From a virus (taxonomy: Duplodnaviria; Caudoviricetes): a DNA stretch of 64,000 nucleotides. Positions 1 through 64,000 of the stretch are shown one piece after another. The stretch is taken from the IMG/VR virus record IMGVR_UViG_3300047553_000177, positions 4,686 through 68,685 of that record, one strand, 5' to 3'. The position numbers and the translations under genes are program-made. Every line of letters begins with the position of its first letter. Within the stretch, counting starts at the first letter, position 1. Below the pieces are notes generated by a model that did not search any database, was not told the DNA's origin, and saw only the letters and a list, made by a program, of their open reading frames with translations.

Positions 1-1
1 G

Positions 2-1225
2 GATGATAATGTACCTATAAATAATACTACTATATTCTTTGGAGCAGATAAAACTGTGAACGTAGTTGATCAGTTTATTGGTGAAAATTCTATATATGGT
101 TTAGAACGTGGATACGAAAACCTTAAAAACTCTATCATGGAGAACTCTGGTATATTCTTCCCGTCTCGTACATCACCAGCATTTATGGCATTCAAAGAAA
201 AATTGAAACTAAATACTAGTAAAAATCAGTTTACAGCTGAGATGCATCAACTTATAGACTATAACTTAATGTTTATGATGTTGATGAAACCAGAATCACC
301 TTTCTTCAGAAATGTTAGCTATACAGAATTGTATAAAGATCCAAAAAATAATATCTATACAAGACTAGTAGAATTAAAGAAGAAGTACCTAGGTTTAGGT
401 GCAGCTAAGTTCTTATCTGGATTTGAATCAGACTTCTTACCAGAGAGTAATTACTACGGACTTAAGTTAGATACTTCTACTGCAGGAGAAAGAAGTGAGA
501 AAGAGCAATTTATAAATGGATTACGAGCCATGCTGTTTAATCCTATAGTATTTATATCTGCCCCTAATAGTGAAAAAGTTGTTGGACCAGATGGAAAATA
601 CAGCCCAGAGATGGAAGGGAAGATTAAGGAGATAAAGAAATTAGGTAGAGATTTATTAATGCATACATTCTTAACTAATGGATTTAGACAAAGTTCTGAT
701 TCATACTCAGACATGTTACCTGAAGATTTCTTTACCACTCCTATGGATGTAGATGGTAAGAAGGTAAGTATTGCAGATTTCTTCTATGCTGAAAGAGAGA
801 AGTTAAATGATGCTACATACTTTAGTGGGGATGACTTAGTTAACTATATGACTATGTTTGGAAAGATGAGAGCTGGAGGAGCCGGACTACTAAATTCTGC
901 CAGCAGTTCTAGTTTAAATCAGAATTTACCACCATTAGCTTTTAGTGATCACCACGAAAAGTATATAGTTGTTAAAAACAAAGCTACAAAAGCTACGGCT
1001 GTTTATCAGAAGACTGTATTCTCAGAAGGTAAATCTCACTATGTTGGATTAAAAGGTTCATATGCTGCTAAAGGTGCTCACAAATTATACGGTTCAGGTA
1101 TTGCATGGGTATTAAAAAACCCTAACAATGTCAATATAGAGACATCAGCAATATATACCCCAGACATGGATAAATCTAGAGCATCAAACCTAGATGAAAC
1201 TGGAACTGTAAGTTGTTCACTATAA
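2..1225 (+). CDS. C-terminal part of a large virion cargo protein (5'-truncated by the window; possibly the virion RNA polymerase polypeptide)
   Basis: Frame is open from position 2 to the TAA at 1223-1225. It lies directly before another giant ORF, as in crAss-like cargo clusters. No catalytic motif is visible in this fragment. Confidence 0.5.
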   Translation, partial: DDNVPINNTTIFFGADKTVNVVDQFIGENSIYGLERGYENLKNSIMENSGIFFPSRTSPAFMAFKEKLKLNTSKNQFTAEMHQLIDYNLMFMMLMKPESPFFRNVSYTELYKDPKNNIYTRLVELKKKYLGLGAAKFLSGFESDFLPESNYYGLKLDTSTAGERSEKEQFINGLRAMLFNPIVFISAPNSEKVVGPDGKYSPEMEGKIKEIKKLGRDLLMHTFLTNGFRQSSDSYSDMLPEDFFTTPMDVDGKKVSIADFFYAEREKLNDATYFSGDDLVNYMTMFGKMRAGGAGLLNSASSSSLNQNLPPLAFSDHHEKYIVVKNKATKATAVYQKTVFSEGKSHYVGLKGSYAAKGAHKLYGSGIAWVLKNPNNVNIETSAIYTPDMDKSRASNLDETGTVSCSL

Positions 1226-1229
1226 TACG

Positions 1230-1237
1230 TATATTTG
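1230..1237 (+). promoter_or_regulatory. Bacteroidota-type -7 promoter element TAnnTTTG (TATATTTG)
   Basis: Exact consensus match in the short intergenic gap, 4 nt before the ATG at 1242. Confidence 0.65.
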
Positions 1238-1241
1238 CAAT

Positions 1242-4200
1242 ATGGCTTGTTACTTTTTAAAAATAGATAAAAACGGACAGATTCGACAGTCACCTGTTCA
1301 CACTAGAGTTATTCAATACCTTGATAATAAGATACGTAATAACGAACAGATCTTAGGGACAGATGTCCAATCTATACTTGTAGATGCAGGTATAATGGGA
1401 TTGTTTGTATCTAAAGTAAATATATCAGATGGGTTAGATAACATTCAAGATATAGTAGAACTCAATGCTATTTTAGAATTTAACTATGGAGCCAAAGGAT
1501 CTGCAATAAGATTAACTCCTGTAGAAGGAAAGAGAGGATTGGAGATAATAGCTCAGATAGATGAGAATGTATTGAATCAAATCTCTCCTGTTGCTGCTCC
1601 TACATTCTCTTCTGAGAGATATGCATATGAATTTGCTATGGAGCAGAAGATAAGAAGTGAAGGATGGATAAGCCCTGTCATACAATATACAGGAGATCCA
1701 AGAGTAAAAGTCATAGCTGATCCACAAGCTATTGTAAAAATGCCAAATGAGGTAGCAAGGAATACTAAACCAGTATTCAACCCATCTCTACTTGACATTG
1801 CAATAGAAGAATCAAAAGTTACTAAAGAAAGAGTAGCAAGTATTCTAGCTAGATTGGAGCAAGATGCAAAAGATAGTAGAGTAATCGATGCTAATGAAAC
1901 AAGAGTAGCTATAGATGATATATCTGGACAGATAAATAAAATGAAGACAGCTTTCGAAAAGGCTGGAGTACCTGTGCAGATAGATATAGATACAGATTTA
2001 GAAGTAAAAGGTAGAGTTATTAACGAAAAGGGTAAGATATTAACAATCAAGTTAAACCCTGTGTTAATGACTGAAGATACTCACATCCATGAGTTTGCAC
2101 ATATATTAATAGACTTACTTGGTGAGGATAACCCAGTAGTAGCAAGAGCTTTAAAAGAAGTAAGAAACACTAATCTTTACGATAAGGTAAGAGAAAAATA
2201 CCCTGAGTTAGATCCTAAGCAATTAGATTTTGAAGTACTAGTTACAGCTATAGGTTTGGCAGGTGCTAAGTTTAATAGAAATAACCCAAACAAATTACAA
2301 CAACTTGTAAATAGATTGCTAAGAGCATTGAGTAAAGTGTTTGGATTAGAGTCAAATACATCAGCTGTAGAAGAACTTGCCCAAAGCTTGCTACAAGGTA
2401 GAATAGATAAAAGCATGTTTGAGGGTAAAACTATTAGCTTTTTAATGGCAGATAGTAAGCAAAGTGTAGATGAGAATAAAAAGAAGTTTGAAGAAATCCT
2501 TCAAGATTCTCGTATAGCCATTGAAGAGTCTATTGCTAAGATTAAACGTAAAGGAGAGAGTGCAGATTTAAAAGCTGCTGCACGTCTAGAAGTATTGCAA
2601 AAAAGATTAGAGACTGCTAAAGAAGTAGAAGATTTTAAAGAGTTTATTGAGTACGGATTTCATTTAGCTAATAGAGCTAAAGATGTTATTAATGATGTAT
2701 TCGAGCAGTACTCAGAAAATCCAGAGATGCTTTCTGGTGAGCAGAGATTAGAAATGATGCATAAACTACAAACTGTTGGAGAATATGTATCAGATTTCTT
2801 TGGGGCTAAAGATCCTAGAAATAGTGTTATGGGTAAAATCCATGATTTGATAGACTACAAAGTAAGTATGCTAGAAGGATCTGAGGATATAGAAAGTAAT
2901 CCAGAGTTCTTAAAGTTAACAGCTATTGAGCAAAAGATATCTAAAGCTGTAATGAACATGAATAAGGTAGCAAACAAGTATACAAAAGCTGGTATACCTA
3001 TTCTAGTGGATCTTCTTATGGAGTACAATAGACCTGAGATTAATGATCAGATTGACAATGCTATAGAGAATATAAAAAATAATCAGAGGCTTATTGCAAT
3101 TGAACAAGATGCTGAGTATTTTGAAATTAAAAGATTACAGAAAGAAAAAAAATATAGTTCTGATAAAGATGAGAATGATAGAAAAGCTTTTGAAGCTTTA
3201 CTTGCTTTGAATATGGAGCAGCTTGCAAATAAAAAGATAACTAGACAAACTTTAATAAGGGAACTTACTGAAGCTCAAAAAGATAAGTCTGCATTTAGTT
3301 ATTTAGTAGACCCAATTATTTACTCATCTCAAGTAGGGTTACAGATGTTTGCAACTATGCTTAAGGATAAAATGTATCAAGCTAATGATGATACTAGAGA
3401 AGATATATCTAAAATATCAAAAGCTTATCAAGCATATGAGAAGATTATGGGTTTAGGAATAGACCCAAACAAATTTAATGAGAAAATATTAGAAGTACAT
3501 AGCTACAGAGTCTTCAATCATGAGACTGGTAAGATGGAAGATATGAGAGTACTTTCTTTTGTACAACCTTATGACGTAACAAGATATAAGAGTGAAGAGC
3601 AAAAGATGTATAATGATTTAGGGAAGACTCACAATAAGCCGGGAGAAACAGCTACAGATGAAGAATTCTCTAAATGGGCTAAAAGTTCAGAAGGGAAAGC
3701 TTACTACAAAGATGTAGCTAACTGGTACAAAAATAATTCTGTACCAAGTGAGTCTGCTAAAGCAGAACTTCAAAAGTTGTTGAATGAAAAGAGTGCTATT
3801 AAAAATCTTTTAGAGCAAGCTAAAAAGACTAAAAAAACAGATCTTATAGCTCACTATGAAATGGAGTTCAGTCTTATTAACTCTATGATTAGTAAGATAT
3901 ACGATCCAGTATATAAGCAATTCAAATACACAGCTGTTAGACCTAATGATAAATATGTAAATCCTAAATATGCTAATATGGATGCTGCATCTAAAGAATA
4001 TCATGCAGCTTTATTAGACTTATATAAAGAAAAACAAAAAACATTAGGGAAAGGATCTAATCAAATTCGTAACTCTTGGGATACTTTTAGTTATATAGTC
4101 CCAGCTGTAAGATCTACGGGTTTAGAAAAGGTACAGAAAGACGGTGCATACAGTGCTGCTAGAGATGCAGTAAAGAATACTTTTGAATTCTTATCTACAG

Positions 4201-5912
4201 ATACATCTTACGGTGATGCTATAAATGCTAATGGGGAATCTAGAAATAAAGTTATCCCTATATTCTATGTAAATCCTTTAGATGAATCCTTAACAAGTAG
4301 AGATATAGCCAGTACAATTGCTCAGTTCTCTGGTATGGCTAATATGTTTAAAAGAAAGTCTGAGATCAATAGTGCTGTTGTGATGATGAGAGATGTGATA
4401 GAGAATAGAAAACCTCTAGAAGTAAACTCTGCTAATATCCCAATAGTAAATAAAATAGGTAAGAGACTTGGGTTTGTTAAACATGAAACTAAAGAAGGAG
4501 TAGATAATAATTTTAAACATTTATCTGAGTGGATTGACTCAATCTTCTATGGTGAAAAAGATTTAAAAGAATCTCTTAACATATTTGGTAAAGAAATATC
4601 TGCAGCTAAAGTTGCTAACAAACTTGCTTCTTTTACTGCTTTAAATACATTAGCATTAAACTTATTACAATCAACTAATCAGTTCTTAATAGATAATGTA
4701 AGGTTAGTAGAAGAAGGTGTTGCTGGTCAATTTATGTCAAAGGAAAATTTAGCTTATGCTAAAAAGATGTATTATCTAAGTGCTAATGGTGGACTATCTA
4801 CACTTAAAGATTTTGATTCCTTCTCCCCAGAAAGTAAAGTTGTACAAGCTATACAATATTTTGATGCATTAGGGGAATCATTAAGTATCTCAGAAACTAG
4901 ACAGACTGGCCCTAAAGCACTCAGAGCTGTAAATGATATTCCTATGGGGCTTCAAAAAATAGCTGAACATGAAACAGCTGTTACAAGAATGTTTGGAGTA
5001 CTTGATAGCTATAAAGGAAAACTCAAAGACAAGGATGGGAATGTAATTAAAAATGAACAAGGAGAAGATGCTAATCTTTGGGATGTGTTCATTAAAAATG
5101 AAGCTACAGGTTTATTTGAAATAGACCCTAGAGTAGCTAACGTAAAAAAGATAGAGGTAATCAATAGATTATCTGGACTGACTAAGAAAACAAACCAGAT
5201 TAAAACTGACTTTGATAATGCTATGCTTCAAAGAAGAGCAGGGGGAAAACTTTTAATGCTCTTCCGTAGATACTTTGTACCAGCATTGAGAAGAAACTTT
5301 GGACACAACGGGCTTCGTGGAGGAGTTCATCGTGACTTAGAATTAGGTACTATATCAGAAGGTATGTTCTCTACATTTGGCAGGTATATAAAAGAAACAT
5401 TTAGTAAGCAGGGTGGAAGAATGAATTTTGTATCTGTATATAAAATGATGGAAGACTTTGAGAAGCAGAACATGAAGAGAATGTCTGTTCAAATAGGATT
5501 CTTTATACTCTGCTCATTAATAATAATGTCTCTATCTGGAGATGACGATGATGATAATGGATATTGGGAATCGTTTATGTTATACCAAGCTTTACGTATG
5601 AATTCTGAATTAACACAATTCATCAACCCATCAGAATTCTTAAAGCTTGCATTATCCCCAACTGCTACTGCTCGTCCTTTACAAAGAGCTATAGATTTAT
5701 TCCATCAAGTTTGGACTACAGGTATGGGACATCTTACTGGAGATCCAGATGGATTATATTATGAAAGAAGATCTGGTATCCATGAAAAAGGAGATAGTAA
5801 ATTAATTGCAAAAGCAACTAAGCTTCTACCAATAATAGGTGGATTAGAAAAATCTTCTGATCCAGAAACAGCAGCAAGCTGGTTTGATTTAGGAGCTGGT
5901 AATACAAAATAG
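1242..5912 (+). CDS. giant virion cargo/ejection protein with zincin-like metallopeptidase domain
   Basis: 1556 aa. HExxH motif (THIHEFAHIL) with a downstream Glu (FEVLVTAIG), long helical regions, last gene of the + strand cargo cluster. Confidence 0.65.
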   Translation: MACYFLKIDKNGQIRQSPVHTRVIQYLDNKIRNNEQILGTDVQSILVDAGIMGLFVSKVNISDGLDNIQDIVELNAILEFNYGAKGSAIRLTPVEGKRGLEIIAQIDENVLNQISPVAAPTFSSERYAYEFAMEQKIRSEGWISPVIQYTGDPRVKVIADPQAIVKMPNEVARNTKPVFNPSLLDIAIEESKVTKERVASILARLEQDAKDSRVIDANETRVAIDDISGQINKMKTAFEKAGVPVQIDIDTDLEVKGRVINEKGKILTIKLNPVLMTEDTHIHEFAHILIDLLGEDNPVVARALKEVRNTNLYDKVREKYPELDPKQLDFEVLVTAIGLAGAKFNRNNPNKLQQLVNRLLRALSKVFGLESNTSAVEELAQSLLQGRIDKSMFEGKTISFLMADSKQSVDENKKKFEEILQDSRIAIEESIAKIKRKGESADLKAAARLEVLQKRLETAKEVEDFKEFIEYGFHLANRAKDVINDVFEQYSENPEMLSGEQRLEMMHKLQTVGEYVSDFFGAKDPRNSVMGKIHDLIDYKVSMLEGSEDIESNPEFLKLTAIEQKISKAVMNMNKVANKYTKAGIPILVDLLMEYNRPEINDQIDNAIENIKNNQRLIAIEQDAEYFEIKRLQKEKKYSSDKDENDRKAFEALLALNMEQLANKKITRQTLIRELTEAQKDKSAFSYLVDPIIYSSQVGLQMFATMLKDKMYQANDDTREDISKISKAYQAYEKIMGLGIDPNKFNEKILEVHSYRVFNHETGKMEDMRVLSFVQPYDVTRYKSEEQKMYNDLGKTHNKPGETATDEEFSKWAKSSEGKAYYKDVANWYKNNSVPSESAKAELQKLLNEKSAIKNLLEQAKKTKKTDLIAHYEMEFSLINSMISKIYDPVYKQFKYTAVRPNDKYVNPKYANMDAASKEYHAALLDLYKEKQKTLGKGSNQIRNSWDTFSYIVPAVRSTGLEKVQKDGAYSAARDAVKNTFEFLSTDTSYGDAINANGESRNKVIPIFYVNPLDESLTSRDIASTIAQFSGMANMFKRKSEINSAVVMMRDVIENRKPLEVNSANIPIVNKIGKRLGFVKHETKEGVDNNFKHLSEWIDSIFYGEKDLKESLNIFGKEISAAKVANKLASFTALNTLALNLLQSTNQFLIDNVRLVEEGVAGQFMSKENLAYAKKMYYLSANGGLSTLKDFDSFSPESKVVQAIQYFDALGESLSISETRQTGPKALRAVNDIPMGLQKIAEHETAVTRMFGVLDSYKGKLKDKDGNVIKNEQGEDANLWDVFIKNEATGLFEIDPRVANVKKIEVINRLSGLTKKTNQIKTDFDNAMLQRRAGGKLLMLFRRYFVPALRRNFGHNGLRGGVHRDLELGTISEGMFSTFGRYIKETFSKQGGRMNFVSVYKMMEDFEKQNMKRMSVQIGFFILCSLIIMSLSGDDDDDNGYWESFMLYQALRMNSELTQFINPSEFLKLALSPTATARPLQRAIDLFHQVWTTGMGHLTGDPDGLYYERRSGIHEKGDSKLIAKATKLLPIIGGLEKSSDPETAASWFDLGAGNTK

Positions 5913-5928
5913 TAATACAAAAGGGCAA

Positions 5929-5957
5929 TAAAAAAGGGGCTACTGCCCCTTCTTTAT
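5929..5957. terminator. bidirectional intrinsic terminator
   Basis: AAGGGGC-TACT-GCCCCTT hairpin flanked by A- and T-rich tracts, between convergent gene blocks. Confidence 0.8.
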
Positions 5958-5967
5958 CTTTTTAGTA

Positions 5968-6345
5968 TTAATAATCTTCAAGTTTATAATACCAACCCAT
6001 ATCATCGTACTCTACATGAAGATAGTTAGATCCTAGTACAACAATAAAGTATACATTACATCTTCTACCATCTTTATCAATACATGTCCAAATAGTTGAT
6101 ACACCATCTGATGCAGGTACTTCAGTTATAGGAAAATACTTCTGAAATATCTTAGAGTAAATCGTGATAACATTATCATCAGATATATGTACAGGAATCT
6201 CTAACCCAGTATCAAAAGATTTCCACTCAAGATCTTGTGAAGAATTTTCTCTAACCCCGATCTTTAAAGTTGTAGCTTTATAAGTAACTTGACCAAATGA
6301 TGCTAAACTTAGTATCAGCAAAAATAAAATTAATAATTTTTTCAT
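5968..6345 (-). CDS. hypothetical secreted protein
   Basis: 125 aa. N-terminal signal peptide MKKLLILFLLILSLASFG-Q (Bacteroidota-like Gln after the cleavage site). Confidence 0.6.
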   Translation of the reverse strand: MKKLLILFLLILSLASFGQVTYKATTLKIGVRENSSQDLEWKSFDTGLEIPVHISDDNVITIYSKIFQKYFPITEVPASDGVSTIWTCIDKDGRRCNVYFIVVLGSNYLHVEYDDMGWYYKLEDY

Positions 6346-6350
6346 AAGAT

Positions 6351-6572
6351 TTATTTTGGATCAGTAGTAGTTCCTACCGTAGTAGGATCTACATATACTG
6401 AATCATATTGATTAATAGTTTCTGGAAATTTAATAGCCTTAAATTCGTAATGCTGTTGCTTTAATTTTACTCTATGATCAGCTAAATATTTAATTAGCCC
6501 TATCGTACTTATCACAAGAAGAATTCCTATAATCCAATCAGCAATTAGATCATTCCTAGTATCCTTTTCCAT
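6351..6572 (-). CDS. small membrane protein
   Basis: Likely start MEKDTRN at 6572. One hydrophobic helix WIIGILLVISTIGLI. Confidence 0.55.
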   Translation of the reverse strand: MEKDTRNDLIADWIIGILLVISTIGLIKYLADHRVKLKQQHYEFKAIKFPETINQYDSVYVDPTTVGTTTDPK

Positions 6573-6888
6573 CAGAATAAGTATAAGTAATTTTATCATA
6601 TGTGCTTTTAGACTTCATTGATAATTTAAGCAGTACTAAGTAACCAATTAAATCTGATACAGAATCTTCTGATAAATCATTTATACCTTGATTCTTTATT
6701 CTAGATAGTTTGTCATCTATCCTAGAACAAATAGCATCAACAGGAGTATTCTGTGAAAAGATATTAATAGGCTCTAATGCAGCATTACCATATGCAGTGT
6801 TCTTACTAACTAGCATAGTTTGAATCTTACGTAATTCACTAATTACAGATTCTTCAAAATGGTTCTTGTCCATGGATTTGGTTTTCAT
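6556..6888 (-). CDS. DUF1599 / nucleotide-modification-associated domain 1 (Nmad1)-like protein
   Basis: KNTAYGN...RIDDKLSRI...DLIGYLVL pattern typical of this all-alpha family. Confidence 0.7.
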   Translation of the reverse strand: MKTKSMDKNHFEESVISELRKIQTMLVSKNTAYGNAALEPINIFSQNTPVDAICSRIDDKLSRIKNQGINDLSEDSVSDLIGYLVLLKLSMKSKSTYDKITYTYSDGKGY

Positions 6889-7639
6889 AAATATTTAACT
6901 GAGTTTCAAAGTCTAAACTATCTGATTTCTCAGGTAGTTTAAACCAGTCAATAGGAGTAGCAACTATCTCATTTACTTTAATAAAATGATTGCACCCAAT
7001 AAATTTAGCATTTCCTCCATATACCTCAGCAGCCGGATGAGAAGCTTTGAACATTATATGCTGCTTATCATGCATCATATTTGCTTCTTTAATTATATCC
7101 CCAAATGCTTGTTGAGCAAACTTACCCCATAGCAAGAATATAACTCCGTCTACTTGTTTACAGATTTCTTTAACAATACCTTTAGTAAACCACCCCCAAT
7201 ATTGCTCATGAGAATTAGGTCTTCCTTTAGTCACTGTTAAAGTAGTATTTAATAACAACACACCTTGTTTAGCTAGGTGTTCAAGAGTGTAATCAAATTC
7301 TATAGACTTGTCTTTGCTATCCACACCATGAGAATTGTATATCTCTTCTCGGATAACTCTCAGACTAGGATTAATTTTATTACCAACCTTGACACCAAAT
7401 GCTAAACCTGTAGCAGCTCCATTGTGATATGGATCTTGTCCTATTATCACAACTCTCAGATCTTTAAGTTGACACAACTCAAAAGCCCTGTATACTTCTG
7501 GACTAGCAGGATATACAGTGGCTTCTGAACGTTGTGTTTTAACAAAGTCTGTGAGCTGCTTGTACTCTTGAGGATGAGCATCTATGACTGCCTGTCGAAT
7601 AGACACCCAATCCCCAAGTTGTTCAAGCATTTTACTCAT
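6854..7639 (-). CDS. ung: uracil-DNA glycosylase, family 1
   Basis: VVIIGQDPYH, GLAF, QGVLLLNTTLTV, FLLWG and SHP motifs. Confidence 0.93.
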   Translation of the reverse strand: MSKMLEQLGDWVSIRQAVIDAHPQEYKQLTDFVKTQRSEATVYPASPEVYRAFELCQLKDLRVVIIGQDPYHNGAATGLAFGVKVGNKINPSLRVIREEIYNSHGVDSKDKSIEFDYTLEHLAKQGVLLLNTTLTVTKGRPNSHEQYWGWFTKGIVKEICKQVDGVIFLLWGKFAQQAFGDIIKEANMMHDKQHIMFKASHPAAEVYGGNAKFIGCNHFIKVNEIVATPIDWFKLPEKSDSLDFETQLNIYENQIHGQEPF

Positions 7640-8441
7640 AAAATTTTGTATTTACTTTATTCTTTTTAACAATTTTATAGTACTCTGGATTAAATTTTTC
7701 TTCAATCATTTTTGGAGGAGAATGTAACTCATTCTCAATCGGAATTGAAACGTCTAACTCTTCTTCTAATTGTTTCTTTAGAGAAGGGGACTTGAAAAGG
7801 ATTTTTGCAGTAGTACCGTCCATATTAAAGTTATGGTAGTCTAATATCTTTAGCTTAACAAGATCATCTATTTCAGAATATTTACCTTTAACAAAAGAGT
7901 CAAATGAATTTCTCATCCCATCTGGTATATCAAAGATATACATAACATGAAATGGATCTGTATCTACGTGATATTTATAAGTTTTAAAAGCTTGTAAAGC
8001 TCCTTCAAACTTAGTAAATAATTTATCAGAACTCCATCTATAAAGAAGACAAATAACATTCTCTTCTTCTGGTGTTCCTATAAACGTATTCACTAGATAC
8101 TTATCCCAAAGAAATAATTCTCTATTACCTCCAAGCATTGGACAGATAAATATATTAGACTTATTTGATTTAGCTATAGATAAATCATAACCAACTAAAA
8201 AATTCACGGCATTATAAACTGGATTGATGTGATTAACTTTATATAAAAGCTTGGCTCTAGCTTTAACTATAGACCCTATCTCTACAAATAAATTATCTGT
8301 AGATAGCTTTATTATATTTCCGTTCTCTACCTCTTGTTTATAATCGATGACGCTGCCAGTCATTCGAACTGTTCTACCATTTATTGGTGTAAAGGTGACA
8401 CTACCATTCGTAGTTATCATGCTTTGACTCGATGTACTCAT
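7632..8441 (-). CDS. hypothetical protein
   Basis: 269-aa ORF tightly packed in the operon. No recognised motif. Confidence 0.6.
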   Translation of the reverse strand: MSTSSQSMITTNGSVTFTPINGRTVRMTGSVIDYKQEVENGNIIKLSTDNLFVEIGSIVKARAKLLYKVNHINPVYNAVNFLVGYDLSIAKSNKSNIFICPMLGGNRELFLWDKYLVNTFIGTPEEENVICLLYRWSSDKLFTKFEGALQAFKTYKYHVDTDPFHVMYIFDIPDGMRNSFDSFVKGKYSEIDDLVKLKILDYHNFNMDGTTAKILFKSPSLKKQLEEELDVSIPIENELHSPPKMIEEKFNPEYYKIVKKNKVNTKFYE

Positions 8442-9201
8442 CTTGCTGTGGTTCTAAATAGGTTATTGGACTAAGTGGAGGTAGGTTTTGCCCATACTCC
8501 CTTTTAACATCATTCTCATCTTGTAGTAAATATACTAATCTAAAGTTACTATAGAACTGATGAATACCTTCAGTACTACCAAACTTTTTAATATATTGAC
8601 TCAAGACAAATCCTTCGACATCTGCAGTCCTACCCTTCAACCAATTTTCAGCAGTCTTAACACCAACTCCTGGTATACCTGTAATGTTATCTGTACTGTC
8701 TCCCATCAACACTTGCTTCCAAAGAAACTGATTAGCTTCATCTGGAGATGTGTGAAGGAATTCTACAGTACGATAATTAAAATGCATACCTGAACATTGA
8801 TGAAGAACATCTTTATCTGGAGAACAGATGATTGTTTTACGTGGTTCATTCTTACTATAATAGCTTACAAGATCATCAGCCTCTAATCCTTCTATACCAT
8901 AGAATCCCCATTTCTGCTTAAGGTATTCTCTAAGGGAATAGAATATGACTGGTTTAGGTTTATGTTTCCTATTAGCTTTATAATTACCATCTACTTTATA
9001 TCTAAAGCAGTTATAATCTGTAAGAAATCCTACGTACTGACTAGTTTTGCATTGCTCAAGGATGGTTAAGACCCTAGAGTCTAGCCCTCTTAAGGCCTCC
9101 TCTAGAGTCTGTTTATCCATCTCATAATAAATTAAGCTATCCCCATCAATTAGACATATCGGCTCTACTGATCCACTACTCTGGTCTAATACTTCTTCCA
9201 T
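8401..9201 (-). CDS. 5'-3' exonuclease / flap endonuclease (PolA N-terminal-like, phage RNase H type)
   Basis: LIDGD, YKANR, LEADD, SPDKD and GDSTDNITGIPGVGVKTA motifs. Confidence 0.9.
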   Translation of the reverse strand: MEEVLDQSSGSVEPICLIDGDSLIYYEMDKQTLEEALRGLDSRVLTILEQCKTSQYVGFLTDYNCFRYKVDGNYKANRKHKPKPVIFYSLREYLKQKWGFYGIEGLEADDLVSYYSKNEPRKTIICSPDKDVLHQCSGMHFNYRTVEFLHTSPDEANQFLWKQVLMGDSTDNITGIPGVGVKTAENWLKGRTADVEGFVLSQYIKKFGSTEGIHQFYSNFRLVYLLQDENDVKREYGQNLPPLSPITYLEPQQDEYIESKHDNYEW

Positions 9202-9212
9202 ACAAGCTTAAC

Positions 9213-10382
9213 TTATAAATTATTTATACGAGCAATTTTAGCTTTGATATCTTCAATTCTAGATGAAGATTTTTCTACAGCTTCTTTACGAGCTTCTACC
9301 CATTGTTGGTCAGTCATTGCTGCATAAGTTGAAGAGTGATAAATGGAACCATTTACACCTGCCAAACTTGAATGCACAAAATACTGAAGACAACGGATAG
9401 CTCCAGTGCTGTCATCTGGAACAGCTCCGATGTGCATTGGGTCTACAAAGATGTTGTGAATCTCACCTGAGATACGATTGATATACTCAAGACCTCCAAA
9501 GTGTAAACCAGGTACACATGACTGATGGTCATTAGTATTCACTTGATCCCAAGATGCAAGTCTGTGAGTACATCCTACTTTAATGAAGTGTCCAGGGTTA
9601 GCATAACCGTTAGGACCTTCACAATAGAATGAATCTCCACCATCTCCCATAATAGCAGGTTGGAACAAACGATCTTCTACAAACTCTGGTAAGCCTTCTG
9701 ACTCAATTTCTCCAGTGTCTACATTGAATGTACGTTTGTAACGATCTACTACCTCTCCAGTTTCAGCATCGAACTTATGTAAAACTTCAGAAGAAACTTT
9801 ATAACCGTTCAATAAACCTTCCTTGGTGATTTTCATCTGATACATAGTAGCTTTCTTTCTAGCTACGTCTTCATTCAATCCTTTCTCTTCAACAAGTTCT
9901 TTATAAAGAACAGGGTGAACATATTTTAGATTGATGAAGTTGAAGAATCTCTCAGAGAATTCTACACCTTTACCATGGTGCATCTTCTTCCAAAGAATTG
10001 GGTTACGTAGCCAACGAGTCCACATCTTGATAAGTGGCATGAAATCTAACCCCATGTCCATAGATTCGTAGATTCTCTCTACTAATGCTGCTGGCATTGG
10101 AATATTAGATATTACATCTCCAGTCTTCAAGAAAAATTCACCAGTAGCTTTATTCACATAAATGTGTTCACACTTATCTTGAATAAGCTTAGTATAATCT
10201 TCAACAGCTAAACCATCAAAAGTATCTAAGATAACTTTTAAATCAGCCATAGAGTTTACCTCATCAGCTTTTTTAGCTAACTCTTGCATTTGTTTGTACA
10301 ACTCTTCAGTGTACGTTACAGAGAATGACTTCTCTCCGTAAGATCCTACGATGTTTCCATCGATTACATTTAAACTAATCAT
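9213..10382 (-). CDS. rIIB-like protein
   Basis: Follows the rIIA-like gene. Contains VNTNDHQSCVPGLH and VDPMHIGAVP..GAIRCLQY, as in rIIB C-termini. Confidence 0.75.
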   Translation of the reverse strand: MISLNVIDGNIVGSYGEKSFSVTYTEELYKQMQELAKKADEVNSMADLKVILDTFDGLAVEDYTKLIQDKCEHIYVNKATGEFFLKTGDVISNIPMPAALVERIYESMDMGLDFMPLIKMWTRWLRNPILWKKMHHGKGVEFSERFFNFINLKYVHPVLYKELVEEKGLNEDVARKKATMYQMKITKEGLLNGYKVSSEVLHKFDAETGEVVDRYKRTFNVDTGEIESEGLPEFVEDRLFQPAIMGDGGDSFYCEGPNGYANPGHFIKVGCTHRLASWDQVNTNDHQSCVPGLHFGGLEYINRISGEIHNIFVDPMHIGAVPDDSTGAIRCLQYFVHSSLAGVNGSIYHSSTYAAMTDQQWVEARKEAVEKSSSRIEDIKAKIARINNL

Positions 10383-10405
10383 ATAAGATTTTGTTATTAT
10401 TTGTA

Positions 10406-13228
10406 TTACAAATTTAGTGAAACAAATGACTCGAACTCATTTATTTCTTCAACAGGAATGGTCATTTCGAGTAACCCTTTTGCTTTTAGATACAGCTGAA
10501 TCTCACGTTTCGTATCTTCCTCATCAAACTTATAACTAGAAATCTGAGTTAGGATATGTTGAGAAGTTTCTATGAAATCTTTATAGAAAGAATACACAGC
10601 CTCAAACCCTGGAATACGAATCTCAGCTCCTGGAATGTCTGCTAGCATGAACAAGCTACTTGCTGTATTAGCAATAGTCTCCTTATCATCAGGAGAAGTC
10701 TTGCATACATACTCTAAAGCATACATCTTATTCAGTCTTGTAAACACTTCATTAATTAATGGATGAGTGCTATTCTTTACTTTAATAGATATCTTGCCTG
10801 TAACTTCCATAATCTGATCATACATCTTACCAAACAAAGGATTGATAGACTGCAGATGATTAAAGAAATGCTTAAGATCACAAGTTTCAAGACGATGAGC
10901 AGCATAGTATATTCTAAGATAAGGACTACAAGTAATGTAGTCATTCTCAGTCACTGTGTAGAAAAACTCATCGATATGTCTGATATTTGCTACATTCTTC
11001 ACTTGTCTTACATTGGCTTCACTGAGCTTAATTAACTGTGGGGTTTTAAAGTCTCTATTGACTTTAGATCCCATAGTATATTCATACAGCTCTCCTTTAT
11101 TATTAGTAAATCTTGTAGGAGTACACATGTAGAAATGCATAGGATCCTGTCTACTATTAGAATAAGGAGGAGTATGAACACAGCCAGGATAAACCTCTGA
11201 AATACTTGGAGCAAATCTTTTCATTATCTCAGCAGCTAACTTAAGCTTCTCCCCATCTTCATCTGTACCATAGTAGATAAGAGTTTCAGTGGCTCTAAGT
11301 TCAGATAACTTTGGCTCTACCTTATCCCACACAGAATCATTCCAATGAATTCCTTGTCTTGAAGTAGACTCACGAACAGTATAACCTACAATCTGCTTGT
11401 TCAACTCACGAAGTTCAGCAGGAGTAAGTTTAATTGTTCCCCCACCTGTAGCAGCTAGAGTATCTTCCTCCTCTTTAAGACTAGCCTCAAAGTCATCAGG
11501 AACTATTACATCATCATAAACTCTGTAGCTTTCTGACTCTGATAGATACTTCTCAATTTCTAATTGGTTTCTCTTAATCTTCCCTAACTCAGCTTCATAC
11601 AATACTAAATCTTCTGGTCGTGTAGCAGGATCATCACACTTGTCCTCTAAATCTTGAGTGGATTTCTTTCTGATAGATATAAAAGAACCACCATTCTCTT
11701 TCATAAGATATGCATCTTTGAGTCTGGTAAATCCTTCCTTTCTAAAATACACCTTAGAGATGTCGAACTTTTCCCAAGTATCAACATCAGTAGTATTAGA
11801 TACTATCTTAAACTCTCCGTTCTCAAGCTTATTAGACAAAGTATGAAGTCTGACATTGAATCCTTCAAATACCTTCCCCATGTGCTCAAACTTAATTCGT
11901 TTGTTCACTGGGTATACCGGCTTTAAAGATTTCGTGTCAATGATTCTACTCATAGACTGTAGTACTTTACCATTAGCAGAATAATCATTGTCAAGTCTTC
12001 CTGAGAATACTACATTCTTACATGCAGCTACCCACTTCAAGAAATCTGTTTCATTCAGCTTCTCTTGCACAAGCTCTGTTGCCTCCTCACCTGCTTTAAT
12101 AATCAAGCTCTGAACAAACTGCTTAGTATGATCAGACCAGATTACTTTCTCACGGCTCGGAGTAACATCGACTCCCTCTTGAATAACTACTTCTTCCCCC
12201 TGTTCATTCTTGTACACTTGTCGTATAGGACACTTCAGACCAACTGCCCCATATAACTGCTCCATCTCCAACTCTCGGAAATCCACGTGACCATAGTTAA
12301 TACCAGTGGTTGCACCTTCTGCTTTAACAATGACAATGTGTGGACGTGCATAGTAGTTACTCTCAGTGATAATCAAATGCTTTGAGTTGTAGATAATACT
12401 AGGCTTGAAGTCAATCTCTCTTTCATACCCATTCTCTTCAACCACATAAAATCTAACATTACTCAAGTAAGTTAATTGCTCACTGACTGCATCTATGAAA
12501 CGATCTGCATTATGCTTCTTTACCCCAAATGAAATCTCAGTTCTGTTTAACTCTGTAGTTGGCTCGTAATAAACTTTAGTCCCATCAGAAAATGTGATGT
12601 ATGGATTCTCTTGGCCTGTACTAAGATTAAATCGTGGAATTAAGAAATCAGTCTTGTAATTAAAGCAGTTTGCTTTGAATCGTTTCCCTTGATAAATAGT
12701 TTCAATAGTGTAGAAGTCTACACCGGTAGATAATGCAACTTTAGCACCTAAACCGAAGGCACCAAAATTCTCTGAAGTATTACGTTTAGTTGAATAACCT
12801 AATTCTAGGATACCTTCTAAACGTCTACCCCCGATACCAACACCGTAGTCTTTAATTATGAACTGGTCACAATATCCAACCCCAGCATTGTGCTTGTAAT
12901 AAACGTCAACGTGGTGATTCTGTACATCAAAATGAGGAAGACTATAATAGTCTGGATCGAAGTTACTGTCTTCGTACTGCTCTCCTTCTCGGTTGATGTA
13001 ATAATCTTCCACGGTTTTCTGCCCAGTCAATATCTCTATTGCAATTTCCTTCTCTCGTTGAGAATCGCAGGCATTTGTTACCAGCTCTCTGACGGTTGAA
13101 GGGATTGGAGTAGAATACTGTGTGGCTTGTAATATGTCAAACACTAACTTCTCTGCACCACGATTGATTCGTTTAGCAACACCAGTGTCTGATCCGACAA
13201 ACTCGTTGTCAATCTGTTTGATACTCAT
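10406..13228 (-). CDS. rIIA-like protein with N-terminal GHKL ATPase domain
   Basis: YSTPIPSTVRELVTNACDS, DYGVG, STKR, GAFGLGAK and VTPSRE motifs. Confidence 0.85.
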   Translation of the reverse strand: MSIKQIDNEFVGSDTGVAKRINRGAEKLVFDILQATQYSTPIPSTVRELVTNACDSQREKEIAIEILTGQKTVEDYYINREGEQYEDSNFDPDYYSLPHFDVQNHHVDVYYKHNAGVGYCDQFIIKDYGVGIGGRRLEGILELGYSTKRNTSENFGAFGLGAKVALSTGVDFYTIETIYQGKRFKANCFNYKTDFLIPRFNLSTGQENPYITFSDGTKVYYEPTTELNRTEISFGVKKHNADRFIDAVSEQLTYLSNVRFYVVEENGYEREIDFKPSIIYNSKHLIITESNYYARPHIVIVKAEGATTGINYGHVDFRELEMEQLYGAVGLKCPIRQVYKNEQGEEVVIQEGVDVTPSREKVIWSDHTKQFVQSLIIKAGEEATELVQEKLNETDFLKWVAACKNVVFSGRLDNDYSANGKVLQSMSRIIDTKSLKPVYPVNKRIKFEHMGKVFEGFNVRLHTLSNKLENGEFKIVSNTTDVDTWEKFDISKVYFRKEGFTRLKDAYLMKENGGSFISIRKKSTQDLEDKCDDPATRPEDLVLYEAELGKIKRNQLEIEKYLSESESYRVYDDVIVPDDFEASLKEEEDTLAATGGGTIKLTPAELRELNKQIVGYTVRESTSRQGIHWNDSVWDKVEPKLSELRATETLIYYGTDEDGEKLKLAAEIMKRFAPSISEVYPGCVHTPPYSNSRQDPMHFYMCTPTRFTNNKGELYEYTMGSKVNRDFKTPQLIKLSEANVRQVKNVANIRHIDEFFYTVTENDYITCSPYLRIYYAAHRLETCDLKHFFNHLQSINPLFGKMYDQIMEVTGKISIKVKNSTHPLINEVFTRLNKMYALEYVCKTSPDDKETIANTASSLFMLADIPGAEIRIPGFEAVYSFYKDFIETSQHILTQISSYKFDEEDTKREIQLYLKAKGLLEMTIPVEEINEFESFVSLNL

Positions 13229-13590
13229 AATAAGTTTCTAGCTTTTTTGTAATCGTGTTGAATCTCTAATAACATCTTAGTACACATTTCTCTTGGGATA
13301 GGTATAATCCTCTTATTTGCATGAGTGTTAGTAAAATCTCTTGCTCCTGCTTCTGGATTATTAACCTTTTTATTTAACCAACTCTTATTACCATCAGGAT
13401 ATACTTTGTTGTAATCATCTAAACGATTCCACCAGCTGCATAGGTGTAAATAATAAATCTTATCATCACTAACAGCTGTATCGTAAATAGCAATATCAAT
13501 TCTATTCCCAATAGCAATGAAGATTAAATCTCCCTTCTGAAATGTATGTGGCTTAAGATATTTAGAGTCTTCATTAATTGTAAGACTCAT
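13225..13590 (-). CDS. hypothetical protein
   Basis: 121 aa. ATGA overlap with the rIIA start. Confidence 0.6.
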   Translation of the reverse strand: MSLTINEDSKYLKPHTFQKGDLIFIAIGNRIDIAIYDTAVSDDKIYYLHLCSWWNRLDDYNKVYPDGNKSWLNKKVNNPEAGARDFTNTHANKRIIPIPREMCTKMLLEIQHDYKKARNLL

Positions 13591-13601
13591 AATCTTTTAA
13601 T

Positions 13602-14093
13602 TTAAAGCTCTGAGATGAGCTTAATTACTTCTATAATTTGTTTTTGATTTTTGGGGACAAAGAGTGGACAAGGTGTACCGTCTTCTATAAGTTTTCTCTT
13701 GAAGTTTTTCCAAGTATTAGGGAAACGGTCATTAGCAAAACCTTTGCACTCTATAACCCATACAGGTTTACCATCTTTCATGCAGACAAAGTCTGGAGTG
13801 TAGGTAATGGCTCTAACCTTATCCTTACTCCTGTCCTCAAAAACTCCTGTAGACCTATTCTCAAAAGACATAGCAGGGTAGTTAAACCCTTCCATCAAAT
13901 TCCAAACATGTTCTTCATATTCAAAATCTAACTTGGCTTCTTTCAGCTTCTTATAGCAAAATACTTCTAGCATCGATTTGAATTTAATCCCATCGACTTC
14001 TTTAGATCTAGATTTTATTTTGCCTTTATTTAATCCTGAGGTTTTACCTTTTCGTAGAACTCTGGATCGAGGAGCTGGATTTCTTTTAGCCAT
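13602..14093 (-). CDS. PD-(D/E)xK endonuclease (T7 endonuclease I / DUF1064-like, putative resolvase)
   Basis: FKSMLE, YTPDF and IECKG motifs. Confidence 0.8.
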   Translation of the reverse strand: MAKRNPAPRSRVLRKGKTSGLNKGKIKSRSKEVDGIKFKSMLEVFCYKKLKEAKLDFEYEEHVWNLMEGFNYPAMSFENRSTGVFEDRSKDKVRAITYTPDFVCMKDGKPVWVIECKGFANDRFPNTWKNFKRKLIEDGTPCPLFVPKNQKQIIEVIKLISEL

Positions 14094-14239
14094 TGTTTTT
14101 CTGTTTGCTTTGCCGTAACTGTGTTTTGCACGTCAAAGTTAGTAGAAGTTCCGAGATTAGAAAATAAAGTTGCACATTTTTGTAGAATTTGATCTATTCT
14201 ATCTCTAACTGCAGGGTCTGTATAGTATGGTGAGTTCAT
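14030..14239 (-). CDS. hypothetical protein
   Basis: 69 aa. ATGA-coupled to the primase stop. Confidence 0.55.
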   Translation of the reverse strand: MNSPYYTDPAVRDRIDQILQKCATLFSNLGTSTNFDVQNTVTAKQTEKQWLKEIQLLDPEFYEKVKPQD

Positions 14240-15219
14240 GGTAATTGTATTTTAACTATCATATAAGCTATATCTTGTCCATTATTTTTAATGAAGTCCG
14301 ATATATCTTTAGATTTATAGTGAGCTGGCAAAATTACATTAATAAGATTAAACTCTGAACAAATTTTATTAGCCATCATTTGGCCTGGATTATTTTCTTT
14401 TTCATAATCATTATCATATAATACAGCTACAGTTTTAAATCTTTCCTTTAGATTATCTATCAGTGTCTTACTGGGCATCTGCATCTCACTCTGTAAAGCT
14501 ATTGCTTGATACCCCAATACATTAAGACACATAACATCTTTGAGAGATGAAGCAAGTATAACTAACTCTCCTTTATCCACCAACTGATCCCATCCTTGTA
14601 TATCTTCTTTAGTTGTGTTACTAAACCACTTACCATCAATTTCATATGGTCTGTAGATTTTATAACGACCACCCAAATTATATACATAACTAGGAGTGTG
14701 ACATGTATAACGTGCTTCATTTATCCAAAAGTAATCTATAGGTTGAACATTAAATTTAATTAACAGTGAACGAGGGATGTTAAATTGAGACCAGAAATTT
14801 TTATCTTCTTGATTCCACTCTCTTGCTCTCTTCTGAATTTTAACTGGCCTCTTCTCAACATAAACAGGATCTCCATAAGTAAGCTCAATAGCAACTTTGT
14901 TAACCACCCCACGTTGCAATCCCAACCCAAAGTCAGTATCTATTACTTTAAGAGCTTCTGAATATGTCAAGCCATATTTTCTTTGAATGTATGAGAAACA
15001 ATCATGACTCTCCCCACTACCAAAGTCCTTATACAACAACTTATTATTCCAATACACAATAGAACAGGTAGGATTATTGTCTAATCTTAACTCACTGCAG
15101 AATTTCTCATTCAAGTTCTTGAAATTATGGCAATAGTATCTGAATATATCATACTCAGAGATTTGACATAAGATAGCATCCTTATGCAAATATGCTTCAC
15201 TACTTCTCGACTCAATCAT
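14236..15219 (-). CDS. DNA primase (crAss-type DnaG/TOPRIM)
   Basis: SELRLDNNPTC..YKDFG N-terminal domain, SSLKDVM, YDND and KDISD TOPRIM-like motifs. Confidence 0.85.
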   Translation of the reverse strand: MIESRSSEAYLHKDAILCQISEYDIFRYYCHNFKNLNEKFCSELRLDNNPTCSIVYWNNKLLYKDFGSGESHDCFSYIQRKYGLTYSEALKVIDTDFGLGLQRGVVNKVAIELTYGDPVYVEKRPVKIQKRAREWNQEDKNFWSQFNIPRSLLIKFNVQPIDYFWINEARYTCHTPSYVYNLGGRYKIYRPYEIDGKWFSNTTKEDIQGWDQLVDKGELVILASSLKDVMCLNVLGYQAIALQSEMQMPSKTLIDNLKERFKTVAVLYDNDYEKENNPGQMMANKICSEFNLINVILPAHYKSKDISDFIKNNGQDIAYMIVKIQLP

Positions 15220-15231
15220 AAAGCTGCTAAT

Positions 15232-15261
15232 TTAAAAACAAAAGGGGGAATAAATCCCCCT
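15232..15261 (-). terminator. intrinsic terminator after the SSB gene
   Basis: AGGGGGA-ATAAA-TCCCCCT hairpin followed by a T-rich run on the - strand. Confidence 0.65.
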
Positions 15262-15282
15262 AATTGTTTTTTGGTTGTTGGT

Positions 15283-16053
15283 TTATGCATCCCAATCATC
15301 ACCTGCATCTACTGCAACTGCTTGATTCTCAGTTGCTTTGTCAGCTGTGATTAAGCCTGGACTATAAATCCCTAATTTCAAATCTTTTGAATACTCAGCA
15401 TTGAAAGAGCCATAGTCTTCATTTAAAGCTTTGATAAACAAATCATCTCTCATCGGCTTTAATCTTCCGAAGTGACGGTTATAAACTGTCTGATACTTCT
15501 CATCTTTAACACCGATAAGTACACGTAACTTGTTGTCAGCTAAGACTTTAACATACTCTTTTAGCTCTTTAACATCACCTTTAGCAATAGCATCGATGGT
15601 ATCAAATGATACTTCTCCACCATTAGCTACGTTAGCCCAAGCTTTAGTGAAGTTAATAAGAGTATCCTCACCAACATAAGCCTTACGAGTCTTGTCTGCA
15701 TTCTTCCACCAATCGTAAGCTGGAACGTCTGCACTCCAAGTCATTTGACCTATGTTATTTACCCACATAAACTTCTCCCCAGATTGAGATGCACGATGCT
15801 TTGGTTGCATAAGAATCTCAAATCTAACTGTGAAGTTAGGGGACTCATGACGAAGATAAAATACAATCTTATTGTACTCTTCGTTATTGATTTCTACATT
15901 ATACTCAGGATCTTTCTGAGCATTGATTCCAATAGCTTGCAACTCTGTTAATGTAGGATTAACTGCTACTACATTAACTGGTGCAATACCTGTGTACAAG
16001 GTGATACCACCACCTGCTACTACTTCTTCTGAATTGTTTGACGCAATTGCCAT
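15283..16053 (-). CDS. putative single-stranded DNA-binding protein
   Basis: Position in the replication module, and an acidic/aromatic C-terminal tail (AGDDWDA). Confidence 0.55.
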   Translation of the reverse strand: MAIASNNSEEVVAGGGITLYTGIAPVNVVAVNPTLTELQAIGINAQKDPEYNVEINNEEYNKIVFYLRHESPNFTVRFEILMQPKHRASQSGEKFMWVNNIGQMTWSADVPAYDWWKNADKTRKAYVGEDTLINFTKAWANVANGGEVSFDTIDAIAKGDVKELKEYVKVLADNKLRVLIGVKDEKYQTVYNRHFGRLKPMRDDLFIKALNEDYGSFNAEYSKDLKLGIYSPGLITADKATENQAVAVDAGDDWDA

Positions 16054-16142
16054 TTTTATTTTGATTTTAAAATTTAATAAAACATTTTGTAAATAGGGTC
16101 AGCATCTTCTCTCATTAAGAATCTGCTTTCCCACTCTGCTAT

Positions 16143-16454
16143 TCATACACCTTCAGCATCTAATATAGACATCTGATTAGGATCTACTACGGCTGAAGTT
16201 GGAACTATAGTATCATCAACTAGAGTGAATCTAACTTGAATCTTCTTACGAGCACGTAATCCTACAAGTTTAGGATGCTTAAAGATTTCAGTTACTTCAG
16301 CTTTAGTTAAGCCATACTTAGTTGCAATACCATCACGATCGATACCGTCGTTTAAGTCGTTGATGATTCCAGTAACAGTTAATACAACTTTACCAGTATT
16401 TTCAGTAGTTGATTCTACTGTTGGTGAATTTTGAACATTTGCCTCTATAGACAT
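16143..16454 (-). CDS. small putative HTH DNA-binding protein
   Basis: GIDRDGIATKYGLTKAEVTEIF resembles a helix-turn-helix. Confidence 0.5.
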   Translation of the reverse strand: MSIEANVQNSPTVESTTENTGKVVLTVTGIINDLNDGIDRDGIATKYGLTKAEVTEIFKHPKLVGLRARKKIQVRFTLVDDTIVPTSAVVDPNQMSILDAEGV

Positions 16455-16474
16455 TTTCTTTAATTTTTAAGGGG

Positions 16475-17206
16475 TTAATCAATATAAATTTTACTCCAGT
16501 CAAGTTCCATCTCTTGACCTTTTAGATGTTCACAACGTGAACCTGCATTGATATCATCGTTAGAATTAAACGAGATCATGGTCTTTCCTTCTTGTCTATA
16601 CACATACCCAATGGCATCTGAATTAGCACAAGCAATGTTACGGATCTTACCAGTCAAGTCTAAATCTTTAGCTGATACCTCTTTACCTTTCTTCTCGATC
16701 TGCTTATCTTTTAAGTGACCGATGTAGATAATGTGATCAGATAACTGCTCTAGTCTATCCATCCACTTCTTGATAGCCATTCGTAAATACAAATAGCCTG
16801 CACCTTGTGGAAGAGAAAGTACTGATAATCCTTTGTTATCAGGATCGAAGTTCTTCCCCATCGGAGTTTGACGATAAAGTTCTTTTGCATCTGATTCTGC
16901 CCAGACTTCTAGCTGTGTCAAAGTATCGATAGCAATATATTTGTAAGGCTTTCCATCTTTCATAATTGCTTTACCGATTTGACTTAACTCACTCAAGTTA
17001 TTGGCTTTAACTTTAAGAGCTTCAACCATATCCGACCCTTGCTCTAGGTCTATGATTAAGCATCCGTCGAGTTTAGCTAGTGCTGTTGTTTTACCAATCT
17101 TTGGTGGTCCGTAGATAATCATATGTCTCGGACTCTTACGAAGGGCAGCGACCTTCTCTGTTGGCAGTACTAGTTCCATTACCTTTGGATAAATCTTTGG
17201 TTCCAC
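16475..17206 (-). CDS. AAA_24 / Sak4-like P-loop ATPase
   Basis: GPPKIGKT Walker A, IDLEQG, IAIDTLT Walker B. True start is probably MELVLP at 17179. Confidence 0.8.
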   Translation of the reverse strand: MEPKIYPKVMELVLPTEKVAALRKSPRHMIIYGPPKIGKTTALAKLDGCLIIDLEQGSDMVEALKVKANNLSELSQIGKAIMKDGKPYKYIAIDTLTQLEVWAESDAKELYRQTPMGKNFDPDNKGLSVLSLPQGAGYLYLRMAIKKWMDRLEQLSDHIIYIGHLKDKQIEKKGKEVSAKDLDLTGKIRNIACANSDAIGYVYRQEGKTMISFNSNDDINAGSRCEHLKGQEMELDWSKIYID

Positions 17207-17448
17207 TTTTTGTAACTAGCCACAGGATCTTTGAAGTGAACATTAACTTGTTCTAAAGCTTCTTCTACAGTTGAAAATGCAATTCTTTTACATCCAACTC
17301 TTACTACAGCTCCACAATCTAATACTTCAATACATACTTCATTAGATCTTAGAATTTCTCCTGCACTTGGTAGATATTCTTTTACTCCATTAGTTTCATG
17401 ATAACCAACTTCTCTTTCAGGCATTGGCATTGTTGCTTCTTCGTTCAT
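17179..17448 (-). CDS. hypothetical protein
   Basis: 89-aa ORF containing VVRVGCKRIAF. Confidence 0.6.
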   Translation of the reverse strand: MNEEATMPMPEREVGYHETNGVKEYLPSAGEILRSNEVCIEVLDCGAVVRVGCKRIAFSTVEEALEQVNVHFKDPVASYKKWNQRFIQR

Positions 17449-17473
17449 AACGTTTAATTGTTAAATTATTAAT

Positions 17474-18451
17474 TTACTTTTTCACTCTTTCAGTCAACGT
17501 AAATGTTGACAAATCAGCTTCGTAGGGAATCATACCCAATTGACCATCACGATTCTTCTCTATGTGGCAGGCTAAGAGACCTTCAGGGTCTTCCCCACAA
17601 TAACTATCGGTTATTCCGTATAAGTCGAATGGTCTTTGTAGCATCATCACTACGTGAGCATCCTGCCCAATAGAATCACCACCGAATAGGTCTGTAAGCT
17701 GTGGTTGATACTGTTGTTTGGCACGATACTCTTGCTCGATATTCCTGTTTAGCTGAGATAATAAGATAGTGATACTACCCATTCTAGCTTGTAACCACAT
17801 ACATGTCTTCGATACTTGATTTAGTTTCTGAAGCTCTGTGTCTTCTGTCCCTAAAATTAATCTCGAATGGTCGTAAAGATTAATGATTGTATGCTCAGGA
17901 AATTTAGTATTAACCCTGTCATTTATCTGTTTAATCTTCACCATGTTCTGTGGTATAGAGCAGAAGTAAATAGGATACTTCTTATACTTCTCAACTGCAT
18001 TTTCATACTTCGTAATCCTATCATCAGTTAGATTAGAATCTATGCTGTACATTTCTGAGAATGTCATACCAGCATCATGAGAAGCAGATCTCATAATTTG
18101 CTGATAATCAGGCATCTCGAAAGTCCAGTATAAAACTAGAAGTTTTTTGTCATGATTCTTATCCAACACATCAAAGATTAGTTGGTTTGAAAATGCAGAT
18201 TTGCCTACACCAGGACGACCGGCAATAACATACATCTTTCCAGGCTGTAAACCACCTAGCAAATTCTTATTCAACCTATCCCATTTAGTCGGGAAGACAA
18301 TTCTCTGACCAGATTTAGCCAGCTTAATTTCTTCTATCGACTTGTTTACTGAGAGAGAGATGTGTCTGAATTCTTTGAATGTTTCATCAAAGTTGCCTTG
18401 TGATTCTACTTTCTGAGCCTGTTGATTTAGGTTCTGTTGAATTTCCATCAC
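17474..18451 (-). CDS. dnaB: replicative DnaB-like helicase (motor domain only)
   Basis: GRPGVGKS, FEM, LSQLNR, IGQDAHVV and IEKNRDG motifs. Lacks the N-terminal primase-binding domain. Confidence 0.88.
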   Translation of the reverse strand: MMEIQQNLNQQAQKVESQGNFDETFKEFRHISLSVNKSIEEIKLAKSGQRIVFPTKWDRLNKNLLGGLQPGKMYVIAGRPGVGKSAFSNQLIFDVLDKNHDKKLLVLYWTFEMPDYQQIMRSASHDAGMTFSEMYSIDSNLTDDRITKYENAVEKYKKYPIYFCSIPQNMVKIKQINDRVNTKFPEHTIINLYDHSRLILGTEDTELQKLNQVSKTCMWLQARMGSITILLSQLNRNIEQEYRAKQQYQPQLTDLFGGDSIGQDAHVVMMLQRPFDLYGITDSYCGEDPEGLLACHIEKNRDGQLGMIPYEADLSTFTLTERVKK

Positions 18452-18947
18452 TTAAGTCACTATACTTTTCCCACGTGTGATTATTAATCCATGTTTCAAG
18501 CTGTTGCATATACCCTAACCCATTCCCTGACCGTCGTAATTGGAGCTCTCTTTGTAGGCACTCTATAACGTGCTCATGTTTTTTAGCATCATCTCCTACG
18601 TACTTTAGATAACGTGTCTTGGCTTTAGCATTGGCTTTACAATCTGGATCCTTTGCTCTTAATACCCTTACTTGTCCATTAGCCATAACTTTGATAGGGT
18701 AGTGAGAGAGGAGGCCACTCCATATGGAGCTTTCGGACTTACGAAATTCGTCGTTAAATTTTTCTCGTAAGTAACATTCATCCTCCTCTCCCAACTTAAC
18801 CCAACCGTTGGTTTGCAATTTCTCACGGTCAATGTTTAACTTTAAATCAGAATCAAGGGCATTACGATTAAGCATAGTCAAGAAAACAAACTCATCAGCT
18901 GTAAGACCATAATTAGAAAGGTCCTCAGTATTGATTTCAATAATCAT
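18387..18947 (-). CDS. putative replication initiator / helicase loader
   Basis: Directly upstream of dnaB. C-terminal YMQQLETWINNHTWE resembles phage replisome-organizer tails. Confidence 0.5.
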   Translation of the reverse strand: MIIEINTEDLSNYGLTADEFVFLTMLNRNALDSDLKLNIDREKLQTNGWVKLGEEDECYLREKFNDEFRKSESSIWSGLLSHYPIKVMANGQVRVLRAKDPDCKANAKAKTRYLKYVGDDAKKHEHVIECLQRELQLRRSGNGLGYMQQLETWINNHTWEKYSDLSDGNSTEPKSTGSESRITRQL

Positions 18948-18983
18948 AAAAGTTTTTGTTATACTTTCTATAAGTAATCGTAT

Positions 18984-20180
18984 TCAAATATACGAAGAAA
19001 TATCATCCAACCAAACAACATTAGATAAATTTTTCACTGAACTTTCCAACCACTTTTCTTCCTGTGAATCTTTAACGTAGAGAATAACAACTTCCCCTAC
19101 CTTATTCTCACTAAGTCGAAGTAATCTACCCACTCTCTGAATCATTGCAAGGGTCTTACTATCCAAGCCACAGATGATCCCAAGTTGTGCATCGGGAACA
19201 TCAAAGCCTTGGTTCAAAGCCTTGGTAGAACAGAGAATCCTACACTCGTTAGTTTTAAAATCTTCTAATGCTTTAGTCTTCTCTTTCTTCCCTATTCCTG
19301 AATGAAATCGTCTAGCTTCACCATCTTCGTTTAGAATCTGATGCATTTGATTTGTAAATTCATTTGTGCCTGCAAACGTTAATATCTTCTTATCAGATTT
19401 AATCTTAGCAATTCTCTGAGTATAAAGAATTTTGTTATAAGCATGTTGAACTACATCTTTACGATCTCTAATTGCTTTATAGAATAGAGTAGCATTCTTC
19501 TTTTGTACAGGACTAGCTGTTGGATCCCTGAGAACTCTTCCAGCTTCGTTAAATGCATCATACATCCCAAGTTGATACTTGTAGTGAACAAACATATTGT
19601 TAGCTGCTTTATAGGCAGTTCTCTCCTCGTCTGTTAAATCAACTGGTATGCAGTACACTGTGTAAGGGGCCACTAATCCTTTCTGTACACATTCATCTAG
19701 ACTGATGGTATAAACCGTTGGGGCTATCTCATCCAGTAATTCTTTGTACTCCTCTTCTTCTGGAGCAGTAGCAGTCATACAAAGAAGTCTGTTGTGGTTA
19801 TTCTGCAAGAAGACTTCTCGATAGATTGGGGACAAGCCAAGATGAACTTCATCTGCTACTGTAACAGTGTAAGTTTTATCTCGAAGTTTATGAGCTGATG
19901 CATAACATAGAATATCTACACTATCTAATACATCTTCATAACCCCACTTCTTAAATTCTTCTTCGAATTGGTCTTGCAATTGATTAGTAGGGACTAAGAC
20001 CAAGCCTCTACCTCCATGTTTACGAATCATAGCTCCACAGGCAATAACACCAACACGACTCTTCCCGAATCCTGTACCAGCTATAACTGAACCTACGAAG
20101 TCTGCCTCCTTCCAAGCAGTGAGAGCTTTCTTCTGCTCTTGATCTTTAATTTGTAAGAGATTGGGAACTTTCTGCATCAT
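18984..20180 (-). CDS. superfamily 2 helicase (UvsW/XPB-like)
   Basis: GTGFGKS, DEVH, MTAT, GFDVP and QRVGRLLR motifs. Confidence 0.9.
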   Translation of the reverse strand: MMQKVPNLLQIKDQEQKKALTAWKEADFVGSVIAGTGFGKSRVGVIACGAMIRKHGGRGLVLVPTNQLQDQFEEEFKKWGYEDVLDSVDILCYASAHKLRDKTYTVTVADEVHLGLSPIYREVFLQNNHNRLLCMTATAPEEEEYKELLDEIAPTVYTISLDECVQKGLVAPYTVYCIPVDLTDEERTAYKAANNMFVHYKYQLGMYDAFNEAGRVLRDPTASPVQKKNATLFYKAIRDRKDVVQHAYNKILYTQRIAKIKSDKKILTFAGTNEFTNQMHQILNEDGEARRFHSGIGKKEKTKALEDFKTNECRILCSTKALNQGFDVPDAQLGIICGLDSKTLAMIQRVGRLLRLSENKVGEVVILYVKDSQEEKWLESSVKNLSNVVWLDDISSYI

Positions 20181-20715
20181 CAGAAGATTTAGTATTAGTT
20201 AGTATTACCCCAAGCATTTCATTCAGATTCTCCATCTCTTCATTCAACTTAATTATCTTTTCCGTTATTTCATCAATGGTAGTAGATTGAACAGATGGGA
20301 AAAAGTTAGCTCTTGCATAAAGACTAGAAGCTCTCTGAAAGTAATCACGATAAGTTGGATCTGAATACATTAGATCTTCATGTAGATTAAACATGTGGTA
20401 CACAGTAGCTCTATCACGATTGATATACTCTGCTATTGCACCTTCTCTAAAGTTTGTGTGAATAGAAATTAAATTAACAACTAAACATCTTCTAATTACA
20501 TAATCCCTATCTCTAGATTGTGAAGTAAATTCTTCTCTTGGTATATGAAATAGATGTTCAACTATCTTGATCATCATCTCGGCAATATCGAGAGGGTTTC
20601 TGGACTTCTGTAAGTTTATTGATGAATCCCGTGAAGATTCTATCAAACGTATCAGCTCCATCTTTTTCTTCTTTGAGAAGGCTGGCTTTACTGTTTTTTG
20701 AATTTTGTTTATCAT
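20146..20715 (-). CDS. DnaA domain IV (C-terminal DNA-binding HTH)-like protein
   Basis: SQSRDRDYVIRR...IAEYINRDRATVYH parallels DnaA S.SR.R..V..RQ...IG..FG.RDHTTV.H. Followed by a coiled coil. Confidence 0.65.
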   Translation of the reverse strand: MINKIQKTVKPAFSKKKKMELIRLIESSRDSSINLQKSRNPLDIAEMMIKIVEHLFHIPREEFTSQSRDRDYVIRRCLVVNLISIHTNFREGAIAEYINRDRATVYHMFNLHEDLMYSDPTYRDYFQRASSLYARANFFPSVQSTTIDEITEKIIKLNEEMENLNEMLGVILTNTKSSDDAESSQSLTN

Positions 20716-20894
20716 TCGTCATTTGATTTAATTTTAATCTTTTCGTTTGGTAAATAGTAACTACATTCTTTTTTCTCTTCATCCCAAGGAACTGTTGTAA
20801 AGTATGCTTGGTAATATGGATTAGCCTCAGCTGTATGTCTATAGCAGTTAAAAGCAAGGGGGCAATTATCCCCCTCACACATAGATATGTCCAT
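20712..20894 (-). CDS. small Cys-containing hypothetical protein
   Basis: MDISMCEGDNCPLAFNCYR...CSYY, possibly metal binding. Confidence 0.65.
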   Translation of the reverse strand: MDISMCEGDNCPLAFNCYRHTAEANPYYQAYFTTVPWDEEKKECSYYLPNEKIKIKSNDE

Positions 20895-20898
20895 AAAA

Positions 20899-21207
20899 CT
20901 ACTTTTTAGAAGGTTTTCTACCAGGCTTTTTAGATCCTACTTTATTTCGAGAACCTACTGGACGACCAGGCTTTTTAGATGTTGTCTTAGATTTTAACTT
21001 AACAAGCTCGTCTCTAAGATCCCACAGCTTATCATTGTGCTCATGCAAAGCATCGAATGCATCTTTAAGAGCATCGTTTTTAACATCTACAAGTTCTTCA
21101 GCTTCTTTAAGTCTTTTATAAAGCTTAACTGCTGTAGAGAAAAAGAATATGCTGCCTATTACACCTAGTACAGCAATAACTGTTGAAATAATTGCAAAAA
21201 TTTCCAT
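20899..21207 (-). CDS. membrane-anchored coiled-coil protein with basic tail
   Basis: N-terminal TM helix, coiled coil, and AT-hook-like KKPGRP repeats. Confidence 0.6.
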   Translation of the reverse strand: MEIFAIISTVIAVLGVIGSIFFFSTAVKLYKRLKEAEELVDVKNDALKDAFDALHEHNDKLWDLRDELVKLKSKTTSKKPGRPVGSRNKVGSKKPGRKPSKK

Positions 21208-21501
21208 TTAATTAATGTTATCGATATCGGGAGCTTGAGGCTGCTCCACTTTAAGCCCGTAAGAAAGATCAAACCAAGCAAATGCACGTTCTGCATATGA
21301 TAATGGCATTCTCTTTTCTTTTCTAATGTAACGAATAGAATACTCTTTCCATTCATCATGCTGTTTTTGTGTCATCGTATTCTCATTATACCATCTGTCT
21401 ACTCGACCTAGTAAATTCTCATACGTAAAATCATGACCAGCAATTTCAAACATCTTATCTATTAGATGCTTGGTTATCTTTTCATCTTTAGTCATCACCA
21501 T
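21208..21501 (-). CDS. hypothetical protein
   Basis: 97-aa ORF in a packed operon. Confidence 0.6.
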   Translation of the reverse strand: MVMTKDEKITKHLIDKMFEIAGHDFTYENLLGRVDRWYNENTMTQKQHDEWKEYSIRYIRKEKRMPLSYAERAFAWFDLSYGLKVEQPQAPDIDNIN

Positions 21502-21760
21502 TGTACTCCCACATTATATCTTCAACATAGCAATCTCTACAAAGACTAAAAGCACCAGACTCATCTAACTTTTCATAAGCTTCATCCCAATCTTTACAAT
21601 CAGGATGTTCTTCTAAATACTTGTCAACCATTTCACTAATAGTATCTGATTCACAGTTGTAACAAGTAGTATCCCTTTCATTCCAAGGAGCATTAGGGTG
21701 ATTTGTTGCTCCTGGTGGTAAGTTACTGTTCATTTCTAATAGGATTAAAAGTTTCTTCAA
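21488..21760 (-). CDS. hypothetical Zn-finger-like protein
   Basis: NLPPGA...APWN, CYNC...CRDC. True start is probably MNSNLPPG. Confidence 0.55.
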   Translation of the reverse strand: MKKLLILLEMNSNLPPGATNHPNAPWNERDTTCYNCESDTISEMVDKYLEEHPDCKDWDEAYEKLDESGAFSLCRDCYVEDIMWEYNGDD

Positions 21761-22067
21761 ATTCCCCTGCTTGATAAGCTCTGATAAGAGCTGATATCTC
21801 AGGCAGTTTGTAATAATCAGTAGTAGCTAAGAGTTTAGTAAATTCTTCTAAAGCTTTAGTGACTTGTGGCATTTGCACACCATCAGTATCCCATAAAGCT
21901 ACGAACACTTTACCATGCTCTTTCAGAATCGTATCAACAGTTGCTTTTAATAGTTGTTTACTACGTTTAGTATTAAACCATTTAATCTCTTGACATTCAT
22001 CTGCAGAATAGATAGCAGTTTGTAACCACATTAATAATGTGAGTACTTTAATTCTTTCTTCTTCCAT
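21723..22067 (-). CDS. hypothetical protein
   Basis: 114-aa ORF in the operon. Confidence 0.6.
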   Translation of the reverse strand: MEEERIKVLTLLMWLQTAIYSADECQEIKWFNTKRSKQLLKATVDTILKEHGKVFVALWDTDGVQMPQVTKALEEFTKLLATTDYYKLPEISALIRAYQAGEFEETFNPIRNEQ

Positions 22068-22068
22068 A

Positions 22069-22233
22069 TCACAATTCTTCGATTGATTTAAAGGTTATTA
22101 CAATAAATCCTATTATAATGGATCTTATTATAAGTTTACCAATAGGGTGCTCGTAACTATCAGTTACAACTACATCTTGTCCTGTAAATCCCAATCCGAT
22201 AACTGGAGATATAGAAATTGAATAATCTGTCAT
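22069..22233 (-). CDS. small hypothetical protein (54 aa, not in the ORF track)
   Basis: MTDYSISISPVIGLGF...KSIEEL. ATGA-coupled to the polA stop and fills the gap exactly. Confidence 0.55.
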   Translation of the reverse strand: MTDYSISISPVIGLGFTGQDVVVTDSYEHPIGKLIIRSIIIGFIVITFKSIEEL

Positions 22234-24146
22234 TTGCTCCAAACTTTAGTAATTGATGTTTCAGCTTTCAATAAGCCATTCTTAATAATAGTGTTTGCTG
22301 CCTTCTCCATGAGTTCAGTCATCTTTAGTTTCCATTCTTCAGCATAATCAATAGGGCAGACTGTATCAATCTGATCATGTACAGTCATTACTATTTTGAC
22401 TGGTAGATTGTTTTCTTTAATATGCTTATAAATTAAAACTAAAGCAAGCTTAGTCATATCAGCAGAGCTACCTTGGATAGGAGTATTCTTTGATGCACGT
22501 TCGATACTTCCAAGCTCCATAAAGCTATCTTTATCGTTATACATCTTTGGGGTCCAGCTATTGAACCATCTCTTTCGTTTGAACGGAGGAAATGTTTCAA
22601 TATAACCATGACGTTTTCCAAACTCTCCTAATCCATCTAAGAAACTCTGAATCTTAGGGAAGGCTTTGAAGTATTTAGCAATCAATTCTTTTGCTTCTTT
22701 TAAGTTGCAATTGATTGTTTCAGATAACTTCTTAGGTCCCATCCCATAAGCTAATCCAAAGTTAATCGTCTTAACTTGAGTTCTTAATTTCTTGTGCTCT
22801 TTGCAATTGCACTTCTCTTTTGCTTTTACGTAATCACAATCAGGCTCAGCAGCTTTATTCCATACATCTCCAAATACTAGTTCTGCACATACTGAGTGCA
22901 AGTCTTCATTATTTTCTAGAGCTTTGAGGAATACAGGGTCTTGACTCCCGTATGCAATTACATTTAATTCTTGTGATGAATAGTCACTAGAGACAAATAC
23001 ATATCCTTCAGGGGCAATGAAACAATTTCTGTACTCGTTAGTAGCAGGGATTTGTTGCATGTTTGGCTCAGAACTACTAACACGACCTGTATCCAGGATT
23101 TGTGTGAAATTCGTTCTGACTTTCTTATCAGCACTTAGGAATGTGTAAAAGTTCTCCCCGAAAGCAGAGGATAACTTATCTTTCTCCTTGTACTTGATAT
23201 ACTCATCAATAAGATTATGCTTATACCTATAAGGGGCAAGCTTCTTACCATTAGCACTTTCAAGTTCAGGGACTAGAGTTCTAAATACTTTTAACACTTG
23301 AGTAGGGGATGACCATTTAACTGTAGAATCTTTTAATTCTTCTACAGGTGTAAATAAATCCATCTGCTTTTGTGCTTTGTATCTAGAAAACCTTTCATCA
23401 GCAACAAGAGACTTGTCTAGTTGTTTCTCTAGTTCAAGTGATGTTGCTTTGTTTCTAACAGCTAGTTTCTTCCAAGCTTCTGTATCAAGGATTAATCCTT
23501 CATACTCAATCTCAGAGAAAACTATTACAGCCATATTCTCAAGCTTAACTACACTACGTAGTTTCTTAAAGTCTATGTCTGCTTGTTGTTTGTGATAAAT
23601 ATCGATTAGATACTCTACGTCTTTTGAACCATACACAATCTGGTCTACTGTAAAGGGAGTTGATTCTTGTGCTACGAATCTATTTCGTACTTCTTTGTTT
23701 AATGTTATCCCTAAGTAACGTTGTGTAAGCTTGGCAAGAGCAAAGCCATAATCGTCTTTACCACAGTGTAATATCTTCTCAACTAAGAATGTATCGTATA
23801 CATTATTGAGGCTGATATTACAATAGAATTTGAGGAACTTGTAATCGAACTTAGCATTATGAAGTATTTTAATTTTAGAATCATCTTCTAAAACTTCTTT
23901 CAACATTGCTATCTCTTCTTTACTAGTTACTCTGTAGTCAATGACAAATTGTTTCTCTTTGTCACCACATTGAATCATGAGCAATTTCTTTCCTGTGAAG
24001 TCGAAACCTTCGGTCTCGGTATCTACCCCAATCAAATCAATTGATCGTAAGTAATCTACACATTCCTGCATTGTACATGAGTTCAATGGGTATTCAAAGA
24101 GATTATCTCCACCATTAACTACATAGATAGAATCAGAGTATTTCAT
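22230..24146 (-). CDS. polA: DNA polymerase family A with 3'-5' exonuclease
   Basis: Exo motifs DTET, HNAKFD, YGSKD. Pol motifs TGRVSS, DYSSQEL, KTINFGLAYG, NTPIQGS, VHDQ. Start is uncertain (ORF open to 24182). Confidence 0.95.
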   Translation of the reverse strand: MKYSDSIYVVNGGDNLFEYPLNSCTMQECVDYLRSIDLIGVDTETEGFDFTGKKLLMIQCGDKEKQFVIDYRVTSKEEIAMLKEVLEDDSKIKILHNAKFDYKFLKFYCNISLNNVYDTFLVEKILHCGKDDYGFALAKLTQRYLGITLNKEVRNRFVAQESTPFTVDQIVYGSKDVEYLIDIYHKQQADIDFKKLRSVVKLENMAVIVFSEIEYEGLILDTEAWKKLAVRNKATSLELEKQLDKSLVADERFSRYKAQKQMDLFTPVEELKDSTVKWSSPTQVLKVFRTLVPELESANGKKLAPYRYKHNLIDEYIKYKEKDKLSSAFGENFYTFLSADKKVRTNFTQILDTGRVSSSEPNMQQIPATNEYRNCFIAPEGYVFVSSDYSSQELNVIAYGSQDPVFLKALENNEDLHSVCAELVFGDVWNKAAEPDCDYVKAKEKCNCKEHKKLRTQVKTINFGLAYGMGPKKLSETINCNLKEAKELIAKYFKAFPKIQSFLDGLGEFGKRHGYIETFPPFKRKRWFNSWTPKMYNDKDSFMELGSIERASKNTPIQGSSADMTKLALVLIYKHIKENNLPVKIVMTVHDQIDTVCPIDYAEEWKLKMTELMEKAANTIIKNGLLKAETSITKVWSK

Positions 24147-24330
24147 TTCTCGTAGATTGATGTGCATCTTCGTTCTTCTCAATAAAATCGAGAATAGCTT
24201 CTACATACTTTTTATCGTATGTAACCCCATCAAAGATTACTTTATTACTCTGACAATTTACGTACTCCTTACGTAACTGTACATATCTCCCTGTATCAAG
24301 GAGATTTTTAACAAACTTCATATGACTCAT
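24133..24330 (-). CDS. hypothetical protein
   Basis: 65-aa ORF overlapping the polA start. Confidence 0.55.
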   Translation of the reverse strand: MSHMKFVKNLLDTGRYVQLRKEYVNCQSNKVIFDGVTYDKKYVEAILDFIEKNEDAHQSTRNEIL

Positions 24331-24336
24331 AATTGA

Positions 24337-24603
24337 TTATTTTACATCTTGATCTCCGAACTTTTCTCCGAACTTTTCTCCGTAAGTTTCGTTGTAGTAT
24401 TCTTTTCCATCTCTACTTGTGTCAATCATACACATTCCTTTACATCCATGATTAGCCGCTTTAATAATCTGCTCCTTCTCCATTTGCTTGGCTTGTTCCA
24501 TTAACTTATAAATACTTCCAATTTGCTCAGGAGATAAGTCACCAATCATATCGTCGGTTAAATTATTCCAGAACCATTCAACCGCAGTTTGTTTCTTTTC
24601 CAT
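24337..24603 (-). CDS. hypothetical protein (KQTAVEW...EQAKQMEKEQI type)
   Basis: Sequence pattern I recognise as common in Bacteroidota phages. Shares a 21-nt leader with the next gene. Confidence 0.65.
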   Translation of the reverse strand: MEKKQTAVEWFWNNLTDDMIGDLSPEQIGSIYKLMEQAKQMEKEQIIKAANHGCKGMCMIDTSRDGKEYYNETYGEKFGEKFGDQDVK

Positions 24604-24876
24604 AGTTATTTAGTTTTAAAGGTTTTCTATTTCTTCTTTTACTTTTTCCCAATATGTAAACTGATTTTCTGCTGCTGTTAAATCAATTATAACTATTGAA
24701 TTTATAATCTCATCTACTGCTATCAATGCACATTGTTTGTTTGCATCACAATCAACATTTTTAAGATCAGTTTCAATATTGCAAGGTTCAATACTAATGA
24801 ATATTTCAACTTTATTAAACCTTTTAATTAATTCTTCTGCTTTTTCTTTTGGTGTCATAGTTATTTAGTTTTAAAG
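24601..24876 (-). repeat. 21-nt direct repeat CTTTAAAACTAAATAACTATG (24601-24621 and 24856-24876)
   Basis: Identical leader plus ATG of two adjacent small genes. Confidence 0.85.
24616..24858 (-). CDS. hypothetical protein (MTPKEKA..CALIAVDEI..YWEKVK type)
   Basis: Sequence pattern I recognise as common in Bacteroidota phages. Confidence 0.65.
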   Translation of the reverse strand: MTPKEKAEELIKRFNKVEIFISIEPCNIETDLKNVDCDANKQCALIAVDEIINSIVIIDLTAAENQFTYWEKVKEEIENL

Positions 24877-24880
24877 TTAG

Positions 24881-24973
24881 TAGCACAGACAGGATTCGAA
24901 CCTGTACGTAAGGATTAACGTGTAGCCTTACTCTCTTATTTATTAATAGCGTCTACCATTCCGCCACCTGACT
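24881..24973 (-). tRNA. degenerate tRNA-like element (Leu/Ser-type D arm, long variable arm, no assignable anticodon)
   Basis: AGTCAGG-TGGCGGAATGGTAGACGC D arm, TAAGG..CCTTA variable stem, ACAGG-TTCGAAT-CCTGT T arm. Acceptor stem imperfect, anticodon stem absent, no CCA. Confidence 0.6.
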
Positions 24974-24978
24974 ATGTT

Positions 24979-25190
24979 ACTATTAGCTCTTTAGCATTCT
25001 ACTCCCTGCATGACGGAATTGTATCTTACTTAGCCCTACGTCCTCAGTACGGGTACTAAAGTTTACTAATAGTTTTGCCTTTTTAAACGACGTCGAGAAG
25101 GCTAACTCTATCTCCTATACGATGAGAACAGTTTCATGATAAATCAGAGGAGTTACTGTGTTTTACGATCTCCTGGCCAACGGAGCTATT
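24979..25190 (-). ncRNA. putative structured RNA upstream of the tRNA-like element
   Basis: Nested stems ACTATTAG/CTAATAGT and CTTTAG/CTAAAG, hairpin GCCTT/AAGGC, pseudoknot AGGAG/CTCCT plus ACAGT/ACTGT. No ORF. Confidence 0.45.
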
Positions 25191-25202
25191 GCTTTAAATA
25201 AG

Positions 25203-25324
25203 ATAATCACAGTACCAGTTTACTAGAGTTTAGAATAGTTAGATATGTATGTACATCTCAATCTAACATCTTTCATCCAAGGTGTTGGTAGCTAGCCATT
25301 TGCACGAGCTAGTACCGTGATTAT
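25203..25324 (-). ncRNA. putative multi-stem RNA
   Basis: 16-bp closing helix AUAAUCACGGUACUAG/CUGGUACUGUGAUUAU, continuous only on the - strand (2 G-U pairs), enclosing further hairpins. Confidence 0.55.
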
Positions 25325-25415
25325 TATGTGTCTAAAGTTAAATAACAAATCGATACAAAAGAGACAAACCCCCGTCTCTAATGTATCATTTGTTCTATAA
25401 GTGGTATATTATCCA

Positions 25416-25583
25416 CTACTCTCTCACTAATCTAACCCCTAAACGAAAGGGTCCAAATAAGAATGCAAGCCAATATGAATCGGCAACATCAGGGAGACAT
25501 TCCCCAAAAGCAATGGTTGGAATGAAAATGAATACTTTCTTTTCCGTAGTCAACCATATTTGTATGTGATATTTTGGTTTCAT
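25416..25583 (-). CDS. small hypothetical protein (55 aa, not in the ORF track)
   Basis: MKPKYHIQIW...RLVRE. ATGA-coupled to the upstream lipoprotein gene. Confidence 0.5.
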   Translation of the reverse strand: MKPKYHIQIWLTTEKKVFIFIPTIAFGECLPDVADSYWLAFLFGPFRLGVRLVRE

Positions 25584-25756
25584 CTCCATAAATAGTTTTC
25601 TGTTAATCTATATTTTGGTTTTTTAACATGAACAGGATTGTCAATACTTGGACAATGTTGTGGATCAATCGTATTATATACATGATCTGGAATTTCCTTA
25701 ATTGTTGTACAGCTTGATATGAGTACAACAGAGATTAGTAATAATAAAGTTTTCAT
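25580..25756 (-). CDS. small lipoprotein
   Basis: MKTLLLLISVVLISS-C lipobox, 58 aa. Confidence 0.65.
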   Translation of the reverse strand: MKTLLLLISVVLISSCTTIKEIPDHVYNTIDPQHCPSIDNPVHVKKPKYRLTENYLWR

Positions 25757-25769
25757 GATCTTAAATGTT

Positions 25770-25904
25770 TTAATTAATAGGTTCTGCAAGAACTATATCA
25801 GTTCCTTCTTGTTGAGATCTTCTTACTGCAAAATCTCTGTTAGTTGTTACACAGTTTAATCCATTAGACAGTGTATAAATATACAAGTAATATTCTTGTT
25901 CCAT
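25770..25904 (-). CDS. small hypothetical protein (44 aa, not in the ORF track)
   Basis: MEQEYYLYIY...AEPIN. A-rich leader, fits the operon packing. Confidence 0.5.
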   Translation of the reverse strand: MEQEYYLYIYTLSNGLNCVTTNRDFAVRRSQQEGTDIVLAEPIN

Positions 25905-25929
25905 TGATTTGTAAATGAGTTTAGTTAAA

Positions 25930-25967
25930 CAAAAGTAAAAGAATCTAGGGGAAATTAATCCCCTAGA
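25930..25967 (-). terminator. intrinsic terminator
   Basis: TCTAGGGGA-N6-TCCCCTAGA 9-bp hairpin followed by a T-rich tract on the - strand. Confidence 0.7.
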
Positions 25968-26017
25968 AACTTTCTTAAACAGCGACCAATTATACTAGTT
26001 CGAATCGAATGTTATCA

Positions 26018-26602
26018 CTAGTTATTGATTTCTCCTGTTATTACAGACGTAGCTGTAACTGCTTTAGAGCCATCCATTGGCAAGAACACATGAGCTGCTT
26101 TATCTAAGCAAATCGTAGTGTTAGCAAAGATGTGTTTGCCATTGTGATAGCAATACTCACCGTCTTTACCTTTACGTTTAGCACTTGTTTCCAAGTTAGC
26201 TAATTGATACTCAGTACCTTCGGTGGTCTCAAGAACCTGTACTTTAATGTTTCGTGGAGTACCACTGATATTAGCTACAGGATTTAAAACATTAAGTTGT
26301 AATGTTTCTCTTCCGTAACTGTCAGTAACCCAGTCAGCATTATCTGACATGTCAATGCCAAATACATTGTAGACATCAGCAACAGCTGCTGTCATCCATG
26401 CTCGTCTTGCTCCACCTTGTGAGAAACGTGGATCACTAGCATTTAATAGTGCCAATAGATTTACAGAATTAGATCCGTTTTCGAGAATCTCTGCAAATTC
26501 TAATTGAATTTTGTTACCAGCAACTTTCCTAGCCGATACCATCAAGGTCTGTCCAACCTGCAATCCCTGCAAGCTTCCAGAATTTAGAGTGTTTTTACTC
26601 AT
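26018..26602 (-). CDS. hypothetical early protein (194 aa)
   Basis: Likely ATG at 26602 (MSKNTLNSG) after an A-rich leader. Followed by a terminator. Confidence 0.7.
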   Translation of the reverse strand: MSKNTLNSGSLQGLQVGQTLMVSARKVAGNKIQLEFAEILENGSNSVNLLALLNASDPRFSQGGARRAWMTAAVADVYNVFGIDMSDNADWVTDSYGRETLQLNVLNPVANISGTPRNIKVQVLETTEGTEYQLANLETSAKRKGKDGEYCYHNGKHIFANTTICLDKAAHVFLPMDGSKAVTATSVITGEINN

Positions 26603-26640
26603 GATTTTTATATGTGATTTATGTAAATCCAAGATTAAAT

Positions 26641-26765
26641 AACATTGCAGCAGACAAACCCTTCATGATGGCCCATTGCCATTCTTTTTAGCTGTCTATT
26701 CTGTGCACAAATAACTATCTCTACTATAACTTTTCTTGAGGATTCGAGATAGATGCTGCAATGTT
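26641..26765 (-). ncRNA. putative four-way-junction RNA
   Basis: Perfect 12-bp closing stem AACATTGCAGCA/TGCTGCAATGTT enclosing CTATCTC/GAGATAG, TATTTGT/ACAGAATA and GACAG/TTGTC (with an inner ATGGC/GCCAT) arms. Strand inferred from context. Confidence 0.5.
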
Positions 26766-26897
26766 GTACCCCTCTGCACTCAGTTGTAATACTTCATAGC
26801 CTATAGACCACAAATAAATTGTGTATGGAATAATTCTTACATACTTCATATTACAAACTGCTCACCCTTGGGAAGTGAGTTATGGTGCATTAGCAAA
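26764..26897 (-). ncRNA. twister-like self-cleaving ribozyme, copy A (type P1, long P5)
   Basis: U^AA-UGCAC-C..CUCACU-UCCCAAG-GGUGAG-P5-A-GUGCA-GAGGG-GUAC. Matches the twister core order and covaries with copy B. P1 is weak. Confidence 0.68.
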
Positions 26898-26922
26898 GCA
26901 GTTTATACACTTGCTTAGGTGT
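26896..26922 (-). ncRNA. compact H-type pseudoknot between the ribozymes
   Basis: ACAC-CU-AAGCA-A-GUGU-AUAAAC-UGCUU: S1 ACAC/GUGU, S2 AAGCA/UGCUU. Confidence 0.5.
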
Positions 26923-27078
26923 TTGTACCACTCTGCATTCAGTGTAACACACTTGCCCTCCAACCGTCATAGTAATTTACTATTAGGGTAACAGTAATCT
27001 GCAAGCTCTATTCCTGTTCACGCTACCTGTGTTACACTGCCAACCCTTGTGAAGTTGGAATGATGCATTAATACAAAC
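26921..27078 (-). ncRNA. twister-like self-cleaving ribozyme, copy B (type P1, long P5)
   Basis: P1 GUUUGUAU/GUACAAAC, U^AA, P2 UGCAU/AUGCA, P4 CCAACU/GGUUGG, L4 UCACAAG, T1 CAC/GUG after GA, P5 CAGUGUAACAC/GUGUUACACUG. Confidence 0.72.
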
Positions 27079-27136
27079 CAACAACATCTCAGTCGAAAGA
27101 CTTGTATCGACAAATCAGACCTTGATGCTGTTGGTT
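27076..27136 (-). ncRNA. three-way-junction RNA element
   Basis: 13-bp stem AACCAACAGCAUC/GAUGUUGUUGGUU, continuous on the - strand, with two small hairpins (UUGU/ACAA, AGUC/GACU). Confidence 0.5.
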
Positions 27137-27141
27137 AATGA

Positions 27142-27240
27142 TTATAAAACTGGTGACATTAGGAAACAAAGTATAACAAACAACCAGATAGTTGTTGATA
27201 TAGTAGCTCCTAATATGAATGACTTCTCTTCTGTTTTCAT
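27142..27240 (-). CDS. 32-aa hydrophobic peptide (not in the ORF track)
   Basis: MKTEEKSFILGATISTTIWLFVILCFLMSPVL, a single TM helix. Confidence 0.5.
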   Translation of the reverse strand: MKTEEKSFILGATISTTIWLFVILCFLMSPVL

Positions 27241-27265
27241 AACAATGTGTTATAAAGTTTAGATG

Positions 27266-27296
27266 GACTAATTTGTAGGCATTAGTCTGATTGCCT
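27266..27296 (-). ncRNA. H-type pseudoknot
   Basis: AGGCA-AUCA-GACUAA-UGCCU-ACAAA-UUAGUC: perfect 5-bp and 6-bp stems, A-rich loop 3. Confidence 0.55.
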
Positions 27297-27384
27297 TGAA
27301 AGGGTTGTGGAGATCCTGGTAATCAATTACTTAACAACGAAGTGATGATTATTCCCTATATCCCCTGGGTCCCGAAGGAACTCC

Positions 27385-27543
27385 TTAGAGGAGTCCTTCA
27401 GTTGTGGCCCATTCCACAGCAGCATCAAACTGCACATGGTCAGCTGGGACCCATAGCATGTCTTCCTTTGGCATCTTGCCAGATTGGAATACGATCTTGC
27501 CTGACTTAATCAAAAGTCCTTTAGGTGTAAGATAAGCTTTCAT
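27385..27543 (-). CDS. first early gene, 52-aa hypothetical protein
   Basis: Likely ATG at 27543 (MKAYLTPKGLLIKSG). Higher GC than its surroundings. Confidence 0.55.
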   Translation of the reverse strand: MKAYLTPKGLLIKSGKIVFQSGKMPKEDMLWVPADHVQFDAAVEWATTEGLL

Positions 27544-27858
27544 AAGATTGGTGCCGGGGGGTTTGATCCGGCAATAGTTAGTGGGGTCTTTGAATCTGTA
27601 GGATAACACTCTCAAAAAATTCCCATCAAAAAAAATTTTCCCCCAAAAAAATTCTATCTACTTTAAAGGTGGTTAATTCGAGACCTTTAGATGTTTGGTT
27701 GGTTAGTGCTACTACCCATCTTGTTAATATCAACCTAATGATGTTTTTAGGTGTAGGTGAGTTAGTTGGTTCCTTACGAGGACAGTTTGTCCCTGGGTAG
27801 TAGAGTCACGTTTATTGCACAAAATACTGGACATTTTGCATAAGGGGTTTGGCAAAAA

Positions 27859-27931
27859 TTTTCCACTAAGCCATAGGGGGGTTGGGGATTATTTTCCACT
27901 AAAGGGCTGATTCTGGTGAATATTTTCCACA
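27859..27931 (+). repeat. three DnaA-box-like direct repeats TTTTCCAC(T/A)
   Basis: At 27859, 27892 and 27923 (spacing 33 and 31 nt), in the strand-switch intergenic region. Confidence 0.6.
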
Positions 27932-27970
27932 ATAGCTGTCGCAAAAGTTTACTATACTTTCCCCCAAGCA

Positions 27971-28124
27971 TGTCACAATTTTTAAAATATTTGTGACAGA
28001 TGTGGTTTTTAACATCTACCTAATATATACCCGTTAGGAGTACTTGGTATAATACCTAAAGGTATAATGTACCCTATAGGGTATCGGAAGAGCTTGTAAC
28101 ATTTTTACCTTGTTTTTGTTACAA
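27971..28124. repeat. cluster of palindromes / inverted repeats
   Basis: TGTCACAA-N12-TTGTGACA, AGATGT-N8-ACATCT, ATACCT-AA-AGGTAT, TACCCTATAGGGTA, TTGTAACA...TGTTACAA. Confidence 0.6.
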
Positions 28125-28150
28125 AAAGTATAAAGTTAAGATAGCTTGCT

Positions 28151-28158
28151 TATATTTG
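28151..28158 (+). promoter_or_regulatory. TAnnTTTG -7 promoter element
   Basis: TATATTTG, 4 nt before the ATG at 28163. Confidence 0.65.
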
Positions 28159-28162
28159 TCAA

Positions 28163-28312
28163 ATGAGACAAGAGGAGTTTTTATTTTTAAGATCACAGGT
28201 TAGAGCATTTCACCCTGACTGGACTGACGAACAAGTTAATGAGGAGTGCAACAAAATCTTATCTGGGGAGTATAATGAAAATGAAGACTCTTGTTTATAT
28301 TGTGGAAGCTAA
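28163..28312 (+). CDS. 49-aa acidic protein with C-terminal CxxCGS (not in the ORF track)
   Basis: MRQEEFLFLRSQVRAFHPDWTDEQVNEECNKILSGEYNENEDSCLYCGS, with its own promoter. Confidence 0.65.
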   Translation: MRQEEFLFLRSQVRAFHPDWTDEQVNEECNKILSGEYNENEDSCLYCGS

Positions 28313-28324
28313 ACCAAAAATGCT

Positions 28325-28492
28325 ATGAAATTTCAAACATTCTCTTACAAGACCTATGGAACTAAAAAGTTCGGGGTTATGTTCTATTCTAACCTTAAAG
28401 GGTATGGAGTAAAAGTATACTTCAATAGGACTGTGGGGGTATTAATTTTAGAAACAAATGGCAAAAGTAAAACAAACACAGACAACGTTTAA
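28325..28492 (+). CDS. 55-aa hypothetical protein (not in the ORF track)
   Basis: MKFQTFSYKTYG...NTDNV, fills the gap between two small ORFs. Confidence 0.45.
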   Translation: MKFQTFSYKTYGTKKFGVMFYSNLKGYGVKVYFNRTVGVLILETNGKSKTNTDNV

Positions 28493-28595
28493 AGCTAAAC
28501 CAAAAGTTAAGAGACCTGGGATTCATGCTAAAACTAAACACTCAAAGTTGAAAACTTCTAAGCATTATCACAAACTTTCAGTTGGACAAGGGTAA
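28458..28595 (+). CDS. 45-aa highly basic protein (not in the ORF track)
   Basis: MAKVKQTQTTFKAKPKVKRPGIHAKTKHSKLKTSKHYHKLSVGQG. Confidence 0.65.
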   Translation: MAKVKQTQTTFKAKPKVKRPGIHAKTKHSKLKTSKHYHKLSVGQG

Positions 28596-28605
28596 TAAAT
28601 TTAAC

Positions 28606-28613
28606 TATATTTG
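28606..28613 (+). promoter_or_regulatory. TAnnTTTG -7 promoter element driving a non-coding region
   Basis: TATATTTG, 4 nt before the start of a closing helix. No downstream ATG ORF. Confidence 0.6.
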
Positions 28614-28617
28614 CATC

Positions 28618-28862
28618 TGCAACCGTAATCCTAAACGATCACCCCTGAGGTAACCAAAGTAGGGGGTCAGAAGTCGGGTTCTATTTCTATCGACATAGTT
28701 AGAAAAAGTTGTCCCCGATAGTTGCAAAAATGGAATTGATATAAGATACTGGGGAGGGTTAAAACTATAGGCTGACAGAAATGTTCCTCCGAAGGCTAAA
28801 GACGGCAGTAATCTAAAGGTCAATTTAAAACACAAAAAATTCCAAGGGGATAGGTGTATCCA
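28618..28862 (+). ncRNA. putative structured ncRNA of about 245 nt
   Basis: Helices TGCAAC/GTTGCA, CCCCT/AGGGG, TCGGG/CCCGA, TGGAATT/AATTCCA, GGAGG/CCTCC, GGATA/TATCC. GC-richer than its flanks and has its own promoter. Confidence 0.55.
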
Positions 28863-28890
28863 ATCGATAAATTTTATAATTTAGCAGAAT

Positions 28891-29118
28891 ATGCCTACTT
28901 ACATTCAAACTGGGATTTATCAGCCTCCCTTCACAAAAGAAGAAGACTCTGAGCAAGCAGTCGTTTATATTGATGACAAAGTCATTCAAATACTAGACGA
29001 TAAAGATGAGCTCGTTGTACAATTCACATATGAAGAGCTTAGAGGCATCATGGCCATCATGGCTGCTGAACAAGAGAAATCTCATTTGTGGATACAGGCT
29101 ATAGCTAGAAATAACTAA
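28891..29118 (+). CDS. hypothetical protein
   Basis: 75 aa. TAATG coupling to the next gene. Confidence 0.6.
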   Translation: MPTYIQTGIYQPPFTKEEDSEQAVVYIDDKVIQILDDKDELVVQFTYEELRGIMAIMAAEQEKSHLWIQAIARNN

Positions 29119-30659
29119 TGGATACTTATAAGTTTAATAAAGATACTGTCCCTACTACAAAATCTACTGTTAGTATCCGTTCTTTAATAGATGTAGAGGA
29201 GAATGGGGGTAACACAGAGATAGTTGATGGGATAAAAAACAATCAAGTACTTGTTGCACAAGCTTACTACAGGTCCCCAGGAGTATTAGATAAAGTTAAG
29301 TCATTCAGATTCAAGTACTTAGATGATGTAATCAAAGCTGGGTCTGGAATAACAGTAACACAGTCTAACGGAGAGATTACAATAGCAACATCTGGGGGTA
29401 GTTATGTCCCATATACTGGGGCTACTGGAAACGTTGATCTTGGGGAATACGAACTAAAAGCTGGACAAATAGAATTCGATCAAACCCCAACTGGAACTGC
29501 TGGTGTAGCAGTAATGAGATGGAATGATACAGATGGGACAGTGGATGTGGGAATGAAAGGTGGTAATGTAACTCTTCAAGTAGGACAAGAACAACTTGCT
29601 AGAGTAGTAAATAAAGTAGGATCAGACTTACTCGAAGCTAATTATCAAGCAGTTAGGGTTAGATTAGTATCTGAGGGTGGAGCAGCAGGGCAAAGACTTG
29701 CAGTTGTACTTGCTCAAGCTAATAATGATACTAACTCAGCAACAACAATAGGGATTGTAACAGAGACAATACTCAATAACCAAGAAGGATTTGTAACAAC
29801 ATCAGGGGTAGTAAGAGAAATCGACACAACTGGTAGCCTACAAGGGGAGACTTGGGTTGATGGGGATATACTTTATCTAAGTGGGACAACAGCTGGTCAG
29901 CTAACTAACATTAAACCATCAGCCCCAACACATACAATCATTATAGGCTTTGTAGAATATGCTCATGCTAATCATGGGAAGATATTTGTAAAGGTAGATA
30001 ATGGTTATGAAATTGATGAACTACATAACGTAAACATCTCATCCCCAACAACTAACGATATACTTCAGTATAATGCTAGTAATCTTTGGGTAAATACATC
30101 ACTATCATCAGCAGGAATTGAACCAACTATAACATCAGGAACAACTCTACAGTATTTCAGAGGTGACAAAACTTGGGACACATTACCAATTCAGAACTTC
30201 CAAACAACAACTGATGGTACTGCGGTAACTGGTACAACAACTGGTACATTAACTGCATCAGTTTTAATTCCAGCCAACACTGTTAGCACGGGAGATTTAT
30301 TGTACATCAAGACAAGAATCAGGAAAACAGGAACAGCTGGAACGGTAACAACACGTATGTATATCAACACAAGTAGTGCAATTGGTGGATCGTTGATAGC
30401 AACATCTGCAACTGCGGTAGCATCTTCTTTATATTTTCAATATGCAAGAACATTAGCAGTTAAATCAGCAACGAATACCGAATCAATGGCAGGTAACTTA
30501 AACGTTAATGCTGATGACAATTTATCTGTTACAACTGCGGTCAGTGCATCGAATATCGATTGGACTGTAGATCAGTACTTAGTTGTGGCATTAACAAATG
30601 GCTCAACTGCTGATACATCAAGAAGTTCATTTATTCACGTTCAAATCAATAAGCCATAA
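29118..30659 (+). CDS. tail fibre / structural fibre protein
   Basis: Thr/Gly-rich beta-type protein with YVPYTGATGNVDLG, GDILYLS, LHNVNI and YFRGDKTW fibre-like segments. Confidence 0.6.
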   Translation: MDTYKFNKDTVPTTKSTVSIRSLIDVEENGGNTEIVDGIKNNQVLVAQAYYRSPGVLDKVKSFRFKYLDDVIKAGSGITVTQSNGEITIATSGGSYVPYTGATGNVDLGEYELKAGQIEFDQTPTGTAGVAVMRWNDTDGTVDVGMKGGNVTLQVGQEQLARVVNKVGSDLLEANYQAVRVRLVSEGGAAGQRLAVVLAQANNDTNSATTIGIVTETILNNQEGFVTTSGVVREIDTTGSLQGETWVDGDILYLSGTTAGQLTNIKPSAPTHTIIIGFVEYAHANHGKIFVKVDNGYEIDELHNVNISSPTTNDILQYNASNLWVNTSLSSAGIEPTITSGTTLQYFRGDKTWDTLPIQNFQTTTDGTAVTGTTTGTLTASVLIPANTVSTGDLLYIKTRIRKTGTAGTVTTRMYINTSSAIGGSLIATSATAVASSLYFQYARTLAVKSATNTESMAGNLNVNADDNLSVTTAVSASNIDWTVDQYLVVALTNGSTADTSRSSFIHVQINKP

Positions 30660-30859
30660 TGGAAATAATTACCTACATAGATGGTTTAGTTACATATAGA
30701 GGATACGATTATCCATACGAATCTTGTGAAAAAATAGATGACATATGTGTTCACATCTCAATGGGTGCAGGGGTATATGCAATCACTGCAGGCAACACAG
30801 TCATTAACAATGTGCTATGTAACTCAGCTGACGAAATTATTGCTATATTTGAAGCATGA
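30659..30859 (+). CDS. hypothetical protein (possible fibre chaperone)
   Basis: 66 aa, coupled to the genes on both sides. Confidence 0.55.
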   Translation: MEIITYIDGLVTYRGYDYPYESCEKIDDICVHISMGAGVYAITAGNTVINNVLCNSADEIIAIFEA

Positions 30860-31404
30860 AAAAATATTCTTACACAGAACTAGAAGCAGAGTTCAAGAGA
30901 TTAGGTTACTCTTGGCCAGACTTCCATCTTATTGGTATTAGATCTAAAGCTAATGTCAATAACAAATTTGATGATCAGTTTTATATAGTACAAGGACCAT
31001 TACTACATGATCCTGTTACTTGTACCACTAATCCAGGTAGACACTGGTTGTTAAACTTCATGAACCCTAAGGGTACCGCAGTACTTAAGCCGGGTCAGTA
31101 TCTAGACACATGGAAACTAGGTTTACACAGAGGTAAATATGAAGCTTTAGTACAACGTAAACCTATTACAGTTTACCGTGACACTGACAAAGACGAGACT
31201 GCTGAAGAACAAGGTATAGAAGATACTGGTTTATTTGGTGTTAATATACACCGTGCTAATCCATCAGCTATAAGTTCACTTATCGAGAAGTGGTCAGCAG
31301 GATGTCAAGTACTAAATAACCCAAAAGACTTTGCTAAGTTAATCAAGCTTTGTAAAGATTCAGGACTTAAAGACTTTACTTACACCCTATTAAGAGAGTT
31401 CTAA
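30856..31404 (+). CDS. putative endolysin with YkuD/L,D-transpeptidase-like catalytic motif
   Basis: GVNIHRA...WSAGCQV (H...SxGC), directly upstream of holin- and spanin-like genes. Confidence 0.65.
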   Translation: MKKYSYTELEAEFKRLGYSWPDFHLIGIRSKANVNNKFDDQFYIVQGPLLHDPVTCTTNPGRHWLLNFMNPKGTAVLKPGQYLDTWKLGLHRGKYEALVQRKPITVYRDTDKDETAEEQGIEDTGLFGVNIHRANPSAISSLIEKWSAGCQVLNNPKDFAKLIKLCKDSGLKDFTYTLLREF

Positions 31405-31658
31405 TGAAGAAGTGGATACTATCTATATTAAGTAAGGACGGAGATCAAAGTTCTAAAAGACTTGTAGGTCTCTACTGTATCCTTACTGGATCAATCTTAG
31501 CATGGGTAGCTACATTCTCAGAGTACAAAACCCCCGAGTATATGTATAACACTATAATGTTTATAGGAGGTGGAGTATTTGTAGGAACTATGTTAGAAGG
31601 AGTGTTTACTCAAAAGATAAATCTATCTAAACCTAAAGAAGATGAGCAAACCAATTAG
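31404..31658 (+). CDS. putative holin
   Basis: 84 aa, SSKR followed by two TM helices and a charged C-terminus. Confidence 0.6.
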   Translation: MKKWILSILSKDGDQSSKRLVGLYCILTGSILAWVATFSEYKTPEYMYNTIMFIGGGVFVGTMLEGVFTQKINLSKPKEDEQTN

Positions 31659-32007
31659 TTATAAAATTGCACTACAAGGAATTACATTATCAATAATAAT
31701 ATTCTTAATAGCAGTATTAATCGGGTTAGTATCACAACTTAAACAGAAAAAAGAGGAGAAAGAAAAAATACAAGCTAAACTAAAAGTAATATCAGATTTG
31801 TATGAGCTCAAAATTGACTCCATCAAGACTATGCACATTATAGACAGTCTAGCCTTTAATGATAGTATCAACAAATACAAGATACTAGCAAATGCAAACC
31901 TCATAATAACAATTAAAAAAGATAGAGATGAAGTCATTGGTCGTATTTCTACTGCTGATAACGATGAACGTGATCAGCTATGGGCAACTTACTCCCCAAA
32001 GAATTAA
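31642..32007 (+). CDS. putative inner-membrane spanin (Rz-like)
   Basis: N-terminal TM plus coiled coil, located in the lysis cassette. Confidence 0.5.
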   Translation: MSKPISYKIALQGITLSIIIFLIAVLIGLVSQLKQKKEEKEKIQAKLKVISDLYELKIDSIKTMHIIDSLAFNDSINKYKILANANLIITIKKDRDEVIGRISTADNDERDQLWATYSPKN

Positions 32008-32374
32008 CTATAACAATCAAGCTGGGGTATTCTTTACAACCAAGCAAGAAGAGGCATTGCTAAAAGCAATGGTAGAATTTGATGCTTGCAAAAAAAGTGA
32101 ATTCATACTTAAGCAAAATGTTAATACCTACGAGATAAGACTAGCAGATAAAGACTTGGCAATCAATAAGTTAACTGACTCATATGTTAAATGTCAAGAC
32201 TCAAGTAAAGCAAATCTTGAGAAGATTGGGGAATTACAAGTAGAAATAGACAACATAAATATTGACCTTGCCAATACACAAGAAGATTTAACTACATACA
32301 AAATCTCTACTGGGGTATTTGTGTTTACTACTACTCTATTCATTACTACAACTGTATTAGCTCTAATTAAATAA
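31928..32374 (+). CDS. putative second spanin-like component
   Basis: Overlaps the previous gene. Signal peptide, coiled coil and C-terminal hydrophobic helix. Confidence 0.45.
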   Translation: MKSLVVFLLLITMNVISYGQLTPQRINYNNQAGVFFTTKQEEALLKAMVEFDACKKSEFILKQNVNTYEIRLADKDLAINKLTDSYVKCQDSSKANLEKIGELQVEIDNINIDLANTQEDLTTYKISTGVFVFTTTLFITTTVLALIK

Positions 32375-32378
32375 AAAA

Positions 32379-32411
32379 TTTGGTTATATAAGAGATCTTG
32401 TTATACATTTG
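32379..32411 (+). promoter_or_regulatory. complete Bacteroidota housekeeping-sigma promoter (TTTG-N21-TACATTTG)
   Basis: -33 TTTG at 32379 and -7 TACATTTG at 32404. Confidence 0.75.
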
Positions 32412-32426
32412 CAAAAAGCAAATCAA

Positions 32427-32714
32427 ATGAACAAGATTAATTTCGAACCTAGCCGTGATTGGATAGTTCTTCCAATCCCTACGAAAACAACAACTGATGC
32501 AGGTATTATCTTAACTGGAAAATCTGCAGATTCTTTAAGGTCTAACATTCTAGAAGTATTAGCTGCAGGTCCTGACTGTAAATACAGTGTTGGGGATATT
32601 GTATATATTCACCCAGCTTCTGAAGGATTGATTATAGAAATCGATGGATCAGAGTACATCATGGTTAATGAATCAATGGCTGTAGTAGGGAGAGTATCTA
32701 AAACATCTAAGTAA
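32427..32714 (+). CDS. groES: co-chaperonin GroES (Cpn10)-like
   Basis: FEPSRDWIV, TTDAGIIL, EVLAAGP, VGDIV, IDGSEYIMVNE. Confidence 0.85.
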   Translation: MNKINFEPSRDWIVLPIPTKTTTDAGIILTGKSADSLRSNILEVLAAGPDCKYSVGDIVYIHPASEGLIIEIDGSEYIMVNESMAVVGRVSKTSK

Positions 32715-32977
32715 TGAACGGAACAGTAACAATTAGTTTAAGTGACTATGAGTTATTGAAAAATCAATCTTCTGCAGGAAAGCAAACAGCATTAGATGTT
32801 GTAAAAGCTGCAAAAGAAATAGAGGTATTCCTAACATTCCTAGTCACAAGAGAAAATATTGAAGAATATATATCTGAATTTAACTCATACTCAAAGACTT
32901 GTAAAATAGAAATGGTTGATGGTAGAGCTAAAATAAAGTTTATAGATAAAACAACTTTTGAAAATGAGGAAGATTAA
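32714..32977 (+). CDS. hypothetical protein
   Basis: 87 aa, TVTISLSDYELLK. Confidence 0.6.
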   Translation: MNGTVTISLSDYELLKNQSSAGKQTALDVVKAAKEIEVFLTFLVTRENIEEYISEFNSYSKTCKIEMVDGRAKIKFIDKTTFENEED

Positions 32978-33281
32978 CATTAACACAGACTCAACTCTAA
33001 AGTTCATACAAGTATTCAACGGCATACTAGAGTTGACGGACACGGAGATGCAGGTTCTATCTTCTCTAATTGATAATAGAGAGACAGTAAACCTATGCTC
33101 TCCAGCTAATAAGAGAAAAGTAGCAGAAACTTTAAACATTAAAGACCACAATACACTTAATAACTATGTCAAAAGACTGAAAGATAAGGGAGCTATTGTA
33201 ATGACTAAGAATGGGTATGAGTTATCTAAACTTTTAAATAAAGAAGCTGCACAAATAATCATAACACCTACAGATCTATGA
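32964..33281 (+). CDS. winged-helix DNA-binding protein
   Basis: LTDTEMQVL...KVAETLNI...LNNYVKRLKDKGAI. Confidence 0.65.
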   Translation: MRKININTDSTLKFIQVFNGILELTDTEMQVLSSLIDNRETVNLCSPANKRKVAETLNIKDHNTLNNYVKRLKDKGAIVMTKNGYELSKLLNKEAAQIIITPTDL

Positions 33282-33607
33282 ACATTTTTAAGAAAGCATG
33301 GAACTTTACTAAAGCAGCGGCTGAATTCTTAAAAGAAGGGCAGCCAATTGTAGAAGAAGCTGTGTACAATAAAAGAATGAAGGCCTGTTTAGAGTGCCCT
33401 AATCTTGCAGAAGACAATACCTGTAACCTATGTGGGTGCTTTATGCCTAGAAAAGCTGGATGGGCTACATCATTTTGTGTAGATTCCCCAAGAAAATGGG
33501 ATAAAGAGATTATAGGAAAAAATGGTAAAAAGATAGACCTACGAAATGCAAAAGGAAAAGATAATAATACAGAAGCTAGCAACAAAGTACAACCTACCTC
33601 TGAATAA
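33278..33607 (+). CDS. Cys-rich Zn-binding protein (DUF6171-like)
   Basis: R..ACLEC...CNLCGC...K......C....KW. Confidence 0.6.
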   Translation: MNIFKKAWNFTKAAAEFLKEGQPIVEEAVYNKRMKACLECPNLAEDNTCNLCGCFMPRKAGWATSFCVDSPRKWDKEIIGKNGKKIDLRNAKGKDNNTEASNKVQPTSE

Positions 33608-33785
33608 AATAGAGGAGATAGTTTACTTTCAATTCAAGTATGCAGCTAAAATTATCAAACAAGGTGATTTTGAGACAGTTAGACTACCATATTTTGGAAA
33701 ATTTCATGCAAAAAAGTCTAGAATTGCTCACATAAACGAACTAAAAAGAAGGAAAAATGAAAGACTTGCTAACGGTAAACAATAA
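33546..33785 (+). CDS. HU/IHF-like DNA-binding protein
   Basis: IIQKLATKYNL...VRLPYFGKFHAK. Confidence 0.7.
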   Translation: MQKEKIIIQKLATKYNLPLNKIEEIVYFQFKYAAKIIKQGDFETVRLPYFGKFHAKKSRIAHINELKRRKNERLANGKQ

Positions 33786-34254
33786 CGTAGTTATACCATC
33801 ACCATATGCATTGACTATCCCTGAATTTGAGAAGTTATCTGTAAAAGAACTAAGCTTTGTCTACTTCTATACTGATCATAGGTCTAACTATGCAGCTTAT
33901 GAAGAAGATGAGAGAAGAGAAGTATTATCAAAAGATTTGCAGATAAAAGTAAACCCTAAAATTGCAACAGCAGTAGATAAATATAAAGAACTATCTGATA
34001 CTCATGCAATTAAGCTTCTTAAATCTGGAAGATTAGCTGTAAATAAGTTAGAACAATACTTTAAAAATATTGACCTAACAGCTATGGATGAAAATGGGAA
34101 GCTTCTTTATCAAGCCAAGGACCTAGTTGCTAATCTATCTAAGATTGGGGAGGTAATTGAAGGACTAGATAGACTTGAAGAACTCGTACAAAAGCAACAG
34201 GCCAAGGACAACCCTAACAGAGCAGGTGTAAAAACAAACAAATATAGTGAATAA
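33757..34254 (+). CDS. putative terminase small subunit
   Basis: Helical 165-aa protein two genes upstream of TerL. Called from position. Confidence 0.4.
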   Translation: MKDLLTVNNNVVIPSPYALTIPEFEKLSVKELSFVYFYTDHRSNYAAYEEDERREVLSKDLQIKVNPKIATAVDKYKELSDTHAIKLLKSGRLAVNKLEQYFKNIDLTAMDENGKLLYQAKDLVANLSKIGEVIEGLDRLEELVQKQQAKDNPNRAGVKTNKYSE

Positions 34255-34496
34255 TGAATAAACCAATTATACTCCCAGTACTAGTAATGAATGAAGAGAC
34301 ATTCAGACTAAAAAAGTTAGGGCTAATAGGGGACGACTACAACTATGACTCAGAAGAGATGATATTTTACAATATCGACGCTGTTGCCGTATCTTCTGTA
34401 AGTTCAGATATGACTGAAATATGGGTAGGAGGCAAAGTATTGCAATGCCCTATGAAATTAAGAGCTGTTAGAGATAAAATAGAAAATGTTAAGTAA
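34254..34496 (+). CDS. hypothetical protein
   Basis: 80 aa, overlaps the TerL start. Confidence 0.55.
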   Translation: MNKPIILPVLVMNEETFRLKKLGLIGDDYNYDSEEMIFYNIDAVAVSSVSSDMTEIWVGGKVLQCPMKLRAVRDKIENVK

Positions 34497-36453
34497 TACT
34501 CATTTATTTAGTCCAGCTGCAAACCAGTATAAAGAATATGGTTTTTATACTGATTCACTACCTGGTACTAAACAATACTATGAATATTGGGATGAAGAGC
34601 AGAGAAGATGTCTTCATGGATACGAAGTTAATGGGGTTAGAATATCTGGTTTTCATTACTTCTATCTAAACTATTGCCCAATAGATAGGATTATAGATGA
34701 AGAACAACCTGACGGGGAGATAATCTCTCGTCGTGATAGAAGCTTCCCTGCATTTTACGATGGGGACTATGAATACTTCTTAGCAATAGATAAAGCTAGA
34801 AGAGAGAACAAACATATGATAGTCTTAAAAGCTAGACGTAAAGGGTTTTCTTACAAAGCTGCAGCTATGCTATGTAGAAATTACTTTCATATTAGGAATT
34901 CTAAAAACTTTGTATTTGCATCTGATAAGCAATACTTAGTTGGAGATGGTATGCTATCAAAAGCTTGGGATATTGTCTCATTTGTAGATGATAATACAGC
35001 TTGGACTCAGCCACGTCTAATTGACAGAGAAATGCACAAGCAATCTGGATACAAAAAGAATGTAAATGGGGCCGATGTAACTCTTGGGTTTAAATCTCAG
35101 ATTATTGGTGTCAGTCTTAAAGACGATCCAGATAAAATCCGTGGTAAAGCAGGAGAGTTAATCTTCTTCGAAGAGGCAGGATCTTTCTCAGGGTTATTAA
35201 AAGCTTGGGAGGTAGCAATGCCTACAATGAGACAAGGTTCTAAAACACTTGGAACAATGATAGCATTTGGTACAGGTGGAGAAGAAGGAGTTGGGTTTGA
35301 CGGTATGGAAGAACTATTCTATCACCCAGAAGCTTACGACTGTTTAGGATTTGAAAACGATTGGGATGCAGGTGCTATGGGAACTTACTGTGGATTCTTT
35401 GTACCAATCTATAAAAACTTGGATGGCTTTATAGATGAAAACGGTAATAGTCTCGTAAACGAAGCTATGACCTATGAGGAAACTCAAAGAGAAAAAAAGA
35501 AAAAAGGTAATGACCCAAAAGCCTTCGATCAATATATTGCTGAACACCCCTTTACTCCACAAGAGGCTACTCTCCAAGTAACGGCTAACGTATTTGATGT
35601 AGCTTCTTTGAAAGAGCAGTACAATAAAGTAATTGCCAACAATCTCCAAAGTATAGGAGTTTGTGGTGAGATGTATTATGACACCAACGGCAAAACTAAC
35701 TTCAGGCCTAATGGCAATCTTAAACCTATTACAAAATTTCCACATAGAAAGGACGACGATTTAACTGGTTGTGTTGTTGTATATGAACCACCATTCAAAA
35801 CTGAGAAAGAAGGATTTACCCCGAAGAATCTGTACATAATATGTCATGACCCTTATGCTCAAGGTAAATCAGCGTCTGCAAGTTCTCTTGGTGCTGCATA
35901 TGTTATAAAAGTCCCTAACAATATATCTAAACCAGATGATATTATTGTGGCCTCTTATGTAGGTCGTCCACAATCACAGGATGAATACAACCGTAATCTC
36001 TTCATGCTTGCAGAATACTACAATGCAAAGATAGGGTTTGAGAACGATAGAGGAGAAGTAATTCCGTATGCAAAACGATTTAGGAAGATGCATTTACTGC
36101 AAGAAGAGTTTGAAATGCTGGATAAACGTGAACTTAGGAGTAAGACTGTAAAAAGACAGTACGGTATGCACATGACTGAGCAACGTAAAGCTCAAGGAGA
36201 ATTATACATCAGAGACTGGTTAGTTAGTGGTAGAGGAGTAGATGAAGAAGAAGTTGTAACTTTGAACTTGCATAAAATTTATGACCCAGCATTATTGTTA
36301 GAGCTAATCAAGTTTAACAGAAATGGAAACTTTGACCGGGCTATGGCTTTAATGATTGGGATGTACCACACTAGAGAATTGTACAATAAAGAGTTAAAAC
36401 TAGACGACTCAGACAATTCCACAAATGACTGGTTTGACAAGGTTTATAGTTAG
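34486..36453 (+). CDS. terL: terminase large subunit
   Basis: HYFYLNY, KARRKGFS (Walker A), IFFEEAG (Walker B), FGTGG, HDPY and NFDRAMA nuclease motifs. Confidence 0.92.
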   Translation: MLSNTHLFSPAANQYKEYGFYTDSLPGTKQYYEYWDEEQRRCLHGYEVNGVRISGFHYFYLNYCPIDRIIDEEQPDGEIISRRDRSFPAFYDGDYEYFLAIDKARRENKHMIVLKARRKGFSYKAAAMLCRNYFHIRNSKNFVFASDKQYLVGDGMLSKAWDIVSFVDDNTAWTQPRLIDREMHKQSGYKKNVNGADVTLGFKSQIIGVSLKDDPDKIRGKAGELIFFEEAGSFSGLLKAWEVAMPTMRQGSKTLGTMIAFGTGGEEGVGFDGMEELFYHPEAYDCLGFENDWDAGAMGTYCGFFVPIYKNLDGFIDENGNSLVNEAMTYEETQREKKKKGNDPKAFDQYIAEHPFTPQEATLQVTANVFDVASLKEQYNKVIANNLQSIGVCGEMYYDTNGKTNFRPNGNLKPITKFPHRKDDDLTGCVVVYEPPFKTEKEGFTPKNLYIICHDPYAQGKSASASSLGAAYVIKVPNNISKPDDIIVASYVGRPQSQDEYNRNLFMLAEYYNAKIGFENDRGEVIPYAKRFRKMHLLQEEFEMLDKRELRSKTVKRQYGMHMTEQRKAQGELYIRDWLVSGRGVDEEEVVTLNLHKIYDPALLLELIKFNRNGNFDRAMALMIGMYHTRELYNKELKLDDSDNSTNDWFDKVYS

Positions 36454-36522
36454 TGCTATATAATAAACATTAATATAAAAACCTTATTTTTAAAAACATT
36501 CCCTAAAAGGAAGCTAATTTTG
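36452..36522 (+). promoter_or_regulatory. late promoter of the portal gene (AGTGCTATATAATAA upstream box plus TAATTTTG)
   Basis: -7 element at 36515. The upstream box is shared with the 42552 promoter at the same spacing. Confidence 0.6.
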
Positions 36523-36527
36523 TAATA

Positions 36528-38738
36528 ATGTACGGACAAGCCCATATCCCAAAGCAAAGAATCCCACTAAATCAGAAAGATGAGAAGTGGAGAAAAGAAT
36601 GTGTAGATGCATTCATTAACCTATCAAAATTCGGTATTAGTGAACGTCGTAGCTACTTAAAATCTTTATACGATTACTACAACGGTGTCATCGATGAAGA
36701 GGATTACAACTATGTGCTAAAGCCTTATGGGAAAACTAGAAAGAACTTCCCATCTAAACTTAGAAACTATCCTATCATTAAGCCAATCATCGACTTATTA
36801 CTTGGGGAGAAATCTAAACGTCCGTTAGAATATTCAGTAACTGTACAAAATGCTGATTCTATAAGTTTAAAAGAGCAGGCTCTAAAAGAGTTAATGCTTA
36901 AAAATATACAATCTCAATTTATACAAGAACTTGCAGCTAAAGGAGAGTTGGAGCAACCAGAGAATATGGAACCCCCAAAACTTCCTAAGCAGATAGAAGA
37001 AGAATTCAACAGATCTTATGTAGATTCTAGAGCTATTAGAGGGCAGGCAGCTTTAAACTACTTAATGTACTTTAACGAAATATACGATAAACTACAAAAA
37101 CAGTGGTTTCACTTCTTAATTGCTGGGGAATGTTATTCACATAAAGGAGTACGTCGTAATGAACCTTTCTACGAAGTAATTAATCCACTAGACGTAGACT
37201 ACGATAAAGATCCAGACATTGACTTTGTAGAAGATGCAGATTGGGCCATTATTCGTAAATACTCACATGCATCTACTATTATAGATAACTTAGGGGAGTA
37301 TTTAACAGATGAGCAAATCTTAAATTTAGAAAACCCTACACATACATCAGCTGAAGCATATCTTTTATACAGATCAGAAGCATCAGGAGCAGATGATAAC
37401 ATCTATCGGAATAGACTGATTGAAGTTGTAACGGTATATTGGAAATCACGTAAAAGAATTGGGTTTGTAACATACAATGATCCAAATACAGGAAACTTAG
37501 AAACATTTGAAGTAGATGAAGAATATAAGCTCACAAAAGATTTAAAAGATCTTGGAGCTAAAATGGAATGGGAGTGGGTTAATGAAGTATGGGAAGGAAC
37601 TAGAGTAGATGGCTTATACTACATCAACATTCGTCCATATCTAAACCAAAGAAATAGTTTAGATAATCCATCTATTTGTAAACTTCCAATTAATGGAAGA
37701 AAGTATTCTGATATTAATTCACAAAACATATCACTTGTAAGTTTAGGGATTCCATATCAGCTAAATTACAACATTTATAAATACCGTCTTGAATTAGCAA
37801 TAGCTCGAAGTAAAGACATCATTGCTCAATTCGATATTAACATGATCCCAAAGAACTGGGACATGGATAAGTTTATGTACTTTGTAGAAGGTACGGGTAT
37901 TGCTTGGGTAGACTATAACAAAGAAGGTATTCAACTATCTCCACAGCATCAATCAGTATTAGATATGTCTATCAAGACAATCTCACAATACTTAACACTA
38001 CTTGAATCTATAATGGTAGAGTGGGAAAAGCTTAGTGGAGTAACTAGACAGCGTCAAGGTCAAATGGGTACTTATGAAGGTAAGTCTACATCACAGCAAT
38101 CCATTGTACAATCTTCTCATATTACTGAGGATCTATTCCGTAAATTCTCACACTTCGAAGAAAGAGAGTTAAGAGGATTACTAGATTACTCAAAAGAGGC
38201 TTGGTTAAATGGGAAGAAAGCTATGTTTGTAATGCCAGACGGAACAGTCGATAATGTAGATGTAGATCCACTTAATCACATGGAGACTGAGTATGGCATA
38301 TTTGTAACTGACTCTGGTAAAGATTTAGATAAGAAGATGAAGATAGAAGGATTAGCTCAAGCAGCTGTTCAAGGTGGAATGCCAATGTCATCTGTTATAT
38401 CTATATTTGAAAGTGATAGCTTCTCACAAATTAAAGATAAAATTATTCAGGCTGAGAAAACTGCAGAACAATTAAAGCAAGCTCAAGATCAAGCTATGCA
38501 AGAGCAAGAGCAACAGAAGCTACAAATGCAGCAACAGAAATTAGAACAGGATGCACTTGATAAAGAAAAAGATCGTCAAGTTCAAATTGAGACAGCTCTT
38601 ATTAATGCAGAATCTTCAGAAAAGAATTCATCAGCTACATTAGAAAAAATGATGCAAGACTTTCAGTTAAAGCAACAACAACTGCAATTAAAAGAAAGAG
38701 AGTTAGAGATTAAAGCATCACAAAATCAGAATCAATGA
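36528..38738 (+). CDS. portal protein
   Basis: 736 aa directly after TerL. NYPIIKPIIDLLLGE, WEWVNEVWEG, SGVTRQRQG and a Gln-rich C-terminal barrel. Confidence 0.88.
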   Translation: MYGQAHIPKQRIPLNQKDEKWRKECVDAFINLSKFGISERRSYLKSLYDYYNGVIDEEDYNYVLKPYGKTRKNFPSKLRNYPIIKPIIDLLLGEKSKRPLEYSVTVQNADSISLKEQALKELMLKNIQSQFIQELAAKGELEQPENMEPPKLPKQIEEEFNRSYVDSRAIRGQAALNYLMYFNEIYDKLQKQWFHFLIAGECYSHKGVRRNEPFYEVINPLDVDYDKDPDIDFVEDADWAIIRKYSHASTIIDNLGEYLTDEQILNLENPTHTSAEAYLLYRSEASGADDNIYRNRLIEVVTVYWKSRKRIGFVTYNDPNTGNLETFEVDEEYKLTKDLKDLGAKMEWEWVNEVWEGTRVDGLYYINIRPYLNQRNSLDNPSICKLPINGRKYSDINSQNISLVSLGIPYQLNYNIYKYRLELAIARSKDIIAQFDINMIPKNWDMDKFMYFVEGTGIAWVDYNKEGIQLSPQHQSVLDMSIKTISQYLTLLESIMVEWEKLSGVTRQRQGQMGTYEGKSTSQQSIVQSSHITEDLFRKFSHFEERELRGLLDYSKEAWLNGKKAMFVMPDGTVDNVDVDPLNHMETEYGIFVTDSGKDLDKKMKIEGLAQAAVQGGMPMSSVISIFESDSFSQIKDKIIQAEKTAEQLKQAQDQAMQEQEQQKLQMQQQKLEQDALDKEKDRQVQIETALINAESSEKNSSATLEKMMQDFQLKQQQLQLKERELEIKASQNQNQ

Positions 38739-39148
38739 GTTATATAAATAAGCTTAAAGAAGTAAAACAAAAAAGTTCTTCTATACCAGCATTAGTAGTA
38801 GAAATGCTAGATGCTGCTAATAAATTTCATATTCTACATTTAACAGTTACTGGTCCTGGAAGTTATTCAGCTCACAAAGCTCTTAATGAATTATATGAAT
38901 CTTTACCGGGACAAGCAGATACAATTGCTGAAGGTTACCAAGGAGTTACTGGAGAAATCTTAGATTACCCAGAAGTATCTGCCCCAAAGTTAAAATCAGT
39001 TAAAGAAGCTATAAGTTATATAGAAGAACTTCACGATAAAATCACTAAATTGCAAGACACAATTCCATACACAGAAATTGTGAATGATTTAGATGCTATA
39101 AAATCTAGTTTAAACTCTGCTAAATATAAACTTAAGTTTTTATCATAA
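38735..39148 (+). CDS. Dps/ferritin-like protein
   Basis: HILHLTVTG...HKALNELYE...DTIAE. Confidence 0.75.
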   Translation: MSYINKLKEVKQKSSSIPALVVEMLDAANKFHILHLTVTGPGSYSAHKALNELYESLPGQADTIAEGYQGVTGEILDYPEVSAPKLKSVKEAISYIEELHDKITKLQDTIPYTEIVNDLDAIKSSLNSAKYKLKFLS

Positions 39149-41064
39149 TGCTGACTAATCAAGTAAGAAGAGAACTACTTTCTAAAATGAGACAATCTGG
39201 ATTTCCAGGTAGTATATTAGACGTATACTCTGCTTACGAACAAGGTAGGGATTTAATTGATGAGTTTACTCAGCAACAAAAGCAGGCTGAGACTCAGAGA
39301 ATGTCTGATATGGCTGCACAGCAATCTGGGCTATCACAGCCAGAGCAAATGCAACAACCTCAGCCTCAACAACTACCATCTATGCCTCCAGGAATTCCAG
39401 GGGCATCCCTCCCAAAGCCACCAGAACCACAGAATCAAAACTTAGTTCAGTCACAGCTTCCACAACCTATTGGGATGTCAACGACTAAGCAGGGGCAGAA
39501 ATCTGGGCAACTACTATTTGCTAAAGGGGGATTCAAGACAGATCCTCCCCAAAATATACAGGTAGGGAATCCTGATGAGAATAGATTATATACATATAAA
39601 AATGATCCAGGATGGTTTGATAATAGAGCTGTATATAACACCAATCTTAAATACAACGATCAAATAAGACGTGCTGTATATAGTGGTAACTATGGGTACA
39701 ATCCAGTTACTGGTGTTCTTGAAAAACTATCTACGAATCAGAGAACAAAAGTTGATGCAGAGACTAAAAGAAGAGAAGCAGAAGGAGAGAATAAAAAAGC
39801 ATATAACGAATCGATAGTTGCAGCAGGGTTTAATCCAGAGACATTTGCAAAGCCTACTGCAGAGGAAGAAAAAGCATATCAAGACAGAATCTTAAAAGAT
39901 TACATAATACAAGGGCATAACTTAGCAATTAATAACCCTGCATTTAAAGCAGCTGCTTACTTTACTCCTGCTGGGATGGCATTAGGGGCTATAGAAGGTG
40001 CTGCACACCTTGGTGTAGATGCCGGTAAATTTATACAAAATCCAAGTTGGAAAAATGCAGGAGCTGTTGGTATGGACGCTTTAATGGCTTTTCCACTAGC
40101 TAAGCCTGCTTTAAATCCTACGTTAAATGAAATAAAGGCTACTATAAGGTCTAGTAAAAAATCTAGAATGCAGTCTCTAGCTGATGCAAATAAATGGTCA
40201 GAAGAATGGGCAAGTCATCCTGGTACATTTGAAAGATTTAAACAAGCTCTTATTGAGGCTAATAAAACTGATCCAGCTCTTGCAAGAGAAATGGCAAAAG
40301 ATTTTGATACAGCTTTTAAGTTTAAAGGAAGAGCTGCAGAATATCCATTAGGGATGCAAATTTTAGAAGGCCCAATACATAAAGGTAACTCAGGTGTTTC
40401 GTATATACACGGATATCCTAGAGATACTTATAAATTCTTTTTAGAGAACTATCCTGAAGGAAAAACATCTATGATGGATAGGGTAACAAATCCTCAAAGA
40501 CAACTTACAGCAAATTGGGTAAGTAGAACATTAAGTCCTGAGGAACGAGTTAGTACTGCAATACATGAAAACACTCATGACTGGATCCCAAATTATCTTC
40601 TAAAATCATCTGGACAAGAGAAAATGTTTTTAGATAATTTAAGTGAAACAGGTAAAGAATTCTCAGATGCATATAGAGCTTTAGAAGCAGAGGGAAAAAC
40701 AACCCAACAAATAGAAAACATACTAGGACGAGAAAAGGCATATGCAGGATATTTAACGGATCCTACAGAGATACATGCAAGAACTATGGAATTAAGAAAG
40801 CAATATGGAATAACTCCTAGTGATAAGATATCTCAAGAATTTTCAGATCAAATATTAGACGATGTTTTAACTAATAAAACTCAAGTAGATCCAGCATTTG
40901 GATATATGGTATCTAATAAAGGTTTTAACAACATTATGAATAAAGCATTTGGAGTAACTGGAGTTGGAGGAGCAGGATACCTAATGAGTAAACAACAAAA
41001 GAAGAAGGGGGGATTTAAAGATTGTTATACCTGTAGCAGATTAAAGAAATATTCAAAAAAATAA
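39148..41064 (+). CDS. modular virion-associated protein with zincin-like domain
   Basis: Q/P-rich linker, AIHENTHD (HExxH) plus PTEIHAR, and C-terminal KKGGFKDCYTC. Confidence 0.55.
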   Translation: MLTNQVRRELLSKMRQSGFPGSILDVYSAYEQGRDLIDEFTQQQKQAETQRMSDMAAQQSGLSQPEQMQQPQPQQLPSMPPGIPGASLPKPPEPQNQNLVQSQLPQPIGMSTTKQGQKSGQLLFAKGGFKTDPPQNIQVGNPDENRLYTYKNDPGWFDNRAVYNTNLKYNDQIRRAVYSGNYGYNPVTGVLEKLSTNQRTKVDAETKRREAEGENKKAYNESIVAAGFNPETFAKPTAEEEKAYQDRILKDYIIQGHNLAINNPAFKAAAYFTPAGMALGAIEGAAHLGVDAGKFIQNPSWKNAGAVGMDALMAFPLAKPALNPTLNEIKATIRSSKKSRMQSLADANKWSEEWASHPGTFERFKQALIEANKTDPALAREMAKDFDTAFKFKGRAAEYPLGMQILEGPIHKGNSGVSYIHGYPRDTYKFFLENYPEGKTSMMDRVTNPQRQLTANWVSRTLSPEERVSTAIHENTHDWIPNYLLKSSGQEKMFLDNLSETGKEFSDAYRALEAEGKTTQQIENILGREKAYAGYLTDPTEIHARTMELRKQYGITPSDKISQEFSDQILDDVLTNKTQVDPAFGYMVSNKGFNNIMNKAFGVTGVGGAGYLMSKQQKKKGGFKDCYTCSRLKKYSKK

Positions 41065-41067
41065 ATT

Positions 41068-42549
41068 ATGGCAAATAAGATTTTACCCACGTTTGGTAAA
41101 CGACTAAACTACATTTGGAATCCAAAGGTGTACACGTCATTGTATGGTCAAGACATCAGATTTGGTGAAAGAGACGGTGATGGTTTGCAGTATACAGATC
41201 CTTATCAAGAAAAAAGCTTTTATAGAAATGCAGAGTATCCTGATTATGATGATGTAGCTTTAAGGTCTAGATCTAGGGGGAACTACGCAGATGCTGTAGT
41301 TGTTAATGGAGAAGAATATTTAGTAGATCATCCTAAAAGAGGTCCTCATAAGGGTTATGGTATAGTTGAAATACCCAACAAGGGATTGTTTAGAGTAGAC
41401 TATAGATCTGGTAAACCAGAGCTAAGAAGAGCTCCTACTGTATTTAAAGATGGAGGTATAGGTGATCCAATAAAAGCAAATCCAGCTCGAAATCAACCAT
41501 TTCCAAGTTACTATGAATCTAACAAAGAAGCCTTTGATGCAGCAGATCAAGCAGCTAGGTCTTATATGACTGATTGGTTTGACAAAAGAGCTACCCTTAC
41601 AAATCCAGATGGTACTCAAAAATATACTGCTGCTCCTTATATGTCTGATTACTTAAAAAAATCTGGACAGTCTGTATATATACCTCAAGGAGGATCTTTA
41701 TCTAAAACAGGTACAGGAGATGCAGGAGGTTTAGCTTCTAGTCCTAATTATAACTTACCAATGCCTGGCCCAGGATCCTCACAAAGAGATGTAGATTACT
41801 ATAATGAACTAGGTAAGAATCCTTTTTCATATGCTACTGAAGGTATGGAAAAGATTAGAGAAGGATTAGGGAGAAAAGCATCAGACTTAGGAAATACACA
41901 AGTAAATACAGCTTATTATTTTGCTAATCCCGACTATCAGGGGAATATAGTAGATTATGGTACACAGCCAACAACTCAATTAGAAGAGCAGCTACACCTT
42001 GCATCTAACTATGGAGAGTTTAAAGATCCTACCCATAAAAGTTTATTTACAGATAAAGATATTACAAGTGCTATAAATGCTAAAAATATATCAAAAATGG
42101 GGTATGCAGGTATGAATGGAAATGAAGCATACTTTGGAAATACACAAGAATTTTATCCTAGACTAATGTCAGCTAGAAGAACGTTTGGGCTTGATCCTGC
42201 TAAAGAGTATAGTGCTGAAGATATGAGTAAATTTTTAGATGAAGGGTATAATAAAATTATAGGTAATAAATACACTGAACCAGGGCAAAAAGAGCATCTA
42301 ATAGAATTTTATAAGCAATTAGGATATCCTACCCCTAGTTCTCAATTTATGCAAAACAATCCAAGTCAAGAACAAATAGACTCTGCAAAGAAAAAAGCTG
42401 CAGAAAATTTTAGATTAACAAATGAAAAATTTGCAATGAATGATGCTGAAGATAAAATATTTAGAGGAAGAAAAGGTGGCTTCCCATGTTACACTTGCAA
42501 AAGCTTAAAATCAGAAGTAACTAAAAAGTTTAACGGAAAGAAAAAATAG
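41068..42549 (+). CDS. paralogous modular protein with degenerate zincin-like domain
   Basis: LEEQLH plus QEFYPRL, and C-terminal RKGGFPCYTC. Confidence 0.5.
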   Translation: MANKILPTFGKRLNYIWNPKVYTSLYGQDIRFGERDGDGLQYTDPYQEKSFYRNAEYPDYDDVALRSRSRGNYADAVVVNGEEYLVDHPKRGPHKGYGIVEIPNKGLFRVDYRSGKPELRRAPTVFKDGGIGDPIKANPARNQPFPSYYESNKEAFDAADQAARSYMTDWFDKRATLTNPDGTQKYTAAPYMSDYLKKSGQSVYIPQGGSLSKTGTGDAGGLASSPNYNLPMPGPGSSQRDVDYYNELGKNPFSYATEGMEKIREGLGRKASDLGNTQVNTAYYFANPDYQGNIVDYGTQPTTQLEEQLHLASNYGEFKDPTHKSLFTDKDITSAINAKNISKMGYAGMNGNEAYFGNTQEFYPRLMSARRTFGLDPAKEYSAEDMSKFLDEGYNKIIGNKYTEPGQKEHLIEFYKQLGYPTPSSQFMQNNPSQEQIDSAKKKAAENFRLTNEKFAMNDAEDKIFRGRKGGFPCYTCKSLKSEVTKKFNGKKK

Positions 42550-42551
42550 CA

Positions 42552-42623
42552 AGTGTTATATATTAATCAAAACTATAAAAAATAAATTTATAGTTTTACG
42601 TATAAAGTAAACCAATACCTTTG
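42552..42623 (+). promoter_or_regulatory. late promoter of the capsid operon (AGTGTTATATATTAA box plus TACCTTTG)
   Basis: -7 element at 42616, ATG 5 nt downstream. Confidence 0.6.
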
Positions 42624-42628
42624 TATAT

Positions 42629-43729
42629 ATGGCAAAACAAGACACAAAACTAAATTTCTCAGACATCACATTCGACGACGTAATGGGTGATGGAATTGAG
42701 GCCTCTACAGATAAAGATCTTAGAGATGAAAACATTGACAATCAAGATGATCTAGAAGATCAAGAGGAGGAGGAAGAAGAAGATGTTCATGAAGATGAAC
42801 CAGAAAACTCTTACGATGACGACTCTTATGATGATGACAATGAAGAAGATGAAGACGATGATGAAGAATCCAGTGCTTCCAGTACAATTGCAGATTCAAT
42901 AGCTAAAGCTTTGGGCTTTGAGTTAGAAAATGATTATGCAGATACAGAAGAAGGATTAATCGAATTCACTAAAGACATTGCTCAGAACATTGCAGAAGAG
43001 CAGATTCAAGAATTATTCTCTCAATTCCCAACTGTACAAAAACACTTAGATTTTGTACTAGCTGGTGGAGACCCAGAAAGATTCTTCGAAGCTTATAACC
43101 CTTCTCTAGATTACAGCAACATTGAAATCGACAAGAATGACACTAGAACTCAAAAAGGATTTGTAGCAGAATTCTTTAAAACTAAAGGTCATGATGAAGA
43201 ATTCATTAAAGAGATGCTAGATGAATTTGAAGACTCTGGGAAGCTTTTTGATAAAGCTATGCATGCTAAAAAACAATTAGCAACATTGCAAGCAAAAGAA
43301 AGAGAGCAACTTGTACAGTATCAAAGACAACAGCAAGCTGCTGAGTACCAAAGACAACAAGAATTTTGGGAAGAGATAGCTGGAAAAATTGATAGTGGAA
43401 ATGAGTTTGCAGGAATTCGTATCCCGGATCGTGAGAAAGCTAAGTTTTTCGATTATATATCTGCTCCTGTAGATAAAAGTGGAAGAACTAGAAGAGACGT
43501 TGACTATGCTCAATCTAATGTTGAGGTAAAGCTAGCTCTAGATTATTTGATGTATAAAGGATTAAAGATTGAAGATATTATTAACACAAAAGCTAAAACA
43601 CAAAGTGTTAAAAGTCTAAGAGATAAAATCCAAAATCATCAAGAGAAAATTAAGAATTACGGTAAAGCCGATAAAAAAATAAAAACATTTGATCCAGACC
43701 AACTGGACATGAAGAAGCTGTTTGAATAA
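42629..43729 (+). CDS. acidic putative capsid scaffolding protein
   Basis: D/E-rich N-terminus, coiled coil, directly upstream of the MCP as in crAss-like phages. Confidence 0.65.
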   Translation: MAKQDTKLNFSDITFDDVMGDGIEASTDKDLRDENIDNQDDLEDQEEEEEEDVHEDEPENSYDDDSYDDDNEEDEDDDEESSASSTIADSIAKALGFELENDYADTEEGLIEFTKDIAQNIAEEQIQELFSQFPTVQKHLDFVLAGGDPERFFEAYNPSLDYSNIEIDKNDTRTQKGFVAEFFKTKGHDEEFIKEMLDEFEDSGKLFDKAMHAKKQLATLQAKEREQLVQYQRQQQAAEYQRQQEFWEEIAGKIDSGNEFAGIRIPDREKAKFFDYISAPVDKSGRTRRDVDYAQSNVEVKLALDYLMYKGLKIEDIINTKAKTQSVKSLRDKIQNHQEKIKNYGKADKKIKTFDPDQLDMKKLFE

Positions 43730-43761
43730 AACGCAATTTAACTTTTAAAAAATAAAGAATC

Positions 43762-45177
43762 ATGGCACTAATGCAAGTACTTAAAACGTACTATAACGAT
43801 GCACAAATGACCGACACAAACTCGTTGGTTAATGCTCTTATGGAACGTCCTGAGGAGTTATCTCCTATTATCACTCACTTGGCTGGTCGTGAAGAGAAGA
43901 AGTTCCCACTATCTTTCTTAACAGAAGGTGTTGGTAACACTAAATCTATCGACCGCTACGAATATGAATATCGTGTTAAAACTCACGAAATCAATGTTCG
44001 TCCTGTTATCGCAAGTTCTGGTGTAGGAACTGGTGGAGCACCTTTCACTCTTACCTTCCCAGACAAATGGTTTATTTTCCCTTACACTTTGGTTTCTCAG
44101 TCTGGTGTTTTAGCTCGTATTATGAATGAGCCAATTGCTGACGGAGCTGGTTGGAAATATACCTTAAAATTAGTTTCTCCAGATGTATCTGCAGTTCCTG
44201 CTGCTGATGTAGCTGATGGAGCTTTGTGGGGTCAGTTGTTTGCTAACGTGGGAATAGATTTCTCTCGTGGTAATGCTTCTAACTGGACTGCACCTGGTCT
44301 AGTTCGTTCTAAAATCGGAACTATCCGTAAATCTTATCACTTTGCTGGTAATGCTAAAGATTATGTTGCTCAATTCGAGCTTCCATTAAAAGAAGGTAGC
44401 AAAACTAAATTGTGGATGGATTACGAAGAGTACCGTCACATGTTGAAGTTCAAAGAAGAATGTGAAATGTACTACTGGTACGGTCAAAAAACTCACGATG
44501 CAAATGGTACTTCTACCATGCTTGATGAGAATGGTCAGCCAGTTATTTCAGGTCCTGGACTTCTTGAGCAAATCATCAATAAAGATACTTACTCAACTCT
44601 TACTCAAGCTAAGATTGAAGAAACTATCGGTGACTTGTTCTATGGTATGACTGACGCTACTGACAAGCAAGTTACTTTGTACACTGGTGTAGGTGGAGCT
44701 CGTGAATTTGACCGTGCTCTTAAATCTTACTATACTACAAACACTTACTTACAAACTACTCAGCCTACCTTCATCACAGGTTCTGGTCGTAACTTAGGTA
44801 TCACTGGTTACTTCACTACTTATGAGCACGTTGATGGACATAGAGTTAACGTAGTTAAATCTCCTTTATTTGATCATGGTCCTGTTGCTCAAGCTTCTAA
44901 GAAACACCCAGTTTCTGGATTGCCACTTGAGTCTTACCGTATGGTGTTTGTTGACCAATCTACTTATGATGGTGAAAACAACCTTCAAATGATCAACAAG
45001 AAAGGCCGTGAAATGCTTCGTTGGTGTGTTGCTGGTTCAGTAGTTCCAAAAGGATTTACTGGAAACGACACTCGTGCAAGTGATATTGACGGTGCATCTG
45101 TTCACATGTTAAAGACTGCTGGTATCTTACTTCGTCGTTTCGATACTAGTTTGGATTTACAATGTGTTGCATCGTAA
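43762..45177 (+). CDS. major capsid protein
   Basis: 471 aa, strong high-expression codon bias (CGT/GGT/ACT), GPGLLEQI, position after the scaffold-like gene, followed by a terminator. Confidence 0.88.
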   Translation: MALMQVLKTYYNDAQMTDTNSLVNALMERPEELSPIITHLAGREEKKFPLSFLTEGVGNTKSIDRYEYEYRVKTHEINVRPVIASSGVGTGGAPFTLTFPDKWFIFPYTLVSQSGVLARIMNEPIADGAGWKYTLKLVSPDVSAVPAADVADGALWGQLFANVGIDFSRGNASNWTAPGLVRSKIGTIRKSYHFAGNAKDYVAQFELPLKEGSKTKLWMDYEEYRHMLKFKEECEMYYWYGQKTHDANGTSTMLDENGQPVISGPGLLEQIINKDTYSTLTQAKIEETIGDLFYGMTDATDKQVTLYTGVGGAREFDRALKSYYTTNTYLQTTQPTFITGSGRNLGITGYFTTYEHVDGHRVNVVKSPLFDHGPVAQASKKHPVSGLPLESYRMVFVDQSTYDGENNLQMINKKGREMLRWCVAGSVVPKGFTGNDTRASDIDGASVHMLKTAGILLRRFDTSLDLQCVAS

Positions 45178-45198
45178 TTGTGTTTTTGGTTTGCATAT

Positions 45199-45232
45199 AA
45201 AAAGGGGGCAGGAAAGCCTGCCTCCCTTTTTT
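45199..45232 (+). terminator. intrinsic terminator after the MCP
   Basis: GGGGGCAGG-AAAG-CCTGCCTCCC-TTTTTT. Confidence 0.85.
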
Positions 45233-45286
45233 AAACTATAAAAAACTTAGGTTATTCTTCCTAAGGATAAGAAAAAGAACAATAAA

Positions 45287-46090
45287 ATGAAAGTAATTAT
45301 TAGAAGAAAAGAGGTGTTGAATCACCTTCCCAAGGAAATCCGTGCAGGAGCCAAGGTAAAAATCGGTTCACTATTTGTGAATCGTCTTCCACTCAAAGGA
45401 TTGGATGGAGAAGAGGAAAACAAAGTACTCTCTAAAGTAATTGACGTACCACCTGGACATGAAAAGTGGCCAGAGAAAACCAAAGACTTCTGGGCAAGTT
45501 TAAGTTTAAAAGTTCCTTTCGAAGGAGTAGAACTTGATCTTAGCAAAGATGATAATGGGATGCCGTATAATGTAATGGATTATATCTATTACAGCTGGTG
45601 TAAAAAGCATAGACAAGTTGCTATGTCAGAAGAGGAGATGAAAAGTGATGGATCTAAAAGATTCTACATTTACGATCCTCAAAAAGACTTGATTAAGAAG
45701 AACACTAGAGTTCAAGTTAAGAAAGAAGCTGACAAAGAATTTATTAAGCTTGGAGACAATAAGGATAAGATGAAGATGCTTGTAAGAGTATTGATGAATG
45801 CAGATCCAGAACGTCTTTCAGACTTAGAACTTGAAAACAGCTTATACGACTATAAAGAAGATAATGCAGAAAGATTCTTGAAATACTGTAAAGATGACAA
45901 TTTAGAAATCAGAGCAGAAATTGAAGAAATGGTTGAGAAAGGAGTAATTCGTAAGATTGGTAATCAACATATCCATGAAGATGATACAATCGGAGAAGAT
46001 ATTAAAGACACAATCGTTTACTTCAAGAACAAGAAAAATTCTGGTGCTGTTAATGTAATGAGAGCTAAACTTAAAGACTTACAATACTAA
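45287..46090 (+). CDS. conserved crAss-like protein downstream of the MCP
   Basis: 267 aa, called from gene order. Confidence 0.55.
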   Translation: MKVIIRRKEVLNHLPKEIRAGAKVKIGSLFVNRLPLKGLDGEEENKVLSKVIDVPPGHEKWPEKTKDFWASLSLKVPFEGVELDLSKDDNGMPYNVMDYIYYSWCKKHRQVAMSEEEMKSDGSKRFYIYDPQKDLIKKNTRVQVKKEADKEFIKLGDNKDKMKMLVRVLMNADPERLSDLELENSLYDYKEDNAERFLKYCKDDNLEIRAEIEEMVEKGVIRKIGNQHIHEDDTIGEDIKDTIVYFKNKKNSGAVNVMRAKLKDLQY

Positions 46091-46101
46091 ACTAACTGTT
46101 A

Positions 46102-47232
46102 ATGACTGTTAACGAAATGCATATAGCTGTCAACCTGGGGGTGCAAAAAATTGCATCCTTTCAGGTTGATAACCTTTTACCTCAAGAGATAGATCATGAG
46201 CTAAACTTAGCTATGACTAGATTTGTTAAACAGAGGTATAGTGCTATGTCTAATAGATATGGTAGAGGTTTCGAACAGTCACAGAAACGTATTGATGATT
46301 TAAGAACTCTTGTGGTAGAGCATACAGGAATTACAAGCTATCAAGGTGTAGTATTTAACTCAAACTACTCAGATATCTACATAGATAGATATACCTTCCC
46401 ACTAGATTATCTATTCTTAGTATCTGTAAGAGCTAAAGTAGAATATGAATGTAACACTAATATTCAGTCTTTAATTGACACTACTGAGACAACAACAGAT
46501 GTAGTTAAAGTAAATTTAACTCCTCCTCAGTCTGGATATTATATTACAGATATATATGGATATGATACTTCAGGAAACTTAGTACAATTAACTAACTCTA
46601 GTTCTAATGAAATAACTCATGATATACTTGTAAATAGTGAAAACTATTTTCACGGTATAATTCCTATGACAAACTTCCCTTATGAAGAATCTCTTGGAAC
46701 AAGTGTTCATATAAGTCCTATTGCTGATAGTAATAGTATATTCTTAATGAATCCAGCAGGATGGAGTAGTGCAAGTTTTAGTTCAAGTGGAGGGCAATTT
46801 GTAGAAGTAAGATGGACAAATGGAGATGGGGCTTATTTAACAACTTACTCTGACACCAGAGAAACATATATTTTAACAAATAGAACATATGCAGGTGGAA
46901 GTACTAGAATAAGTTTAGTTAAATTTGCACAGCATGATGACATATTATATATGTTAGATGACCCATTTAATAGAGTAGATTATAAGACACCTTTGTACAC
47001 AATAGAAGAAAATTATATTGACGTGCATACAGATAACGAATTTGTGGTCCCCGAAGTTACTATTAAGTATATTCGTAGACCTGATGACATCTCAATAATT
47101 AATGGTATTGGGTGTGAACTTCCAGAACACACTCATACAGAAATTGTAGAGATGACTATAAAAAGCATACTTGAGGGAATACAAGACCCTAGGTATCAAA
47201 CTCAAACAATGGAAACATTCGAGAGTGAATAA
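46102..47232 (+). CDS. tail ring / head-tail connector protein
   Basis: EIDHELNLA, GFEQSQKRIDDLRTL, YIRRP and CELPEHTHTEIV pattern of crAss ring proteins. Confidence 0.7.
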   Translation: MTVNEMHIAVNLGVQKIASFQVDNLLPQEIDHELNLAMTRFVKQRYSAMSNRYGRGFEQSQKRIDDLRTLVVEHTGITSYQGVVFNSNYSDIYIDRYTFPLDYLFLVSVRAKVEYECNTNIQSLIDTTETTTDVVKVNLTPPQSGYYITDIYGYDTSGNLVQLTNSSSNEITHDILVNSENYFHGIIPMTNFPYEESLGTSVHISPIADSNSIFLMNPAGWSSASFSSSGGQFVEVRWTNGDGAYLTTYSDTRETYILTNRTYAGGSTRISLVKFAQHDDILYMLDDPFNRVDYKTPLYTIEENYIDVHTDNEFVVPEVTIKYIRRPDDISIINGIGCELPEHTHTEIVEMTIKSILEGIQDPRYQTQTMETFESE

Positions 47233-47269
47233 TTAAATAAATGTTTAACTGCCTAAAACTTAAATTAAA

Positions 47270-48280
47270 ATGGCACCTCAAAACCTAAACCAAGTATTTG
47301 TAGCTAACAATGCTACATTACTAGACGATGCTCAAGCATTTAACACAACTGCTGCCGCATCTGCATCTAAAATTGGAGTATGGAATCTAGATGCAGCTAC
47401 TCCTGCATTTATCGATATTGCATCTCCAGTTGATATCGCAAGCTTAAAAAGAATTCAGCTTGTACAGGCTATGCCTTCTGGTAATCCTATTGCATCTCCT
47501 ATCATTGATGTAAAAGATATCAAAAGAATTAAGTATACTCAGTATGTTGCTTCACAACGTCATACTGTGGCTGCTACTTTTTCAGCTGCTGTACCAACTG
47601 GTAATTCTTACTTAGTAAAAATTGCACTTCGTACTGCACCTACTGCTTATGCTAACTACACCAATAATGCAGCAGTAGATTTATCTGGAGCTGGTTATGA
47701 GTTCCCAATCTTAGGAAATTTCTCAGCTGGTCGTAATATCCTACAAGTTGTAGAAATTGCTGCTGGTACATCTGCTGCTAACTGTGGTATTGCTGTAACT
47801 AGTGCTATTACAAATAGCACTGCTCTAAGCAAGCTATTCACAGTATCTGATAACGGAGCTGGAGTTGTTACTATAGTAGCTCGTCATGCTGGAGTTGTAT
47901 TTGATGTAGTTGCTTTCAACTCTTCTACTGATGCTAGTGTGATTACTACTTCTACTACCGGATTTGACGCAGGTTGCGGTAACTACTGGCAAGCTTTGTC
48001 TGATGAGAAATCTCAACGTTCTCGTTATGGCAACTTCAACCGTATGTATTTCCCATTTGCATTCCCTGAGTTTGCAGTTAGTGGAACAGCTTACGATGTT
48101 GTTGAGATTCAGTATGCTCACTCTCACGCTGCTGATACTGGTATTGCTCGTGCTGCAGAATTAAATACTGTTAAAATCTACTTTGTAGATACTGCTGCTG
48201 GTAGCACAGTTGCTGATACAGTATTCCTTGGAGCAGATGCAGCTAACTGGGGAAGTACTAACACTGAAAGATTGTTCTAA
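47270..48280 (+). CDS. auxiliary capsid (decoration) protein
   Basis: Ala/Thr-rich, high-expression codons, followed by a terminator, syntenic with the crAss auxiliary capsid gene. Confidence 0.55.
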   Translation: MAPQNLNQVFVANNATLLDDAQAFNTTAAASASKIGVWNLDAATPAFIDIASPVDIASLKRIQLVQAMPSGNPIASPIIDVKDIKRIKYTQYVASQRHTVAATFSAAVPTGNSYLVKIALRTAPTAYANYTNNAAVDLSGAGYEFPILGNFSAGRNILQVVEIAAGTSAANCGIAVTSAITNSTALSKLFTVSDNGAGVVTIVARHAGVVFDVVAFNSSTDASVITTSTTGFDAGCGNYWQALSDEKSQRSRYGNFNRMYFPFAFPEFAVSGTAYDVVEIQYAHSHAADTGIARAAELNTVKIYFVDTAAGSTVADTVFLGADAANWGSTNTERLF

Positions 48281-48295
48281 TCTTAAATTAATTTT

Positions 48296-48326
48296 AAAAG
48301 TAGGGGAGTCAAATCCCCTACTTTTT
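48296..48326 (+). terminator. intrinsic terminator
   Basis: AAAAGTAGGGGA-GTCAAA-TCCCCTACTTTTT. Confidence 0.85.
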
Positions 48327-48353
48327 AATATCTTTACAATCAATTAAGTAGAC

Positions 48354-48827
48354 ATGCCAGTATCAATAGGAACAATAACAATCTCACCAGATTGTAAATC
48401 TATATCAACAACATTTTCAGGATTAACTGGAAATATTGATGCAACTTATTACAACAATATGACAGAGACAGAAGTAACTGCTACTGTCACAAATGTAGGA
48501 GGAAGTGGGACATGGACCTTATCTTCTACTACAGCTGGGGAAACATTTAATGGTGTTATCACTATATCATATCCAGACGGGGATATAGAGAAATATGCTG
48601 TTGGAACTTGTGAATTAGATTGTTGTATTGCTGGACTAGTCACTTCTGCTATTAACTGTACTTGTGAATGTGATAAATGTGATGAGGATTTACGTACAGC
48701 TGAGAAGGTTAGATTACTTTCTCAATCTGCTATCTACAGTGCTGTTGAACTCAACCTCACTGATGCTATAAATAAGTATAACAAAGCTAAAGAATTTTGC
48801 ACAGCTTCATGTGCATGTGGATGCTAA
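48354..48827 (+). CDS. Cys-rich structural protein (tail hub-like)
   Basis: CELDCC, CTCECDKC, CTASCACGC. Position in the tail module. Confidence 0.5.
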   Translation: MPVSIGTITISPDCKSISTTFSGLTGNIDATYYNNMTETEVTATVTNVGGSGTWTLSSTTAGETFNGVITISYPDGDIEKYAVGTCELDCCIAGLVTSAINCTCECDKCDEDLRTAEKVRLLSQSAIYSAVELNLTDAINKYNKAKEFCTASCACGC

Positions 48828-49262
48828 ATGGGTTACGTTCCAAGTACAATAAATGGTCAAGACTTTGCAGAACTGGTATCAGATCTACAAGCTTGTATGG
48901 CATCTAAGGGCACTTCCTACTATAATAAAATATCAGGAGGTGTTAAATGCTCTAATCTAGAGCTATCTAAATTAGATTTAATAATCTATTTACTAAATAA
49001 ATACGATAACAGTAGTTCATTAGATTGTATATTCTCAGGTCAGACTATGCCTGGAGTAATATATAGCTCTACTCCTACTGCAACAGATACTACGACTTAC
49101 TTAAATGTCTTTGTAGATCATGCCTTAAGATTCTGCAAAGATTGCATTGTATCAGATCCTCCTGCAGCTGTTGTTCCTCCAGCAGCTACATATTACTTAT
49201 ATGCAGAGAATGGTACAACAGAAATTACTCTAGAATCAGGGGGACACATAAACTTACAATAA
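48828..49262 (+). CDS. structural protein (tail hub-like)
   Basis: 144 aa. C-terminal LYAENG..ITLESG motif found at fibre junctions. Confidence 0.5.
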   Translation: MGYVPSTINGQDFAELVSDLQACMASKGTSYYNKISGGVKCSNLELSKLDLIIYLLNKYDNSSSLDCIFSGQTMPGVIYSSTPTATDTTTYLNVFVDHALRFCKDCIVSDPPAAVVPPAATYYLYAENGTTEITLESGGHINLQ

Positions 49263-50441
49263 ATGGCAACTATTACTTCACTATCAACTTTAGCAAAAAC
49301 AAGTGTATCAGCAAATGACTATTTGTTAATTGCAAACTCATCTGTACCTACAAACTATAAGTTTTTAGCATCAGACTTTTTTCCGTCTATGTCTACTCTA
49401 GGTACTAGTAGTGAGGCTTTATTTGTAAGTGTGACTAATAAAAATACCTTAAACTTTAAAGGTATTAAATCTTTAAATTCACTCTTAACAGTTGCTACTG
49501 CAAGTAATAACATTACACTGCAGGTTAATGAATCTTTGATAAACTTAGCAAACTGTGATAATGCAACAGCAGGTTTCTTGTCTACAGTAGACTTAACTAC
49601 AGATGTTACAGGAACTCTACCAGTTGCTAACGGTGGTACAGGAGCTACAACTTTAACTTCTAATAGTGTTGTATTAGGGAATGGAACATCGGCTTTAACA
49701 GCTTTAGGTGTTGCATCTGATGGACAATTAATAATTGGAAGAACTGGTCTTAGTCCAGTATTAGCTACTTTAACTGCAGGTACTAACGTAACTGTTACAA
49801 ACGGTGCAGGATCTATTTCAATAGCTGCAAACCTATCAACATTAGCTGCAAACTTAAATGCCGCTACTTACAATATATATGGATTTACATGGGTAAGTGG
49901 TGACGGTGCTAATGAAGGTATGGCAATTAATTCTGCAGGTAAAGTATTCGTAGGTAGCACTACACCAACAGCATTCTATACCTATGACTTTAACGTAAAC
50001 CAAAGTATAGCTCTTAACGGTGCATTGGCACAGAGAATTGAGTTAACTTCAACATCAACACCAGGTTCTTTAGCTATAGCAGCATCAACTGCTTCTGTAT
50101 CTAACGTAAATGGTGGTGCAACAGTCCTTGCAGGGGGTGGAGCATCAGGTACTGGTAATGGTGGTACTGTTTCTATTGAAGCAGGGGTAAGTTCTGGATC
50201 AGGTAACGGAGGTAATGTTACTTTACAACCAGGAAGCAGTTCATCTGGTACTGGTGGAAAGACTAATGTAAATGCTACAGGAACTGCAGGACCATTAGTT
50301 AACTTTGTAGGTACGTCAGGAGCTGCATCAGCTAACTCTGTATCTAGTTCAACTGCATCAGCTGCAGCTAAAACTGGAGCAATTAGAATTCAGATTAATG
50401 GAGTAGATGCTTGGATTAGAGTGTATGCTTCAGGAGAGTAA
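49263..50441 (+). CDS. tail fibre protein
   Basis: VTGTLPVANGGTGAT repeat, Gly-rich GNGG repeats, IRIQING C-terminus. Confidence 0.7.
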   Translation: MATITSLSTLAKTSVSANDYLLIANSSVPTNYKFLASDFFPSMSTLGTSSEALFVSVTNKNTLNFKGIKSLNSLLTVATASNNITLQVNESLINLANCDNATAGFLSTVDLTTDVTGTLPVANGGTGATTLTSNSVVLGNGTSALTALGVASDGQLIIGRTGLSPVLATLTAGTNVTVTNGAGSISIAANLSTLAANLNAATYNIYGFTWVSGDGANEGMAINSAGKVFVGSTTPTAFYTYDFNVNQSIALNGALAQRIELTSTSTPGSLAIAASTASVSNVNGGATVLAGGGASGTGNGGTVSIEAGVSSGSGNGGNVTLQPGSSSSGTGGKTNVNATGTAGPLVNFVGTSGAASANSVSSSTASAAAKTGAIRIQINGVDAWIRVYASGE

Positions 50442-50460
50442 AACCAAAAAACAAATATAT

Positions 50461-50892
50461 ATGTTAAACCAAACAGAAAAGTACGGAGTAAATGTAACTG
50501 CAACTAACAGAGAGTTCTTAGGGATGTTCAAAGTATTTGCAGAAACAAAAGATGCTAAAAACGTTAAGTTTGCAGTAATCAATGTAGTAAACAGTAAAGT
50601 ATTACAAGATCATTTAGCTAGTTTAGAGCAAATGGCTACTCCAACACAAGAATTTGTAGAGCTATCAATAAAAGCAAAAGGACTTATTGAGGCAGAAAAC
50701 GAAGAAGGCTTAAAGCAATTAGAACAGGAAAACCTAGAATTAGTAGAAGCTAGAAAAAAGCAACTACAAGACGTTCAAGAAAAATTAAATGAAGAAGCTA
50801 CTTTGGAACTTAAACTTCTAAATGAAAAAATTCTACCAGAAGATTTAAGTGCAGAACAGCTTGAACTTATATCAAAACTAATAAATTCATAA
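50461..50892 (+). CDS. hypothetical helical protein (possible fibre assembly chaperone)
   Basis: ATG at 50461, directly after the fibre gene. Confidence 0.55.
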   Translation: MLNQTEKYGVNVTATNREFLGMFKVFAETKDAKNVKFAVINVVNSKVLQDHLASLEQMATPTQEFVELSIKAKGLIEAENEEGLKQLEQENLELVEARKKQLQDVQEKLNEEATLELKLLNEKILPEDLSAEQLELISKLINS

Positions 50893-50896
50893 AACA

Positions 50897-51352
50897 ATGG
50901 GATACCAGACTAATGAAGAGATTATTTTAAGTAACATAAATGCCAGTATAGACCTTAGTAATCAAAAAGCTTTTAAAACATATTGGCTAACTAGTGATGG
51001 AGATATTCTTGCCAGTTACTCACCTTTAGAAGGCCGCTTATCTATACCATCAGCCTTAGATACTTATGGAATTTCTGCTGCATATGATACTATGATACTT
51101 GTTCAAAAAAGAACAGCTACTGCTGGAGCAACAGTTAGTAGAAATAGTGCAGATCAGATAAATAATATAGGGGTAGCTTTTGCAGATGTAATAACAGCAA
51201 TAGATGCTGCATACTCAACAACTATTGCAAGTTGGGCTCTTGAAATTGTAGATTTAAAAATAGACATGAGTACAATGTTCAATAGTTCTGGAGTTGCAGT
51301 AAGTGATATTACTATTGCTACAGCAACTGTAAATGTTTGGATAGCAGAATAA
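50897..51352 (+). CDS. hypothetical structural protein
   Basis: 151-aa ORF in the tail module. Confidence 0.55.
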   Translation: MGYQTNEEIILSNINASIDLSNQKAFKTYWLTSDGDILASYSPLEGRLSIPSALDTYGISAAYDTMILVQKRTATAGATVSRNSADQINNIGVAFADVITAIDAAYSTTIASWALEIVDLKIDMSTMFNSSGVAVSDITIATATVNVWIAE

Positions 51353-52530
51353 TGAAACTAAAAAAACTTATATCGATATTAGAGCAGAAGCCTGGATACT
51401 TAAAATCCGGGCCTGCTTCTTTATCTAAAAGGTTTAACGTATCATTAGAAACAGCTATAGCAGCAATCAGAGCAGTTAAAATAACTCTTAATAAAGTTGA
51501 TTTAACTAGAGCTCAAAGTCTAATTAAATTAGAACTCTCTAATGAAAACTCTAATACAATAACAGAGTTTGAAAACTATATCAAAAGTAATGGTATAGAT
51601 CCAGCTAATATCAATTCTGTTAAGTACTGGCAGAATATGAAGGGGGAGCAAAGGTTCTCTGTAGTAACTAAAAGTGAAAGAAATGCAGATGATATAAAGA
51701 AAGAGATTGAAGAGTTTGCATCAACTTATAGTCCAACTACATACTTAGGGATACATAGTTATCACAACAGTACTAAATCAAAATGGGGACATGTTGCTTA
51801 TGAAATATCACTTCCTGATATCCATTACGGGAAGTTGACAGAACTAAATGTAGAAGCAATGGAGACCCAATTCTTGGATACTATTCAAGATTTAATGGAT
51901 AAAGCTCAGGGATTAAACATACAGAAGATTGTATTACCAATTGGTAATGACGGTATGAACTCTGAAGGAATGAGAATGGCAACTACTAAAGGAACTCCAC
52001 AACAAGATGTATTACATTGGAGATCAACCTTTAGAGGTTACTGGCAGCTAATTGTTAAAGCTGTAGATTATTTAAAGCAGTATGCACCTGTACAAATCAT
52101 TGTTGTACCAGGGAATCATGATTTCGAGAGAATGTTCTATGCAGGAGATGTTCTTGCAGGATGGTATAGAAATGATGATAACGTCACTGTAGATAACACT
52201 CCTGCCTCACGTAAGTATTTTGAGTATGGTAAAAATATGATTTTATATACTCATGGAGATAAAGAAAAGTTTGCAGACCTACCACTAATAATGGCTACAG
52301 AACAGCCTGAAATGTTTGCTAGATGTTCTTATAGAGAAGCTCATGTTGGGCATTTCCATAAAGAACAAGTAAATGAATTTAGGGGAGTAAAAGTGAGAGT
52401 AGTACCATCAATATGTGCATCAGATGATTGGCATAAAATGATGGGATACGAATCTCTAAGATCAGCACAAGGATTTATTTATAACTACGACGAAGGATTA
52501 GATGGATATTTACAAAGTAACGTTAAATAA
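51352..52530 (+). CDS. calcineurin-like metallophosphoesterase
   Basis: DIHYG, GND, GNHD, THGD and GHFH motifs. Start probably at 51352 (TAATG). Confidence 0.85.
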   Translation: MKLKKLISILEQKPGYLKSGPASLSKRFNVSLETAIAAIRAVKITLNKVDLTRAQSLIKLELSNENSNTITEFENYIKSNGIDPANINSVKYWQNMKGEQRFSVVTKSERNADDIKKEIEEFASTYSPTTYLGIHSYHNSTKSKWGHVAYEISLPDIHYGKLTELNVEAMETQFLDTIQDLMDKAQGLNIQKIVLPIGNDGMNSEGMRMATTKGTPQQDVLHWRSTFRGYWQLIVKAVDYLKQYAPVQIIVVPGNHDFERMFYAGDVLAGWYRNDDNVTVDNTPASRKYFEYGKNMILYTHGDKEKFADLPLIMATEQPEMFARCSYREAHVGHFHKEQVNEFRGVKVRVVPSICASDDWHKMMGYESLRSAQGFIYNYDEGLDGYLQSNVK

Positions 52531-52532
52531 AG

Positions 52533-53246
52533 ATGACTTTAGACGAAATTGCATACAACCTGCTTAACTCTTTTAGAGGTGGTAGAAGTTCTCAAGATGA
52601 GAATATATCTATCGACCAAATAAAATTTAATATTAAGCACTATCGTGCTGTATTCATACGTCGTGACTATGCACGTAATGGATTGGTTACTAGACACTTA
52701 GAACAAGATTTAAGATGTGTAGAACTTGAGCAAGTTGATTTATCAAAATGTTGTAACATAAATATAGAATGTCCTGCATATCGTAGTGTAAATAAAATTC
52801 CAAGAACTGTAAGATTTAACTTTGAAGAAGCTATTACATATGTAGGGGATGTAACAGGTATTGGAAGATATCAGATGATTAAGCCTTATGAAGTAGCTTA
52901 TATCGGATATGACAAGCACACTAAAAATAATCCTAAAGCTTATATGATTGAGGATTATCTTTATATCTTAAACCCTAAAGGAGCTAAGTATGTTAATCTC
53001 AGAGGTATTTTTGAAAATCCTGAGGACGTTTCTAATTTTACTGATTGTAACGGTAATGCTTGTTATACAGACAATACCGACTTTCCTATGCCTATGGATA
53101 TGGTTCAAGCTATTACACAAGGTATGATGGCTGGAGAATTAAGACTATTAGCTGGAACATTCTCAGATACATCTGCAGATAGATCTCAAGATTTAGGGGG
53201 AGCAGTACCACAAATTCAACAACAACAGCAGAATCAAGGAGAATAA
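52533..53246 (+). CDS. tail ring protein
   Basis: MTLDEIAYNLL...YLYI...RGIFENP...FPMP, syntenic with crAss ring protein 2. Confidence 0.65.
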   Translation: MTLDEIAYNLLNSFRGGRSSQDENISIDQIKFNIKHYRAVFIRRDYARNGLVTRHLEQDLRCVELEQVDLSKCCNINIECPAYRSVNKIPRTVRFNFEEAITYVGDVTGIGRYQMIKPYEVAYIGYDKHTKNNPKAYMIEDYLYILNPKGAKYVNLRGIFENPEDVSNFTDCNGNACYTDNTDFPMPMDMVQAITQGMMAGELRLLAGTFSDTSADRSQDLGGAVPQIQQQQQNQGE

Positions 53247-53251
53247 TTTAG

Positions 53252-53259
53252 TACATTTG
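53252..53259 (+). promoter_or_regulatory. TAnnTTTG -7 promoter element
   Basis: TACATTTG, 4 nt before the ATG at 53264. Confidence 0.65.
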
Positions 53260-53263
53260 TAAC

Positions 53264-53527
53264 ATGGCAGCTTGGCAAAATAAAGCAGGTAAAAATCCCA
53301 AAGGAGGATTAAACGAAAAAGGTAGAAAATCTTACGAAAGAGAGAACCCTGGCTCTAACCTAAAAGCCCCTCAACCTAAAGGTGGTAAAAGGAGAAACTC
53401 ATTCTGCTCTAGAATGTGTGGAATGAAACGTCGTCTTACTTCTGCAAAGACTGCTAATGATCCTCAATCAAGAATTAATAAATCACTAAGAATCTGGAAC
53501 TGTGGCAGTTGTAGCAACTGGTCTTAA
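53264..53527 (+). CDS. small basic phage protein (DUF6321-like)
   Basis: GKNPKGGLNEKGR...RRNSFCSRM...SRINKSLRIWNC. Confidence 0.7.
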   Translation: MAAWQNKAGKNPKGGLNEKGRKSYERENPGSNLKAPQPKGGKRRNSFCSRMCGMKRRLTSAKTANDPQSRINKSLRIWNCGSCSNWS

Positions 53528-53538
53528 CTTTTAATCAA

Positions 53539-53766
53539 ATGACAAACTTTAATTTAGATACACACAAATTGACTGAATACGGAGAATGGATAGGACTTAA
53601 TGTAATCTGGGGAACTTTCTCCTGGGCTATGTTAACCAATAGTATCAGTTGGATTATAGGAATAGTAGGTGGAGGAACCCTTATATGGTTCAATATAGAA
53701 AGAGCTTTAAAAGCTAGAAAAGAACGTCAAATGCTTAATACTTTGAAAGATGAAGAAAATGATTAA
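53539..53766 (+). CDS. small membrane protein (holin-like)
   Basis: Hydrophobic core and charged C-terminus. Confidence 0.5.
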   Translation: MTNFNLDTHKLTEYGEWIGLNVIWGTFSWAMLTNSISWIIGIVGGGTLIWFNIERALKARKERQMLNTLKDEEND

Positions 53767-54925
53767 AAGAAAAGATGGGTCATACTCTCAAAGAGGACTT
53801 TGGGATAATATTCGTGCCAATAAAGGGTCTGGTAAAAAACCTACTAAAGATATGCTTAAGCAAGAATCTAAAATTAAAAAAGAAGAAAACATGAACTCAA
53901 TGTATAAAAAAGGAGGCAAGAAGACCTCTAAGAAAAAAGTGATGAAAGAAGCCAAAATGGAAGGTGAATCTTTTATCCAAGAAAACAAAGAACTATCTTT
54001 CGGAGCACCACAAATGAGAAAAGGTGGGATGAAAAAGTATGAAAATGGTGGCCCAATAGTAACTAAAGGTTTATTCAGAGATTCTGTAAGCACAAAAGTT
54101 GGAGATGATTCTAACTATTCTTATAATACTACGGTTACAGATAAAAAAGGTAGAACTAGAAAAGTAATTGAAGGTAACTACATGTCTGATAGTACAGGTG
54201 ATTTAGATTCTGGAACTGTTTCAAAATACAACAGAAGAGGAGAACTAAAAAGTAGTAAGCCTTATGGAGAAATGTACAGCAATGAAAGAAGTGGTCCAGT
54301 AGAAAAGAAAGGAACTACTCAATCTTCTATGAAGAAAAAGAAGGGTGGATTCGATCTTAACAATGATGGAAAAACTACTTTCAAAGATGTTCTTATCGGT
54401 CGTGGTGTAATAGATAAAAAGAAGAAAGGAGGTTTAAAGAAATATGAAGACGGTGGAAGTACTACCCGTAAGAATATTTTAGGTCAAACTATTAAAGAAA
54501 CTTATAGTGAATCAGGTGCTCCGTCTTTTGATGAAAACCGTAGATTAGGCAGTTCTAAGTATACTAAAGAAGTATATAGAAGAGATGGATCACTTGCTAA
54601 AGTTAGAGAAAGTGATAGTGCCAACAAACTATTTGGATTTGATAATGTTAACAAAGTGACTAAGTATGATAGAGAAGGTAATGTTAAAAGTTTTAAAGGA
54701 AGTTCTAGTAAAGATGTACCTTATAAAAAAGGTGGAGCCAAATCAATGGAGCCAGGTGGTGGTGGAAGATTTGCTAAGATGGTTTCAGGATTGAAGAAAG
54801 AAGGAAAGTCTGAAGATTCTGCTAAAGCTATTGCTGCTAGTGTAGGTCGTAAGAAATACGGTAAATCACGTTTTCAAGAAATGGCTGCTGCAGGTAAGAA
54901 AAGGATGGGTGGTAAAAAGTGTTGA
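53750..54925 (+). CDS. Lys-rich modular protein punctuated by KKGG motifs
   Basis: RGLWDNIRA module, an internally duplicated beta module, DLNNDGKTTFKD EF-hand-like module, many (K/R)xxGG motifs. Confidence 0.6.
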   Translation: MKKMIKRKDGSYSQRGLWDNIRANKGSGKKPTKDMLKQESKIKKEENMNSMYKKGGKKTSKKKVMKEAKMEGESFIQENKELSFGAPQMRKGGMKKYENGGPIVTKGLFRDSVSTKVGDDSNYSYNTTVTDKKGRTRKVIEGNYMSDSTGDLDSGTVSKYNRRGELKSSKPYGEMYSNERSGPVEKKGTTQSSMKKKKGGFDLNNDGKTTFKDVLIGRGVIDKKKKGGLKKYEDGGSTTRKNILGQTIKETYSESGAPSFDENRRLGSSKYTKEVYRRDGSLAKVRESDSANKLFGFDNVNKVTKYDREGNVKSFKGSSSKDVPYKKGGAKSMEPGGGGRFAKMVSGLKKEGKSEDSAKAIAASVGRKKYGKSRFQEMAAAGKKRMGGKKC

Positions 54926-54930
54926 TTAGA

Positions 54931-55434
54931 ATGCAAACCAAATCACACACGTTAAGAACTATACATAAAGATTATAATGAGAAAGCAGAGGAACAAATAA
55001 GTTTCAAAACTTTCTACGACATTTGTTCCGAGTTTAACCTTGGCATTATTGATACTATACTTGACGGTTATGAGTTCAATATGCAAAATAACCTCGGAAC
55101 TTTGTCAATTAGAAAAGTGGATCGAGACCCAAGAAACAAATCAGTAGATTGGGCTGAGACCAACCGATATAAAAAGGAGCTAATTGACAAAGGTGTTAAG
55201 CTTTATGACTCTTTAACAGGAGAAGGAGAGAAGTGGCAGATTTACTATACTGACAAGTATTACTGTAAATACCACTGGGCAAAGTATAAATGCTTGCTTA
55301 AAAACAAGTCAGCATATAGATTTGATCCAACTCGTGGACTTAAAGGGAATAAAGAAAAATTAACAGCATTGTTGAAATCTGATGATATAGCTTATTTAAA
55401 ATTTAAGAAAAGAACACCTAAGTATAGATCATGA
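54931..55434 (+). CDS. IHF/HU-like protein (crAss-type)
   Basis: FNLGIIDTILDGYEFNMQNNLGTLSIRK...VDWAET, located before ring protein 1. Confidence 0.65.
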   Translation: MQTKSHTLRTIHKDYNEKAEEQISFKTFYDICSEFNLGIIDTILDGYEFNMQNNLGTLSIRKVDRDPRNKSVDWAETNRYKKELIDKGVKLYDSLTGEGEKWQIYYTDKYYCKYHWAKYKCLLKNKSAYRFDPTRGLKGNKEKLTALLKSDDIAYLKFKKRTPKYRS

Positions 55435-56324
55435 TACAGAAAACAATATCTAGTAAAGCAATCGTAAGAAAGGTTATGAGGGACTTAAAACCTCCTGGAG
55501 ATAACTGGCTTGATGATTCAATTGAGTGGATTGGAGAAGCTTTAGAACATATCGGGGCAGCCCCACAATTGCTTACAAAAGGATGTGTTTTAACAATAGC
55601 TAACTTTAAGGCATTAATGCCTACTGACTTATATTACATAAATCAGATAGCTATTAATAATGCTGTAACTCCTGAGATATCCACAGAATTCACAGCTATA
55701 TCTGAAAAGATAGATGAGCTAAATGCACTTATTGTAGCTAATCCAAATGATGCAATAGGATATAATTATGAGTTAAGACAGCTAAATGCAAGAATGGCTG
55801 TTCTTGAAAATCTATACTTAAACTCTAGCCAACCACTAACTCCATTACAATATGGTACAAGTACATTCCCTGCACATATCCACTGTGAAGAATGTGTAAA
55901 TCAATTTGCTAAGGCTAAAGAAACTTACACTGTAGATGGGGATTATATCAAAACATCATTTCAAGATGGGCAGATTTGTTTGAGCTATACAGCATTTCCA
56001 GTAGATGAAGATTGTTATCCAATGGTTCCAGACGATATTAGCTATAAAGAAGCTATGTTCTGGTATATATACAAACAAATGCTATTAGGGGGATATACCC
56101 CATCTATGAATGGAATTGATTACAATTTTGCAGATGCTAAATGGAAATTCTATTGCACTCAAGCTCGTAATCAAGCTAACTTCCCAAGTATTGATAAGTA
56201 TGAATCGTTTATGAATCAATGGGTTAGACTTATCCCTAACTTAAATAGACATGCAAACTTCTTTGAAAACTTAGGGACAAGAGAAGAATTAAACAGAGGA
56301 TCATACGGTAGAGGATACTATTAA
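55431..56324 (+). CDS. tail tubular / ring protein 1 (P22 gp4-like position)
   Basis: IEWIGEALEHIG, YIKTSF, PVDEDCYPMVPD, directly before the muzzle gene. Confidence 0.7.
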   Translation: MIQKTISSKAIVRKVMRDLKPPGDNWLDDSIEWIGEALEHIGAAPQLLTKGCVLTIANFKALMPTDLYYINQIAINNAVTPEISTEFTAISEKIDELNALIVANPNDAIGYNYELRQLNARMAVLENLYLNSSQPLTPLQYGTSTFPAHIHCEECVNQFAKAKETYTVDGDYIKTSFQDGQICLSYTAFPVDEDCYPMVPDDISYKEAMFWYIYKQMLLGGYTPSMNGIDYNFADAKWKFYCTQARNQANFPSIDKYESFMNQWVRLIPNLNRHANFFENLGTREELNRGSYGRGYY

Positions 56325-56334
56325 TAATTATTAG

Positions 56335-59300
56335 ATGGCTTCAGAATTAAAGTTTTTAAAAGGAATGAATAAAGATACTGGTCTTTACGATCAGATCGAT
56401 GGTACATATAGAGATGCCTTAAATGCTGTAGTTGATATTAATAAAGGGGCCATCTCTAATGAGTATGGGAATAAACTAGTAAAAGATCTTGGGTATTCTC
56501 CATGTGGACAAATTGCTCTACCAAATGATAACTTTATAATATTTGGTACAAAAAACGTAGCTGCTGAGTCAGCTATACTATTAGTAAATATTGTAAATAA
56601 CACGTCTACAACTCTTTTAAAAACATACAGCACTAACCCTTTTAATAGAGGTCACCTAAACTTTACTGTAGACTCCCCAATAACAGGAGAGTACAGAGTC
56701 TCACCTACAGGAGAAATAATTATATACTTTACAGATAATAAGTATAAATTTACTGTAGAACCTATAACTAAAATAGAGTATGTAAGTTCTTACAATCCTC
56801 CTAGAGTATTTAATGTTACTCGTCAACAAAATTATTTAGCAAGTTCCCCATCAGATAACCAAAGACTTTATGTACACAACAACTTTGGTCATAACATAAA
56901 TACTTTAAATCTATTTATGGATGCAGGTCAAATACCAGAGTTTGATGCTGTAAAAATTCTTCAAGGTGGAGGTGTAGTAAGTGGTGCATATTATCTAGCA
57001 ATAGCATATGCAGACAAAGATTTTACAGAGACAAATGTATTAGGGATGTCAAATCCTGTGTACATTACCCCGTCTCCAGATAAGTATATTCCATTTGAAA
57101 TGGTTAACGGTGCTCCAAAAGGAACACAAACAAACAAGTCTATTAAATGGGATATAAAATCTATAAACACAGATTATAAATATTTAGTTCCATTCATACT
57201 TCAAAGAGTAGGAGATACAGACTATGTATATAAATTAGAATATACAGAGATACTTGGTACTACATCTTCTATAACTTACAGTGGATTAGAAGGTGTAGAA
57301 AAAACTACAGTAGAAGATGCTGTAGTAGATAAAGTTAAATACTTAAGTGCAAAAAGTATTGCACAGCTAGATAATAAACTTTATGCAGCAAATTTAACTG
57401 CTAGAAAAGATTTAGGGTATCAAAGATTTGCTAATGGTCTAGAAGTAGAAGCAGTAGTAAAAAGTGTAACTAAATTTGATTCTCGTATCTACGATATATA
57501 CAATGTAAATGAAGGATACTCTGCTATTACTTTAGCTTATACAACTACTTCAAATACACCAGTAGACTTACAACATATAAAAAATGTTGTATTTCCAGTT
57601 CAGAATACAGCTGATAGAGGGTATAGAGATGCTACTAGATTATTTAAAGATAAAACATATAGAAGAGGAGAAGTATATGCTTTCTACATATCATTTGTAT
57701 TAAAAGATGGGTCAGAGTCATATGCATATCACATTCCTGGAAGACGTATTAGTGCTGCTTATGAAAATCAAATAATGCAGCCAAACGTTCCAGCAGGGAC
57801 TAACTTTCAACCTCAAGAATTATTGTCGTCTGACCCTAACTCTAAAACCTATCAGTATTTAGATACAAGTATTACAACAGGTTTAACTACAGGGTATTGG
57901 GAAAATCAGAATGAAACCTATCCAAATACTCCTGACTTTGCTATATGGTCGACAGATCCACTAGGAACACCTATAGCCAATGGAACATTAGTTGGGCAAA
58001 ATGTTAGGCATCATAAAATGCCTTCTAATCATAATTCTACTTTTTCTACTTTAGTTTTAAATACAGATTTTTCTACTCCCGATTTAACAACAGGAAATGC
58101 TGATCCTGTTAAGATAGAAGAGACTGTAAGAATTTTAGGATTTAGATTAAAAAATATCCGTATCCCTAAATTTATTTTAGAGCAAATACAGGGATATAAA
58201 GTTTACTATGCTAAAAGAAATCAAGGAAATAAAACCATCATAGGCCAAAGTGGGTTACACCCTGGAACTTGGGTTCCTTCAGGAAATCTAAGTGCTTCAA
58301 GAAGTTCTGCTACAGATGGTCCATTCTATCATTTATGGTATATGATAGGTATGCCAAACTATGGAGGATTCTACTATGAAAATACAGAATGGAGTGGATC
58401 AAATGATAATTTAATTCTTCAAAGTGTATTTAAGTTTCATGACTTTACACTTTTAAGAAAGCAACATACATTAGCAACAGCTACTCATATTGATCTTCAG
58501 TATGTTGCAACTATGCAGCAATGGAGAGGCAGATACAAAAACATACGTACTAATAACGTACCATCACAAGGAGACGTGTACGAATCATTTAGACACGGGG
58601 ATGATGAATATGCATGGATACATCCTGACTTAGGTAATACTGTAAATCTAGACTACCCCTCTGGTGACCAGGATGTTTGGGGACCTAAGAATGCTTATGG
58701 ATTTTTAATGGTTGCAGCTAAATATAGTCAGATAGGTACTCCAGGTGTAGATTCTGGCACATCTGTTCAAGTCAATGCTGGTGGATTGTCTACAAATATA
58801 ATAACAGCTTACGGAAATCAAAATATTCTATCTAATCTTCAAACTATATTTTCATTAGATCCAGATAGTGCAACATATCTAAGTGGATTATCTTTTCTAA
58901 AAAATGTATCTGCAACTGGATTTAAAGGTGCCACATACATTATAAATAATAGTGGAGAAAGCTCTATACTTTTAGGACTTAAATCTGGAATACCTCCATT
59001 ATTTGGATATAATAGCACATACAATTCTACAACAGGATTGCCTACATGGGCTAGTACAGATTATCAAGTATTACGTAAAATAATTGGAAGTAATGGTCGT
59101 CCAAATATTTATATTGCAAATCTATGTGCTTCTAAAACAGATGTATTTGAACCATTTGATGAACAAAAATTAGTATGGACTGGACACTATAAATCTCTCT
59201 TGACTGTAAGCACTGTTACAGGTATAGATAGTGCAAATACTAAATTAAATTATTATACAGGTGCAGTCTCAGATAACATATTTGGGGGTGATACTTATAT

Positions 59301-61194
59301 ATGTAAATACTCTTATAGAACTACATCTCAAAGATTTGCATATAGAGATTATATAGGAGGTGGACAAGCCCCACTTGGAATAGATTCATCTACTCAGTTT
59401 AATCCTGGATTAAATGGTTCTCCTAATATATATACACTATCTTCGTTAGCTAGTTTAGATTCTGCTAGCAACTTTAATGGTGGATATGCAGAATCTTATG
59501 ATCCTTATACAACTTTATATCAAATAATTGTAGAGTCTGATGACAATATAAACTTAAGACATACAGGAGATACAGAAAAAGGTATAGCTACTGTGAATAG
59601 TGTTTACTTCGATAAATATACAGCTGCTGATGTATTATGGAAATCTCCATTACACGACTTAACAAAAGCTGATAACTTGCTTTATGAAGATCACTATTCA
59701 GCTTTACAAGATATTAGAGTAAGTATACCGTATCCTAAAAAAGAGAAATCTACAAATCTATACCCAAATAGAGTTATTAGATCGGTCGTACAAGATGGAA
59801 ACTTTAGTGACTCATATAGATATTTTCTACCAATAGACTTTAAAGATTTTGGTCAGAATAGGGGAGCAATAACAAATATATTTAACTTAAACTCTCTTAT
59901 ATACATACATACTGAAAAGAGTTTATTTAGAACTAAAGGTAAGCAGAACTTAGAACTTGGAGATGCTAGTGAAGCATTCATTGGTTCTGGAGACTTATTT
60001 GCTCAAGAGCCAGATGAATTCTTGCAGTCTTCTGAAGGACATCTTGGATTGACAAATAAGATGGGGGCAGTTGTTACTAAAGATGGATATATCTTTGTTT
60101 CTAGAAACTCTAGAAAAATGTTCTTAGTAACAGATAAATTACAAGAGCTATCAGACTTAGGGTTAACTACTTGGTCTAGAGAGAATATACCATTTGCATT
60201 AGAAAACTACGGTGTATCTATTGAGAATATGGGAGTTAGTACAGATGCCCCTACAGATAGATTTGGATTCTTAGTTACATTTGATCCTTTATTTAAGAGA
60301 GTAATATTCACAAAAAGAGAACTAGTTCCAACACAGTTATTTATAACCTTATTTGACTCAGGTCAAATAACTATTATAAACGGGGTTTTATTCTATAAGG
60401 GTAAAGCTATGAATCTTGCAGATGATAATTACTTTGATAGATCTGGTTGGACTTTATCAATGTCTTTAGAGACAGGTACATGGGCTAGTAGACACTCTTA
60501 TATACCACCTTTATATGCCTTCAATACAAAATACTTATACAGCTTTACCCCAAATTTGTCTACGGTACTTTCGTCGAGCTTTTATGTTCACAACGATTAC
60601 AATAACCCTGGCAATTTTTACGGCTCTATTTATAATTTTGAGGTTGACTTTATATCTACTGGAGACTCTACTACAACGGCTACAGGGGCAGTAACATCTA
60701 CTAAGCAAAATAATAAACTGTATACAGCTGTATCATATGTAGCAGAAACATACAAAGTAAATAGTAATAATATTACTGAAATAAAGCACATACTAAACCC
60801 TGGATTCAGCAAATTTTACATATACAATACTACTCAAATATCTGATTATAAAGATATTAAGTATCTAAACAACATACGAAAGGTAGATCAAAACTGGGTA
60901 TTTAACGATTTTAGAGATATCTCTAAAATAGATTTTACAACTAATCTTGTAAATGGGCAAACAACTCCTATGGATGATCTATACTCTGGCACTTATTCCC
61001 CAACTGAGTCCTATTCTATGTTTACTTCAGAAGGAATTATAAACTTAAATTACATAGACTCTTCTAAACCTTGGTATGAGCAAAGAAAGTTTGTGGATAA
61101 ATTTCTAGGAGTTAGATTAATTTCTAGCAATCGTGAACAAAATTTAATAAATTTGTATTCGGCTAAGGCTTCTTACCGAATCTCTAACCGCTAA
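56335..61194 (+). CDS. tail stabilisation / muzzle protein (P22 gp10-like)
   Basis: 1619 aa. KGMNKD..YRDALN start, YRRGEVYAF, FGGDTYI and WASRHSY motifs, plus gene order. Confidence 0.8.
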   Translation: MASELKFLKGMNKDTGLYDQIDGTYRDALNAVVDINKGAISNEYGNKLVKDLGYSPCGQIALPNDNFIIFGTKNVAAESAILLVNIVNNTSTTLLKTYSTNPFNRGHLNFTVDSPITGEYRVSPTGEIIIYFTDNKYKFTVEPITKIEYVSSYNPPRVFNVTRQQNYLASSPSDNQRLYVHNNFGHNINTLNLFMDAGQIPEFDAVKILQGGGVVSGAYYLAIAYADKDFTETNVLGMSNPVYITPSPDKYIPFEMVNGAPKGTQTNKSIKWDIKSINTDYKYLVPFILQRVGDTDYVYKLEYTEILGTTSSITYSGLEGVEKTTVEDAVVDKVKYLSAKSIAQLDNKLYAANLTARKDLGYQRFANGLEVEAVVKSVTKFDSRIYDIYNVNEGYSAITLAYTTTSNTPVDLQHIKNVVFPVQNTADRGYRDATRLFKDKTYRRGEVYAFYISFVLKDGSESYAYHIPGRRISAAYENQIMQPNVPAGTNFQPQELLSSDPNSKTYQYLDTSITTGLTTGYWENQNETYPNTPDFAIWSTDPLGTPIANGTLVGQNVRHHKMPSNHNSTFSTLVLNTDFSTPDLTTGNADPVKIEETVRILGFRLKNIRIPKFILEQIQGYKVYYAKRNQGNKTIIGQSGLHPGTWVPSGNLSASRSSATDGPFYHLWYMIGMPNYGGFYYENTEWSGSNDNLILQSVFKFHDFTLLRKQHTLATATHIDLQYVATMQQWRGRYKNIRTNNVPSQGDVYESFRHGDDEYAWIHPDLGNTVNLDYPSGDQDVWGPKNAYGFLMVAAKYSQIGTPGVDSGTSVQVNAGGLSTNIITAYGNQNILSNLQTIFSLDPDSATYLSGLSFLKNVSATGFKGATYIINNSGESSILLGLKSGIPPLFGYNSTYNSTTGLPTWASTDYQVLRKIIGSNGRPNIYIANLCASKTDVFEPFDEQKLVWTGHYKSLLTVSTVTGIDSANTKLNYYTGAVSDNIFGGDTYICKYSYRTTSQRFAYRDYIGGGQAPLGIDSSTQFNPGLNGSPNIYTLSSLASLDSASNFNGGYAESYDPYTTLYQIIVESDDNINLRHTGDTEKGIATVNSVYFDKYTAADVLWKSPLHDLTKADNLLYEDHYSALQDIRVSIPYPKKEKSTNLYPNRVIRSVVQDGNFSDSYRYFLPIDFKDFGQNRGAITNIFNLNSLIYIHTEKSLFRTKGKQNLELGDASEAFIGSGDLFAQEPDEFLQSSEGHLGLTNKMGAVVTKDGYIFVSRNSRKMFLVTDKLQELSDLGLTTWSRENIPFALENYGVSIENMGVSTDAPTDRFGFLVTFDPLFKRVIFTKRELVPTQLFITLFDSGQITIINGVLFYKGKAMNLADDNYFDRSGWTLSMSLETGTWASRHSYIPPLYAFNTKYLYSFTPNLSTVLSSSFYVHNDYNNPGNFYGSIYNFEVDFISTGDSTTTATGAVTSTKQNNKLYTAVSYVAETYKVNSNNITEIKHILNPGFSKFYIYNTTQISDYKDIKYLNNIRKVDQNWVFNDFRDISKIDFTTNLVNGQTTPMDDLYSGTYSPTESYSMFTSEGIINLNYIDSSKPWYEQRKFVDKFLGVRLISSNREQNLINLYSAKASYRISNR

Positions 61195-61205
61195 CTGCAA
61201 TTACA

Positions 61206-63998
61206 ATGGCTAAAAAATCACAAAATAAACCTGCTAAAAAAGTTCTTAAGAAGTACAATTTAGCTGGATATAATATGAGTTCCCTTTCACAAGCTCCACA
61301 AGCTTCTTACTATTTAGGGAAATCTGCTGCACAGTCTTCAGGAGAATCGTTAGATCCTACTATGGCTGCTATAACTCAGCAAAATGCTGAAATGCAAAAA
61401 CAATCTCAACAACAATCTGAAGAAAATAAAAAGAATTTATTAAATCAAACTCAAGGCTTTGTAGGAGATTTAGCAGGAATCAGTAAAGAATTGATAAAAT
61501 ACAGAGCAGCTTTAAAAGCAGCAGAAGAAGCTAGTAAGGCTGCAGCTGGAGCTAACTTTGGTGGAACTACAGCAGCAATGGCAGATGAAGCCGGCTTTAT
61601 AGCTAGTGGTGCTGGAGCAGGACAATCTGCAGGAACAGCTGCTGGTATGTCCCCTGGTTTAGCTCAAGGCATAACCTCAGGTATTGGAACAGGATTAAGT
61701 TTAGCAGGTACTGGATTGAAAATGTCAGGAGATGATAAAAATGCAGCTACTTATGGAGATAAAGAAAGAAATAGAGATTACTGGGGAACAATAATGCAGA
61801 GTGCAGGAACTGGAGTAGGAATGGGAAGTGTATTTGGCCCAGTTGGATCTGTTGTAGGGGGATTAGCAGGGATTGGTTATGGTATACATCAAGCTAATAA
61901 AGCTACTGATAGAGAAGGAGAATTAGCTCAAAGTTTAACTAGAAGCAATAGATTAAGTGAAGAAGCTTACAGAGATGCTTTTGTAAACTCTAGATTGATG
62001 GACGTCAACCGTGGTGGACAACAGTTTGCTAGATATGGTGGAATGAAGTATGCTATGGGTGGCCCCGGTGATCCAGAAAATCCATATACTGTTACTGGTA
62101 TTGATCCTAAGGCTGATTATGAAAGAGCTATGAATCAATATAAAATTGATTACATGAAAGCTAGGTATACTGATATAGAAACAGCAAACCCTAGAACTCT
62201 ACAAGATAGAATACCTTACCCTACGATGCCTATGACACAACGTCAACAACGTAGAGTAGAAGCTGGTAAAAACCCTAGCACATTCTTTAAGTACTACCCT
62301 CAAGATCCATCATTTGCTGGAACTCGTGATTTAAATACATGGAGTAACCAAGCTATGGAAAATGCAGGACTATCTGGTTTTGAAACAAGATTTAGAAAAG
62401 ATGTTCCATCCCCAGAAGAGATGGCAATGGATCAAGAAGTTGGTGGAGGAGGAAAGTTAAGATTCAGTTCTGGAAGTGGAGGAGGAAAAGGATATCAACC
62501 ACATAAGTTTGATGATAAAAAAATAGGTTTCTTCAAAAACTTATTTATGGATGCACAAGAAAAAGATTGTAGAGGGAAAGGCAGATGTGGATCTAAAGCT
62601 ACTGGAGGATACAAATATGCTACTGGAGGAGTAAGACGAGTAGAAGGTGGAGTTATAAAACCTATCCCAAACTCAAATGATGTAGAATTTGTAGGAAGAT
62701 CTCACGAAGAAGGTGGGATAAAACTAGATAAATACACAGAAGTAGAAGGAAAAGAAACTGCTACAGAAATAAACAATAAAGAATACTACTTCTCTGATTT
62801 CTTAAAAGAGAATGGAAAGTCTTATGCTCAAATGCATAAAGAAATTGCTTCATCTAATTTACCAGAAACTAAGAAGAAAAGTTTAATTAAAGAACTTGCT
62901 AAGAAACAAGAAGCCAGAGCAGGAAGAAATCCAAAGTCTATAAAAGCATCAGGTGGATTTAAATATGCAGCAGGTGGATTAGGATGTCCAGATGGGTATG
63001 TTAATGATCCTGTTTATGGATGTATTCCTGAATATTTAGCAGGTGCTGAAGCTGGTCCTACTTATAAAACTGATAGAGAAATAGCAAGACAGAACTTTGC
63101 ATCAGACCCATATAATTTTGGTGTAAAACCCGATATTGTATATACTAAAAATGGACCAATGGCTATAGGATATAATTATGAAAATACCGACTTAGTTAAT
63201 CCAGCTATTGTAGATGCAGAAGATCCTAGATATAAAGAGTTTGATCCAATGGATTTGATAGGAGCTGCTAGTATTACTGATAAGGATGTAAAAGAATACT
63301 TAAAAGACGATCCAAGTTTTAGATATAACACTAAAACTAAAAAGTATGAAAAAATTTTTGAAGATGGTAAAGTTTCTCCATTAAGTAAACAGGAGCAATC
63401 ACAATTATTTAATAATGTAAAAGAAGACATTGCAAATGCTTATAACTCTAAAGTTGCTGGTAATTACACAGAGATGCAGAGATTAGCCCCAAAAGAACCA
63501 GCATTATTAAAACTTGATTCTAAACCATTAGATTTAAAAATGATGGGGTATCCTTTACAGGGTGCTACGGCAGAAAATGGAAAAGATTGTCCTCCAGGAT
63601 ATTACCCTGACTTAAAAGGAAATTGTATAAAAGCTCCTGAAGGTCTAGAGTTTAAAACAAATGATCGTCCTGGACTTGCTGCAGGATTAGCTCAATTGCT
63701 ACCTGTAGCTTATGCAGCTGCTAACCCTTATCAAAGAGTTAATACAGCTATTGCTCCAGGAAGTGTAGGTAAAGTTTCATTAGGTAGAGTATCTTCTGAT
63801 CGTGAAATTGAAGAAGCTCGTAGACAACAGAATACAATTAACAGAGCTATTCAAAACTCTAACTTAGGCCCTGGTAAATTCAGTGTTATGACAAATTTAG
63901 CAGCTAAGACAAATGAGCAAATAGGGAAGATTGCAGATGCTACTAATAAAGCTAACATAGAAAGGACAGGAAGAGAAAGTCAAATAAATGCTGAGATA
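61206..63998 (+). CDS. virion cargo protein 1-like (3'-truncated by the window, not in the ORF track)
   Basis: ATG at 61206, frame open wherever I checked up to the window end. Gly/Ala-rich membrane-active segment, GRSHEEGGI..EVEGKE motif, KYAxGG repeats. Confidence 0.75.
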   Translation, partial: MAKKSQNKPAKKVLKKYNLAGYNMSSLSQAPQASYYLGKSAAQSSGESLDPTMAAITQQNAEMQKQSQQQSEENKKNLLNQTQGFVGDLAGISKELIKYRAALKAAEEASKAAAGANFGGTTAAMADEAGFIASGAGAGQSAGTAAGMSPGLAQGITSGIGTGLSLAGTGLKMSGDDKNAATYGDKERNRDYWGTIMQSAGTGVGMGSVFGPVGSVVGGLAGIGYGIHQANKATDREGELAQSLTRSNRLSEEAYRDAFVNSRLMDVNRGGQQFARYGGMKYAMGGPGDPENPYTVTGIDPKADYERAMNQYKIDYMKARYTDIETANPRTLQDRIPYPTMPMTQRQQRRVEAGKNPSTFFKYYPQDPSFAGTRDLNTWSNQAMENAGLSGFETRFRKDVPSPEEMAMDQEVGGGGKLRFSSGSGGGKGYQPHKFDDKKIGFFKNLFMDAQEKDCRGKGRCGSKATGGYKYATGGVRRVEGGVIKPIPNSNDVEFVGRSHEEGGIKLDKYTEVEGKETATEINNKEYYFSDFLKENGKSYAQMHKEIASSNLPETKKKSLIKELAKKQEARAGRNPKSIKASGGFKYAAGGLGCPDGYVNDPVYGCIPEYLAGAEAGPTYKTDREIARQNFASDPYNFGVKPDIVYTKNGPMAIGYNYENTDLVNPAIVDAEDPRYKEFDPMDLIGAASITDKDVKEYLKDDPSFRYNTKTKKYEKIFEDGKVSPLSKQEQSQLFNNVKEDIANAYNSKVAGNYTEMQRLAPKEPALLKLDSKPLDLKMMGYPLQGATAENGKDCPPGYYPDLKGNCIKAPEGLEFKTNDRPGLAAGLAQLLPVAYAAANPYQRVNTAIAPGSVGKVSLGRVSSDREIEEARRQQNTINRAIQNSNLGPGKFSVMTNLAAKTNEQIGKIADATNKANIERTGRESQINAEI

Positions 63999-64000
63999 AG

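Follow-up and report, generated by a model that had tools for sequence, protein, structure and literature searches.

A probable modular island of small RNAs and small genes in an uncultured tailed phage, with two tandem copies of a putative twister ribozyme variant

Does a row of structured elements at the head of a replication-gene block form one self-processing array, or do its members only share an address? The question was raised by a window of 64,000 nucleotides from an uncultured tailed phage. There the original prediction had placed, at 24881-27296, a near edge-to-edge series of structured RNAs, which ribozyme cuts and host RNase P/Z-type cuts could carve from the earliest transcript. 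When the items were checked one by one, all of them were found on the minus strand, as is the replication-gene block. We consider it reasonably probable that the region is a modular island in which small RNAs are interleaved with small genes, and that a variant of the self-cleaving twister ribozyme, carried by phages and present here in two tandem copies, stands at its centre. The modules would then be independent, horizontally exchanged units and not the parts of one machine; cleavage and the promoter step are predicted.

Table 1. Positions of the features in and next to the island, in the direction of minus-strand transcription.
Feature	Position	Strand	Basis
Promoter-like conserved block ending in ATTCAAAGACCCC	27583..27640	-	conservation; outside the coordinates of the original prediction
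Conserved hairpin (7-bp stem, 8-nt loop)	27266..27287	-	alignment
Small hydrophobic ORF, 32 aa	27142..27240	-	ORF list and alignment
Extended hairpin immediately 5' of unit B, where twister has its optional P0	27078..27134	-	RNAalifold
Twister-type unit B	26916..27082	-	R1 55.1-65.8 bits
Twister-type unit A	26757..26904	-	R1 75.9 bits, E 7e-18
5' untranslated stretch ahead of the 194-aa gene, structure not supported	26632..26756	-	folding z
194-aa gene, no assigned family	26018..26602	-	ORF list
Terminator-like hairpin and T-run, after the 194-aa gene	25944..25967	-	hairpin scan
Three small ORFs (44 aa; 61 aa; 57 aa)	25416..25904	-	ORF list
Terminator-like hairpin and T-run	25360..25379	-	hairpin scan
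Long hairpin, 16-bp closing stem	25203..25324	-	inverted repeat I11; folding z
M1, 109-nt pseudoknotted RNA with variable insert hairpin	25077..25185	-	covariation
M2, Y-shaped RNA module	24979..25073	-	RNAalifold
tRNA-Leu-derived tRNA-like element	24881..24973	-	Rfam tRNA 26 bits, cut-off 29

The two twisters that had been claimed, A and B, were found to be real copies of a conserved pseudoknotted motif with twister architecture, as seen from covariation and from the scores of model R1, with no Rfam twister match. A pattern scan detected the family in at least 120 viral contigs and R1 gave 119 matches at E<=1e-5; in the 68.7-kb record the model found no copies beyond units A and B. On 114 distinct sequences 94.9% of the cells paired, compared to 78.2% in shuffles and 30-51% in slid controls, and 20 of the 23 pairs changed on both sides, values that none of 500 shuffles reached. 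Paired cells amounted to 99.8% in P2, 99.5% in P4, 98.1% in P5 and 75.1% in P1, all four pairs of which changed on both sides. The T1 pseudoknot, which was left out of the alignment's model, was paired in 98.8%; both sides change in each of its three pairs, C-G being exchanged for A-U in 20 and 5 rows. The middle T1 pair and the fifth P2 pair had been left free in the regular expression; they fitted in 131 and 130, respectively, of its 131 units. P2 has four near-invariant pairs besides the covarying fifth, and an A opposite an A was read from the sequence beside T1. The U-A next to P1, T1 with its A-A, and the A and G flanking P2 were all present and at least 97% conserved in the 114 rows; the U-A-A letters had been fixed in the search pattern. 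L2 reads C-A-Y and L4 ends in G-G, in columns whose invariance is due in part to the same pattern, where they were fixed as well. A Y-C:G-G (or single-pair) T2 contact is possible, and the Y of L2 covaries as well with the purine on the 5' side of P2' (C-G 85, U-A 27). Nearly all units (120/131) lie outside ORFs of at least 100 aa.

In the window, unit B has a P1 of 7 bp, a P5 insert of about 86 nt and a loop C-A-C that pairs with G-U-G of the 3' L1 strand; P1 of unit A is weak. U-A-A follows directly after P1 in both copies, and the scissile bonds are predicted between U27070 and A27069 in unit B and between U26892 and A26891 in unit A. About 27 nt separate the units, at the site where a further pseudoknot had been claimed. 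A divergent control region with iteron-like repeats lies near these twister-type repeats. The core of unit A (26892-26768) recurs between different flanks in an unrelated 116.7-kb contig, at 97.6% identity over 125 nt, and the boundaries of the match are the edges of the putative ribozyme itself. Directly 5' of unit B, the three-way junction claimed at 27076 gave way to one extended hairpin, for which RNAalifold on 8 sequences returned 23 pairs, including 2 with both sides changed, as well as G-U pairs on the minus strand; it is 85-93% identical in 10 loci. We concluded that both units probably represent a variant of type P1 twister with a long variable P5 arm, copy B carrying in addition a P0-like hairpin.

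Rfam did not recognise the family. The whole window gave no matches at gathering score, and the E-value mode returned chance-level snoRNA and lncRNA matches, a weak 'pan' match, the sub-threshold tRNA and nothing else. Neither window copy matched an Rfam ribozyme model at E<=10 (391-nt search), and neither did a minimal 63-nt family member (106-nt search). Twister models did not match at gathering score, nor at E<=10 on 5 kb, and RF03160 had no match in the whole genome at E<=10. Hatchet, pistol, hammerhead and HDV-like ribozymes had no Rfam match at E<=10 in 24000-29000; the same tool did detect hatchet and pistol in other loci. In 3 of 32 motif loci scanned, a family member is preceded on its own strand, at a distance of 150-1100 nt, by a hatchet (two loci) or a pistol (one locus) that scored above the Rfam cut-offs. 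Clustering of self-cleaving ribozymes is already known, according to the available part of PMC10085705.

With no Rfam twister match, the units might instead be conserved structured RNAs that do not cleave and only resemble twister, either forming a 5' fold for protection or regulation or binding a ligand or protein. We regard this as possible but rather doubtful. Their T2 partners differ from the published consensus, and T2 is the most critical tertiary contact for twister catalysis in the available part of PMC5408937. On the other hand, the active-site elements named in that review are all in place at the conservation given above, and certified hatchet and pistol ribozymes occur in association with the family. 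A riboswitch, as one form of the non-cleaving alternative, is disfavoured because the downstream genes are too varied.

The genes between the RNAs were largely as described in the original prediction. The transmembrane peptide corresponds to a real 32-aa ORF with an invariant start context; a short invariant hairpin (27253-27239) overlaps its ATG, and in relatives a longer hydrophobic ORF starts from the same ATG. A pseudoknot had been placed at 27266, where the alignment supports a conserved hairpin alone; the pairing of this hairpin is kept through changed stems in 6 aligned relatives, with both sides changed in three of them (L010, L011 and L001) as read from the alignment. The surrounding segment 27225-27345 folds with a z of -2.23. 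The 194-aa gene and the small membrane and lipoprotein ORFs are present as well. No PHROG or Pfam family was found for the 194-aa protein or the small ORFs. For the 194-aa protein the protein search of viral contigs gave no confirmed relative and atlas matches reached only 0.84, below lead level; DNA-level relatives of its gene occur in many polA loci. The 61-aa ORF has a signal peptide and a lipobox-like ISSC as read by eye, and the 57-aa ORF is hydrophobic; in this small-ORF part the segment 25536-25450 is 75-80% conserved in relatives. Alternative codes (TAG=Q, table 4) opened no long ORF in 24800-28200. A distant blastn search against the GenBank phage collection gave a single match, with Flavobacterium phage FL-1, over 50 nt where an 80-aa gene starts. 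A four-way junction claimed at 26641 was not supported: the segment 26632-26760 has a multi-branched minimum-energy fold with a z of -0.95, 32 of 200 shuffles folded as well, and conservation of the untranslated stretch is limited to 3 loci (L002/L081, weakly L127).

Downstream of the genes, the long-stem RNA of the original prediction was confirmed, with a z of -3.39 (none of 200 shuffles as stable), two G-U pairs on the minus strand, and identities of 89% and 83% in the relatives L280 and L001. What had been taken for a single pseudoknotted RNA at 24979 consists of two modules, of which M1 carries the pseudoknot. M1 is composed of a hairpin, an insert stem and an H-type pseudoknot. In 54 sequences 99.4% of its cells paired and 12 of 18 pairs changed on both sides, which none of 500 shuffles reached; an exact 20-mer from M1 was found in 92 viral contigs, and its folding energy is unremarkable (z 0.21). 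M2 was found in 17 loci and folds with a z of -2.33; on 9 sequences RNAalifold gave 25 pairs, 3 changed on both sides and 3 G-U pairs. M1 often stands directly 5' of tRNAs or tRNA-like frames, at a distance of 3-6 nt in relatives. Such tRNA-derived frames, which RNase P/Z could cut, are common beside M1 in relatives, and in the frames linked to it the anticodon region is replaced or interrupted. M1 is apparently an undescribed second RNA family, tied to phage tRNA clusters. Neither M1 nor the present phage twister variant was described in the literature searched, and publication elsewhere or in supplements is possible.

The tRNA-like element of the window is tRNA-Leu-derived, as its first 28-30 nt are identical to a tRNA-Leu(taa) called by ARAGORN in another contig (L018:3014-3107). 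The D arm, the long variable arm and the T arm are kept and the anticodon stem is absent. In the acceptor stem 5 of 7 pairs are formed, compared to 7 of 7 in relatives. ARAGORN called no tRNA in the window, this element included, and its folding energy is unremarkable (z -0.08). A true tRNA (RF00005) was rejected on the sub-threshold score, the missing ARAGORN call, the lacking anticodon stem and the weakened acceptor. The argument that G-U pairs point to the minus strand stood for the extended hairpin, the long hairpin, M2 and the twister-type family. Structural conservation in relatives was found as covariation in the twister-type family and M1 and as changed pairs in M2.

Upstream of all these elements, the promoter-like block has 29 invariant columns across 11 polA-relative loci. 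Its core motif occurs in at least 20 relatives, always upstream of and co-oriented with polA, and once in the window. One occurrence of TCAAAGACCCC in the window is the chance level for a bare 11-mer, the support for the motif being its conservation. The folding energy of 27560-27660 is unremarkable (z 0.23). We take the block as a candidate leader start, with a promoter role near 27600 and an 'early' timing that are both putative. Further down, the two terminator-like hairpins would split the region into approximately three units. Terminator-like matches are not in excess (4, compared to 2.3 in shuffles, sd 1.5); it is their placement after ORFs, not their frequency, that is suggestive.

These hairpins bear on the central claim of the original prediction, namely one early precursor carved by ribozymes and host RNase P/Z into stable small RNAs (the P5 arms, M1, M2 and the tRNA-like element) that jointly counter host defence in the role of decoys or antitoxin mimics. 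The two closest relatives for the region (L002/L081 and L280) have all elements on one strand and in the same order, and the tight link of M1 to tRNAs and to frames with altered anticodon regions is also in favour of a common precursor. Contigs assembled from RNA libraries also extend across the first terminator (25779-26040; 25903-26053). However, a contig spanning two genes does not equal one transcript and may be DNA: eight RNA-labelled runs contained 5-8% of the sampled words, and four runs were compared as assembled contigs, which carry no ends, strand or expression level, allow DNA carry-over and leave 25349-25776 and 26954-27800 uncovered. The series is not edge to edge either, as five ORFs and the two terminator-like hairpins interrupt it. 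Among polA relatives the features are found in different subsets, combinations and places, although always co-oriented with polA, and in more distant relatives the modules are independent and occupy other genome positions. The acceptor stem of the window's tRNA-like element is damaged, and no defence-related gene or target was identified in the PHROG and Pfam searches. Because of the terminator-like hairpins and because the presence of each module varies independently from relative to relative, we see no support for one co-ordinated self-processing array and hold the single precursor to be unlikely.

Equally unlikely, in our estimate, is that the island is a co-transcribed system of self-processing cassettes. 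There would then be three standard carriers: twister-type frames whose P5 arms can be exchanged, M1 frames whose insert hairpins can be exchanged, and tRNA frames lacking the anticodon arm. Cut out by ribozyme and RNase P/Z, they would deliver variable small RNAs in the early phase of infection, which might for instance mimic tRNAs or serve as decoys against host defences that target tRNAs. That the repeats act as DNA, as sites of recombination, replication or protein binding, would suit the nearby control region and the exchange of whole modules between phages, but it is very improbable given that compensatory changes keep five helices including the pseudoknot, that G-U pairs work on one strand only, and that orientation relative to genes is strongly biased, the next downstream ORF being co-oriented with the unit in 100 of 104 cases.

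If the twister-variant reading of a modular island is correct, a leader would be transcribed from the conserved block near 27600 and each ribozyme would cut itself at its U-A step (27070/27069; 26892/26891). The cuts would separate the small hydrophobic ORF from the 194-aa cistron and leave the 194-aa mRNA with a 5'-OH end buried in the folded ribozyme; the original prediction had suggested that such 5'-OH ends may stabilise mRNAs. Past the two terminator-like hairpins, the long hairpin, M1, M2 and the decayed tRNA-Leu-like frame would form a separate cluster of the tRNA-region type. In relatives tRNA-processing enzymes would release M1, given its position just upstream of real tRNAs or tRNA-like frames; in the window this step is doubtful.

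Should the units cleave, they would constitute a variant missed by the standard catalogue, and twister would gain a large branch, carried by phages, in which the T2 contact is altered and the P5 arm is routinely expanded. This bears on which contacts the twister fold really needs and on why phages put self-cleaving RNAs between early cistrons. Both the twister-type family and M1 are of a length and abundance that would permit direct tests at the bench.

Stable small RNAs other than tRNAs are embedded among the tRNA genes of phages T4 (RNA C and D) and T5. They are presumably released by tRNA-processing enzymes and have no assigned function. M1 and M2 are likened to them by placement alone, as modules of uncultured freshwater phages that here lie beside a decayed tRNA. 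Theta ribozymes are likewise small structured phage RNAs a few nucleotides from tRNA genes, tRNA-Leu being among the commonly associated ones (PMC10879173). They are minimal HDV-like folds with a nested double pseudoknot and a cleavage site abutting the tRNA, within 5 nt (PMC10879173). M1 differs from theta as so described: its 109 nt form a hairpin and an H-type pseudoknot, it mostly lies 5' of the tRNA, an HDV-like nested double pseudoknot is not recognisable in it, and Rfam gave no HDV match. A theta/HDV-like fold for M1 was dropped, as no fitting nested pseudoknot was found by eye.

Twister-sister (RF02681) shares with the present family a multi-stem junction, conserved nucleotides in L1 and the P4 loop, and a similar P4-loop run, as far as the available part of PMC5660989 describes it. 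In the parts of PMC6154101 and PMC5660989 that were available, twister-sister lacks a Watson-Crick pseudoknot and cuts a C-A step on the 3' strand of L1, whereas the present family has a covarying pseudoknot and its U-A-A on the 5' strand. Identity with twister-sister is contradicted by that pseudoknot and by the absence of an RF02681 match at E<=10 in the 391-nt and 106-nt searches.

Twister itself, a known self-cleaving class set here against a family known from sequence alone, consists of P1, P2 and P4 with P5 optional, a U-A step adjoining P1, and A and G flanking P2, in the available part of PMC5408937. The same part describes L4 pairing with the 3' L1 strand via three Watson-Crick pairs with A opposite A, a T1 contact that the present family shares. 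The order of type P1 (RF03160) is also shared, namely P1, U-A-A, P2, junction, P4 hairpin, P5, P2', a five-nucleotide 3' L1 strand and P1', and the conserved nucleotides are likewise concentrated in L1 and L4. In contrast, the Rfam models give the family no score, L2 lacks the conserved GC of T2 and its partner in L4 is GG, P2 seems to comprise five pairs, not four, the fifth covarying, and L4 has one extra U. P5, present in about 1% of twisters according to the available part of PMC6154101, is routine in the family with an insert of 20-200 nt. A further likeness to twister is that the neighbours of the family in phage DNA include other ribozyme classes.

By eye and by repeat search, two tandem - strand copies of a twister-type unit (units A and B) were recognised, each with a long covarying stem between a 5' and a 3' block common to both copies. 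The 5' block, written as a degenerate pattern, was detected in at least 120 viral contigs, and in only 17 stretches in 185,579 species genomes, these matches being mostly metagenome bins, several of them Bacteroidota. A model of the family, R1, was built from 20 short family members and detected exactly two copies in the whole record, both inside the window. R1 gave 119 matches at E<=1e-5 in 100 sources, most of which had been preselected for carrying the pattern. In an alignment of 114 distinct rows, which was fitted to the nested stems and therefore favours them, 94.9% of the cells were paired, vs 78.2% in shuffles, and slid controls reached 30-51%. Changes on both sides were seen in 20 of the 23 pairs, and the observed values were reached by 0 of 500 shuffles. 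The pseudoknot lies outside the model; it was paired in 98.8%, with C-G to A-U changes in 20 and 5 rows. The middle base of the loop matched its partner in all 131 units defined by a regular expression in which both positions were free.

Positions of RNA features in the window and of certified ribozymes in three motif-bearing viral loci
Feature	Position	Strand	Remarks
Unit A	26904-26757	-	R1 75.9 bits
Unit B	27082-26916/26923	-	R1 55-66 bits
Terminator-like hairpin and T-run	25967-25944	-	after 194-aa gene
Terminator-like hairpin and T-run	25379-25360	-	after small ORFs
Long hairpin	25324-25203	-	z -3.39; two G-U pairs on - strand
M1	25185-25077	-	exact 20-mer in 92 viral contigs
M2	25073-24979	-	z -2.33; 3 pairs changed on both sides (9 sequences)
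tRNA-like element	24973-24881	-	tRNA-Leu frame without anticodon stem
Hatchet in L094	6387-6553		family copies at 7603 and 7973; Rfam
Hatchet in L099	191-325		family copy at 1268; Rfam
Pistol in L100	3922-3985		family copies at 4136 and 4559; Rfam

The window represents 64 kb of a single viral record of 68.7 kb with an estimated completeness of 85%. Terminase, portal and major head genes are located on the + strand from ~28160, and PolA (22230-24182), a helicase and rIIA/B-like genes on the - strand; between the two gene blocks (26640-28160) no ORF longer than 76 aa was found using table 11, TAG=Q or table 4. Early expression is a plausible candidate timing for the - strand block. The block ending ATTCAAAGACCCC (27640-27583, the PRO block) has 29 columns invariant across 11 relatives, some with a PolA identity of only 58%, and is found upstream of polA in at least 20 loci; we infer that it is the promoter-like start of the leader. 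A possible 52-aa ORF (27385-27543, -) has its ATG ~40 nt downstream of this block, and the stretch 27345-27560 was considered lineage-specific, because no relative was found among the 293 loci compared. The divergent control region contains three ~32-nt iteron-like direct repeats, followed by short palindromes (27839-27935 and 28030-28110), with the repeat core TTAGTGGAAAAT on the - strand. Positions 27877-28084 show 72-80% identity to the unrelated contigs L084 (98-kb) and L083 (122-kb). Additionally, a weak Rfam 'pan' match was detected at 28085-28175 (+; 30.3 bits vs cut-off 36.2), and a 49-aa ORF (28163-28312, +) heading the + strand block gave a sub-threshold Pfam match to an Rv0078B-related antitoxin (E 0.0014, 19 bits vs cut-off 27.1).

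The pseudoknot suggested at 27266 is a conserved structure, but a plain covarying hairpin (27287-27266). The 32-aa hydrophobic ORF has an invariant ATG context, and relatives start a longer hydrophobic ORF there. An invariant 6-bp hairpin (27239-27253, -) lies over this start codon in 6 of 6 aligned relatives and could gate translation of the small ORF; no covariation was seen in this hairpin because it never varies. Instead of a 3-way junction at 27076 we found an extended hairpin at 27134-27078 (8 sequences, 2 pairs changed on both sides), directly 5' of P1 of unit B and thus in the place of the optional P0 of twister. The 4-way junction suggested at 26641 scored no better than shuffles, and its conservation was narrow, limited to 3 loci.

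Further downstream, the structured RNA module M1 was aligned using 54 of 68 distinct copies, the 14 with long inserts being left out; the columns of its 20-mer were fixed by the search itself. The fold comprises a 5' hairpin, an insert stem, a short stem and an H-type pseudoknot, with 99.4% of the cells paired and 12 of 18 pairs changed on both sides, which was equalled by 0 of 500 shuffles (54 sequences). Literature searches, with supplements outside their scope, gave no paper on M1. Among the 71 copies with at least 120 nt downstream, an ARAGORN tRNA started within 20 nt in 11, a T-loop-like motif was present within 140 nt in another 17, and neither was found in 43, many of which have, by eye, a tRNA-like 5' motif or the second module, M2, directly at the start. 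The tRNA-like element retains the D arm, variable arm and T arm, and its first 28-30 nt are identical to the ARAGORN tRNA-Leu(taa) of the viral locus L018. The 3' acceptor strand has drifted in the window copy (5/7 pairs vs 7/7 in relatives), and the same frame occurs in relatives with other inserts. Large inserts were observed at L002:8126-8300 (~65 nt in the D loop), L026:9572-9760 (>100 nt replacing the anticodon region) and L018:2689-2825; no tRNA was called by ARAGORN on these three frames.

The original prediction had joined these elements into one co-ordinated, self-processing array. The order of PRO block, hairpin, small ORF, P0, twister, 194-aa gene, small ORFs, long hairpin and M1 is indeed kept in the loci L002/L081 and L280. 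A single array was nevertheless not upheld, since terminator-like hairpins split the region and distant PolA relatives carry the modules in other sets and places: in more distant ones no twister accompanies the PRO block, in others M1 or tRNA-like frames lie downstream of polA, and the twister copy number varies from one to three. These varied combinations and the terminators argue that the modules are independent units and that their location is permissive. Contigs from four RNA-labelled libraries covered parts of 24814-25241 and 26633-26953 with 88-100% identity, a DNA origin being possible; RNA-library contigs, which as assemblies carry no ends, strand or abundance and could stem from DNA carry-over, span the first terminator.

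A permuted ribozyme core was observed in record 12 of the RNA-labelled run X3 (493 nt, depth 45; matched to 26770-26892), in the order core 3' half, one letter, core 5' half, with 24 nt repeated at both ends (period 464). Similar joints were seen in the runs X1 and X4. Record 12 may represent a small circular or tandem RNA bearing a unit A-type ribozyme core.

Across the family, 120 of 131 units did not overlap any ORF of at least 100 aa, and the nearest ORF was co-oriented in 100/104 cases downstream and 86/106 upstream. In an Rfam scan of 32 loci (219 kb), every one motif-bearing, three carried a certified self-cleaving ribozyme a short way upstream of the motif and on its strand; self-cleaving ribozymes are established to cluster among themselves and close to phage genes (PMC10085705). 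A tmRNA (L099:8424-8820, 62.7 bits) and a 'freshwater-1' RNA (L100:8602-8663, 84.4 bits) were also seen in contigs with the twister variant. The core of unit A (26892-26768) extends from the predicted cleavage U through the last nucleotide of the 3' L1 strand; a 116.7-kb contig carries it at 97.6% identity, with flanks that do not match. We therefore concluded that whole ribozymes, P5 arm included, move as modules. By eye, recurring sequence families of P5 inserts were noticed across otherwise different ribozyme copies (common to L019/L187, L110/L174/L189, L177/L185 and L176/L194/L094). Judged from sequence, P5 arms look like cassettes that can be swapped.

An Rfam search with 391 nt at E<=10, covering twister-P1, P3 and P5, twister-sister, hammerhead, hatchet, pistol and HDV families, scored neither window copy; a 63-nt minimal family member gave no Rfam match, nor did RF03160 on the whole genome. 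Because the Rfam models score no copy, we filed the family as a variant that would work like twister, with cleavage as a prediction, and not as a certified member. Literature searches, with the original twister papers and supplements outside their scope, gave no paper on this phage variant. A published rice twister sequence is probably very similar. The Watson-Crick pseudoknot and the strand on which U-A-A lies both exclude twister-sister (PMC6154101, PMC5660989).

The family layout runs P1, U-A-A, P2 (UGCAY), C-A-Y plus 1-2 nt, a P4 hairpin with the loop UUC[C/A]CAAGG, P5 with an insert of 20-200 nt, A, P2' (RUGCA), GAG[G/U]G and P1'. The pyrimidine that ends P2 (UGCAY) and the purine that opens P2' (RUGCA) covary (C-G 85, U-A 27); the pyrimidine could form either a fifth P2 pair or Y-C:G-G with the loop. 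According to PMC5408937, twister consists of P1, P2 and P4 plus optional P0, P3 and P5, with the scissile U-A step adjoining P1; T1 joins L4 with L1 by three Watson-Crick pairs and an A-A, T2 joins two bulged L4 nucleotides with the conserved GC of L2, and the four pairs of P2 are extended by a sheared A-G. P5 is present in ~1% of twisters (PMC6154101). The predicted twisters A and B are retained as two real copies of a family with strong covariation and twister layout; they have no Rfam match, and all twister features described there (PMC5408937) are in place except the T2 partners and the P2 length, as L2 of the family is without the GC and its L4 ends in GG.

What the first reader, a model, noticed from the sequence alone, without database searches (positions are those of the whole stretch)
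26764..27078. Two tandem twister-like ribozymes of a variant architecture in the early region
Seen in the sequence, on the - strand: two diverged copies share the order P1-UAA-P2-C..P4-L4-P4'-P5-P2'-GA-NNG-P1'. The differences between copies are compensatory: T1 CCC/GGG vs CAC/GUG, P2 UGCAC/GUGCA vs UGCAU/AUGCA, P4 CUCAC/GUGAG vs CCAAC/GUUGG, and unrelated P5 inserts each closed by a helix. Established: this is the twister ribozyme core (U^A cleavage in UAA, catalytic G after P2'). Inferred: canonical twisters have a 4-bp P2, an 8-nt L4 ending AAGC and a 2-bp T2. Both copies here have a 5-bp P2, a 7-nt L4 (UCxCAAG) and apparently a single C-G T2, so one pair seems shifted from T2 into P2. Predicted cuts are 27070^27069 and 26892^26891.
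Basis: partly seen in the sequence, partly recalled or inferred. Interest (0 to 1): 0.9.

Follow-up and report, generated by a model that had tools for sequence, protein, structure and literature searches.

The report
Two phage twister-type ribozymes, uncatalogued variant
Two neighbouring RNA elements between early genes of an uncultured phage have the hallmarks of the self-cutting twister ribozyme, in a phage-borne variant form that the standard RNA catalogue misses; they most likely cut the early message, though cutting has not been tested.

Summary
On the - strand, 27078-26921 and 26900-26761 are two diverged copies of one motif: P1, UAA, P2, P4 with a 9-nt loop, a long P5 arm, P2', GA, three pseudoknot bases, P1'.

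Rfam finds no twister here. The shortest relative scores 18.8 bits against a 67.2-bit cut-off for twister-P1.

The motif belongs to a large family in uncultured phage contigs. My covariance model found 178 hits in 139 of 225 fetched loci.

- All five P4 pairs covary.
- All three T1 pseudoknot pairs covary.
- A fifth P2 pair also covaries (C-G 114, U-A 25), independently of T1.
- The catalytic letters are kept.

Family members are intergenic and co-directional with their genes. Two sit just downstream of Hatchet and Pistol ribozymes.

The 5-bp P2 is supported. A single-pair T2 is plausible but cannot be settled from sequence.

Most likely function: co-transcriptional self-cleavage of the early message at 27070^27069 and 26892^26891. 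Cleavage is untested, because only assembled RNA contigs were available.

The tandem layout and the 178-nt product are not conserved in close relatives.

This scan has already noted the same family on other DNA. I class it as a new variant of a known kind.

The parts
26921..27078 (-). Twister-type ribozyme 1 (upstream copy), whole unit including P1
   Evidence: Sequence read; covariance model R1 hit 26920-27078, 81.4 bits, E 8.3e-21; fold recovers P2, P4 and P5
27069..27070 (-). Predicted scissile U^A of ribozyme 1 (U27070, A27069)
   Evidence: Position of UAA directly after P1, as in the twister consensus (Rfam alignment frame; PMC5408937 passages). Cleavage not tested
27045..27053 (-). Loop L4 of ribozyme 1 (UUCACAAGG). 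27051-27049 pair with 26931-26929 (T1). G27046 is the proposed T2 partner of C27062
   Evidence: The middle T1 pair is A-U here and C-G in copy 2
26941..27038 (-). P5 arm of ribozyme 1 (98 nt, closed by a 10-pair helix)
   Evidence: z -1.75. Interior has no match in the other fetched loci
26932..26933 (-). G-A after P2' of ribozyme 1. G26933 is at the place of the twister's conserved catalytic guanine
   Evidence: family conservation G 153 of 162, A 158 of 162; role taken from PMC11662667 section 32 and PMC5408937
26902..26920 (-). 19-nt linker between the two ribozymes
26761..26900 (-). Twister-type ribozyme 2 (downstream copy), with weak 3-pair P1
   Evidence: R1 hit 26761-26900, 104.1 bits, E 2.6e-27; fold
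26891..26892 (-). Predicted scissile U^A of ribozyme 2 (U26892, A26891)
   Evidence: As for ribozyme 1. Cleavage not tested
26866..26874 (-). Loop L4 of ribozyme 2 (UUCCCAAGG). 26872-26870 pair with 26772-26770 (T1). G26867 is the proposed T2 partner of C26884
26782..26859 (-). P5 arm of ribozyme 2 (78 nt)
   Evidence: z -1.02. 97.6% identical over the whole 125-nt ribozyme body to L068:485-607, a locus that shares nothing else with the window
26773..26774 (-). G-A after P2' of ribozyme 2 (G26774 at the catalytic-guanine place)
26892..27069 (-). 178-nt RNA that would be released if both ribozymes cut (5'-OH at A27069, 2',3'-cyclic phosphate at U26892)
   Evidence: Arithmetic from the two predicted sites. 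The product is inferred and is not conserved in close relatives
27142..27240 (-). Upstream context: 32-codon open frame for a hydrophobic peptide, ending 64 nt before ribozyme 1
   Evidence: Translation. Not tested further
26018..26632 (-). Downstream context: 204-aa gene of unknown function, first gene after the ribozymes
   Evidence: no Pfam or PHROG match; homologues in related phage loci

Best explanation
Both elements are genuine members of the twister class of small self-cleaving ribozymes. They belong to a large subfamily carried by uncultured phages that the current Rfam models do not capture.

They are transcribed as part of the - strand early/replication message. Each should fold co-transcriptionally into the double-pseudoknot twister core and cut its own backbone between U and A of the UAA, at 27070^27069 and 26892^26891. 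Each cut leaves a 2',3'-cyclic phosphate upstream and a 5'-hydroxyl downstream.

The cuts would separate the upstream part of the transcript (small frames and a 32-codon peptide frame) from the downstream message (the 204-aa gene and then the replication genes). That downstream message would begin with a 5'-OH and the compact folded body of ribozyme 2.

Shown here: the anatomy, its covariation and the family context. Inferred: cleavage itself and its effect on message stability or translation.

The architecture differs from the canonical twister in three ways:
- P2 has a fifth, covarying pair.
- The conserved GC that makes T2 is replaced by a single conserved C facing a conserved G in the loop.
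- A long hypervariable P5 arm sits on a conserved P5 base.
For: 1. Both copies have the full ordered frame and score E 2.6e-27 and 8.3e-21 with the family model.

Model R1 gave 178 hits at E<0.001 in 139 of 225 loci, 162 of them distinct.

3. Covariation on 46 aligned units:
- 91.9% of cells are paired, against 80.8% in shuffles.
- 18 of 28 pairs have changes on both sides.
- 0 of 500 shuffles reach these values.
- Versions with the partner slid by 1-3 columns give 28-53% paired.

4. Covariation on all 162 distinct hits:
- T1 pairs: C-G 139 and U-A 1; C-G 124 and A-U 18; C-G 143 and A-U 4.
- Fifth P2 pair: C-G 114, U-A 25, U-G 5.
- Third P2 pair: C-G 142, U-A 4, U-G 8.
- All five P4 pairs take 3-4 pair types.
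- The T1 and P2 changes occur in all four combinations (102, 14, 10 and 4), so they are separate events.

5. Catalytic-site letters are kept: U 153, A 156 and A 153 of 162 for UAA; G 153 and A 158 of 162 for the G-A after P2'.

6. Rfam twister-P1 aligns the outer frame of the shortest relative (18.8 bits, E 0.055 in a 101-nt search).

7. Context matches what is known for self-cleaving ribozymes.
- The nearest ORF of 80 aa or more is on the same strand downstream in 126 of 141 cases and upstream in 120 of 139.
- Only 13 of 162 hits overlap a same-strand ORF.
- In 2 of 14 family loci scanned, a Hatchet (79.3 bits) or a Pistol (57.1 bits) ribozyme lies on the same strand just upstream of two family members.
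- The review PMC6765202 (passages read) states that bacterial twisters lie near phage genes and near other ribozymes.

8. P1 is weak in copy 2, but P1 is reported to be dispensable for twister cleavage (PMC5408937 passage).
Against: - No cleavage data. The only RNA libraries holding related sequence were available as assembled contigs, which cannot show ends.
- Rfam's twister models do not reach threshold. They gave no hit at all on the window copies even at E<=10, none on four short relatives in a 34-kb search, and none in five related phage records.
- T2 is called the most critical tertiary contact (PMC5408937). Imperfections in the 2-pair pseudoknot lower activity in a large assay of natural twisters (PMC11662667 section 32). 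A T2 reduced to one pair could therefore weaken or abolish activity.
- A change in the number of P2 pairs was suggested to disturb the active site (PMC5408937).
- Conservation counts for most core letters are inflated, because the loci were fetched with patterns that fix those letters. Only the positions left free in the patterns are unbiased.
- About 28 of the 162 hits are irregular or decayed, lacking the 5' half or the loop. Not every copy in the family is functional.
- The claimed effect on message fate has no direct support.
Confidence: 0.75

Rival explanations
1. Cargo release. The point of the tandem pair is to excise a discrete 178-nt RNA (ribozyme 1 body with its P5 arm) bearing 5'-OH and cyclic-phosphate ends. 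This RNA then acts as a small RNA, or is joined into a circle by a host RtcB-type ligase. On this reading the hypervariable P5 arms are functional cargo.
For: - Two same-strand cuts 178 nt apart would give exactly such ends (inference from twister chemistry, PMC11662667 section 4).
- Tandem copies are common: 35 of 139 loci hold 2-3 hits, all 39 neighbouring pairs are on the same strand, and 18 are 300 nt or less apart.
- P5 arms are very diverse: 113 units give 78 singletons plus 15 small clusters. The same arm occurs with different P4 helices.
Against: - The tandem layout is not conserved in the closest relatives. Related complete genomes have one copy at this site, or a second copy about 2 kb away behind the 204-aa gene. 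One relative has the two types in the opposite order.
- The P5 arms fold no better than shuffled sequence (z -1.75 and -1.02).
- Copy 1's arm has no relative among the fetched loci. Copy 2's arm occurs in only one other contig.
- No back-joined contig was seen, but contigs are a poor test.
Confidence: 0.1
2. Selfish or neutral mobile cassette. The ribozyme units spread between phages by recombination through their conserved cores and persist because they are harmless in intergenic spacers, not because the phage needs the cut.
For: - L068 shares with the whole 64-kb window only the 125-nt ribozyme body, at 97.6% identity, with no other nucleotide or translated match.
- Copy number and position vary among close relatives.
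- The same P5 interiors are combined with different P4 helices.
- Decayed copies are frequent, about 28 of 162.
Against: - Strong purifying selection on the catalytic fold, with compensatory changes in T1, P2 and P4, argues that cutting matters to something.
- The strict co-orientation with genes is expected for an element that must be transcribed.
- The niche is shared with Hatchet and Pistol, which suggests that a cut is needed there whatever the ribozyme class.
- This rival is compatible with the best explanation as to what the RNA does.
Confidence: 0.1
3. Non-catalytic derivative. A twister-shaped structured RNA that has lost self-cleavage because of the altered P2/T2 and now serves as a stable structural leader or a protein-binding element.
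For: - Departure from two features regarded as important for activity, the 4-pair P2 and the 2-pair T2 (PMC5408937; PMC11662667 section 32).
- Very low Rfam scores.
Against: - Retention of the nucleotides that matter only for catalysis, namely the A after the cut site and the G after P2'.
- Covariation that maintains T1.
- The P2 gain and T2 loss keep the summed length of the P2-T2 stack (5+1 against 4+2). That looks like compensation rather than decay (inference).
Confidence: 0.05

Closest known systems
Type-P1 twister self-cleaving ribozyme with optional P5 (Rfam RF03160; class of Roth et al. 2014, which I could not open; described in review PMC5408937)
   Same: - Order P1-UAA-P2-(L2)-P4-L4-P4'-(P5)-P2'-GA-GGG-P1'.
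- Three-pair T1 between L4 and the 3' strand, plus the adenines for the A-A contact.
- Cut site U^A directly after P1.
- Conserved G after P2'.
- P1 variable and sometimes nearly absent.
- Intergenic, phage-associated, near other ribozyme classes.
   Different: - P2 has a fifth covarying pair.
- The conserved GC of L2 is a single C.
- L4 lacks the canonical ...GC-C ending and ends in GG.
- The P5 base helix is conserved in sequence and its interior is 20-407 nt.
- Rfam score is 18.8 bits at best, against a cut-off of 67.2.
- Found here only in uncultured phage contigs and MAG contigs, and not in 50,697 GenBank phage records.
Twister-sister ribozyme (Rfam RF02681)
   Same: Vaguely similar loop letters and helical layout (as stated in PMC5408937); also phage-associated.
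   Different: According to that review, twister-sister cuts on the opposite strand of the loop and shows no pseudoknots. Here T1 is supported by covariation at all three pairs and the UAA is on the twister side. No RF02681 hit appeared.
Hatchet (RF02678) and Pistol (RF02679) ribozymes in phage intergenic spacers
   Same: They occupy the same kind of place. In L020 and L032 they lie on the same strand just upstream of members of this family. This suggests an interchangeable 'cut here' function.
   Different: Unrelated folds and sequences.
Engineered twister-flanked circular-RNA expression cassettes ('Tornado'; recalled from memory, not checked in any call)
   Same: Two twisters flanking an RNA yield 5'-OH and cyclic-phosphate ends that RtcB can join.
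   Different: Here the released piece would be mostly ribozyme 1 itself. There is no evidence of joining, and the tandem layout is not conserved.

Membership tests
Twister ribozyme class | Essential stems P1, P2 and P4 in that order around internal loop L1 and terminal loop L4 | tested here: met
   P4 is 99.1% paired with all 5 pairs covarying; P2 is 100% paired; P1 is 70% paired with 5 of 6 pairs showing changes on both sides (46 units).
Twister ribozyme class | Pseudoknot T1: three Watson-Crick pairs between L4 and the 3' strand of L1, plus adenines for an A-A contact | tested here: met
   One search shows covariation at all three pairs (A-U 18, A-U 4, U-A 1 against C-G). Loop A and 3' A are kept in 153 and 158 of 162. 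The A-A contact itself is not testable.
Twister ribozyme class | Pseudoknot T2: conserved GC dinucleotide in L2 pairing with two bulged L4 nucleotides (PMC5408937) | tested here: inconclusive
   The GC is absent. One conserved C (144 of 162) faces a conserved loop G (153 of 162) without variation. A second pair, position 16 with the last loop G, is possible (C-G 115, U-G 27), but position 16 covaries with position 144 instead.
Twister ribozyme class | P2 of four Watson-Crick pairs (PMC5408937; Rfam consensus frame) | tested here: not met
   There is a fifth pair: C-G 114, U-A 25, U-G 5 and 7 non-pairs among 162. It varies independently of the T1 change.
Twister ribozyme class | Cut-site U-A adjoining P1 with conserved adenines, and a conserved guanine after P2' | tested here: met
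   UAA and GA are present in both copies. Most of these letters were fixed in the fetching patterns.
Twister ribozyme class | Site-specific self-cleavage giving 2',3'-cyclic phosphate and 5'-OH | not testable with these tools
   Only assembled RNA contigs were available.
Rfam RF03160 twister-P1 | Score at or above the gathering threshold of 67.2 bits | tested here: not met
   No hit on the window. 18.8 bits on the shortest relative. None in 5 related phage records.
Twister-sister (RF02681) | No pseudoknots; cleavage on the other strand of the loop (PMC5408937) | tested here: not met
   T1 covariation. No Rfam hit.

The most novel reading that the evidence does not exclude
The ribozyme units are mobile RNA-processing cassettes whose conserved twister core serves as a portable self-excising frame for hypervariable P5 'cargo' RNAs. 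Tandem units release discrete 5'-OH/cyclic-phosphate RNAs, here 178 nt, that act on the host or on rival phages, possibly after circularisation. The cassettes are exchanged whole between unrelated phages.
Probability: 0.1. Interest if true: 0.8.

Novelty: new variant of a known kind. Interest (0 to 1): 0.55.

Why it matters
The biological role of twister ribozymes in bacteria and phages is still open (reviews PMC6765202 and PMC5408937, passages read).

This family offers a large set of natural phage twisters that catalogue-based surveys would miss. They sit at defined places in early operons, often in tandem, and sometimes beside Hatchet or Pistol.

The family also looks like a natural experiment on the twister fold. 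One pair appears to have moved from the critical T2 pseudoknot into P2 while the stack length is kept. That bears on claims that P2 length and T2 integrity are essential.

If activity is confirmed, Rfam models and twister search descriptors would need a new sub-model. Phage transcript maps in freshwater phages, possibly of Bacteroidota, would need to include ribozyme-made ends.

Tried and rejected
- **Rfam at gathering and at E<=10 on the window**: no twister. The two weak hits (a lincRNA and a snoRNA model) are chance.
- **Rfam on four loci with short members**: no twister. It did find a tmRNA, a tRNA and a weak alpha-tmRNA-like match, which I did not pursue.
- **blastn of 26600-27250 against 50,697 GenBank phage records**: no match.
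- **Alternative genetic codes** (TAG=Q, table 4) to explain the gene-poor 26.6-28.9 kb stretch: no long frames appear, so recoding is rejected.
- **Pfam and PHROGs on nine neighbouring frames**: nothing useful.
- **Sigma-70 promoter and terminator scan**: promoter-like sites are at the level of shuffles. One hairpin plus T-run lies behind the 204-aa gene.
- **RNA evidence**: five runs held small shares (0.08-0.11). The four I laid were all Logan contigs.
  - They match only the conserved 5' and 3' halves of the ribozyme, with other P5 interiors between them, so they are relatives and not this phage.
  - They give no information on ends, strand, cleavage or circles. No support either way.
- **Third weak model hit at 14478-14532** (14.8 bits): it lacks P4, L4 and P5. 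Rejected as chance.
- **The 41-codon frame 26849-26724** that starts inside the P5 arm of copy 2: rejected as a gene, because L068 shares the arm but not the rest of the frame.
- **Literature**: I found no paper describing this phage subfamily.
  - Roth et al. 2014 is not held.
  - Supplementary lists of twisters (Roth 2014; PMC11662667; PMC10085705) could contain members, and I could not see them.
Full report
**What is there**

The window is part of an 68.7-kb uncultured virus record, linear and estimated 85% complete. On the - strand, between a 76-codon frame ending at 27385 and a 204-aa gene starting at 26632, lies a 750-nt spacer. It holds two copies of one motif.

Copy 1 (27078-26921):
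- an 8-pair P1
- UAA at 27070-27068
- a 5-pair P2 (27067-27063 with 26938-26934)
- C27062 and a 3-nt joiner
- a 5-pair P4 (27058-27054 with 27044-27040) closing the 9-nt loop UUCACAAGG
- one C, then a 98-nt P5 arm
- GA, P2', G26933-A26932
- GUG, which pairs with the loop CAC (T1)
- the 3' strand of P1

Copy 2 (26900-26761) has the same order, with these differences:
- a P2 that differs at its fifth pair (C-G instead of U-A)
- a different P4
- loop UUCCCAAGG facing GGG
- an unrelated 78-nt P5 arm
- only a 3-pair P1, plus an outer 4-pair helix

The two sites are 178 nt apart.

**Is it more than chance**

- The 3' motif occurs twice against 0.01 expected, and 0 of 100 shuffles reach 2.
- The loop motif alone is not significant.
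- A covariance model built from relatives scores the copies 104.1 and 81.4 bits (E 2.6e-27 and 8.3e-21). Nothing else in the 64 kb scores above 14.8 bits. Copy 2 was in the training set; copy 1 was not.
- Minimum-energy folds recover P2, P4 and P5, but the energies are ordinary (z -1.7 and -1.0).

**Catalogue searches**

- Rfam 15 gives no hit at gathering thresholds on the window.
- It gives no twister hit at E<=10 on 26500-27400.
- It gives none on four loci that hold short relatives.
- In a 101-nt search of the shortest relative, twister-P1 (RF03160) comes up with 18.8 bits against a threshold of 67.2 (E 0.055). It aligns only P1-UAA-P2 and P2'-GAGGG-P1'.
- RF03160 finds nothing in five related phage records.
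- GenBank phages (50,697 records) hold no similar DNA.

**The family**

A script found 86 distinct complete units. I aligned the 46 units of 150 nt or less (A2).

On A2 the proposed structure, including T1 and the single T2 pair, behaves as follows:
- It is 91.9% paired, against 80.8% in column shuffles.
- 18 of 28 pairs have changes on both sides.
- 0 of 500 shuffles reach the observed values.
- Versions with the partner slid by 1-3 columns reach only 28-53% paired.

Model R1 then found 178 hits at E<0.001 in 139 of the 225 loci, 162 of them distinct.

Pair tallies over those 162:

| Element | Counts |
|---|---|
| T1, three pairs | C-G 139 / U-A 1; C-G 124 / A-U 18; C-G 143 / A-U 4 |
| P2, fifth pair | C-G 114 / U-A 25 / U-G 5 |
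| P2, third pair | C-G 142 / U-A 4 / U-G 8 |
| P4, each of five pairs | three or four pair types |

The T1 and fifth-P2 changes occur in all four combinations (102, 14, 10, 4), so they are independent events.

Caveats:
- The loci were fetched with patterns that fix most core letters, so plain conservation counts are inflated. The covarying positions were free in the patterns.
- About 28 hits are irregular or decayed.

**Comparison with the canonical twister**

The review PMC5408937 (passages read) describes the canonical twister as follows:
- three essential stems, with optional P0, P3 and P5
- a P2 of four Watson-Crick pairs
- T1 of three Watson-Crick pairs plus an A-A pair
- T2 made by a conserved GC dinucleotide in L2 and two bulged L4 nucleotides, which lie between an invariant G-C pair and a U-A trans pair that extend P4
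- T2 stacked between P2 and P3
- P1 dispensable
- T2 the most critical tertiary contact
- a suggestion that changing the number of P2 pairs would disturb the active site

PMC11662667 (sections 4, 32 and 33 read) adds three points:
- Imperfections in the 2-pair pseudoknot lower activity.
- Changing the A after the cut site abolishes activity.
- Twisters with a P5 stem-loop were all active in their assay.

The present family keeps everything around the active site. It differs in having a fifth P2 pair, only one C where the GC should be, and a loop ending in GG.

If the first and last loop letters (U and G) pair like the canonical G-C, only one G is left bulged for T2. The P2-T2 stack then keeps its length (5+1 instead of 4+2). 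It is coherent, and the fifth pair is shown by covariation.

The invariant last G could instead pair with position 16. Sequence alone cannot decide between the two.

**Context and function**

- Family members are intergenic and co-directional with their genes. The downstream ORF is on the same strand in 126 of 141 cases and the upstream ORF in 120 of 139. Only 13 of 162 overlap a same-strand ORF.
- 35 of 139 loci hold two or three copies, always on one strand, and 18 of 39 neighbouring pairs are 300 nt or less apart.
- In 2 of 14 family loci scanned with Rfam, a Hatchet (L020:6387-6553) or a Pistol (L032:3922-3985) ribozyme lies on the same strand just upstream of two family members. This is the known habit of self-cleaving ribozyme classes to share locations (PMC6765202 and PMC10085705, passages read).
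- In related phage genomes the model finds one or two copies, all in this same region. Some have one copy before and one directly after the homologue of the 204-aa gene.
- The tandem pair of this window is therefore not a conserved unit. One relative has the two types in the opposite order.

The most economical reading is that the ribozymes cut the early polycistronic message at gene boundaries. The downstream message would be left with a 5'-OH and a folded ribozyme body at its start. The effect on stability or translation is inference.

**Mobility**

- L068 is a 9.4-kb piece of a 117-kb contig. It shares with the whole window only the 125-nt body of copy 2, at 97.6% identity, from the U of UAA to just past T1. 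That P5 interior occurs in no other viral contig.
- Among 113 units with a measurable P5 interior, 78 are unique and 35 fall into 15 small clusters. Within those clusters the same interior is joined to different P4 helices.
- The units thus behave as recombining cassettes. Whether the P5 arms carry function is open. They fold no better than shuffled sequence.

**Hosts**

A scan of one genome per prokaryotic species found the 5' half in only 12 contigs, all from metagenome-assembled genomes.
- Five contigs from four MAGs are labelled Bacteroidota (Chitinophagaceae, Sediminibacterium, Bacteroidia). The rest are scattered.
- R1 confirmed 10 of the 12 loci.
- Binning errors are likely, so this is only a hint of host.

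**RNA data**

Five metatranscriptome runs held small shares of the stretch. The four I laid are assemblies and match only the conserved halves of relatives. They say nothing on cleavage or circles.

**Earlier notes of this scan**

The same uncatalogued phage twister family has been noted on other DNA (e1-5988064, e1-6221820, e1-5956427, e1-5994074, e1-6005041). Those are AI notes. I reached the same view from my own calls and do not count them as evidence.

**Verdict**

This is a real feature. It is very probably a pair of active twister-class ribozymes of a phage-borne variant with a 5-pair P2 and an altered T2. It is a new variant of a known kind. Cleavage and role are untested.

Noticed in passing
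L068:485-607 versus window 26768-26892: The body of ribozyme 2, including its P5 arm, is 97.6% identical in a contig that shares nothing else with the 64-kb window by blastn or tblastx. This suggests recent cassette-like transfer or gene conversion of the ribozyme unit.
   Followed up: partly
L020:6387-6553 and L032:3922-3985: Hatchet and Pistol ribozymes above Rfam thresholds lie on the same strand just upstream of tandem members of this twister family. A freshwater-1 RNA lies at L032:8602-8663, with tRNAs nearby.
   Followed up: partly
window 27142-27240 (-): A 32-codon frame for a hydrophobic peptide ends 64 nt before ribozyme 1. The surrounding 27036-27391 is 79.5% identical to L210.
   Followed up: partly
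window 28151-29107: About 980 nt are conserved at roughly 80% identity with several related phage loci (L210, L209, L171, L195, L130). The stretch covers small + strand frames (28163-28595) and 28600-28890, which has no convincing frame on either strand.
   Followed up: no
window 25944-25967: A 9-pair hairpin followed by a T-run lies directly behind the 204-aa gene. In relatives (for example L037:2887-2957) a short member of the twister family sits at that place instead.
   Followed up: partly
L027:69-403 and L158:3494-3643: A full tmRNA (100 bits) and a weak alpha-tmRNA-like match (25.6 bits, below threshold) lie downstream of family members on the same strand in two phage loci.
   Followed up: no
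e.g. L150:1685-1818, L167:465-606, L143:13073-13241: About 28 model hits are irregular. One recurrent form keeps P4', P5 and the 3' half but lacks the 5' strand of P2 and P4. Another replaces the T1/T2 loop with a short hairpin loop. These may be decayed copies or a different arrangement.
   Followed up: no
L196 (unit at - strand offset 2543) and L096:2086-2190: In some phages the 3' end of one unit runs straight into the UAA of the next, with no P1 between them. The same junction is seen in RNA-library contigs of runs X1 and X2 (table 5c).
   Followed up: no
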